DNA of 32,000 nt. Source: Promethearchaeota archaeon. GTDB taxonomy: Archaea > Asgardarchaeota > Lokiarchaeia > Sigyniarchaeales > SOKP01. The notes beneath the pieces are model-generated. The model was not told where the DNA came from, searched no databases, and saw nothing but the letters and a program-made list of their open reading frames with translations. Positions 1-32,000 of the stretch are shown in pieces; positions within the stretch are counted from its first letter, which is position 1; each line of letters starts with the position of its first letter. Made by a program: the position numbers and the translations under genes. The stretch lies in contig JAUWGH010000002.1 in NCBI GenBank assembly GCA_030606485.1, positions 240,001 through 272,000 of the forward strand. Reading direction: 5' to 3'.

Positions 1-2187
1 ATTTCTATAATCTACATCTTTGGGAAAACCTATTCCATTATCATACACATCTAATAATATTCTATTGTTTTTGGTTTTTTTCAGTGTAACAATGATTTTT
101 CCAACATCATTTTTAGAAAATGCATGTATTAATGAGTTAGATACAAGTTCATTTACAATTAAACCACAAGAAATGGCTTTATTTAGGTTGAAATCAATAT
201 TTTCAATGTTCAATTGTAATTTAATTTGTTTGGAATTTGCTGAATAAGCTTTAAATAGATTATTAACAAGGTTTTTCATGTATTTTGAAAGATCTATCTT
301 ATTTAAGTTTTCGGATTTGTATAATATTTCGTGTATTAGCGCCATAGCTTTAATACGATTTTGGAAATCCTTAAAAATATGAAGAATTCTTTCATCTTTT
401 ACATAATGATCTTGTAGTACTATTAAACTTGAAATTATTTGTAAATTATTTTTTACTCTATGATGGATTTCTTTTAGGAGTATTTCTTTTTCTGCTAGGG
501 AAGATTCCAATAGTGATTCATTCTTTTTTTGCTCGGTTATATCAATTATATTTATATGTAGATCAAAGGTTCCTTGAAATTGAATCCTTTTTAAATATTG
601 TCGGATATACAAATAATTTTCATTTTTTTTCTTCATTCGTATTTCGGATTGAAATGAGGATATATCTTCGTTTAAAATTTTATTATATTTTTCAATAGTC
701 ATTTGTAAGTCTTCAGGATGAATATGCTGGCTTATAGTGTTTAGATCCCAAGATAGTAGTTCATTTATCGAAAATCCTAAAATATCAGATATACCTTTGT
801 TTGCAAAAATTATGCGTTCATTAGCAATGATAAGAGTACCCAACAAGGATTGTTCTGTGAGTGTTCGATATTTTTCTTCACTTTCTCTTAACTCTTTTTC
901 AGTATAATCACGAACAATAACACTTGCAAGAATATTTGCTATAGATTGTAAAAAATTGATATCATCTTTTAAAAATTTCCGATATTTTTTTGTATGAGCT
1001 CCTAAAATACCAAATGGTGCGTTTATTCCTTGAATAATAACACTCATTCCACTAATGACATCATGATCCGCAAGAAGTTTTGGTGCATAAAATCTCGTTT
1101 CATTTTTCAAGTTTTCCACAATTACTGGCGTAGTTTTTAGTAATGTATAACCTGCTTGCGAATTTATATTATTTTCAACAGTTGCATTTCCAACTAATCC
1201 TTTATGCCAACCAGATCCTGCCCTTAATTTTAAAAATTTGTTATTCGGAAGAAGTTCAAGTACTTTCGTAAACTCAACATCCAATATTTTTGCAAGTAAA
1301 GATGTTGCTTTTTTAAACAATTTATCAATTTGTTTTTCCGTAATAGCTTCTAAGCCAAATTTTGCAATCATTGCTTGTCTATGGATACGATTTTCAATGA
1401 ACTCTCGGATTGTTCTGTATCTCGTTAAGTCTTCGGAAACACAGAGAATTCCGACAATTTTATTTTGGTTATTGAAAATTGGTCCCAGATTAGATGAAAA
1501 TTGTATATCACTTCCATTCTTTTTTTTTAATCGATATTTAATATTTGTAACAAATTTACCTTCCAATACTTTCTTAATTCCTTTGGTAAGAATCATTTCA
1601 TCATTTGGATGAATTAATTTATAAACGCTTAATGAATCAAGGATTTCTTCTTTGTTATATCCTAGAATATCAGTAAAAACATTATTTATTTCAAGAAAAT
1701 TTATGTTTAGATCTAATTTATAAATCATAAATTTAGAAATTTTAAGCAATGTTTGAAATTTCTCTTCAGCTAAATATTGAGAAAAATAAGAATTTTTTAG
1801 TTTATTGAAGTGTTTTGTATTTTTTATCTCTCGTATAATAGTAGGAATTAAGCGATTTAGATCATCTTCTTTGATATAATCATTTATTCCGGTTTTTATC
1901 AAGGAAATCATCCCTTTTTCATCTATTTCTTGTCCAATAACAATATAGGGAATTATTAATTCTTTTTCTTTGATAATTCTTAATATTTCTATTCCGTATC
2001 GTGTCCATGCTTTATAGTCGGATAATATAATATCCCATGTTTTTTTAGATAACACTAAATTTAAAGTAACATAATTTTCGATAAATTCCAATTGCACTTT
2101 GAAGTTATAAGCTTTTAACTTTTGAATTATTGAGGATACTGCATTTTTAGAATCAGAAATGAATAATATATCAAATTTTTCACTCAA
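1..2187 (-). CDS. Hybrid sensor histidine kinase, REC-PAS-GAF-PAS-HisKA_2-HATPase; runs off the window edge at position 1; not in the ORF track
   Basis: Hand translation gives 729 open codons from TTG at 2187: receiver (WDIILSDY...GINDYIKEDDLNRL), PAS (ILGYNKEEI...LIHPND), GAF (LELLPNNKFLKLRAGSGW...PFGILGAH), second PAS (HIHPEDL), H-box LLKEIHHRVKNNLQIISSL, N-box NELVSNSLIHAF, G1 DVYDNGIGFP. Start codon uncertain. Confidence 0.92.
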   Translation of the reverse strand, partial: MSEKFDILFISDSKNAVSSIIQKLKAYNFKVQLEFIENYVTLNLVLSKKTWDIILSDYKAWTRYGIEILRIIKEKELIIPYIVIGQEIDEKGMISLIKTGINDYIKEDDLNRLIPTIIREIKNTKHFNKLKNSYFSQYLAEEKFQTLLKISKFMIYKLDLNINFLEINNVFTDILGYNKEEILDSLSVYKLIHPNDEMILTKGIKKVLEGKFVTNIKYRLKKKNGSDIQFSSNLGPIFNNQNKIVGILCVSEDLTRYRTIREFIENRIHRQAMIAKFGLEAITEKQIDKLFKKATSLLAKILDVEFTKVLELLPNNKFLKLRAGSGWHKGLVGNATVENNINSQAGYTLLKTTPVIVENLKNETRFYAPKLLADHDVISGMSVIIQGINAPFGILGAHTKKYRKFLKDDINFLQSIANILASVIVRDYTEKELRESEEKYRTLTEQSLLGTLIIANERIIFANKGISDILGFSINELLSWDLNTISQHIHPEDLQMTIEKYNKILNEDISSFQSEIRMKKKNENYLYIRQYLKRIQFQGTFDLHINIIDITEQKKNESLLESSLAEKEILLKEIHHRVKNNLQIISSLIVLQDHYVKDERILHIFKDFQNRIKAMALIHEILYKSENLNKIDLSKYMKNLVNNLFKAYSANSKQIKLQLNIENIDFNLNKAISCGLIVNELVSNSLIHAFSKNDVGKIIVTLKKTKNNRILLDVYDNGIGFPKDVDYRN

Positions 2188-2639
2188 AATTCATGCACTA
2201 CTCTAAATTTTCTATTTTTATTAACTTTAATATTTTAAGAAATCTCTTTAATTATAATATTGGAATTTTCATTAAAAAATATCTGTTTAATATTAACTAT
2301 ATCCAAGCTCTCATTCTAACAGTCTTAATATTATTAAAAAAAAATTGCTTTAAGGAAAAGTTTTTCGATATAGACCGAAATAGGTTAATATTGAATTAGA
2401 TAAAAATAGAAAGGAAGGTTTAATTAATCTAACAGATGATTTTTGCTTTAGTATAAATTTTAAAGATATTTTTTCCATTTTTCTATTCTATTCTAACTAA
2501 TTTATCAGTTTAGAAAAATTATTAATATAGAAACTTTTATAAATAAGTAGATCAAAGTAAGATTTAAATAAAGATTGTTGTTTCTTTATTTAAAAAAATT
2601 TATTTCAAAAATATAAAATTATAAAAATAGGAGAAAAAA

Positions 2640-3125
2640 ATGGTAAAGTTAACACCTGAAATGAAAGAAGGGCTTGTAGTCCCTGGTAAGGGTGGAAGTT
2701 TAGTTTATCTTTGCACGTCATCTATTGATGGCAAGCCAAATATCGCAGGTATGCGTTTTGTTGATACAGTTAAGGATGATAAAATCTTGATCTCAGATAT
2801 GTTTTTACTGAAAACTAAAGCAAATATTAAAGAAAACCCAGAATGTATCATTGCTATATGTCATCCTTTAGATTCTGGAAGAGATTGGGTATTTAAGGGT
2901 AAGGCTATTGATATTGAATATGGATTTCCACCTGATTTTGATTGGTATGGAGTAAAAGCTAAGGAAATATTAGATGGATGGGGCGATTGGCATAATAAAG
3001 AACCTCCAGATGAGGTTCCGCCAGATGTTGTATATTCTCACCCAGCACAGCGAGGAGTTGTCGTGTTACATGTAGAAGAAGTTTACTCTATTGAAAAAGG
3101 AAAAACAGGAGAAAAAATCCAATAG
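2640..3125 (+). CDS. Pyridoxamine-5'-phosphate-oxidase-like split-barrel flavin-binding protein
   Basis: LCTSSIDGKPNI, KTKANIKENP and FKGKA motifs typical of PNPOx-like FMN/F420-binding proteins; GGAG upstream. Confidence 0.75.
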   Translation: MVKLTPEMKEGLVVPGKGGSLVYLCTSSIDGKPNIAGMRFVDTVKDDKILISDMFLLKTKANIKENPECIIAICHPLDSGRDWVFKGKAIDIEYGFPPDFDWYGVKAKEILDGWGDWHNKEPPDEVPPDVVYSHPAQRGVVVLHVEEVYSIEKGKTGEKIQ

Positions 3126-3138
3126 GAGGTAAATAAAA

Positions 3139-3558
3139 ATGGGAATAAAATTAACAGATAGAATGAAAGCTTGGGTTGAAACAGGATGCCATTTATGTGT
3201 AGCTACTAAAAATGGAAGTCCATTTGTCACTCTAGCACGAAATATCAAATCAATTTCAGATGATGAGGTTGTATTTGCACTTTCTAAAGATGAATATTCA
3301 GTAATAAAATCTGCTTTAGAAGAAAATCCATGGGTCGCTTTTGGAGTTTCTAGAATTGGTGGAGTACGTGCTTGTTATCAATTTAAGGGCAAGGGAAGTG
3401 CAACTACTGAAGGAGATACAGTTGCTTTAAAGGTAAAATTATCTGAATTATACTGCACAAAACCAGGTTGTTATGCAGGCCTCCGACTTGATACAAAATC
3501 TTTTAAAGAATTGGAAAAGTGGGATAGTGATTTATGGAAAGATCTGCCAAAAAAATAA
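3139..3558 (+). CDS. Second, divergent PNPOx-like split-barrel protein
   Basis: LCVATKNGSPFV, ALEENPWVAF, YQFKGKG; N-terminus KLTDRMK parallels KLTPEMK of the upstream gene; AGGAGG RBS at about 3124-3129. Confidence 0.65.
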   Translation: MGIKLTDRMKAWVETGCHLCVATKNGSPFVTLARNIKSISDDEVVFALSKDEYSVIKSALEENPWVAFGVSRIGGVRACYQFKGKGSATTEGDTVALKVKLSELYCTKPGCYAGLRLDTKSFKELEKWDSDLWKDLPKK

Positions 3559-3562
3559 TTAA

Positions 3563-3577
3563 TTTTTTTTTTTTTTT
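3563..3577 (+). terminator. Oligo-T archaeal-type terminator
   Basis: Run of 15 T directly after the stop codon at 3558. Confidence 0.55.
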
Positions 3578-3636
3578 CTAAAGTAAAAAAACTAAAATAT
3601 ACATACTAATAAAATCATTTAAACGTTGATAAGATA

Positions 3637-3939
3637 ATGAACGCCAGGATTAATAGTGAGAAGGAAACTAGGAAAAAACCAAAGAAATTGCCGAAACAGT
3701 TTCCATGGTTTATGCCTTTTATGTGTGAAGGATGTGGAGATTGTGTTAGTGCTTGTCCGAATTCATGTATTGAAATGTTTGGTCTGGATAGAAAAGTCCC
3801 TGTAGCATGGGTTGTTGATCCAGATTATTGCATTGGTTGTGGCCAATGTGTAGATGCATGTATAGTATCAGCAGTTCAAATGACAGCTTATGTAGATAAA
3901 GCAATTGAAAGATATAAAACTAAAAAACCATTTCAATGA
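3637..3939 (+). CDS. 2x[4Fe-4S] ferredoxin
   Basis: CEGCGDCVSACP and CIGCGQCVDAC motifs. Confidence 0.9.
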   Translation: MNARINSEKETRKKPKKLPKQFPWFMPFMCEGCGDCVSACPNSCIEMFGLDRKVPVAWVVDPDYCIGCGQCVDACIVSAVQMTAYVDKAIERYKTKKPFQ

Positions 3940-4038
3940 AAAAATTTATAGAAAATATATAGATATGTGATTTAAAGTTAATAAAAATTAAAAAATAAAA
4001 AATATAAAAATAAAAAATAAATCTCTAATAAAAAAGAT

Positions 4039-5112
4039 GTGAGTAAAATGGTATTTGATTTAAGAAGATGTGATTTTTCGAAATGTAAAGGAGAATGTCT
4101 TGCAATGTGCTTATTTGTTGATTATGATGAGCAAAAAGCTAAAGCGGATATGGCCAAATTAATATCTCAAGAACCCGCTGATATTCTTGCTAAATGTGTT
4201 ACTTGTTATGGGTGTAATGAATATTGTCCTCAAGGAGCAAATCCATGGGATTTGATAAATCAAATGCAGGAAAAGACAGGTCTTTATATATATCCAAAAG
4301 AAGCTAAAAAAACTGCTTTAGGATGGGCAGAAAAAGAAGATAAGATCGTTAAAGGAGATCCTGATAAACCTGCTGTTTCTATAGGTGGTTTTCCTGATGC
4401 ACTTCCTTGGGAGAAAGTTTTTAAAGGAAAGTTATTTGAAGGATTACCACTAATAATGGGAGGATCATATTGCTGCAGAGCACCAGAAACACATATGTGT
4501 GATGCTAATTCTGCCTTAGATACCCTTCCATCATTAGTAAAAAATCTTGCTAATACAGGATATAAGGAAATAATTTTTTATCATGATGCATGTTGGGGTT
4601 TTGTAACATCTGTGGCACTTGCTCAAATGATTGAAGTTCCCTTTAAACCAATTCATCTTATGGAATATATTCGAGATTGGCTACTTGATCATAAAGATTT
4701 AATCACTCCATTAAATATTAAAGTTGCATATCAACGACCTTGTACTACAAGATATAATCCTCATGGAGATTTAAAAGAAGGTTTCTATGATTGGGTTGAA
4801 CAAACTTTTGAATTACTCGGTTGTGAGCTTGTAGAGCGAACATATCAAAAGGAAAATACCATGTGCTGTTGTTCCGGTATCTTTCCAACCCAGAAAGAAC
4901 GTGCTATGAGTTATGTAAAAAAGAACCTGCAAGATGCCAAAGATGCTGGAGCAGATAATTATATTACATTCTGTCCTATCTGTACTGCGGTAATGCGAGG
5001 TACATCTAGAAAAATGGAAATGGAACCTTATCATATAATAATGCTAGTACAAAAGGCACTTGGTGAAGATTTACCATTAGGAGGAGCAGGAATCGGAACT
5101 CCAGTTCATTAG
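4039..5112 (+). CDS. (Fe-S)-binding CCG-domain oxidoreductase (HdrD/GlpC-like)
   Basis: N-terminal Cys motifs CDFSKCKGECLAMC and CVTCYGCNEYCP, followed by CCG-type motifs YCCRA, HDACW, QRPC, MCCCSG, FCPICT. GTG start. Confidence 0.85.
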   Translation: MSKMVFDLRRCDFSKCKGECLAMCLFVDYDEQKAKADMAKLISQEPADILAKCVTCYGCNEYCPQGANPWDLINQMQEKTGLYIYPKEAKKTALGWAEKEDKIVKGDPDKPAVSIGGFPDALPWEKVFKGKLFEGLPLIMGGSYCCRAPETHMCDANSALDTLPSLVKNLANTGYKEIIFYHDACWGFVTSVALAQMIEVPFKPIHLMEYIRDWLLDHKDLITPLNIKVAYQRPCTTRYNPHGDLKEGFYDWVEQTFELLGCELVERTYQKENTMCCCSGIFPTQKERAMSYVKKNLQDAKDAGADNYITFCPICTAVMRGTSRKMEMEPYHIIMLVQKALGEDLPLGGAGIGTPVH

Positions 5113-5160
5113 TAAAAATAATCTAAATATTTTTTTTTTATATATAAATAAGGATTTAAG

Positions 5161-5871
5161 ATGAAAGTTCTTATAAGTATACGTTCACTTGAAGAATTGC
5201 AACCTGCCTTAGAAGGAAAAGCAGATATTATAGATCTAAAGAATCCAGACGAAGGTTCATTAGGTGCAGCCGTTCCTTCATTTATTAAAAAAGTTAAAAA
5301 ATTGGCATTAAATAATTTAGTAAGTGCGGCAATTGGAGATATGCCAAACCTTCCAGGAACTGCAGCATTAGCCGCATTTGGAGCTGCAAAATCAGGAGCA
5401 GATTATGTAAAAGTAGGACTTTTTGGAGTAACTAATGAGGAAGAAGGAATAAAATTGATGACTGAAGTAGTTAATGCTGTGAAAGAGGCCAACTCAGATG
5501 TTGTAGTAGTTGGGGCTGGTTATGCGGATTCAAGATCTTTTGGCGGTGTTGATCCGTTGAAAATACCTAATATTGTGAAATCAGCAGGTGCTGAAATTGC
5601 AATGTTAGATACCGCTGTAAAAGATGGTAGAAGGTTATTTGATTTTTTAAATTTAAAGGAATTAAAAAATTTTGTAGATAATGCTCATAATCAAAATTTA
5701 TTGGTAGCGCTCGCAGGATCTCTTCGTACTGAAGATTTATCTATTATTAAACAATTAGGCGCTGATATTGTAGGATTCAGAGGTGCTGTGTGTAGTAATA
5801 ATGATCGGAGGAAGGGTGTTGTTACAACAGATCGTGTTGCCAAGATTATGAAAATCGCTAATAATTTATAA
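5161..5871 (+). CDS. mfnB: (5-formylfuran-3-yl)methyl phosphate (4-HFC-P) synthase, methanofuran biosynthesis
   Basis: IIDLKNPDEGSLGA, ADYVKVG, MLDTAVKDG, LAGSL and GFRGAVC match the MfnB/DUF556 signature, including the Schiff-base lysine. Confidence 0.92.
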   Translation: MKVLISIRSLEELQPALEGKADIIDLKNPDEGSLGAAVPSFIKKVKKLALNNLVSAAIGDMPNLPGTAALAAFGAAKSGADYVKVGLFGVTNEEEGIKLMTEVVNAVKEANSDVVVVGAGYADSRSFGGVDPLKIPNIVKSAGAEIAMLDTAVKDGRRLFDFLNLKELKNFVDNAHNQNLLVALAGSLRTEDLSIIKQLGADIVGFRGAVCSNNDRRKGVVTTDRVAKIMKIANNL

Positions 5872-5925
5872 AACAATTAAAATATTATTTTAAAAATTTT
5901 AAATAAATTAAAAAAGTATAAAAAA

Positions 5926-6180
5926 ATGTCAACAAAAATAATAAAACATATAGATGATAGATGTTATGCTTGCAAAACGTGTGAATTAGTTTGTTCATTT
6001 CACCATAATAAAGTATTTCAGCCATCAAAATCGAGTATATCCGTAGAAAGAGACCATTTAAATGGTATTTGGACATGGACATTAAATGATAGTTGCGATA
6101 ATTGTGAAAACGAAGAGGAGCCATTGTGTGTTAAATTTTGCTTATATAATGCTATTGTAATTAAGGAGGAGGAAGATTAA
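5926..6180 (+). CDS. [4Fe-4S] ferredoxin-like small subunit associated with AOR/WOR
   Basis: CYACKTCELVCS and CDNCxxxxEPLCVKFC; its stop lies 1 nt before the AOR start, and its 3' end carries the GGAGGAGG RBS. Confidence 0.85.
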   Translation: MSTKIIKHIDDRCYACKTCELVCSFHHNKVFQPSKSSISVERDHLNGIWTWTLNDSCDNCENEEEPLCVKFCLYNAIVIKEEED

Positions 6181-6181
6181 T

Positions 6182-8101
6182 ATGAATAGATTTAAAATTA
6201 AAGGAGGAATTACGGGGAAGATATTACGTGTTGATTTAAGTGCAGAGAAAGTAAGAGTTGAGGAAAATATATATGCTGAAAGATGGATTGCAGGAAGGGC
6301 TTTGAGTAGCTGGATTCTCTTGAATGAAATGGACCCCACAACTAAATGGTCTGATCCTGAAAATTATCTTATTTTTGGTGCTGGTGCATTAATTGGTACG
6401 ATCGCTCCTGCTAGCTGCCGGACAAACATCGATACGATAAATGTATTTAATAATGGAAAAGGATCCTCTAATGTTGGTGGGCATTTTAGCCCAGAGATGA
6501 AATTTGCAGGGTTTGATCAAATAATCATAAAAGGTAAGGCTGAAAAACCTGTCTATTTATTTATTTCTGATGGTAAAGCTGAAATTCGTGATGCATCACA
6601 TCTTTGGGGTAAAAGTACTTATGAAACTGAAGATATTCTTAAGAAAGAATTAAGAGATAATAAAATTGAGATAGCTTCTATTGGTCCTGCTGGAGAAAAT
6701 TTAGTTCATGGATCCGCAATAATTATAGATTGTGGTAGGGCTGCTGGTGGGTCTGGGGTTGGATGTGTTATGGGAGATAAAAAATTAAAAGCTATTGTAG
6801 TTCGAGGACACAACTCAGTGAAAGTTGCTCATCCAGAAGAATTTTTACAAAGAGCTTATGAGGCATATCAGAAAATAATAAAACGTCCTACAGCTAAAGT
6901 ATTCCGTAAAAAAACTCTTGCAGGAATGGTATATAATGACTCTGAACAATTTGATGATCTATGGGAAATGATGCATTCTATTAAAAATTCTCAAGATGTA
7001 CATTGGTCTCGTGAACAACGTTCAAGAATAATGGGTAAGGAAGGTGTTGGAAAATTCTTTAAAAAAATTCAAGCGTGTTATGCATGTCCTGTAGGTTGTC
7101 AGCCATATTCTGAAATTAATGAAGGAAAATTCAAGGGTTCCAAGGGATTAGGTTATTGGATTAATTCAGTTATGTGGTCTGGAAAGATGGATGTTACTGA
7201 TCCAGAAGCTTCATTAAGATATCATCTTCGTGCTAATCAATTGGGCTTGGATGGAGATGACTCATCCGTCGTTATGTCTTGGGCATTTGAGGCATATGAA
7301 AAAGGATTGTTAACAAAAGAAGATGTTGATGGCTTAATTTTAACATGGGGTAATTCTGATGCAATGCTTGAATTACAGGAAAAAATAGCTTCACGTGATG
7401 GTTTTGGTGATTTTCTTGCAGATGGTGTAGTTGCTGCAGCAAAAAAACTTGGAAAAGGTTCAGAAAAATTTGCTATTAATCAAAAAGGGCAAGATACACT
7501 TGATCCATATCGTGTTTGTAAGGGATGGTCTCTCGCGTGTGCCACATCTCCAATTGCAGGGCGTCATATGAGGGGAAGCATCAACATACCGATTGCATTT
7601 GGGCCAAAAGGTGTAAAATTTAATCCATATTCTTATGAAGACCAACCACCAATAGTATTTTGGGAATTACGAGCTAAAGAAATTGAAGACATTACTGGAA
7701 TCTGTGTTTATGTAGGAACTTGGTCTGGTGTATATGCACTTGAACCTTCAGATTATGTCGAATTAACTAATTTAGCATTGGGAATTAACCTAACGGAAGA
7801 GGATTTCATGCTCTTAGGACAAAAAGGTTATAACTTAGAGAAAGCATTTAATACCATTCATGTTGGATTTAAACGCGAAGATGACCTTCCACATCGAAGA
7901 TTCTTTGAAGATCCTATATTATCAGGGCCACATAAAGGAGAAACCTTAAATAAAGAAAAATATAATTCTATGTTAGATGCATTTTATGAACTTCACGGAT
8001 GGGATAAAGAAACGAGTTGGCAAACCCGTAAAACTTTAGAATCTTTAGGACTATCCGATGTAGCCGAAAAATTAGCAGAAGTTGGTCGGTTGATTGAATA
8101 A
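6182..8101 (+). CDS. Tungsten aldehyde:ferredoxin oxidoreductase (AOR/WOR) family enzyme, divergent subfamily
   Basis: GKILRVDLS, KFAGFDQIIIKGKAEKPVYL, IGPAGENLV, GCVMGDKKLKAI, CYACPVGC and DITGIC ([4Fe-4S] ligands), GWDKETSWQT. Confidence 0.92.
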   Translation: MNRFKIKGGITGKILRVDLSAEKVRVEENIYAERWIAGRALSSWILLNEMDPTTKWSDPENYLIFGAGALIGTIAPASCRTNIDTINVFNNGKGSSNVGGHFSPEMKFAGFDQIIIKGKAEKPVYLFISDGKAEIRDASHLWGKSTYETEDILKKELRDNKIEIASIGPAGENLVHGSAIIIDCGRAAGGSGVGCVMGDKKLKAIVVRGHNSVKVAHPEEFLQRAYEAYQKIIKRPTAKVFRKKTLAGMVYNDSEQFDDLWEMMHSIKNSQDVHWSREQRSRIMGKEGVGKFFKKIQACYACPVGCQPYSEINEGKFKGSKGLGYWINSVMWSGKMDVTDPEASLRYHLRANQLGLDGDDSSVVMSWAFEAYEKGLLTKEDVDGLILTWGNSDAMLELQEKIASRDGFGDFLADGVVAAAKKLGKGSEKFAINQKGQDTLDPYRVCKGWSLACATSPIAGRHMRGSINIPIAFGPKGVKFNPYSYEDQPPIVFWELRAKEIEDITGICVYVGTWSGVYALEPSDYVELTNLALGINLTEEDFMLLGQKGYNLEKAFNTIHVGFKREDDLPHRRFFEDPILSGPHKGETLNKEKYNSMLDAFYELHGWDKETSWQTRKTLESLGLSDVAEKLAEVGRLIE

Positions 8102-8119
8102 TATTTTTAAGAATTAATA

Positions 8120-8186
8120 CTAACTTTTATTTTTTTATTTTTTTCTATTTCAGTTTTTAAATAATTTTTCCTGTATTTTTTTTTTT
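8120..8186 (+). terminator. T-rich terminator region after the AOR-family gene
   Basis: Several oligo-T runs directly downstream of the stop at 8101. Confidence 0.45.
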
Positions 8187-8364
8187 AAGATATTTAATTT
8201 ATCTTCTAAAACAGAAAAAAAATGAACTAGTTTTTGAATTATAACCTTTCCTCCACAATTTTGTATATCTTTTAATCTAAAATTTTAAAACAAATTGAAT
8301 AATTAATTACTTAAGTTCAGAGAATGTGTTTTACCCCAATTTAATCAAAGAAAGAAAAACCATT

Positions 8365-9309
8365 ATGTCTGAAAAAAACTTAAAATATTCATTATATCTA
8401 GGATGTGTTATTCCCAATAGATACCCTTTTATTGAGCAATCTGTGCGAAATGTGTTTAAGGAATTAGGAATAGGGCTGATAGATATGCAGGGAGCGTCCT
8501 GTTGTCCAGCTCCTGGAGTATTCAGAGGATTTAGCATACCTCTTTGGCTTGTTGTGGGAGCGCGAAATATTTCTATAGCAGAAGAGAATGGTGCCGATAT
8601 TGTCCTTATGTGTAATGGATGTTATGCTACTTTGCTTGAAGTGAATGTTATGCTAAAACATGATAAAAAAAAGCGGGATATTGTAAATGAGCATCTTGCA
8701 AAAATAGGTAGGGAATTCAAAGGGACAATCGAAGTAAAACACATAATTGATGTTTTATATTATGATTTTGGACTTGATAAACTTAAAGATTATACCAATA
8801 TCAGGTTCCCTAATTTAAGAGTTGGTGTGCATTATGGATGTCATATATTGAAAGATTCTACGCATCGACCATGGCATGGAGAATCTGAAGATCCGAGGTT
8901 TTTCGAGGAATTAATTGAAATAACCGGTGCAAAATGCATAGATTACAAAGATCGGTTAATGTGTTGTGGAGCAGGAGGGGCTGTCCGAACAGCATCATTA
9001 GAGGTATCTCTTGATTACACTAGAGAAAAGCTTGAAAATATGCGAAATGTTAGAGTTGATTGTTGTATGGTTTGTTGTCCATTTTGTCATTTACAACTTG
9101 ATTTAGGTCAAATGCAGGTTAATGATACATTTAAAGATATTATTGGGGAACCTTATAAGATTCCTATAATTTATTATACGCAATTATTAGGATTATCAAT
9201 GGGAATGAATCCTCGAGAGTTAGGATTAGTAGCCACTCATAATTTAGCGGGCGTTCCCCCATTTATTCCAATTAAATCATTTATGGATAAAATCAAGGAA
9301 CACATATAA
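8365..9309 (+). CDS. hdrB: Heterodisulfide reductase subunit B
   Basis: YLGCVIP, SCCPAPG, MCNGCY, HYGCH, MCCGAGG, CCPFCHLQLD. ATG 8365 preferred over the track's start at 8326. Confidence 0.95.
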   Translation: MSEKNLKYSLYLGCVIPNRYPFIEQSVRNVFKELGIGLIDMQGASCCPAPGVFRGFSIPLWLVVGARNISIAEENGADIVLMCNGCYATLLEVNVMLKHDKKKRDIVNEHLAKIGREFKGTIEVKHIIDVLYYDFGLDKLKDYTNIRFPNLRVGVHYGCHILKDSTHRPWHGESEDPRFFEELIEITGAKCIDYKDRLMCCGAGGAVRTASLEVSLDYTREKLENMRNVRVDCCMVCCPFCHLQLDLGQMQVNDTFKDIIGEPYKIPIIYYTQLLGLSMGMNPRELGLVATHNLAGVPPFIPIKSFMDKIKEHI

Positions 9310-9324
9310 AAGAATGTTGAGAAG

Positions 9325-11331
9325 ATGTCTAAAACTATAAATAATGATGAAGAAGTAAAAATCGGAATATATATATGCGACTGCGGTATTAATATTGCTG
9401 GAGTTATTGATACAACTACACTTACTGAATACGCAAAGACTTTACCAAATGTTAGTCTTGCAAAAGAATATACTTTTATGTGTAGTAGTATAGGGCAGGA
9501 AATGATTAAAGAAGATATTAATGAAGGTTTAATAAATCGCGTGGTTGTTGCGGCATGTAGCCCACGAATGCATGAGCCTACATTTAGAACAGTGGTTAGA
9601 GAAGCGGGTTTGAATGAATTTTTATTTGAACAAGCAAATATTCGTGAGCATGCATCATGGGTAAATTTAGATGATTCTGAAGGAGCATTAAAGATTGCAA
9701 AAGACCATGTGAGAATGGCGGTTGCAAAATTAAATGAATTAAAACCATTAGAAGTTGAGCTTGTAAAAGTTGAGCCGACTTGTTTAATAATTGGTGCCGG
9801 AATTGCTGGGATGTATGCATCCTTAGATTTGGCACAAGAAGGATATGATGTTTATTTGGTAGAAAAAGAACCGACCATAGGAGGACATATGGCACAATTA
9901 GATAAGACCTTTCCAACAATGGATTGCTCGGCATGTATCTTAACGCCAAAAATGGTAGATGTTGAGAGAGAGGAAAAAATTCATCTTATGACATATTCCG
10001 AAGTTGATAATGTAGATGGATATGTAGGCAATTTTGATGTTACCATAAAGAAAAAACCTCATTATATTGATCAAGAAGCATGTACAGGATGCGGAGCATG
10101 CGCTATAGAGTGTCCAGTTATTTGCGGGAATGAATTTGAGTTGGGTATAGGAACTAGAAAAGCAGCTTATATTCCATTTCCACAAGCAATTCCTGGGAAA
10201 TATACGATTGATATGACTAAATGTATTAAATGTGGTATATGCGCAAGTCCCGATGTTTGTGAACCAGATGCTATAAGATTAGATCAGAAACCGGAATATA
10301 TAGACGTGAAAGTAGGAACAATTATTGCTGCTACAGGATGGGATTTATATGATCCAACAGAACTAAAGCAATATGGTTACGGAAAGTATCCAAACGTGAT
10401 AACTGGCTTTGAAATGGAAAGATTATTAAGTTCATATGGTCCTCTTGAAGGGAAACCTGTAAGACCTTCTGATTTAAAACCACCACATGTTTTAGGATTT
10501 CTACAATGTGTAGGTAGTAGGGATTTCCGTCCAGGAAAGAATAAATATTGTTCCCGTGTTTGTTGTATGTATGCAACGAAACAAGCTAGACAGTATAAAG
10601 AAAAACATCCGGAAGCGTCCGTTTATATCTTTTACACGGATATAAGAGCCTTTGGCAAGGGATATGAAGAATTTTATGAATCCGCAGGAGAAAATTTTAA
10701 TATTAAATTTATTCGCGGAAGAATTGGAGAACTGTATGAAAATAAAGATCACAGCCTTATTGTTCGGGCTGAAGATACTTTCCTTCAAAAACAAATTGAG
10801 ATAAAGTTAGATATGTTAGTGTTATCATGCGGTTTAGAGCCAAGGCATGATTCCGACCAGATTGCATCACTACTTACTATTCAAAAATCATCTGATGGGT
10901 TTTTCATGGAAGCTCATCCAAAACTTCGTCCGGTTGATACACTAACAAGTGGAATTTTCATTGCAGGTGTTGCCCAAGGGCCAAAGGATATCCCTGACAC
11001 TGTAGCTCAGGCAAAAGGAGCAGCATCCAGTGCTGCTACATTAATGGCAATGGGAGAATTTGCAATCGAACCGTATTATTCTATAGTTCTAGAGCAAAAA
11101 TGTAGCGGATGTAAATCATGCCAAAGTTTATGTCCGTTTAATGCAATAAGTTTTGATGTGATTAAAAATATTGCAGTAATCAATAAAGCACTTTGTAAAG
11201 GCTGCGGAACATGCGCTGCGGCTTGTCCATCAGATGCTATTGTCCAGAATCACTTTTCAGATGATCAAATTTTTGCCATGATCAATACAGCTATTCCACC
11301 ACTAGCAAAAACAGAAAATGGGGGTAAATAA
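9325..11331 (+). CDS. hdrA: Heterodisulfide reductase subunit A (FAD, electron-bifurcating)
   Basis: ICDCGINIAG, VAACSPRMHEPTFR, IGAGIAG, LDKTFPTMDCSAC, FEMER, CSRVCCMYATKQ, HPKLRPVDT, plus inserted and C-terminal ferredoxin domains. Confidence 0.97.
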   Translation: MSKTINNDEEVKIGIYICDCGINIAGVIDTTTLTEYAKTLPNVSLAKEYTFMCSSIGQEMIKEDINEGLINRVVVAACSPRMHEPTFRTVVREAGLNEFLFEQANIREHASWVNLDDSEGALKIAKDHVRMAVAKLNELKPLEVELVKVEPTCLIIGAGIAGMYASLDLAQEGYDVYLVEKEPTIGGHMAQLDKTFPTMDCSACILTPKMVDVEREEKIHLMTYSEVDNVDGYVGNFDVTIKKKPHYIDQEACTGCGACAIECPVICGNEFELGIGTRKAAYIPFPQAIPGKYTIDMTKCIKCGICASPDVCEPDAIRLDQKPEYIDVKVGTIIAATGWDLYDPTELKQYGYGKYPNVITGFEMERLLSSYGPLEGKPVRPSDLKPPHVLGFLQCVGSRDFRPGKNKYCSRVCCMYATKQARQYKEKHPEASVYIFYTDIRAFGKGYEEFYESAGENFNIKFIRGRIGELYENKDHSLIVRAEDTFLQKQIEIKLDMLVLSCGLEPRHDSDQIASLLTIQKSSDGFFMEAHPKLRPVDTLTSGIFIAGVAQGPKDIPDTVAQAKGAASSAATLMAMGEFAIEPYYSIVLEQKCSGCKSCQSLCPFNAISFDVIKNIAVINKALCKGCGTCAAACPSDAIVQNHFSDDQIFAMINTAIPPLAKTENGGK

Positions 11332-11332
11332 T

Positions 11333-11761
11333 ATGGCCGAAGTGAAGGAGGATTTTGACCCTTATATTTTAGGAATTTGCTGTAATTGGTGTACATATGC
11401 TGGTGCGGACCAAGCAGGTACGAGCCGTATGCAAAGACCTGCAAATCTAAGAATTCTAAGAGTTATGTGTGGGGGGCGGATGGAACCACTGATGGTAATT
11501 CAAGCATTAAAAAATGGTGCGGATGGTGTTCTTGTAAGTCATTGTCATGTCGGTGATTGTCATTATGTAGAGGGAAATCTTAAAACATTTCGAAAAATGC
11601 CATTATTTCTAAAAATGCTTGAACAATTTGGAGTTAATCCAAAAAGAGTAAAATACACACAAGTTTCTGCAAGCGAAGGTGCAGAATTAACAGAAATTGT
11701 AAAGGAATTTGTTAAAGAATTAAAAGAAATTGGACCAAATCCATTAAGAATGGAGGAATAG
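11333..11761 (+). CDS. mvhD: [2Fe-2S] hydrogenase/Hdr iron-sulfur subunit D
   Basis: CCNWCTYAGAD, RVMCGGR, GADGVLVSHCHVGDCHYVEGN, VSASEG; ATG 2 nt after the hdrA stop. Confidence 0.95.
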   Translation: MAEVKEDFDPYILGICCNWCTYAGADQAGTSRMQRPANLRILRVMCGGRMEPLMVIQALKNGADGVLVSHCHVGDCHYVEGNLKTFRKMPLFLKMLEQFGVNPKRVKYTQVSASEGAELTEIVKEFVKELKEIGPNPLRMEE

Positions 11762-11764
11762 ATA

Positions 11765-12022
11765 ATGAAAGTTTATAGAATTGAAGTAAATAAGGTTTTG
11801 TGCACAGGATGCAACGATTGCGTGGTTTCATGTCCTGTAAATTTCGATCAATTAAAAGAAAAAGGTTATTTAAATGATAAAAACGCAGTTATTTTAGTCA
11901 AAAATGGCTATGCAAATGAAGTATATGATGAGAATAGAACTATAAATTGTACCGGTTGTGGAATTTGTGTTGAAATTTGCCCGCAAAAGGCAATTAATAT
12001 AAAAATAGTTCAACTGTTATAA
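11765..12022 (+). CDS. fwdG: FwdG-like 2x[4Fe-4S] ferredoxin
   Basis: CTGCNDCVVSCPVN ... ILVKNG ... CTGCGICVEICP, FwdG-type spacing, directly upstream of fwdF/D/B/C. Confidence 0.7.
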   Translation: MKVYRIEVNKVLCTGCNDCVVSCPVNFDQLKEKGYLNDKNAVILVKNGYANEVYDENRTINCTGCGICVEICPQKAINIKIVQLL

Positions 12023-12085
12023 ATCAAATAATTTTAATTAAGGGAAATAAAAAGATTATTAATAATTAGAAGTTGAGAAATAAAG

Positions 12086-12790
12086 ATGTCATTTCCAAAA
12101 ATATCAAGGACAATAACAAAAGAAATAGAAAGTGTTCGAGTAAAATATTTGATTGAAAGTACTCAGCTTGATTTAGATAAAACAAAATGTGTAGGTTGCG
12201 GAGTATGTTCAAAAGTCTGTCCTATGGAAGCTGTATCAAGAGGACCAGTAGGTGCAACAATAAAGTTATCTACTGAAGATCTTGTTCCAAATATATATGA
12301 TCCGAATAAATGCAGTTTTTGTGGAGTCTGTGTCTATATGTGTCCATTTTTTGCACTCTCAATTTATTATAATGATGAGAAAGTAGAATCTATTGATTTA
12401 CCGTTAGTTCAAAAGAAAGCATTACCTAAGCTGGAATTTGAATTGAAAGATTGTGAAAAAATTGGCAGACAAGCAAAGCAATACGTTGAAGGTAAAATAA
12501 GTTTTGTGCGTGAAGAATGTGCAGGTGGTTGTTCTACATGTGTGGATGTTTGTCCAACAGGAGCATTTTCTCTTCCCGAAAAGCAAAAAGAAACACCTGG
12601 TTGGGAAAAATCACTTAAAATTGAACTTGACGATGAAAAATGTATATATTGTGGGACTTGTGATAATGCATGTCCAACGGGCGCAATAAAGCTTGAAATT
12701 ACCGAAGTAAAGTATTCTGGTGATTTTAATGAGCCATTTTGGCCGGAAATGGTTGAGAGATTGAAAATGATGAGAAGGGGTGGAAAGTAA
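12086..12790 (+). CDS. fwdF: FwdF-like polyferredoxin, short form with four [4Fe-4S] motifs
   Basis: CVGCGVCSKVCP...RGPVG, CSFCGVCVYMCP, CAGGCSTCVDVCP, CIYCGTCDNACP; directly precedes fwdD. Confidence 0.75.
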   Translation: MSFPKISRTITKEIESVRVKYLIESTQLDLDKTKCVGCGVCSKVCPMEAVSRGPVGATIKLSTEDLVPNIYDPNKCSFCGVCVYMCPFFALSIYYNDEKVESIDLPLVQKKALPKLEFELKDCEKIGRQAKQYVEGKISFVREECAGGCSTCVDVCPTGAFSLPEKQKETPGWEKSLKIELDDEKCIYCGTCDNACPTGAIKLEITEVKYSGDFNEPFWPEMVERLKMMRRGGK

Positions 12791-12794
12791 TAGA

Positions 12795-13175
12795 ATGAAG
12801 TTTTTTCTAACCACCGGTCGTTCTATAGACCAAGGCGTTGCCCTTGAAGGTCAAAAGCTAGGAAGGGAAAATGTAAAAGCTTGTGCAATCTGTGAATTTG
12901 ATAAAGACGATTTTGCAAAATTAGACTGTATGATTGGAACGCCTGTCAAGGTCACTACAAATTTTGGAGAAATAATTGTATATTCTCAAATTTCAGAACA
13001 AGGACCCCATCCTAGCATTATCTTTATTCCAATGGGTCCTTGGGCAAATGCTGTTGTTGATTCCGAAACATATGGCACCGGTATGCCCTCATACAAGGGA
13101 ACGGAAGCAGAGGTTGAAGTAGTAAAGAGTGGAAGGATTCTTACAGCATTAGAAATAATTAAAAGTTATAAATAG
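12795..13175 (+). CDS. fwdD: Formylmethanofuran dehydrogenase subunit D
   Basis: LTTGRSIDQG, IFIPMGPWAN, TGMPSYKG. ATG 12795 preferred over 12780. Confidence 0.93.
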   Translation: MKFFLTTGRSIDQGVALEGQKLGRENVKACAICEFDKDDFAKLDCMIGTPVKVTTNFGEIIVYSQISEQGPHPSIIFIPMGPWANAVVDSETYGTGMPSYKGTEAEVEVVKSGRILTALEIIKSYK

Positions 13176-13190
13176 AAAGAGGCAAAGTAA

Positions 13191-14507
13191 ATGAAAAAAA
13201 TTAAAAATTTTGAAGATGTAGTTTGTCCTTTCTGTGGGACGCTTTGTGATGATTTAAAAATTATTTTAGAAGATAATAAGATTATTGAAGTAGATAATGC
13301 TTGTGCTATAGGAACTGCAAAATTTTTCTCATCGAATGTGTCAGAGCACAGATATACAAAACCTATGATGAGAAATAATGGCAAATTAGAGGAGGTTACT
13401 TGGGATGAAGCATTAAATAAAGCCGCTGAGCTATTAGCAAATGCAAAGAGACCATTATCATATGGATGGAGTTCAACCGAATGTGATGCGCAGCGAAAGG
13501 CTGTTGAATTAATGGAAATTTGTGGTGGAGTTCTTGATAATACCGCATCTGTTTGTCACGGACCTTCACTTCTCGCTATTCAAGATGTTGGTTGCCCAAC
13601 AAGTACTTTGGGTGAATATAAAAATCGGGCAGATTTAGTTTTATTTTGGGGCTCCAATCCGGTTCATGCTCATCCAAGGCATATGAGTCGATATAGTGAC
13701 TTTATTCGCGGTTATTTCAGAGTAGATGGTCATCTTGACCGAACAATAATTGTTGTAGATCCTAGAACAACTCATACCGCCCAAATGGCAGATATGCACA
13801 TTAGATTAAATCCTGGCGAAGATTATGAATTGTTTAATGCTATTAGAGCTTTGTGTCGTGGTGTAGAATTAGATGTTAAAGAAGTAGCAGGAGTTCCTAT
13901 CAAGCAAATTAAAGAGCTTGTTGAAATCCTTAAATCTTGTAAGTTCGGTGTATTATTTTTTGGTTTAGGTTTGACTATGACTAAAGGGAAGCATAGAAAT
14001 GTAGATGCAGGAATAAGTCTTATCAGGGAATTGAATGAGCATACTAAATTTAATTTAACTCCAATGAGAGGTCATTATAATGTTTCAGGAGCAAATATTG
14101 TATTTACATGGTCAACTGGATACCCATATTCCATAGATTTTTCAAAAGATTATCCCCGCTATAATCCAGGCGAATTTTCAGCAGTAGATATATTAAAAAC
14201 AAATGATTTTGATGTTACCTTGATTGTGGCCTCAGACCCCGCTTCAAATTTTCCAAAAGATGCCGTAATCAATATGCTAAAAAAACCTTTAATATCTGTT
14301 GAGCCCCATAAAACGCCGACTTCTGAAATGGCTGATATAGTATTGCCCCCAGCAATTGCCGGGATTGAATGTGAAGGAACAGCATATCGTATGGATAAAG
14401 TGCCAATTAGAATGAGAAAAGTGAAAAATGCTCCCGAAGATTGTATGGCAGATTATGAAATTATTGAAAAATTAATTGAAAAAGTAAAGGAGTTAAAAGG
14501 TGAGTAG
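13191..14507 (+). CDS. fwdB: Formylmethanofuran dehydrogenase subunit B (W/Mo-bis-PGD), canonical Cys form
   Basis: VCPFCGTLCDD...C, ASVCHGPS (metal-ligand Cys, codon TGT), WGSNPVHAHPRH, PMRGHYNV, YNPGE, GTAYRMD. Confidence 0.96.
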   Translation: MKKIKNFEDVVCPFCGTLCDDLKIILEDNKIIEVDNACAIGTAKFFSSNVSEHRYTKPMMRNNGKLEEVTWDEALNKAAELLANAKRPLSYGWSSTECDAQRKAVELMEICGGVLDNTASVCHGPSLLAIQDVGCPTSTLGEYKNRADLVLFWGSNPVHAHPRHMSRYSDFIRGYFRVDGHLDRTIIVVDPRTTHTAQMADMHIRLNPGEDYELFNAIRALCRGVELDVKEVAGVPIKQIKELVEILKSCKFGVLFFGLGLTMTKGKHRNVDAGISLIRELNEHTKFNLTPMRGHYNVSGANIVFTWSTGYPYSIDFSKDYPRYNPGEFSAVDILKTNDFDVTLIVASDPASNFPKDAVINMLKKPLISVEPHKTPTSEMADIVLPPAIAGIECEGTAYRMDKVPIRMRKVKNAPEDCMADYEIIEKLIEKVKELKGE

Positions 14508-15324
14508 AAGAATGGGAAAGATTGAATTAACTTTAAAGAAAGAACCTACTTTTTCTCTTGAAGCAGAATCAATAAGCCCTGATAATTTTAAAGGCAAAAC
14601 ACAAAAAGACATAGCGAATCTAATAATATTTCATGGTAATGAAAAACTTACACTTAAAGATTTTTTTGATATTAAAGGCACGGCTGGTAATAATTTAGAT
14701 GAAATTGAAATTGTGATAAATGGAAATTTGTCAAAAGTAAAAAGAATCGGGGAAAAAATGTCCGGTGGGGCAATTACAATTAATGGAGATGTGGGAATGC
14801 ACGTAGGAAATACAATGAATGGAGGAAAAATTATAGTGAATGGTAATGCTGCGGATTGGGCAGGAGCAATGATGGAAGGAGGCGAATTAGAAATTACAGG
14901 GAATGCGGGGCATTATGTAGGTGCTGCATATAGAGGGAATTGGGAAGGTATGACAAATGGAGTGATAAAAGTTAAAGGAAGTGTTGGATATGAATCAATG
15001 ATTTGGGCTCGAGGTTCTACTCCAAAAAAAAGATTCCCAAAATTAATCTGTGGTTCTGCAGGTCAGTTTTTAGGCCTTCATAATCACGGAGGTATAATTA
15101 TTTGTGAAGGTAATGCGGAAGCTCGAGTTGCTGCCGATCAAGCGCGTGGATTTGTCGTAGTGAAAGGAAAAATCGGAAGGATGATGCCGTCCTTTAAAAA
15201 AATTGGAGAAGTTTCAGAAATCGAATTGCCAGACGGTGAAAAGATCTCAGGTAAGTTTGTTGAATATAGTGGAGATCATGCAACAAGTGCAAAAACTAAA
15301 GGAAGATTATTTGTAGCAAAGTAG
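14500..15324 (+). CDS. fwdC: Formylmethanofuran dehydrogenase subunit C
   Basis: LEAESISPD and GxGxxM..G beta-helix repeats (RIGEKMSGG, HVGNTMNGG, YVGAAYRG). Start is either GTG 14500 (overlapping fwdB) or ATG 14512. Confidence 0.93.
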   Translation: MSRRMGKIELTLKKEPTFSLEAESISPDNFKGKTQKDIANLIIFHGNEKLTLKDFFDIKGTAGNNLDEIEIVINGNLSKVKRIGEKMSGGAITINGDVGMHVGNTMNGGKIIVNGNAADWAGAMMEGGELEITGNAGHYVGAAYRGNWEGMTNGVIKVKGSVGYESMIWARGSTPKKRFPKLICGSAGQFLGLHNHGGIIICEGNAEARVAADQARGFVVVKGKIGRMMPSFKKIGEVSEIELPDGEKISGKFVEYSGDHATSAKTKGRLFVAK

Positions 15325-15360
15325 TTTTCTTTTTTATTCTCTTTTTATCATTTTTCCATT
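15325..15360 (+). terminator. Pyrimidine/T-rich terminator closing the hdr-fwd operon
   Basis: TTTTCTTTTTTATTCTCTTTTT directly after the fwdC stop. Confidence 0.5.
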
Positions 15361-15483
15361 AATTTAATACTTTATCGAGTTAAATTATAAGAGACTTTAC
15401 TTTCATTCTCTTTTATAATTTTGAAATTCATAATCAAAATATTTTTTAATAATTTTGTTTTAATGCTGAATTGAGGTTATCAA

Positions 15484-16590
15484 ATGAGTATTATAATTTT
15501 GGGTGGTTGTGGAGAGATTGGTAGATTTATTGCAGTTGATCTTATTAAAAGCGGATTTGATGTTGCAATAGCTGACTTAAGGGAGATAGAAGGAGAACGA
15601 CTTGCAAAGCGATTAGGGAAAAGAGCTTCCTTTCAGAGACTAGACATTCGGCATTTTGATACTTTGGTAGAGGTTCTTAAAAATTATAAACTAGTTATCA
15701 ATAATATTGGGCCATACTTTGAGTTTGGTGATTGGGTCCCTAGAGCCACTCTCCAAGCAGGGATAAACTACGCTGATATATGCGATGACCATGATGTGAC
15801 ATTAACACTTCTAAATATGAATAAACGTGTGGAAAGGGAAGGATTAACCTATCTCATAAATTTCGGTGCATCGCCTGGTTTAACGAATATAATGGCAAAA
15901 ATGGGTGCAGAGAAACTGGATAAAGTAAGTTCAGTGCGTGTTTTATGGTTTGAAGATACTGGGGAAACAATTGGTCTTGGACAAATGATGCACTGGGCTC
16001 ATATCGCTATGGGAAAAATTCCTATTTATAGAGATGGAGAATGGTTAAAAGTAAAAGCTTTATCAGAACGCGAAGTTGTTAAATTCCCAGATCCTTGCGG
16101 TTTAATTCCACTTTATTTTGTTGGACACCCCGAACCAGTAACCATCCCACGTTTTATCAAGACAAATGAGGCTGTATGTAAAGGTGGAATACTCCCTGAG
16201 TCGAATGTTCAATTAACACGAACCATGGATAAACTCATTCCTATTAAAAATATTATAATTATGAAGTTGGTCTGTAAATTCTTTCTAAAGATCTTACCTC
16301 TTCTAACTGGTGAGATTGAGAAAAGAGAAATAATTTCTGCTTTCAGTAGTGAAATAATAGGTCAAAAACAGCAGAAAGATATTAGATTATCTTATGCAAC
16401 TGTAGGGGCTGTGGCAAAATTAACCTCGGCACCCGCTTCTATAGCAAGCCAGATGATCGTTGAGAAAGAGATATCGACTCCCGGTGTATTTCCACCTGAA
16501 GGTTGTCCAAATCTAAATATCACAAAAATGATAAAAGAACTCGAAAAACGAGGAATCTATATTATAGAAAATGCTATACATCATTATTGA
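15484..16590 (+). CDS. Saccharopine dehydrogenase / carboxynorspermidine dehydrogenase-like NAD(P)-dependent oxidoreductase
   Basis: ILGGCGEIG Rossmann motif, NNIGPYFEFG, YADICDD, GASPGLTN, GHPEPVTIP, GVFPPE. Confidence 0.85.
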   Translation: MSIIILGGCGEIGRFIAVDLIKSGFDVAIADLREIEGERLAKRLGKRASFQRLDIRHFDTLVEVLKNYKLVINNIGPYFEFGDWVPRATLQAGINYADICDDHDVTLTLLNMNKRVEREGLTYLINFGASPGLTNIMAKMGAEKLDKVSSVRVLWFEDTGETIGLGQMMHWAHIAMGKIPIYRDGEWLKVKALSEREVVKFPDPCGLIPLYFVGHPEPVTIPRFIKTNEAVCKGGILPESNVQLTRTMDKLIPIKNIIIMKLVCKFFLKILPLLTGEIEKREIISAFSSEIIGQKQQKDIRLSYATVGAVAKLTSAPASIASQMIVEKEISTPGVFPPEGCPNLNITKMIKELEKRGIYIIENAIHHY

Positions 16591-16605
16591 TTTTTTTTGA
16601 TTAAG

Positions 16606-16950
16606 ATGAACCGAAAACTTACTGATAATGAAAAAAAAACACTTAATGAATTTTTAGAATTCTATTCAAAATGTCCGATTTGTAAAAATAAAATTCAAAA
16701 AAGTCATTTATTGGATTTTTATTTTAAAAAAGATCTCGATTCGATAAATCTTAAGAAAAAATTGTTAAATCTAATGAAGCAATCAAAAAATTTTGATGAA
16801 AAAATAATAGTTGGAATACCCTGCTGTATTTGTTTTAGCAAATTTTTTCCTAATAAAAAAATAGTGTATAATCTTGAAATAAATAAAGAATTGTATGCTT
16901 ATTTATCCCCCCAAGACGTAGAACAGATGTTATCTTTTCTTTTTGAGTGA
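16606..16950 (+). CDS. Hypothetical Cys-motif (probable Zn-binding) protein
   Basis: CPIC near the N-terminus and GIPCCIC near the C-terminus. ATG 16606 is in frame with the track's TTG at 16597. Confidence 0.6.
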   Translation: MNRKLTDNEKKTLNEFLEFYSKCPICKNKIQKSHLLDFYFKKDLDSINLKKKLLNLMKQSKNFDEKIIVGIPCCICFSKFFPNKKIVYNLEINKELYAYLSPQDVEQMLSFLFE

Positions 16951-16972
16951 GTTTATCAAAAATTAAACAGTT

Positions 16973-18649
16973 TTATATTTTAATTAACTTAATTTTATCA
17001 GTATTTGGTTTCAATGATTCATAGAAGATTGAGCTATATTTTTTATAAAATTCCTTTTTCTTATCCATAATTTTTTCATAATTTATTGTATTAACTGTGC
17101 CTTTTGACCAATAAAGCGCACCTTTATGATTTAGATTTATCTTTTCACCCTGTTTTACAATAATTCCATTCTTAATCACGGTATCTATATCAGAAAAAGC
17201 TTTCTTAATCTCATCTATTTGAGAAGCTGAGTCTTTTTCTTGTAGATTTATATTTAAAATATTAATATCTGCATCGGCTCCAATACCCAAATTTCCTTTT
17301 ATATCTCCCAAGCCCAAAGATTTAGCTGGACTTGCTCGTGTTATGATTATTAAATCATTAATGGAAAAAATATCTTCAATACTGAAGATTGGATTGTCTT
17401 GTTTAAATTCATTATTCATATTTTCCATGAAAGTATTCCGAGAATTCTTATTTAACAACCATGAAATAATTTCCGGAATGTCAGTTAAATGGGCGTAATT
17501 GGGAAAATTTATTGAAAATTGAAGTTTCCATTTATCTTTTATCCTTAAAGCTAAATTTAAAGCATTTGACCATAGCCTGCAATACTCCGAATTATTCTTT
17601 TTTAGTGTCCTGAAAGTTTCAAAATGATCCCCTTCTGATTCAAATGCACCTTTAATTATAGGTGGCGTTTTAGGAGTTTTTTTCTTATCCAAATATTTAT
17701 TAATTAACCTTCGATCCGATGTAATTAGGGGATTTATAGGATTGAAACTTATAAAACCTAAATCAAGGTCAAAATTATCATTAGAATTGAAAAAATTAAT
17801 CAATTTAGTATCGTCGTTAAAAGAATAAGCAGATGCATGAGCTAAATGGAATATTTGAGAACGTTTAATTTTTGTTTGACTAGATTGACTTGGTTTGAGT
17901 CCTTGGGTTTTAATATCCTCTAATACTTTTATAGCATTTAACTCCCCGATCTCTGATTCATATCCATCAATATGAGCATGGATGGAATGGGGTAATCCAA
18001 TTTGCTCAATTGTTTTAGTCATATTTCTGAAAACGTCCAGTGCATTAAAATTATAAAGTCGACCATTTGTCGTTATATCATCTCTGATTTCTTTAAAATC
18101 CCATTCTTCTGCTTCAAAAGGATTATATACCTTTAATCCAAACCCCTTTACTAAATCCAGTAAGTCAGAGATAAATACAGACATCTTTTCAATGTCGCCC
18201 CTCTGATATTCCAATTCAAGAGGCCATAAATTACTGGCATTAATCAACATTGCTTTATCTAAAATTGGAATTTGGCCAAAATTAAAAATAGTTTGTTTGG
18301 CTAAGGATGGAAATACATTTGCCTCAACAATAAAAGTATACCCCTTTTTAAGATATTCTTTTGTTAAGTAATCCAGTGTAAGCCCATTCCAAAATTGTAG
18401 AAAATCTTTATTTTTTGAGCCCAATAAACGGATATTATTAGTTTGTTGTGAGGCAATATGCGTATGAATATCTATTGCGCCTGGAATGACTGTTTTACCA
18501 TTGGCGTCTATAGATTTTGTATCTTTTGAATTAGTGTGTCTGAATTTTTCTACAATTTTTCCTGATTCAATTAATAAATCCTTCTTTTCACCGGAAATAT
18601 TATTTATCGGATCAAAAACAATTCCATTTTTTATAATTAAATTGGACAT
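16973..18649 (-). CDS. Divergent FwdA/FmdA-like amidohydrolase paralog
   Basis: Colinear with FwdA: IIKNGIVFDP, PGAIDIHTHIA, KGFGLKVYNP, GLPHSIHAH, HLAH, ITRASPAKSLGL, KGNLGIGADADI. The TTDxPN motif reads SINFPN. Confidence 0.9.
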   Translation of the reverse strand: MSNLIIKNGIVFDPINNISGEKKDLLIESGKIVEKFRHTNSKDTKSIDANGKTVIPGAIDIHTHIASQQTNNIRLLGSKNKDFLQFWNGLTLDYLTKEYLKKGYTFIVEANVFPSLAKQTIFNFGQIPILDKAMLINASNLWPLELEYQRGDIEKMSVFISDLLDLVKGFGLKVYNPFEAEEWDFKEIRDDITTNGRLYNFNALDVFRNMTKTIEQIGLPHSIHAHIDGYESEIGELNAIKVLEDIKTQGLKPSQSSQTKIKRSQIFHLAHASAYSFNDDTKLINFFNSNDNFDLDLGFISFNPINPLITSDRRLINKYLDKKKTPKTPPIIKGAFESEGDHFETFRTLKKNNSEYCRLWSNALNLALRIKDKWKLQFSINFPNYAHLTDIPEIISWLLNKNSRNTFMENMNNEFKQDNPIFSIEDIFSINDLIIITRASPAKSLGLGDIKGNLGIGADADINILNINLQEKDSASQIDEIKKAFSDIDTVIKNGIIVKQGEKINLNHKGALYWSKGTVNTINYEKIMDKKKEFYKKYSSIFYESLKPNTDKIKLIKI

Positions 18650-18665
18650 TATTTTAATTCCTCTC

Positions 18666-19040
18666 TTATAAATTTTTTATTTTCTCTAATAGATTAGAGA
18701 TTTCTGGAACATCCTTTTCCGTTGGCTCAACTTCAACCTCTAAATTTTTAAAAAGAATTTTATTTTTAAAATCCCCAGTGATTTGATTAGCCCAAATTGA
18801 TTTATTAACGTAAATCATTTCTAAGGGAATAGATTCATCCCAAACAGGCTTTAAAACAACTGAACCATAACTGGTTGTTAATTTTAAATTTACTCCAGAT
18901 TTTGACACAATTTTATTATATGTTTCTGGATGAATTAAGCAAATGGCTATATTATCTTTGAGCTCTTTCTCAGATAATTCATTAATAAGGGTTTTTTGAT
19001 CATATTTTAACTCGCGTATTGTACTTAACAGTAATTTCAT
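18666..19040 (-). CDS. Divergent FwdD-like molybdopterin-dinucleotide-binding domain protein
   Basis: Aligns by eye with the fwdD product in this window (AIC, TTxYG, WAN, EVE), but TGRxIxQG and GMPxxKG are lost. Lies between fwdB' and fwdA'. Confidence 0.75.
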   Translation of the reverse strand: MKLLLSTIRELKYDQKTLINELSEKELKDNIAICLIHPETYNKIVSKSGVNLKLTTSYGSVVLKPVWDESIPLEMIYVNKSIWANQITGDFKNKILFKNLEVEVEPTEKDVPEISNLLEKIKNL

Positions 19041-19042
19041 CT

Positions 19043-20377
19043 TTATTCCTCCATTTTTTGTATTATTTTCAGCAAAATCTGCTCATCAGAAGGCAGATTA
19101 GCTGGTGGATCGATTATTTTTTGCAAATTCATAGGAATATTATCCATTCTATACACAAGTCCATCAGTTTCTATTCCTGTAATAGCCACGGGCAATATAA
19201 CATCAGCTAATTTTGTTGTAGGGGTAATAAAGCAATCAATTGCAATTATGGGTTTTCTTGTTAATTTGGAACTTAGGGTTATCGGTAAATTAGATATTGG
19301 ATCCGAAGCAACGATAATGGACATATCAAATTCGTCATCCTTTATTTTAGAAATTAAGTCTTTATTTGATTCGATAAGTTGGTTATCAGAAAATTCTATT
19401 TGTCCCATTTTACCCAATAAAGATAAAGAAACTTGGATAAAACCATTCATATTATGCCCGGTCATAGGAATAATTGAAAAACGACTTCTCTTAGAAGTTT
19501 CATTAATCAAATCAACCAATTCAATTAAAGCCTTTATAACATTTTCATTAGGATTGGAATTAATTACTCCTTGTCCAAAAAGGATTACACCATTTTCTGA
19601 ACCTTTCAAATTTAGGATAAAACGATTTAAATCTTGCTTATCAACACCAACAAAACCATCAGCTGGTACTTCAGATTTTTCCTTTAAAATCATATCTTTT
19701 AAAAATTGAATTAGCTCCAAATCTTTGCCAGGTTTTAAAGGAATATATAAATCTCGAACACCTGCAACTCCATAAGTCGCGGTTTTTCGAGGATCAACCA
19801 AAATTAACGTTTTTATTTCTCTTCCTGTTATTCTAAATTTACCTCTTGAAAAAATTGTTTTTGTTAAAAACTTTGGGTGGGACTCCTCAGCGTTAGAACC
19901 CCAAAAAATAAACACATCAGCTTTATTAATACATTCATTTAATGTAGTAGAATTGAATCCACTCTCAATAACATTCAAATAAGTTTGACCATGACAAATT
20001 GATGCATTAGACTCAATGAATCCATTTATTTTCTTGGCAAGATGTATTCCATTTATTTGTGCTTCACAAGTTGTATTAATAAAACCATATAGGAGGGGTT
20101 TTTGGGAAGAGTTAATAAGTTCTTTAACTTTATTTAGTGCCTCATCTAAGGATACTTCTTTTAACACACCATTCTTGCGAATTAATGGATTTTTAATACG
20201 ATTTTTGGAATTAATTTCATTTATTTTTTTATAACCTTTCAAACATAAACCATAAGTATCTAAAATTTCATTATTTTTGGAAAATACGATTTGATTATCA
20301 TCACAATATAATGAACATCCAGGACATACAAATCTCTGGATTCTTTCTTGATTATTTGTTCTCTGGGTCATTAGCAT
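19043..20377 (-). CDS. Divergent FwdB-like molybdopterin oxidoreductase paralog
   Basis: VCPGCSLYCDD...CLKG, ASICHG, FWGSNAEESHP, VDPRKTAT, IVASDP, TPTTKLADVILP, VYRMD; colinear with the fwdB product at 13191. Confidence 0.9.
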   Translation of the reverse strand: MLMTQRTNNQERIQRFVCPGCSLYCDDNQIVFSKNNEILDTYGLCLKGYKKINEINSKNRIKNPLIRKNGVLKEVSLDEALNKVKELINSSQKPLLYGFINTTCEAQINGIHLAKKINGFIESNASICHGQTYLNVIESGFNSTTLNECINKADVFIFWGSNAEESHPKFLTKTIFSRGKFRITGREIKTLILVDPRKTATYGVAGVRDLYIPLKPGKDLELIQFLKDMILKEKSEVPADGFVGVDKQDLNRFILNLKGSENGVILFGQGVINSNPNENVIKALIELVDLINETSKRSRFSIIPMTGHNMNGFIQVSLSLLGKMGQIEFSDNQLIESNKDLISKIKDDEFDMSIIVASDPISNLPITLSSKLTRKPIIAIDCFITPTTKLADVILPVAITGIETDGLVYRMDNIPMNLQKIIDPPANLPSDEQILLKIIQKMEE

Positions 20378-20421
20378 TACTCCATTAATTTAAATTATTA
20401 TAATTATTTAATTTGAAGAGG

Positions 20422-20925
20422 TTATTTGGCTGTATAATACTTAATTTCTATTGCATCCCGTGGGCAATACACTTCACATACCCGGCATTCACGCTCTCGT
20501 CCTTCTGCTTCTAACCTTCTACAATATTCCAAATTTAAAAGTTCGGATTTTCCGTTTTTTATTTGAAATAATTGATATTCATTAGGAGGGAAATCTGGTA
20601 ATTTTCCACTTAAAGAATTAGGACAATATCGAGCATTAACAGGACAAATGATCACACATACGCCGCACCCATCACATTTTTCAGTATCAATATCAATATG
20701 TAAGTCTTTTCCCCCCACTCCTACCCCTTCAAATAACTCATTTAATTTATCTAAACTTTGTTTATACTTAGGTTTGAGAAGTGGAGGACAATCTTTTGGC
20801 TGTTTCTCACCCTTAACCAATGCTAAGGCAAACGCCATACATGTAGGCAAATCACATTCCTTACAATTAGTTTTCGGCAATAATTTGTAAATATCCATAA
20901 AGTTTAGTTGCGACATTCTTTCCAT
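20422..20925 (-). CDS. FeS-domain (AcsC/RnfB N-terminal type) fused to a FwdG-like ferredoxin
   Basis: IYKLLPKTNCKECDLPTCMAFA...DCPPL, then CDGCGVCVIICPVNA and C-x11-CRVCEVYCP. Start may be ATG 20916. Confidence 0.8.
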   Translation of the reverse strand: MERMSQLNFMDIYKLLPKTNCKECDLPTCMAFALALVKGEKQPKDCPPLLKPKYKQSLDKLNELFEGVGVGGKDLHIDIDTEKCDGCGVCVIICPVNARYCPNSLSGKLPDFPPNEYQLFQIKNGKSELLNLEYCRRLEAEGRERECRVCEVYCPRDAIEIKYYTAK

Positions 20926-21077
20926 TTAATAAAAACGTTTTTTAAGATTAAAAATCTTGGAAAATATTTTATAAATTGATTTATTATTCTTTTAAATAAA
21001 ATAAAGAATTTAATAGATTAATTTTTTATAATATCCTTAGTAAATTTTTTAAATTAAAATTTATAAGTTGAAATTCT

Positions 21078-21965
21078 ATGACTAAGAAGAAAAAAGAAAA
21101 AAAAGAAGAAAAGAAAAAAGAGAAGAAAGAGAAAAAAGAAAAAAAAGAAGAAAAGGTTGAAACCAAAAAATCTTCAGATAAGGTTTACAAGCGTATTGAA
21201 GTCGACTTTTGGAGAACTTCTGCTCATATGAGCGAGTTAGGACTCCATAAAAGTTTAAAATATTCGGCTAAATCTAGATATTTTACAAAACAATTTGAAA
21301 TCGAAGGAGATATTACTATTGATGGAGATTCAGATAAAAGACAAGTAATTGCATATAATGAGAAGTCTTGGAAAGAAAAAAATTTAGCAGACCGTGATTT
21401 AAAGATAAGAACATTTACCCCTATTAAAGATGATAAAGGTGGAAATTTTACAGGCGGAATTGAATTAAGTACAACAGAATCCTTGATCCAATCATATCAC
21501 ATAAAAGGTGATCCAGGCGTTATTTTAATTGTTAATTTACCTCAGAATAAAAATTTATATAGAATTATAAGATCGAGACGATTAAAAGGATGGAAATTTG
21601 CTTTCCCTTTACTACCAGAGAAAGATAATGAATCATTAAGGGTTTTTGAAATTAAAGGGAAAGTTGGGCTCGGTCTTGATTTCGAAGTCACTGAAAAAGA
21701 AAGAAAGATCGTTGACATTGATGGAAAAAAGCTTAATCTTGGCGGGAAATGGGAGATTGAAATTTTTGATGAAGAATTAAGCAAAAATAAAACTTTCACT
21801 AAAATTCTCACTTTATTTGCATGTGCTTGCAAATTTTTAGAGGTTTCTGAAAAAACAGTAAAAGAACTTTTTAAAAAATTTGATGACCCTAAATCTGATT
21901 TTAAATTCAGCCCAGATAAAGAAGAACTCGACCTCTTTAAGAATCCCAGAAGACTTAAAGCATAA
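21078..21965 (+). CDS. Hypothetical protein with Lys/Glu-rich N-terminus and probable Tubby-C/LURP-one/scramblase-like beta-barrel
   Basis: The C-terminal pattern FEIKGKVGLGLDFEV...IVDIDGKKLNLGGKWEIEI followed by a hydrophobic helix (ILTLFACAC) resembles LURP-one family sequences; recognised by eye only. Confidence 0.5.
   Translation: MTKKKKEKKEEKKKEKKEKKEKKEEKVETKKSSDKVYKRIEVDFWRTSAHMSELGLHKSLKYSAKSRYFTKQFEIEGDITIDGDSDKRQVIAYNEKSWKEKNLADRDLKIRTFTPIKDDKGGNFTGGIELSTTESLIQSYHIKGDPGVILIVNLPQNKNLYRIIRSRRLKGWKFAFPLLPEKDNESLRVFEIKGKVGLGLDFEVTEKERKIVDIDGKKLNLGGKWEIEIFDEELSKNKTFTKILTLFACACKFLEVSEKTVKELFKKFDDPKSDFKFSPDKEELDLFKNPRRLKA
21084..21156 (+). repeat. 73-nt purine-only (A/G) low-complexity tract encoding KKE repeats
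   Basis: No pyrimidine from 21084 to 21156; recurring GAAAAAAAAGAAGAAAAG units. Confidence 0.85.
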
Positions 21966-22084
21966 ATAACCCAAATTCCATTTTTTTTTCTATTTTTTAA
22001 AAAATGTGTTTAATTAATTAATGCTAATTAAATTATACTCATCTCAAAAATTTTTAAAAAATTAAGTGATTAAGAGGAAATTCT

Positions 22085-23869
22085 ATGGTAAAAACAATGA
22101 CTCCTAGAGAAGTGGAATTTTTAAATCGATTTATGCAAAAAATGACACAAGTGCATCAAAATCCTAATCAAAGTATTGGCATTTGCATTGAACAATTAGC
22201 GAAGGATAAACCGAGAGATATAGCCTTATATTTTCAAAATGATTCTTGGACTTGGCAAAATTTCAATACGGAAAGCAATAAAATCGCTAATTATTTTCTA
22301 AATTTAGGGCTAAAACACTACGATACTGTTGCAATAATGTTGGAAAATTCTCCTGAATATTTATTCCTTGCGACTGGGATAAATAAAATTCAAGGAATTA
22401 CTGCATTAATTAACATTCATCAAAAAAGGCAAGCCTTAACTCATGCATTAAATATTGTGGAACCTAAGTGGATTGTTGTTGATGGAGATAGTTTACCATC
22501 CTTAAACGAGATTGTGGAAATTCTCCCATACAAGAATGAACAAATTTTTGTTGTTAATAATCCTAAAAATATTCATCATGATTTCATAGAATTACCAAAC
22601 GAACTTAAACATATATCAAAAACTAATCCTAACACCACGCATAATTCAGTAGTAAGGGAGACTGTATATTATATGTTTACCTCAGGCACAACTGGACTCC
22701 CAAAAGCAGTGATTATACAAGGCTTTAAATTATATACTCAAGGATATATATTAGGTATTGCTTTAGCTCAAGTAGATTTTCGTGACATCGTCTATATCGC
22801 AATGCCTTTATATCATAATGTTCCAATAGGAATCGCATGGATGACTGCGATTCTTGCAGGTGCAGCAACGGTATTAAGAAAACGATTTTCCGCATCTGAA
22901 TTCTGGAAAGATATTCAAAAATATCAAGTGACTTTTACAACATATGTAGGAGAAATGCCTCGATACCTTCTCAATCAACCGTCTTCTGAATATGAAATGA
23001 TTCAAAAACAAAAAAAAACACTTAAAAAAATGCTGGGACTAGGACTTCGAAAGGAAATTTGGGAACAATTTCAGTCTCGTTTCCAAATTGAGCATATTTA
23101 TGAATTCTATGGTTTAACTGAGGGTCATCGATCATTATACAATGTGGAGGAAGTTCCTGGAATGATTGGGCGAAATAATCAAGGAGGGGTTGAATTAGCG
23201 AAAGTTGACCCAGAAACAGGCGAATTCTATAAAAATAAAAGTGGTTTTTGTGTAAAATGCAAACCCGGAGATATTGGAATGGCTCTTATTAAAATAGATA
23301 AAAAAACATTTTTTACAGGATACAAAGATAGAGAAAAAACTCAAAAGAAAATAATACATAACGTTTTTAAAAAGAATGACAAGTATTTCAATACAAGTGA
23401 TATGTTAAAGCTCCATGAAGATCTCTGGGTGTCTTTCGCTGATAGATTTGGAGACACATTTCGATGGAAAGGGGAAAATGTTTCCACTTTAGAGGTTGAA
23501 GCAATTTTAAACTCCTATAAAGCAATACATATGTCTGCTGTTTATGGTGTGGGAATTCCCAATACGGAAGGGAGGACGGGCATGGCAGCTATCAAATTAA
23601 ATCCATCAATTAAATTTGAAATTGATGATTTTTCTAGATTTGTTATCGAAGTATTACCAGGTTATTCTATCCCCAAGTTTTTTAGGTTATGTGATGAACT
23701 TGAGACTACTGGACCAGAAAAAATGAAAAAAATAGATCTTAGAAAAGAAGCATATAATATTGAAACAATTAAAGAGCCACTTTTTTTCTGGGATTCAAAG
23801 AAGAAGCAATATATGACACTCGACAATTCGGCATATCAAAAAATAAAGGAAGGAAAAACAAGATTTTAG
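22085..23869 (+). CDS. Long-chain acyl-CoA synthetase, FATP/SLC27-like
   Basis: YMFTSGTTGLPKA, YEFYGLTEG, DRFGDTFRWKGENVSTLEVE, EGRTGMAAI. Confidence 0.93.
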   Translation: MVKTMTPREVEFLNRFMQKMTQVHQNPNQSIGICIEQLAKDKPRDIALYFQNDSWTWQNFNTESNKIANYFLNLGLKHYDTVAIMLENSPEYLFLATGINKIQGITALINIHQKRQALTHALNIVEPKWIVVDGDSLPSLNEIVEILPYKNEQIFVVNNPKNIHHDFIELPNELKHISKTNPNTTHNSVVRETVYYMFTSGTTGLPKAVIIQGFKLYTQGYILGIALAQVDFRDIVYIAMPLYHNVPIGIAWMTAILAGAATVLRKRFSASEFWKDIQKYQVTFTTYVGEMPRYLLNQPSSEYEMIQKQKKTLKKMLGLGLRKEIWEQFQSRFQIEHIYEFYGLTEGHRSLYNVEEVPGMIGRNNQGGVELAKVDPETGEFYKNKSGFCVKCKPGDIGMALIKIDKKTFFTGYKDREKTQKKIIHNVFKKNDKYFNTSDMLKLHEDLWVSFADRFGDTFRWKGENVSTLEVEAILNSYKAIHMSAVYGVGIPNTEGRTGMAAIKLNPSIKFEIDDFSRFVIEVLPGYSIPKFFRLCDELETTGPEKMKKIDLRKEAYNIETIKEPLFFWDSKKKQYMTLDNSAYQKIKEGKTRF

Positions 23870-23930
23870 AATTCGATTTTTCAATCAATAGCATATAATA
23901 TAATCAGATAAGAAGAGACATATATAAATT

Positions 23931-24725
23931 TCAAAAAAATTCTAAAATAGAACTAAAGGAATTAATGATCTTATAAGGTTTTATTAACATTTCTGAGGGT
24001 GTTATAAATTGGCCTTTCCCAGTTTTTACTAACACACCTTTAATACCGGCGTTGTTTGCTCCTTGGATATCAGATTCAAGATCATCACCAATAACAATAG
24101 TTTCATTTGCAGCAAGATTAATTTTTTTTAAAGCATTACTGAAATAATCTGCTGATGGTTTCCCAAATATCCTTGGAGTTACATTAGCTGCACTAGCTAG
24201 CATTTGTACGAAAGAACCTGTATCAATAACTGGCTCACCATTACGATCAAGATAATATCGATTTCCCTGCGTTCCCAGAAGTTTTGCACCCTTTAATATA
24301 TATTTAAATGCTTTATTGAGTCGGCTAACGTTCCAATCATCATGAAAATCGCTTATGATAACAAAATCAGCTTTTTCAGACCCTTTAACTTGAGCAATAT
24401 CATGAAATTCCATTTTAACCTCTCTAGTAGTTACCAAATAGGATTTTTTATTGGGATAATTTGATAAAAATTCTTTTAAAGCAATAATTGGAGTAAAAAC
24501 TTCTTCATCTTTAATATTAAAACCATATTCTTGAAGGGTTCTTATTACTGTTCGTGGTGATTTACTGTCTGTATTCGTTAAAAAAATAAGTTTAATACCA
24601 ACATCACGAAGTCTGGAAACAGTTTCTATTGCTCCTGGAATTGGAACCCCTTTAAAATAGAGTGTTCCATCTATATCTGTTAATATTCCTTTGACAAAAT
24701 CAAATTCCTTATTGTTTTTTTTCAT
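23931..24725 (-). CDS. HAD-superfamily class IIA hydrolase (LHPP/TIGR01458-like)
   Basis: DIDGTLY, FLTNTD, GKPS, IGDDLESDIQGA, LVKTGK. Confidence 0.92.
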   Translation of the reverse strand: MKKNNKEFDFVKGILTDIDGTLYFKGVPIPGAIETVSRLRDVGIKLIFLTNTDSKSPRTVIRTLQEYGFNIKDEEVFTPIIALKEFLSNYPNKKSYLVTTREVKMEFHDIAQVKGSEKADFVIISDFHDDWNVSRLNKAFKYILKGAKLLGTQGNRYYLDRNGEPVIDTGSFVQMLASAANVTPRIFGKPSADYFSNALKKINLAANETIVIGDDLESDIQGANNAGIKGVLVKTGKGQFITPSEMLIKPYKIINSFSSILEFF

Positions 24726-24861
24726 AATAAGTCAATAATTATTATATTAATTTAGCTTAATTTCTGATATGATTAATTTTAAATAAGAAACAGAAATAAA
24801 AAAAAGAGAATGAAATTTTATATTTTTATATTATATTTATTTCGACTTCAGTAGTTTTATT

Positions 24862-25254
24862 TTAAGAACTTTCAGAGGTTTCATATCCTTTTATTATAAT
24901 CATCACTCCACTTCCAATTGCCCCACCTAATGCACCAAACAAAGTTCCAACCAGTAAAACAATAATAAAAATTAACCAGCCAAACCCAGGTCCAATAAGA
25001 AGCGCTCCAAATTGATCCATTAATGTGTAAGCATTAATTGTTATCATACCGTAGATCATGATTATTAGCCAACAAACACATACTCCCGCTGCACCGCTTA
25101 AAGTTCCTTTCTTCATTGTTCGATTCAATAATCCAGCTAATATTCCAGCAATAAGAACCAAGTGCCACAACGGAATCAAACTTAAGATTCCAGCAAGAAC
25201 TGCACCAACTAAGATACTTAATAAAAAATATTTCTCTTTTTCAATTACTTCCAT
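24862..25254 (-). CDS. Small Gly-rich integral membrane protein
   Basis: About four hydrophobic segments with GxxxG patterns; starts 3 nt after the acylase stop. Confidence 0.7.
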   Translation of the reverse strand: MEVIEKEKYFLLSILVGAVLAGILSLIPLWHLVLIAGILAGLLNRTMKKGTLSGAAGVCVCWLIIMIYGMITINAYTLMDQFGALLIGPGFGWLIFIIVLLVGTLFGALGGAIGSGVMIIIKGYETSESS

Positions 25255-25256
25255 AT

Positions 25257-27818
25257 TTAAGCTCCTCCTGCTGTAAAATATATTCTTGATTCTATAGAAC
25301 TCGTTGGAAAGTTAGTGGGAGTGTTTGTGAAATATTGAACATGATATTTTCCAAGAAGAAACAAATTCTCCACTTGATCCGAATAATGTTTGCTATTAGA
25401 ATGACCTCTTTGTCCCGATGGAATTACACTTATCGTATTATTTAAGTTGCTGAAATCAACAATTAATCTCTCTGATGCTCCACCTCTCGCTATTCCAACT
25501 CCACTTCTAATGCTTACTCCAGAAGGAGTTATGCAATATCCACTTCCAGACCATTCAAAAGGACCTACACTTAACGCTTCTAATCCAGTTAAATGACCAT
25601 AGTAAACTGTATGGATATCTCCCCACCTCCATGTTGTCGGATCGCTTGAATCATAGAAGTTTTCGAGCCAATCAATTGTGTCATCTAATGCAGTTAGAAT
25701 GATATTATCCCGGTTTTCAACATATGATGTGCTCATATCATCAAACCAGTGAGAATTTGGAACTTCTTTCATTAAATACTCTAAGATATTTAAACCTGGC
25801 CCACTGGCAGCTTTATATATTTCAATTTCATCATCAAAAGTATAATCATCAAAATAATCGCGCCACTTTCTATAAATAGTGGGAGCTGCTGAATCTTTGT
25901 CCATGACGTATGTCCAATCTTTTAACACTGTAAGAACGTTTCCAATTTTCTCTGGAGGGCTAGAACCATATTTAGTCTCAATAGCATTTATTAAATATGG
26001 AGTAAATGCTTGGGCAGCGCTTGAATTGACATCCGTTTGAATTTCAATCATTTTCTCTACACTGACAGTCCCATCAGGAGTTTTACTTAGCAATTCATTA
26101 ATTCTTCTGGCTCTATAACCGCTAGCATATGAATTTTGCAAGAAATAATTAACATATTCAGGACCAGTAGCTATTTGATTTGCGCTTGCTAAATAATGCT
26201 GAGAAGGATCTAAGGAATTAGGTAGTTCTTCGAATGGAATATATCCAGTCCATTCTCCTTCACCCGCGGAACCATTGTAAGGGAAGGTTCCATCTCCTAC
26301 TCTTATAGGAACTAATCCTGTTGGACGGATAGCTATATGGCCATCAATATCCGCGTAGACTATATTTTGAGCAGGATTTTGAAAATATTTTGATGCTTCA
26401 TCGAAATCAGCCCTATTATGTGCATGACCAAAATTATATAGAGCCAAAAACTCAAGAGTCACATTATTTGCAGTCCATCTAGGCGCCAATACAACATCTC
26501 CAAAAGCTTCTGTGATACTACTGCCAAGAAAATCGTTTAAAACAGGTCCATGGACTGTTTCTTTTACTGTAAATTCTTCTGGATCTTGCCCTTTAACATT
26601 GATGGAATAACTTCTTGTTGTATAAGCAGTCGATGTACCGTCGTAAATATAATGATCTTCATCGATTGAATTATAATAATACCAGTCCATAACATCAGCC
26701 CCAACATTCGTAAATCCCCATGCAACATGTTCGTTATGTCCTACAATTGGTACATTAACACCAGCGAGAGTGAAACAGTAGATATTCAAATCGGTATCGG
26801 AGGAGACTAAATGAGCCTCATACCAAATACCTGGCATATTCCATGCTAAATGCATATCATTACAGAGTATTGGTTTTCCAGTATTACTTAGTGTCCCATC
26901 TACAACCCAATTATTTGAACCTATTATATTTTCATTCTGAAATTCAATCAATTCTCTTTGTGAATCAATTTTTTTTATTTCAGTTAAAAAGTTCGAAAAT
27001 ACAGAGCTCATCGAAGAACTTGGAGTATATCCTGACCAAAAACCACTAGGAGGAGCGTCATACTCGCCATAATTAGGACAAATTGGGATTTGATAAGGTG
27101 TAGGTAAGCCGAAAATCTCAGTATAATTAATAGCACCAAAAGCTTCGAAATTTATTGCTCTATATAAATCACTATATTGCCATGTTAGCATTTCAGACAT
27201 ATACTTCGAATAAACCATAGAATCCAAGGCAGTCCATTCAGTTGGTTCGAAACCTAAAAGATAGTATTCCAATGGTTTTTCATTTCTTAATCTTTGTTGT
27301 TCTAGATAATAATTTACTCCTTCAACATAACTATACAAACTATCTAACATATCAATCTCTCCAGCTTCATCCATTTGAATTAATGCTTGGAGTGATTGAT
27401 TTGCCCAGTATTCCTTTCCAGTTGCAAGATTAAATTTATCCATATTTAAAGCAGAGGGACCAATAATTTCTGATAACCTCCCGCGGACAGATCTCCTTGC
27501 CATATCCATCTGGAAAAATCTATCCTGTGCATGGCAATATCCAAGAGCAAAACTCATATCATTTTCATTAGAAGCATAAATATGTGGTACACCCCATTCA
27601 TCTCGAATAACAGTGACATCAGCGGACAAACCAGGAATTGTATATGTTTCTACTGCTGGGACTTCCCCCGGTACTTTCCATAGTCCATTACCTGGAAATA
27701 AAAGGCTTCCAAGTGGGGGAATTATTCCTAAGTCCAGAGAGAAAAGAGACATTCCGAAAATTGTAATCACGATTACAGTCGTAAGTTTAATAATCAACTT
27801 TTTTTCTATATTTCTCAT
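25257..27818 (-). CDS. Penicillin acylase family Ntn-hydrolase with N-terminal membrane anchor
   Basis: RDEWGVPHIYA, GYCHAQDRFFQMD, GSNNWVV (beta-1 Ser codon at 26918-26916), CNDMH, QNIVYAD, ASANQ, PSGQRG...HYSDQ. Confidence 0.94.
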   Translation of the reverse strand: MRNIEKKLIIKLTTVIVITIFGMSLFSLDLGIIPPLGSLLFPGNGLWKVPGEVPAVETYTIPGLSADVTVIRDEWGVPHIYASNENDMSFALGYCHAQDRFFQMDMARRSVRGRLSEIIGPSALNMDKFNLATGKEYWANQSLQALIQMDEAGEIDMLDSLYSYVEGVNYYLEQQRLRNEKPLEYYLLGFEPTEWTALDSMVYSKYMSEMLTWQYSDLYRAINFEAFGAINYTEIFGLPTPYQIPICPNYGEYDAPPSGFWSGYTPSSSMSSVFSNFLTEIKKIDSQRELIEFQNENIIGSNNWVVDGTLSNTGKPILCNDMHLAWNMPGIWYEAHLVSSDTDLNIYCFTLAGVNVPIVGHNEHVAWGFTNVGADVMDWYYYNSIDEDHYIYDGTSTAYTTRSYSINVKGQDPEEFTVKETVHGPVLNDFLGSSITEAFGDVVLAPRWTANNVTLEFLALYNFGHAHNRADFDEASKYFQNPAQNIVYADIDGHIAIRPTGLVPIRVGDGTFPYNGSAGEGEWTGYIPFEELPNSLDPSQHYLASANQIATGPEYVNYFLQNSYASGYRARRINELLSKTPDGTVSVEKMIEIQTDVNSSAAQAFTPYLINAIETKYGSSPPEKIGNVLTVLKDWTYVMDKDSAAPTIYRKWRDYFDDYTFDDEIEIYKAASGPGLNILEYLMKEVPNSHWFDDMSTSYVENRDNIILTALDDTIDWLENFYDSSDPTTWRWGDIHTVYYGHLTGLEALSVGPFEWSGSGYCITPSGVSIRSGVGIARGGASERLIVDFSNLNNTISVIPSGQRGHSNSKHYSDQVENLFLLGKYHVQYFTNTPTNFPTSSIESRIYFTAGGA

Positions 27819-27998
27819 ATTTATTTCATTTTTTGATAAATTCTATTTAGATTTAGATTTCAAAATATTTAGATAGAATAAGAATTGATCACTTGTATTA
27901 TTAAAATATTCTTGTTTTAAATTATAAAATAAATTTATCTTGAAGCGTAAATCAAAAATAACTTATCTGTTAAAATTGTACCAAAATAATTTTTCCTT

Positions 27999-28238
27999 TC
28001 ATCTGTATCTCTTTAAATCATTATCGCTATATAAATCAGGTTCATTCTCGAGAAAATCTTTTAGTGATAGTTCAGATAATTTTATCATTGATTCAATTTC
28101 TTTATTATTATCTGCATTTTCTAATTTTTCGAGATAATTTTTTACAGCAGTCCGTACAATAGTTTCCCATTTAATTTCGGGATATTTTTTCATCCTTTTT
28201 AATAATTCTTCAGATACAGAAAATGAGAAATCGGTCAT
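27999..28238 (-). CDS. Ribbon-helix-helix (CopG/antitoxin-like) small protein
   Basis: FSFSVSEELLKRMKKYPEIKWETIVRTAVKNYL is an RHH pattern; acidic tail SLKDFLENEPDLYS. Confidence 0.65.
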   Translation of the reverse strand: MTDFSFSVSEELLKRMKKYPEIKWETIVRTAVKNYLEKLENADNNKEIESMIKLSELSLKDFLENEPDLYSDNDLKRYR

Positions 28239-28365
28239 ATTTCTTCAATAAGGTATTTGGCTGTACTATTATTTATATCCGCATTAATAAATTCGTTTTG
28301 AATTTTAAACCGAAATATAATTTAATTATCTGTGATAGAATAAAATAATTAAAAAAGGTGATTAT

Positions 28366-28950
28366 ATGGAAAAGCCAATAAAGGTTGTATTGTTTAATGG
28401 AAGCCCTCGAGAAAAGGGGAACACTTATCTCTGCCTTCGAATGGTAATGAACGAGCTCGAGCAAGAACAAATTAAGTGTGAATTAATTTGGATTGGTATG
28501 GAGAAATTGAGCCAATGTAGGGAGTGTTATCTTTGCGATGAAAATCAAAATAAAAGGTGCAGTATTGAGGACGATAAAATGAATGAGTATATTGCTAAGA
28601 TGCTTGATGCAGATGGAATTATTATAGGGTCTCCAACATTTTTCAGTAATGTAACAGCTCCAATAAAAGCTTTAATTGACAGAGCAGGGCTAGTAGCTAA
28701 GGTAAATGGTGATATGCTTAAAAGAAAAGTGGGTGCATCTGTTATTGCCGTAAGAAGAGCAGGTGCTACAACTGTTATGAGCGCTATTAATTATTTCTTT
28801 TTAATAAACCAAATGATAGTGCCAGGTTCAAGCTATTGGAACATGGGTTTCGGATTAGAACCGGGTGAAGTAGAAGATGATAAAGAAGGTAAAAAAACTT
28901 TTGAGAATTTAGGGAAAAATATGGCTTGGCTGTTAAAAAAACTTAATTAA
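28366..28950 (+). CDS. Iron-sulfur flavoprotein (Isf) / flavodoxin-family protein
   Basis: NGSPREKGNT, CRECYLC-x7-C, ADGIIIGSPTFF, IKALIDR, RRAG, PGSSYWN; AGGTGA RBS upstream. Confidence 0.9.
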   Translation: MEKPIKVVLFNGSPREKGNTYLCLRMVMNELEQEQIKCELIWIGMEKLSQCRECYLCDENQNKRCSIEDDKMNEYIAKMLDADGIIIGSPTFFSNVTAPIKALIDRAGLVAKVNGDMLKRKVGASVIAVRRAGATTVMSAINYFFLINQMIVPGSSYWNMGFGLEPGEVEDDKEGKKTFENLGKNMAWLLKKLN

Positions 28951-29464
28951 AAATTCGATTTTTTAACTTTTTTTTCATATTAATTGATATTTATTTTCTA
29001 CTTTTCACACAATCACTTCATTAAAGACTATTACACTAAGGAAAATTTTTAAATTTGATAATCGATAGAGGGAATTGTAAAATTAATATTCCATTTATAG
29101 CGTATTCATTTCTCTCTTATTAAATTTCCATATAATTTTTTCATTAAATTTTATAATGTCTTGCAGCCATTTTCCATTTTTATTATGATTTATTTTAATT
29201 CATGTTTAATATTTGATCTATTTCGATCATTTTATTATGAAGATATCTTAATTTAACAAGAAATGATTAATTTATTAATCAGAATTCTTAAAAGTTTGTG
29301 ATCCAGAATATTAAAATTAGATATAAATTCGAAATGTTTTATTTTGATCTTGAACAATAATAAGAAGTGACAAAAAGTAGGAAAATAAAATTCTTATTTA
29401 AAGAAATTGCGAAAAATGATCATATTTAAATACTCATTTGTCGTAATATATCATTAGTGAAAAA

Positions 29465-29484
29465 TTGTGATTTTAATATCACAA
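29465..29484. promoter_or_regulatory. Perfect inverted repeat TTGTGAT-N6-ATCACAA, candidate operator
   Basis: 7-bp arms with a 6-bp spacer, ending 28 nt upstream of the ATG at 29513. Confidence 0.55.
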
Positions 29485-29512
29485 CAAAAAAAATTTTAAA
29501 AATGATGTAAAA

Positions 29513-29683
29513 ATGTGTAATAATTGTTATTGTGAAAATCAAGAAAAATGTTCCGTAGTCGGTTACCAACCTTATGGATTTTGTTGCAACTTATGCGTTT
29601 ATTACGATGCAACACTTCCTTCGAAATGTTCAAGAGGAATCGAGAAAACAGTAGATCAATTTCTAGACATTTTCGAATCTTAA
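29513..29683 (+). CDS. 56-aa Cys-rich microprotein, paralog of the next gene; not in the ORF track
   Basis: MCNNCYCENQEKCSVVGYQPYGFCCNLCVYYDATLPSKCSRGIEKTVDQFLDIFES; shares the Cys pattern and KCSxVGxxPxGFCC with 29770..30048 despite nucleotide divergence. Confidence 0.85.
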   Translation: MCNNCYCENQEKCSVVGYQPYGFCCNLCVYYDATLPSKCSRGIEKTVDQFLDIFES

Positions 29684-29769
29684 ACAATTTATCTTGAGCA
29701 GGGAAATACGTACTAAAGGAACAGAAAAAATAAGAGAAATTCATCATAAGTAAAAGAGGAGTAAAAAAA

Positions 29770-30048
29770 ATGTGTAATAATTGTAATTGTGATAATTACG
29801 ATAAATGTTCAATAGTAGGACATATGCCAATTGGATTCTGTTGTTCAAAATGTTACCTTTATGATGAAGAGCATACCTGTTTAGCTAATAAGGGAAAGCT
29901 CACAACGGGAACGAAATCTGAAAAGAAAAAAGCCCCTATTCTTCCAATTAGTACAACCATTGAGGATGGACTATTAAAAGTAGTTATAGAAGAGAAAGGG
30001 AAAGAAATTCCGATTTATATTGATCTCCAAAAGCAATTAGATTCTTAA
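29770..30048 (+). CDS. Cys-rich small protein with C-terminal extension
   Basis: MCNNCNCDNYDKCSIVGHMPIGFCCSKCYLYDEEHTC...; GAGGAG RBS upstream. Confidence 0.85.
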   Translation: MCNNCNCDNYDKCSIVGHMPIGFCCSKCYLYDEEHTCLANKGKLTTGTKSEKKKAPILPISTTIEDGLLKVVIEEKGKEIPIYIDLQKQLDS

Positions 30049-30072
30049 AATTTTGTTTTCTATTTTTTCTTT

Positions 30073-30456
30073 TTATTTGATAAAATTATATTTTTTTAAA
30101 TATTTCATTAACTTTTCACTTGTACGTCGTCGTTCTCTCCAGTCCAGATAAAAGTTATTACGTCTTGGGCAATCGGTGTCAAGGGAGCATATACCAATAT
30201 CTTCAAGATAAATTAGAGGATAATACCGACATCCTTCAGGTCTAAACTTATAAATACTGCATAATTTGGTTTTTTCATCAAAAAAGTAGCAATGTTTATT
30301 CACATTTTTTAATTGCCAGTACCCATCTTCATTTTTAAATGTAAAATCATCGACTTTTAAAGGTGCATTGTAATTATTAAGAATTATTTTAATATCATCA
30401 TCGGTTATTAACATTTCAGTTTTAAAGCAGCAAATTCCACAGTCTTTACAGAGCAT
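30073..30456 (-). CDS. YkgJ-family (CxxCxxCC) cysteine-cluster protein
   Basis: CKDCGICC ... HCYFF ... CSIYKFRPEGCRYYP ... CP. ATG 30456 preferred over the track's start at 30489. Confidence 0.85.
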   Translation of the reverse strand: MLCKDCGICCFKTEMLITDDDIKIILNNYNAPLKVDDFTFKNEDGYWQLKNVNKHCYFFDEKTKLCSIYKFRPEGCRYYPLIYLEDIGICSLDTDCPRRNNFYLDWRERRRTSEKLMKYLKKYNFIK

Positions 30457-30619
30457 TTTTAACTCAATAAAATATAATCTAAAAATCATTAAATTCTTTT
30501 TTAGATAGGTTCTTCTTTGATTCTAATTTTTTACTTGAAAGTAAACATTTATATAAGTTAAAGTAGAGAAATAGACATTTAAAATTAAAATAATTTTTAA
30601 AAAAAAAAGGTGAAATTTA

Positions 30620-31030
30620 ATGTCTGAAGATGTTAATGTCCGGTGGGGTTTTTTAAAGTTTATGTATGCATATGCTGGTATTTCAGTAGCTGGTTTTGGA
30701 TTGATAATACTTATCATTCCAGACCAATTCAGTTCCTTATTAGGAGCTCCCAGTTTTGAACCAGTCGTTTGGGGTATTTGTGGTAGCGTTTGGACTGGGC
30801 TAGGGCTACTCTGTTTTTTAGGTTTACGAGATCCACTCAAATTTCTACCACTTCTCTTATTTCAAGTTGTTTACAAATCGATCTGGTACCTTGCTGTTTG
30901 GCTACCCCTTTTAATTATGGGACAATTTCCAGCATGGGGATTATTAACTGTGTTATTATTTTGGACCTATATTGTTGGAAATATAATCGCGATACCTTGG
31001 TCATATCTCTTTAAAAAATCATCTGATTAA
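30620..31030 (+). CDS. Hypothetical four-TM membrane protein
   Basis: Hydrophobic helices with an LRDPLKFLPLLLFQVVYKSIW motif; AGGTGA RBS upstream. Confidence 0.75.
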   Translation: MSEDVNVRWGFLKFMYAYAGISVAGFGLIILIIPDQFSSLLGAPSFEPVVWGICGSVWTGLGLLCFLGLRDPLKFLPLLLFQVVYKSIWYLAVWLPLLIMGQFPAWGLLTVLLFWTYIVGNIIAIPWSYLFKKSSD

Positions 31031-31141
31031 TAGATGTTGAAGCCACTGAAATTGATTAAACATAATATTTAAATAAAAATTAAATCATTCTTTTTTTCTT
31101 TTTAAAATAAATTTTAAATAAAATTTAGGCAAAATAATCTT

Positions 31142-32000
31142 ATGGAAAAAAATGAAAGAATTAATGAGTTAGAGTTAAAGAGTAAATCACCTACTTTTCA
31201 AATCGTAATAATTGGTATAATAACTGCGGGCTCCTCTATCTTTGGATTTTACGAATTTTCTCTTTTTAATACTTATATTGAACATATTCTTAATTTAGAA
31301 TATATCTATATTTCGATAATGGTGAGCGTAAGCGCTATAATGGGACTTATATTTAATATAGTATTTGGAATTTTGAGCGATAATACTCGTACAAAATACG
31401 GTCGGAGAAGGCCTTATTTACTATTTGGAATTCTTGCTGGAATTGCCATGTACCTTTACGCGTTTTCGCCCAATTTTTTGTGGTGCTTTATCTTAGACGC
31501 AATCATAATAGGAGTTGTTTCAAATGCTTTTTATGCGGGTAGTTATGTATTAATTCCTGATTTAGTTGGTATGGAGCGCAGAGGTAGGGCAAATGGAATA
31601 GTTCAAATTTTTTCTTTGGTTGGTTCAATGCTACCTACTGCATTAATTTTATACGTGAATGAATTTTATTCAACGCAAAGTGTTGAAGGCACGATCATAA
31701 CCCAAGAAGGATACATTCTTTCGTTAGCATTTGGAGCATTAGCAATAATTATTGTCTCCATTTTAGGTTTTTTATTAATAAGAGAGAAACCCGTTTCAGA
31801 ATTGCCCCCTAGAAAAAAATTTTTGGTTGATTTAAAAGATACTTTTCAATATAAAGAATTAAAAAAACATAAACATTTCTTTAGAATTATTATTGCCCTC
31901 ACTGTCTTCAATATTGGGACAAGAATTATTTTACCTTTTATATGGAATTACTTCTTTAGTCTATCACTCACTACATTAGGTCTCATTTTACTATTTGGAA
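31142..32000 (+). CDS. MFS transporter (GPH/MelB-like), runs off the window end; not in the ORF track
   Basis: Hand translation is open to the window end; FGILSDNTRTKYGRRRPY loop motif, IPDLVGMERRGRANG, multiple TM helices. Confidence 0.9.
   Translation, partial: MEKNERINELELKSKSPTFQIVIIGIITAGSSIFGFYEFSLFNTYIEHILNLEYIYISIMVSVSAIMGLIFNIVFGILSDNTRTKYGRRRPYLLFGILAGIAMYLYAFSPNFLWCFILDAIIIGVVSNAFYAGSYVLIPDLVGMERRGRANGIVQIFSLVGSMLPTALILYVNEFYSTQSVEGTIITQEGYILSLAFGALAIIIVSILGFLLIREKPVSELPPRKKFLVDLKDTFQYKELKKHKHFFRIIIALTVFNIGTRIILPFIWNYFFSLSLTTLGLILLFG

Follow-up and report, generated by a model that had tools for sequence, protein, structure and literature searches.

Genomes of one Lokiarchaeial family carry a second set of genes resembling those of the canonical formylmethanofuran dehydrogenase (Fwd), and the question raised by this locus is whether that set encodes a second copy of the same enzyme, a complex with other chemistry, or a relic of duplication. 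The cassette considered here lies in a window of 32,000 nucleotides (the whole stretch of DNA that was analysed), and consists of the following features:

20926..21077, minus strand, A/T-rich region from the cassette to a divergently read 295-aa gene, read from the sequence
20422..20925, minus strand, Fe-S subunit ("G2-like"), 167 aa, open reading frame without stops
19043..20377, minus strand, B' (FwdB paralog, "B2" type), 444 aa, open reading frame without stops
18666..19040, minus strand, D' (divergent FwdD-like pterin-cap domain, Molydop_binding), 124 aa, open reading frame without stops
16973..18649, minus strand, A' (FwdA paralog), 558 aa, open reading frame without stops

Gene organisation

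The four genes are intact at these coordinates and separated by gaps of 44, 2, and 16 nt, as a preliminary description of this DNA had reported, with GGAG or GAGG motifs seen ahead of B' and A', where ribosome binding sites had been noted, and ahead of D' as well. Within the A/T-rich region a TATA-like TTTATAAAA at 20975-20967, ~46 nt ahead of the ATG, is a putative promoter, for which such a motif is weak evidence in a genome of 30% G+C. The reported lack of fwdC from the cassette is borne out, with the sole FwdC gene found in the window (14500-15324) belonging to the canonical cluster, and FwdC absent in or beside the cassette in 17 of 17 loci. The cassette also contains no gene for Ftr (FhcD). 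Canonical fwdA is not within the window, and lies ~4 kb upstream of it (G000:C1:234469-236157).

The Fe-S subunit and its predicted contact with B'

The homology of B', D', and A' to FwdB, FwdD, and FwdA of the canonical FwdABCD(FG) complex (PDB 5T5I) extends over their full length, and the earlier view of the cassette as paralogs of FwdG, FwdB, FwdD, and FwdA holds for these three genes but not for the first. From its domain content, the first gene product is a predicted three-cluster protein, in which a CdhE/RnfB-type [4Fe-4S] domain, added relative to canonical Fwd, is fused to a FwdG-like ferredoxin. The N-terminal domain matches PF04060 (54 bits, Pfam), as found at the N-terminus of CdhE/AcsC and in RnfB, together with Fer4, and this extra domain rules out a plain FwdG of the 80-aa type. 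The N-terminal cluster has the cysteines C21, C24, C29, and C46, and the 2x[4Fe-4S] ferredoxin those at C84, C87, C90, and C94, and at C135, C147, C150, and C154. Matches in the PDB are to the N-terminus of the CFeSP large subunit (E 3e-8) and to FwdG/FwdF, and residues 73-162 share 29% identity with the genome's own 85-aa FwdG. All 12 cysteines are invariant across 16 orthologs, most of which start at the residue aligned with Met10, and the Fe-S subunit is the best conserved product of the cassette (57–66% identity, or 59–66% by BLASTP).

The complex prediction called for by the preliminary description was run for the Fe-S subunit and B', and gave a score of 0.86 compared with 0.00 for the best of three controls; among solved complexes 58 of 80 attained that mark, and among mismatched pairs 2 of 110. 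The model runs share at least 90% of their contacts, with a partner pLDDT of at least 78, and place residues 84-93, 121-126, and 153-157 of the Fe-S subunit against residues 40-49 of B', adjoining the cluster ligand C45. The FwdG-like ferredoxin domain is thereby modelled at the FwdB cluster, as in canonical Fwd. This supports, rather than demonstrates, docking of the Fe-S subunit on B', and the pass may reflect likeness to FwdG-FwdB, itself a solved complex.

Retained cofactor ligands and replaced catalytic residues

B' scores 365 bits against TIGR03129 (cut-off 328) and 281 bits against PDB 5t5i_B, and is 36% identical to the genome's canonical FwdB. A' and D' fall short of the canonical equivalog cut-offs. 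A' reaches 290 bits against TIGR03121 (cut-off 393) in an end-to-end alignment (2-545 of 556), about 208 bits against the PDB FwdA chains, and 29% identity with canonical FwdA of the same genome. D' reaches 45 bits against the FwdD equivalog model NF042908 (cut-off 175) and is 26% identical to the genome's canonical FwdD; its score against Pfam Molydop_binding PF01568 (29.6 bits, cut-off 26.8) nevertheless identifies it as the pterin-capping fourth domain, and a motif around W83/N85 is common to D' and FwdD.

The cassette shares with canonical Fwd the [4Fe-4S] site, the metal-ligand cysteine, and five of the six dinuclear-site ligands, in agreement with the earlier reading that the Fe-S wiring and most metal ligands are kept. 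In B', the cluster cysteines C18, C21, C25, and C45 and the metal-ligand Cys128 are aligned with the canonical cysteines and are invariant in 16 orthologs, as are the cysteines of the Fe-S subunit. Functions for Cys118, His119, and Arg288 in FwdB are taken from earlier work (PMC6926001). The catalytic His119 is not conserved across the B' clade, the position being occupied by Gln in 12 of 16 orthologs, His in three, and Leu in one, whilst Arg288 (M. wolfeii numbering) is replaced in all members examined, by Gly in 14 and by Thr in two. By comparison, the Cys-His pair and the Arg are present in 31 of 31 canonical FwdB sequences sampled, and the Arg also in the two solved-structure FwdB sequences inspected.

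The B' of the window has His129 directly after the metal ligand Cys128, and Thr at the Arg288 position, as found in its genus. The Cys-His motif is thus a property of this genus but not of the clade, and this genus could differ from the remainder, a point against the altered chemistry favoured below.

The canonical FwdA dinuclear site is formed by His59, His61, carboxy-Lys178, His229, His265, and Asp385, of which A' retains five ligands (H-x-H, Lys, His, His) and so does not have the full site. Asp385 (M. wolfeii) is replaced by Asn in 19 of 19 A' clade members examined (Asn381 in the window), and the His which follows it by Phe or Tyr (Phe in the window). The Asp is kept in canonical FwdA, with Asn also found in a few other FwdA-like lineages, and none of the metal ligands survive in further FwdA-like clades close to A'. 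Eleven differences fixed in the A' clade relative to canonical FwdA, including Gly-Gly to Phe-Glu and Gly to Glu, are grouped beside the metal-site strands. The remodelling of catalytic residues claimed previously is upheld throughout the clade for Arg288 in B' and Asp385 in A', and for His119 in most orthologs, although not in this genus.

These features bear on the possibility that the cassette encodes a genuine second formylmethanofuran dehydrogenase, whose own Fe-S subunit would link it to ferredoxin, with the canonical enzyme wired to HdrA/MvhD. Such an isoenzyme, which we regard as possible albeit doubtful, might run preferentially in the oxidative direction during methyl-group oxidation, with the clade-fixed Glu179 and Glu231 of A' replacing the lost acid-base roles, and FwdC being shared or dispensable. 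The subunit set (G-like, B, D, A) is that of Fwd, all but one of the cofactor ligands are kept, and new conserved Glu residues adjoin the A' metal site. Against this, all clade members examined have substitutions at Arg288 and Asp385, as do 13 of 16 at His119, whereas the canonical sequences sampled and two solved-structure sequences per subunit retain all three residues, and FwdC is not encoded by the cassette. A further difference from canonical Fwd is that the cassette has no polyferredoxin.

Comparison with FhcABCD

The formyltransferase/hydrolase complex FhcABCD of methylotrophic bacteria (PDB 6S6Y) resembles the cassette in being a Fwd derivative which has given up part of its catalytic machinery whilst keeping the complex, yet the two are mirror images. 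Fhc has lost the redox half, and is devoid of the pterin motifs, Cys118, the [4Fe-4S] domain, and FwdD, but its FhcA hydrolase site is intact, Asp included, and FhcC and Ftr are kept (PMC6926001). In the cassette it is the redox half that remains, along with D', whereas C is missing and the A site is altered; with the Cys and cluster domain present in B', D' encoded, and the Asp missing from A', the cassette does not belong to the Fhc type. FhcA, which hydrolyses formyl-methylofuran, keeps the Asp (PMC6926001), a further point against A' as the subunit of a second true formylmethanofuran dehydrogenase.

Another possibility is that the cassette is an electron-transfer or structural module without catalysis at the pterin site, in which B' and D' form an Fe-S and pterin wire, or a scaffold like FhcB, and A' is a metal-binding pseudoenzyme; such a module could serve to feed other C1 enzymes or to regulate them. 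The loss of catalytic residues from B' and A' and the nearby FwdA-like clades devoid of metal ligands are consistent with this proposal, however no variation is seen across 13 genera in the metal-ligand Cys of B', the capping domain D', or the five metal ligands of A', and the substitutions themselves are fixed (Asn in A', Gly/Thr in B'). Invariant ligands combined with fixed substitutions look like selection for a particular active site rather than loss. Furthermore, the Cys, the cluster domain, and the D cap are all gone from the known scaffold FhcB (PMC6926001), whereas B' has kept every one of them. We consider a non-catalytic module unlikely.

Distribution and selection

The order Fe-S subunit, B', D', A' recurs in 15 of 17 loci, covering 13 genera of one Lokiarchaeial family. 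A' (at least 49% identity) was found in ~114 of 135 genomes of a single GTDB family, with frames intact in nearly all of these, and in 0 of 265 other Asgard genomes sampled. The A' and B' clades each receive 100 SH-aLRT and fall outside canonical FwdA and FwdB respectively, as anticipated for a distinct syntenic clade. Measured against a congener, the four genes have dN/dS values of 0.10 (Fe-S gene), 0.11 (B'), 0.22 (D'), and 0.16 (A'), compared with 0.04–0.20 for the canonical fwd genes; the cassette is under purifying selection, in a range like that of its canonical counterparts. This agrees with the earlier judgement that the locus is no relic. The scores of A' and D' below their family cut-offs, and the somewhat lower cross-genus identity of A' (48–57%, compared with 62–67% for canonical FwdA), could be read as signs of a decaying fwd operon duplicate without function, but this reading is contradicted by the intact frames, strict synteny, invariant cofactor ligands, and dN/dS values, and we regard it as highly improbable.

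The cassette always occurs in genomes holding the H4MPT pathway, as would suit a second formylmethanofuran dehydrogenase, and an MttB-family methyltransferase gene, present in only 1-6 copies per genome, lies beside it in five of 17 loci, which fits methyl-group oxidation. The same proposal draws on about 19 of the ~114 A' genomes, 10 of them at least 90% complete, which showed no canonical FwdA; Ftr is kept in five of five and FwdC in eight of ten of those tested. The reverse case, canonical FwdA without A', is found in 15 genomes, and both sets fit ordinary gaps in metagenome-assembled genomes.

The genomes that showed A' but no canonical FwdA do count against the altered chemistry that we favour below, as A' could serve as FwdA in them.

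Relationship to fwdG2B2D2 clusters

The preliminary description treated the locus as a candidate undescribed complex, but comparison with other archaea shows that it does not stand alone. Clusters designated fwdG2B2D2 have been annotated in Methanosarcina (M. acetivorans, M. mazei, and M. barkeri) since 2010, with fwdB2 of M. acetivorans constitutively transcribed (PMC2838876). Fe-S-led G-B-D clusters were seen in Methanosarcina, Methanolobus, Methanohalophilus, Methanoperedens, Methanothrix, Archaeoglobi, and Methanoliparum, in the gene order of the window (Fe-S protein, B, D); one of these loci is presumably the published fwdG2B2D2, judging from gene order and genus alone. In an unrooted B tree obtained by a quick search, a branch with 97 SH-aLRT divides 30 rows, comprising B' and B proteins of the G2B2 type, from 39 rows of canonical FwdB and its closer relatives. 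The B2 side includes Methanosarcinales, Methanoperedens, Methanothrix, and Archaeoglobi.

As in the cassette, the fwdG2B2D2-type clusters are led by an Fe-S protein of PF04060 plus 2x[4Fe-4S] build, and the same 12 cysteines are invariant in an alignment covering Methanoliparum, Hydrothermarchaeota, and six Asgard groups. The B proteins of these clusters likewise keep the [4Fe-4S] cysteines and the metal Cys, and are altered at the same sites as the B' clade, carrying Gln, Leu, or Met in place of His119, and Val, Ala, or Gly in place of Arg288. Since B' groups with Fe-S-led G-B-D clusters in which the His and Arg are likewise lost, the cassette is, by sequence, the Lokiarchaeial member of this G2-B2-D2 paralog family, uniquely extended by A'. 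Differences are also evident: B' and the fwdG2B2D2-type B share only about 30% identity, the fwdG2B2D2-type clusters lack both A and C, whereas the cassette, also without C, adds A' as a fourth gene, and an hdrA-polyferredoxin pair adjoins three Methanosarcinaceae loci but not the Lokiarchaeial cassette. Without A and C, the Methanosarcinales relatives cannot make formyl-methanofuran alone, which speaks against a second true formylmethanofuran dehydrogenase.

Borrarchaeum/Kariarchaeaceae and Freyarchaeia/Jordarchaeia have the same Fe-S protein directly upstream of a FwdB in which Arg288 is replaced by Ile or Ala. Unlike B', this protein has a canonical-like score (550 bits), keeps the Cys-His pair, and lies on the canonical side of the tree, and, unlike in the cassette, D and A are elsewhere or absent. 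The Fe-S-led B-like proteins of Thorarchaeota and Methanoliparum keep the [4Fe-4S] cysteines but have lost the metal Cys, and in Thorarchaeota and Hydrothermarchaeota the Fe-S gene lies inside a CO dehydrogenase/acetyl-CoA synthase operon. Both observations favour the non-catalytic module considered above, and the loss of the metal Cys suggests that the entire Fe-S-led B family may be shifting to electron transfer without catalysis, a possibility that counts against the active enzyme favoured below.

Proposed function

We consider it moderately probable that the cassette encodes a working, redox-active metalloenzyme complex, a Lokiarchaeial G2-B2-D2 Fwd paralog with its own FwdA paralog and non-canonical chemistry. 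A low-potential donor such as ferredoxin would reduce a mobile CdhE-type N-terminal cluster of the Fe-S subunit. The electrons would then travel through the pair of ferredoxin clusters in that subunit and the [4Fe-4S] cluster of B' before arriving at a bis-pterin site with Cys-ligated W or Mo, over which D' would form a cap. A' would retain a dinuclear metal site built on a carboxy-lysine. Cofactor binding is predicted here from the ligands only. Because the clade has substitutions at His119 and Arg288, which handle formate and CO2 in FwdB, and at the catalytic Asp385 of FwdA, and because the cassette lacks FwdC, the canonical conversion of CO2 via formate to formyl-methanofuran is probably not what this complex carries out; a related two-electron reaction, with another substrate or by another route, appears more likely. 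The different substrate or role suggested by the preliminary description is in keeping with an intact, selected, and altered cassette, although the sensor and pseudoenzyme-scaffold options offered there fit poorly with an invariant three-cluster electron-input subunit.

What is new here is the tie between this cassette and the fwdG2B2D2-type clusters of Methanosarcinales.

Gene content and arrangement of the cassette

The cassette lies in a stretch of ~30% G+C (G000:C1:240001-272000 of a 3.75-Mb source genome in 13 contigs), and comprises the following genes:

20925-20422, minus strand: Fe-S subunit, intact ORF of 167 aa
20377-19043, minus strand: B', paralog of FwdB, intact ORF of 444 aa
19040-18666, minus strand: D', paralog of FwdD, intact ORF of 124 aa
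18649-16973, minus strand: A', paralog of FwdA, intact ORF of 558 aa

The four ORFs are free of breaks and have intergenic gaps of 44, 2, and 16 nt, each of B', D', and A' being preceded by a GGAG or GAGG motif; this confirms the intact, tightly spaced set seen in the preliminary description. The paralogy it proposed for the last three genes also holds, with identities to the canonical B, D, and A subunits of 36%, 26%, and 29% respectively, and with B' scoring 365 bits against the FwdB equivalog model (cut-off 328), D' matching Molydop_binding/FwdD weakly and having a W-x-N motif in common with FwdD, and A' aligning end to end with the FwdA model at 290 bits, below the cut-off of 393. The product name of A' differs between JGI (formylmethanofuran dehydrogenase subunit A) and NCBI (amidohydrolase).

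The canonical genes of the window and those upstream of it are arranged as follows:

Window, plus strand: hdrB, hdrA, mvhD, 85-aa FwdG, polyferredoxin, fwdD, fwdB, fwdC
G000:C1:232194-236754 (L046:6194-10754), fwdA locus: mobA-like NTP transferase, 463-aa hydrogenase small-subunit-like protein (Oxidored_q6), fwdA, 186-aa HdrC-like ferredoxin

Canonical fwdA (779 bits) is absent from the window and lies ~4 kb upstream of it, on the same contig, 17 kb upstream of fwdD. The occurrence of fwdA and hdrC together at this distance accounts for their seeming absence from the hdrB-hdrA-mvhD-fwd cluster, and because fwdA is on the same contig, the view that the cassette and the A-less canonical cluster must be complementary half-operons was rejected. 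In four genomes of the same family (G237, G261, G262, and G216) the canonical fwdA match contains one in-frame TGA, with the match in the first three being ~30-60 nt longer than usual; sequencing error, insertion, or recoding of the codon could be the cause.

The Fe-S subunit

The first gene had been described as a FwdG paralog, which stands for residues 73-162 (29% identity to the genome's own FwdG, with FwdG and FwdF chains also matching) but not for the whole protein, as residues 16-48 match an extra Pfam domain, PF04060, and the subunit is thus not a plain FwdG. Among solved structures, the PF04060 part best matches the N-terminal [4Fe-4S] domain from the large subunit of the corrinoid iron-sulfur protein (E 3e-8), and RnfB; assignment as RnfB was rejected, with no membrane anchor region present and the match limited to the N-terminal cluster domain. 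None of the 12 Cys residues, which would suffice for three [4Fe-4S] clusters, varies among 16 orthologs, and the subunit is the best conserved of the cassette (57-66% identity to other genera; B' 46-53%, A' 47-58%, D' 27-39%).

Modelling of the Fe-S subunit with B' gave a score of 0.86, a mark that 58 of 80 solved complexes attained, as did 2 of 110 mismatched pairs, with the best of three controls scoring 0.00. Contact agreement between runs is at least 90% and partner pLDDT at least 78, and the modelled interface places the cluster loops of the ferredoxin domain against B' residues 40-49, adjoining the cluster ligand C45. The model supports, but does not demonstrate, association of the Fe-S subunit with B'; FwdG-FwdB is itself a solved complex, so the pass may reflect no more than that likeness.

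Conservation and selection

Database relatives of A' at 54-98% identity number more than 120. In a search of 400 Asgard species genomes, matches of at least 49% identity occur in ~114 of the 135 genomes of the window's GTDB family and in none of the 265 outside it. Clustering of 1.84 billion proteins at 50% leaves the A' clade as a single full-length cluster with additional fragments, and the nearest full-length relatives outside it have at most 35% identity. This restriction to one family is true of A' alone and was rejected for the cassette as a whole, the Fe-S and B module being widespread. A wide Asgard spread suggested by NCBI labels (Hod-, Thor-, and Hermodarchaeota) was likewise rejected; submitters' labels are unreliable, and were set aside because one "Hodarchaeota" record shares its gene layout with G204, a genome of the window's own family.

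The order B', D', A' is kept in 17 of 17 loci from 13 genera, led by the Fe-S gene in 15. The A' and B' clades each have a long stem and 100 SH-aLRT, bearing out the expectation of distinct, syntenic, long-branch clades. A sister group of the A' clade consists of ~550-aa FwdA-like proteins that have lost essentially all metal ligands (P0135 in loci L011 and L012; P0139, P0143, P0151, and P0181); the one gene of this group whose locus was inspected is solitary, with no B or D genes nearby.

Comparison with a congener (88% protein identity) gives dN/dS values of 0.10 for the Fe-S subunit, 0.11 for B', 0.22 for D', and 0.16 for A', as in the canonical genes of the same pair (polyferredoxin 0.04, fwdB 0.10, fwdC 0.11, and fwdD 0.20). 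That the cassette is a relic, which the preliminary description had argued against, is extremely improbable given these values, the intact frames, the synteny across 13 genera, and the wide presence in the family.

Kept and replaced residues

Residue roles in FwdA and FwdB are taken from PMC6926001, with M. wolfeii numbering. The four [4Fe-4S] Cys residues and the metal-ligand Cys of B' are invariant in 16 orthologs, and A' retains H-x-H, two further His residues, and the Lys carboxylated in FwdA, so that the Fe-S wiring and most metal ligands are kept, as first proposed. Residue changes of the kind proposed at the same time for B' and A' are found throughout at Arg288 and Asp385; His119 is kept in the window's own genus and replaced in most other orthologs. 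At the Arg288 position B' has Thr in the window's genus and Gly in the other 14 orthologs, and at the His119 position the 16 orthologs have Gln (12), His (3), or Leu (1). Cys-His and Arg are present in all 31 canonical FwdB proteins sampled, which range from Methanocaldococcus to Bathyarchaeia.

In A', Asp385 is replaced by Asn in 19 of 19 members examined, and the following His by Phe or Tyr. Eleven positions are fixed differently between A' and canonical FwdA, most of them beside the metal-site strands. After H-x-H, Gly has become Ser; after the Lys, Val has become Tyr and Gly-Gly has become Phe-Glu; after the third His, Leu-Gly has become Tyr-Glu; and a further change is from Gly to Phe. 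From its sequence, the A' pocket looks remodelled rather than decayed.

Relatives of the Fe-S and B module

The Fe-S subunit belongs to a wide protein family. A member is encoded directly upstream of an Arg288-less FwdB both in Borrarchaeum/Kariarchaeaceae, where Ile replaces the Arg, and in Freyarchaeia/Jordarchaeia, where Ala replaces it and no D or A is nearby. In Thorarchaeota and Hydrothermarchaeota this three-cluster Fe-S protein lies inside or at the head of a CO dehydrogenase/acetyl-CoA synthase operon. In the thorarchaeotal locus L058 it is followed by a 411-aa FwdB-like protein, with the [4Fe-4S] Cys residues kept and the metal Cys absent, cooC, and cdhABC, and in the hydrothermarchaeotal locus L059 it lies between cdhD and cdhE, with canonical fwdD-fwdB next. 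Clusters of Fe-S, B, and D genes, headed by the Fe-S gene, occur in Methanosarcina, Methanolobus, Methanohalophilus, Methanoperedens, Methanothrix, and Methanoliparum, and in two Archaeoglobi loci Fe-S and B alone were detected.

The B proteins of Methanosarcinales and Archaeoglobi have Cys-Gln, Cys-Leu, or Cys-Met, and Val, Ala, or Gly at Arg288, the same pattern as in B'; unlike B', that of Methanoliparum has lost the metal Cys altogether. In an unrooted FwdB tree from a quick search, B' falls on the Methanosarcinales/Archaeoglobi side, apart from all canonical FwdB, with 97 SH-aLRT. A Methanosarcina cluster of Fe-S/B/D order, found in three species, was named fwdG2B2D2 in 2010, with fwdB2 being constitutively transcribed (PMC2838876), and we infer that the Methanosarcina loci retrieved here are this published cluster. 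Judged by shared gene order, residue pattern, and tree placement, the cassette is a Lokiarchaeial member of the fwdG2B2D2-type paralog family. Among the lineages examined in detail the cassette alone has its own A subunit, in contrast to the G2-B2-D2 clusters; an arrangement of Fe-S, B-like, and A-like genes occurs on one bacterial contig.

In Methanohalophilus, Methanolobus, and Methanosarcina (loci L062, L072, and L080) the Fe-S/B/D cluster is divergent to an ~800-aa hdrA-like gene, which a polyferredoxin gene adjoins in at least two of the three, an arrangement that hints at functional pairing of the G2B2D2-type module with HdrA1-Pfd.

The literature searched holds no description of an Asgard or Lokiarchaeota cassette, the Methanosarcina fwdG2B2D2 naming alone having surfaced. 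The cassette is not covered by any of four metatranscriptome contig sets belonging to the same sample or study, a result that is neutral on expression.

Neighbouring genes

The canonical fwd cluster is immediately next to the cassette in the window's genus, and in other genera three sets of neighbours recur. Four loci have a PF02579 protein and two MinD-type ATPases with ferredoxin inserts upstream and co-directional, and five have a divergent MrpORP-like ATPase, the ORP complex being described in PMC6345978. Downstream, 12 of 17 loci have a VWA (CoxE-like) gene, which a MoxR-type AAA ATPase gene adjoins in five, and an MttB-family methyltransferase lies beside the cassette in 5 of 17, once directly after A', in genomes that hold 1-6 copies; these counts come from related genomes and are not independent observations. 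In the window's genome the ORP-type, MoxR/VWA, and MttB-family genes are elsewhere than the cassette, the MoxR-type AAA and VWA genes being single copy (BLAST with one member of each). A complete ORP-type cluster lies on another contig:

G000:C5:112708-116554 (L045:6708-10554): DUF5320, PF02579 protein, two MinD-type ATPases with ferredoxin inserts, second PF02579 protein, NifU_N; divergent DUF134

Part of such a set is directly upstream of, and co-directional with, the cassette in four other genera. These neighbours hint at special maturation of the metal site and at a link with methylated-amine metabolism.

Other genes around the cassette in the window are:

21078-21965, plus strand: 295-aa gene divergent from the cassette, no Pfam or NCBIfam match, not a recurring neighbour
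16597-16950, plus strand: 117-aa gene downstream of A', no Pfam or NCBIfam match, not a recurring neighbour
25257-27818, minus strand: 853-aa protein, weak PvdQ-type (penicillin-amidase family) match
22085-23869, plus strand: long-chain acyl-CoA synthetase, 623 bits against a cut-off of 625

The last two flank the region, and are unrelated to the cassette in other genera.

Proposed function

Together with the cluster and metal Cys of B', the metal ligands of A', and the D' cap, the invariant three-cluster subunit argues for a cofactor-bearing, redox-active complex, into which the Fe-S subunit would serve as the input. The substitutions fixed at Arg288 and Asp385, that found in most orthologs at His119, and the lack of FwdC argue against the canonical route from CO2 through formate to formyl-methanofuran. 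A true formylmethanofuran dehydrogenase isoenzyme would fit the ~19 genomes with A' in which no canonical FwdA was seen, those tested keeping Ftr and mostly FwdB and FwdC; however the reverse absence is almost as common, with 15 genomes having canonical FwdA and no A', making the signal indistinguishable from gaps in metagenome-assembled genomes, and we regard an isoenzyme as rather unlikely. A non-catalytic electron-transfer or scaffold module appears more doubtful still. Ligand conservation combined with fixed catalytic replacements instead favours a neofunctionalised enzyme, which on balance is probably what the cassette encodes.

More tentatively, the G2-B2-D2 family, cassette included, could form a distinct class of W/Mo-pterin enzymes whose site (Cys and Gln, no Arg) no longer serves formate or CO2, and which in Lokiarchaeia would be coupled, through A', whose dinuclear metal site lacks the hydrolytic Asp, to a new reaction on a C1 or N substrate. 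Direct reduction of carbamate or another amide-type carrier adduct would be an example, and the metal site may need special maturation, with ORP-type and MoxR/VWA genes flanking the cassette in many genera.

The link to fwdG2B2D2 of Methanosarcinales provides a genetically tractable model for this question, with the residue pattern common to both (Cys retained, His replaced by Gln, Arg lost) forming a concrete, testable hypothesis. Formylmethanofuran dehydrogenase stands at the entry or exit of the archaeal H4MPT Wood-Ljungdahl pathway, which is central to models of Asgard metabolism and eukaryote origins. A second and strongly conserved Fwd-derived complex, despite its systematically replaced catalytic residues, is likely to be counted as plain "Fwd" in metabolic reconstructions.

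Follow-up and report, generated by a model that had tools for sequence, protein, structure and literature searches.

Every formylmethanofuran dehydrogenase (FMD) studied so far has the same four His, one Asp and carboxylysine; the Asp abstracts a proton from the amine of methanofuran (MFR), and Lys64 has been proposed as the gatekeeper of the formate cavity (PMC11656701). As for the beta-8 Asp in other proteins, its mutant D368A is inactive in PpOngB (PMC12017989), crystals of isoaspartyl dipeptidase with bound substrate were obtained by means of the same Asp-to-Asn change (PDB 1YBQ), and TrzN is described in a review (PMC6100074) as an active amidohydrolase with Thr replacing this residue; no quantitative data on Asp-to-Asn amidohydrolases were found in the literature searched. 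On the redox side, the Km for formate of the R. capsulatus formate dehydrogenase (FDH) went from 151 uM to ~402 mM upon the R587K change and to 29 mM upon H387M (PMC9804402), the two residues being the equivalents of FwdB Arg288 and His119. Variants of the Fwd architecture are also known, such as the extra partial fwdG2B2D2 operon lacking fwdC that Methanosarcina keeps beside complete fmd/fwd sets (PMC2838876), and the Fhc complex, whose A subunit is an active hydrolase and whose B subunit has neither the pterin nor the Fe-S motifs (PMC6926001). A survey of DMSO reductases counted 83 Asgard FwdB homologues and, in the portion of it available, did not set an Arg-less clade apart. The literature searched, which left most subscription papers out of scope, yielded no account of an altered second Fwd in these archaea.

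The stretch of DNA analysed here (the window, 32,000 nucleotides from a Promethearchaeota archaeon) carries four closely spaced minus-strand genes, G'B'D'A', of which A' is the last:

20422..20925, minus strand: G', an N-terminal FeS domain (PF04060, the type found in AcsC/CdhE and RnfB) followed in the same protein by a ferredoxin of the 2[4Fe-4S] type
19043..20377, minus strand: fwdB' (B'), a FwdB paralog
18666..19040, minus strand: fwdD' (D'), a molybdopterin-dinucleotide-binding domain with a short loop deleted
16973..18649, minus strand: fwdA' (A'), a FwdA-fold amidohydrolase paralog of 558 aa

The A' reading frame is intact, and its product looks like FwdA yet fails defining features, for which reason it is not classed here as a member of that family; the case is real and conserved, and amounts to an altered form of a known kind of complex. 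From the letters alone, a first-pass annotation had read in A' the motifs DIHTH, LKVYNP, HSIHAH, HLAH, SINFPN and HTHIASQQ, with an Asn at the place of the beta-8 Asp and a Gln at that of Lys64, and all of this was found again, with the Asn codon where it had put it. HMMER aligns A' with the M. wolfeii FwdA (5T5I_A) at an E value of 3e-60 and without gaps at the relevant sites. With numbers counted from the printed alignment, FwdA His57, His59, Lys178, His231 and His271 correspond to A' H62, H64, K173, H226 and H271, the last two His being the third of HSIHAH and the second of HLAH, FwdA TTD385SPN falls on SIN381FPN, and K64 falls on Q69. The codons concerned are:

18466-18464, minus strand: H62
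18460-18458, minus strand: H64
18443..18445, minus strand: Gln69 (CAA), equivalent to M. wolfeii FwdA Lys64
18133-18131, minus strand: K173
17974-17972, minus strand: H226
17839-17837, minus strand: H271
17507..17509, minus strand: Asn381 (AAT), equivalent to M. wolfeii FwdA Asp385

Asn381 is present in 117/117 homologues and in 81/81 genome copies (AAT in 66, AAC in 15), two sets that overlap, and the five residues H62, H64, K173, H226 and H271 are kept in both without exception, at the level of sequence only and among homologues of ~55-60% identity. Position 69 is never a Lys, being Gln in all 117 homologues and Gln in 78 and Glu in 3 of the 81 genome copies. Only 6/42 (9/48) of the Asn-majority columns of A' are fully invariant, and 22/42 (30/48) of the others tolerate Asp, to which Asn381 never reverts; since invariance is that rare and over half of these columns admit Asp, this residue is specifically constrained in the Lokiarchaeia family. 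The alignment also places changes at the conserved MFR-docking residues named in PMC11656701 (Leu235 to Tyr230 in 80/81, Phe274 to Ser, Ala or Thr274, and Met323 to Leu315 in 68/81), together with the new invariant residues S67, E145, E147, E179, D/E228, E231, R313 and D341, among which E179, D/E228 and E231 follow beta-4 and beta-5 in sequence, and R313 and D341 are near MFR-pocket segments.

Against curated profiles, A' stays below the cut-off of the FwdA model TIGR03121 (289.9 vs 392.75 bits) and above those of PF07969 and PF01979, and it meets the amidohydrolase-superfamily criteria, namely a barrel with HxH, a beta-4 Lys and the beta-5 and beta-6 His. An AF2 model (pLDDT 94, pTM 0.94), which superseded an earlier one built from a subfamily-only alignment where the HxH strand was poor (pLDDT 78), superposes on 5T5I_A with a Z of 50.3 and an rmsd of 1.9 Å over 542 aligned residues at 27% identity, the next family reaching a Z of 23.7. 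The register of Asn381 with Asp385 is confirmed as far as an ungapped alignment and the whole-chain superposition of a predicted structure allow, with no metal-acid distances measured.

B' passes the curated FwdB cut-off (TIGR03129, 365 vs 327.8 bits). Compared with the M. wolfeii FwdB, its four [4Fe-4S] Cys are found in 74-75 of 76 copies, the rest being gaps, and the equivalents of the Mo/W-ligand Cys118 (C128 in B') and of His290 in 76/76. The Arg288 equivalent is an Arg in 0/76 copies (Gly in 69, Thr in 4, the window's copy having Thr306), and the His119 equivalent is Gln in 70/76 and His in the window's copy. The window's genus, which keeps this His119, also shows a one-residue deletion in B' after the His290 equivalent (GH-N vs GHYN), and most of the family differs. 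D' still matches the FwdD profile, with N-T-x-R, Q, W-A-N (W-x-N) and F-K-N, and the binding of a pterin by B'D' is plausible from motifs that are largely kept, the cofactor itself being unproven. G', the first gene of the operon, is the most conserved, with a crude pairwise dN/dS median of 0.05 in comparison with 0.14 for A', 0.11 for B' and 0.21 for D' (the pairs are not independent). A promoter and terminator scan, done with a bacterial model, gave no excess over shuffles. Divergent from G', a plus-strand gene (21078-21965) encodes a 295-aa protein with a Lys/Glu-rich N-terminus and no Pfam or NCBIfam match, which adjoins the operon only in the window's genus.

A complete canonical Fwd is encoded in the same genome, where A- and B-type genes come in exactly two copies and fwdC in one:

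5161..5871, plus strand: MfnB-type 4-HFC-P synthase (methanofuran biosynthesis)
8326..15324, plus strand: canonical cluster, containing fwdB (motifs SVCHG and MRGHYN) and the genome's only fwdC
G000:C1:234457-236190, about 4-5.5 kb before the window: canonical fwdA (TTDHPN, Lys64)

Genes that by sequence likeness are hdrB/hdrA/mvhD-like and fwdG/F/D-like lie 5' of the canonical fwdB and fwdC. The MfnB-type gene makes it probable that the organism produces methanofuran; together with a ferredoxin-like small ORF and a gene for an aldehyde ferredoxin oxidoreductase it fills the plus-strand segment 5161-8101, which immediately precedes the canonical hdr-fwd cluster. As a control, the canonical fwdA of the Lokiarchaeia family carries TTDHPN (Asp) and Lys64 at 29/29 loci, the canonical fwdB having CHG at 30/30 and RGH at 29/29. 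Four canonical fwdA matches contain one in-frame stop (G050:C47, G056:C46, G209:C17 and G055:C7; TGA in three, TAA in one). There is one fwdC per genome (47 genomes with a match), and sharing of FwdC between the canonical Fwd and the paralog complex is not excluded.

Within this one Lokiarchaeia family the paralog operon is found in ~90% of genomes, most of which also have the canonical Fwd. Near-full-length intact A' occurs in 49/60 sampled genomes and B' in 95/105 genomes at least 85% complete, and 80 loci show the gene order G'-B'-D'-A' (G' in 70, B' in 76, D' in 79 and A' in 80). The operon never includes fwdC at these 80 loci, has no fwdF, and no close A' orthologs were found outside the family among 201 genomes of the phylum. 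Moreover, no conserved neighbours hinting at a substrate were found around the 80 loci; a Mrp/ApbC-type ATPase adjoins 52 of them and NifX-like proteins 12. Upstream of G' at these loci (L063-L142), about ten have NifX-like proteins and two ATPases running co-directionally into G'B'D'A', and others have a MttB-like methyltransferase and a PIG-L deacetylase. The B' query gave no FwdB-like match in G217, G226 and G229, genomes of family f2, which are single-contig Lokiarchaeia of 4.4, 6.0 and 4.3 Mb.

Within the Asgard archaea the paralog forms an ancient lineage. Three other Asgard families, two of which are Freyarchaeota and Jordarchaeales by their database names, carry a further D'-A' pair as well as a G'-B' pair in addition to the canonical Fwd, with Arg288 absent from 5/5 copies of B' (Ile or Ala) and Lys64 from all copies of A'. 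A 100/99 branch of the B tree splits Arg-bearing from Arg-less proteins, and a quick A tree, which is unrooted and in which long branches may attract, places the paralogs outside the canonical clade with a SH-aLRT of 99. Among Freyarchaeota A' paralogs of 97-99% identity the beta-8 site toggles between Asp (in 3) and Asn (in 8); most Jordarchaeales copies have Asn there, and the third family has Asp. In sister clades from other Promethearchaeota every His and Lys ligand has been lost, the full-length gene and the Asn being kept, and the G180 genome holds a ligand-less A' as an orphan, without any B'. From this distribution an order of events can be inferred, not formally rooted, where FwdC, Arg288 and Lys64 were lost first, Asp then gave way to Asn, probably repeatedly, and His119 changed to Gln last.

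Such ligand-less, full-length FwdA-fold proteins were seen at L239, L146, L197, L198, L201, L150 and L200, where the flanks examined contain neither fwdB nor fwdD, and are probable pseudoenzymes. At L149:8001-9659 (P0131 cluster), a further FwdA-like protein reads TTNSP (Asn) and has Val in place of Lys64. Ferredoxins and an ABC transporter lie on its flanks; it does not group with the Asgard paralogs in the tree and is possibly an independent case of Asp-to-Asn change. Distant A' paralogs repeatedly adjoin a HdrA(-MvhD) gene (L145, L151, L152, L197, L200 and L239). Outside the window, the unlinked gene G000:C12:33819-36149 encodes a fused HdrA-MvhD that is this genome's best match (47-58% identity) to the fusions adjoining A' paralogs in other Asgard lineages; this protein is a candidate electron partner, and the genome contains many further HdrA-like genes.

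What has been observed is the fold, the state of each key residue, the operon, the selection on it and its phylogeny. The reading that we favour from this, at a rough probability of 50%, is that A' is a metal-bearing, non-hydrolytic subunit with an amidohydrolase fold. It would belong to a second redox complex, G'B'D'A', derived from Fwd, specific to Asgard archaea and without a FwdC of its own, which most likely no longer interconverts CO2/formate and formyl-methanofuran. By inference, A' would still load metal through its four His, a Lys presumed to be carbamylated and the side-chain oxygen of Asn, a residue that could give an oxygen to the metal but not act as a base; with Asn replacing the general-base Asp, A' should be unable to make or break the formamide bond usefully fast, in keeping with the isoaspartyl dipeptidase and PpOngB cases (PDB 1YBQ, PMC12017989). 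Instead, A' may bind or trap a ligand and/or scaffold the complex, and the working centre would be the redox module, running from the Fe-S clusters of G' through the [4Fe-4S] of B' to an inferred Cys-ligated Mo/W-bis-PGD at B'D'. Arg288 of B and Lys64 of A would offer positive charges to the formate carboxylate at opposite ends of the internal channel, and because both were lost together the substrate, still a matter of inference, is probably not formate/CO2, a view that the Km values of the R. capsulatus FDH variants also support. The Asp/Asn toggling among nearly identical Freyarchaeota proteins implies that the base is dispensable there and, along with the repeated loss of ligands in relatives, suggests that the lineage has been kept for a non-amide role at A'. 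Conservation of the Fe-S Cys, of C128 and of the pterin-contact motifs in B' and D', together with the tight constraint on G', would support a redox module. The favoured reading also draws on a canonical Fwd in the same genome that covers the normal job. By analogy, G'B'D'A' would be the mirror image of Fhc, in which A is active and B dead. The first-pass inference, a metal-binding FwdA with altered or absent catalysis, is supported and agrees with everything observed, metal binding and loss of activity remaining inferred, and the beta-8 Asp (metal ligand and base) and Lys64 (formate channel) roles that it had given match PMC11656701. Beyond it, A' belongs to a co-ordinately rewired operon (B' without Arg288, no fwdC) in a genome with canonical Fwd and to an ancient Asgard lineage. 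That the four proteins assemble physically is an inference from gene order alone, and there are no metal, cofactor, activity or expression data.

Against the favoured reading, the five ligands and Asn381 are invariant and new polar and acidic residues have become fixed, a pattern that a new catalytic site would share; by analogy, TrzN could be taken in the same sense. The main alternative is a neofunctionalised two-site enzyme, possible but tentative, with A' active on a new substrate and coupled to B' via a neutral, non-formate intermediate. Either the metal pair would play the Lewis acid, in the hydratase/lyase-like manner of TrzN, or the base would be relocated among the new invariant acids. 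It draws on the ligands that stay invariant at such divergence, on an Asn381 that never reverts in a protein where Asp is tolerated in so many other Asn-majority columns, on the new residues after beta-4 and beta-5 and near the MFR-pocket segments, on the altered furan pocket and on the TrzN precedent. However, the Freyarchaeota toggling and the repeated complete loss of ligands indicate that this lineage tolerates a dead site, and conserved pathway neighbours that would indicate a substrate are missing. Equally possible but tentative is the proposal that G'B'D'A' is an undescribed, ancient Asgard two-site metalloenzyme, combining a Cys-ligated Mo/W centre without the formate Arg/His and an Asn-liganded binuclear site in a reaction on a neutral or non-formate intermediate, and possibly wired to an electron-bifurcating HdrA-MvhD module; if true, neither the DMSO-reductase nor the amidohydrolase superfamily would have had such a reaction before.

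It is doubtful that the complex is wholly non-catalytic, that is, an electron-relay, sensor or metal-cofactor storage/maturation module working with Hdr or with the canonical Fwd. Second-sphere catalytic residues are indeed lost in both A' and B', but neither the Cys that ligates Mo/W nor His290 ever varies, and the lost residues have been replaced by fixed ones (Gln, Gly), as if the pocket had been reshaped. The Mrp/ApbC-type ATPase and the NifX-like proteins near the operon would fit a maturation module, as the HdrA(-MvhD) genes beside distant A' paralogs would fit a relay; the Mrp gene, however, is usually divergent, and its linkage may only reflect common descent inside a single family. 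That the complex is still an isoenzyme of formylmethanofuran dehydrogenase, either slow or specific for another metal or direction, and borrows the single FwdC is very unlikely: the base, the formate gate, the MFR pocket and the FDH Arg have all changed, A' falls under the FwdA cut-off and the canonical copies of the family never show the A' and B' changes, although the fold is very near that of FwdA, B' scores above the FwdB cut-off, partial fwdGBD operons exist in Methanosarcina (PMC2838876) and each genome has one fwdC. Decaying pseudogenes or sequencing and assembly errors, for which the long branches in the A and B trees and the stops near the 3' end of the G006 copy could be invoked, were rejected on the conservation data, that is, on the intact reading frames of most family genomes, a dN/dS of 0.05-0.21 and the use of both Asn codons at position 381.

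All studied FMDs reportedly keep the Asp, and a strongly selected natural Asn form points to an unknown function in core metabolism, in a large and widespread Lokiarchaeia family and in other Asgard lineages. Databases label A' as 'formylmethanofuran dehydrogenase subunit A', and with this name and a B' above the FwdB cut-off, copy counts for Asgard CO2 fixation or acetogenesis, as well as reports of 'fwdB expression', may include a paralog incapable of it. Moreover, the graded series from Asp kept, through Asp/Asn toggling and Asn fixed, to ligands all lost is a test set for how a pseudoenzyme originates or a reaction changes.

Among the known systems, the M. wolfeii Fwd (5T5I/5T61) shares with this locus the whole-chain fold of A, the four His and the carbamate Lys, and the FwdB-, FwdD- and ferredoxin-like partners. 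It differs in that A' has Asn for Asp385, Gln for Lys64 and a changed MFR pocket and falls below TIGR03121, B' is without Arg288 (and usually His119), and the operon without fwdC and fwdF. The Methanosarcina fwdG2B2D2 is likewise an extra G-B-D operon without fwdC beside complete sets, but it has no A subunit. TrzN, the atrazine chlorohydrolase, is also a natural superfamily member without the conserved metal-ligand Asp, although it uses Thr, has another metal site and substrate class, stands alone and is unrelated beyond the fold. As in Fhc of Methylorubrum extorquens (6S6Y), a Fwd-derived complex appears to have one of its two catalytic modules off. Membership of Fhc is nevertheless excluded, since A' is the subunit that lacks the Asp base, the four-gene operon has neither FhcC nor a FhcD-type formyltransferase, and B' keeps both the Fe-S motif and the metal-ligand Cys.
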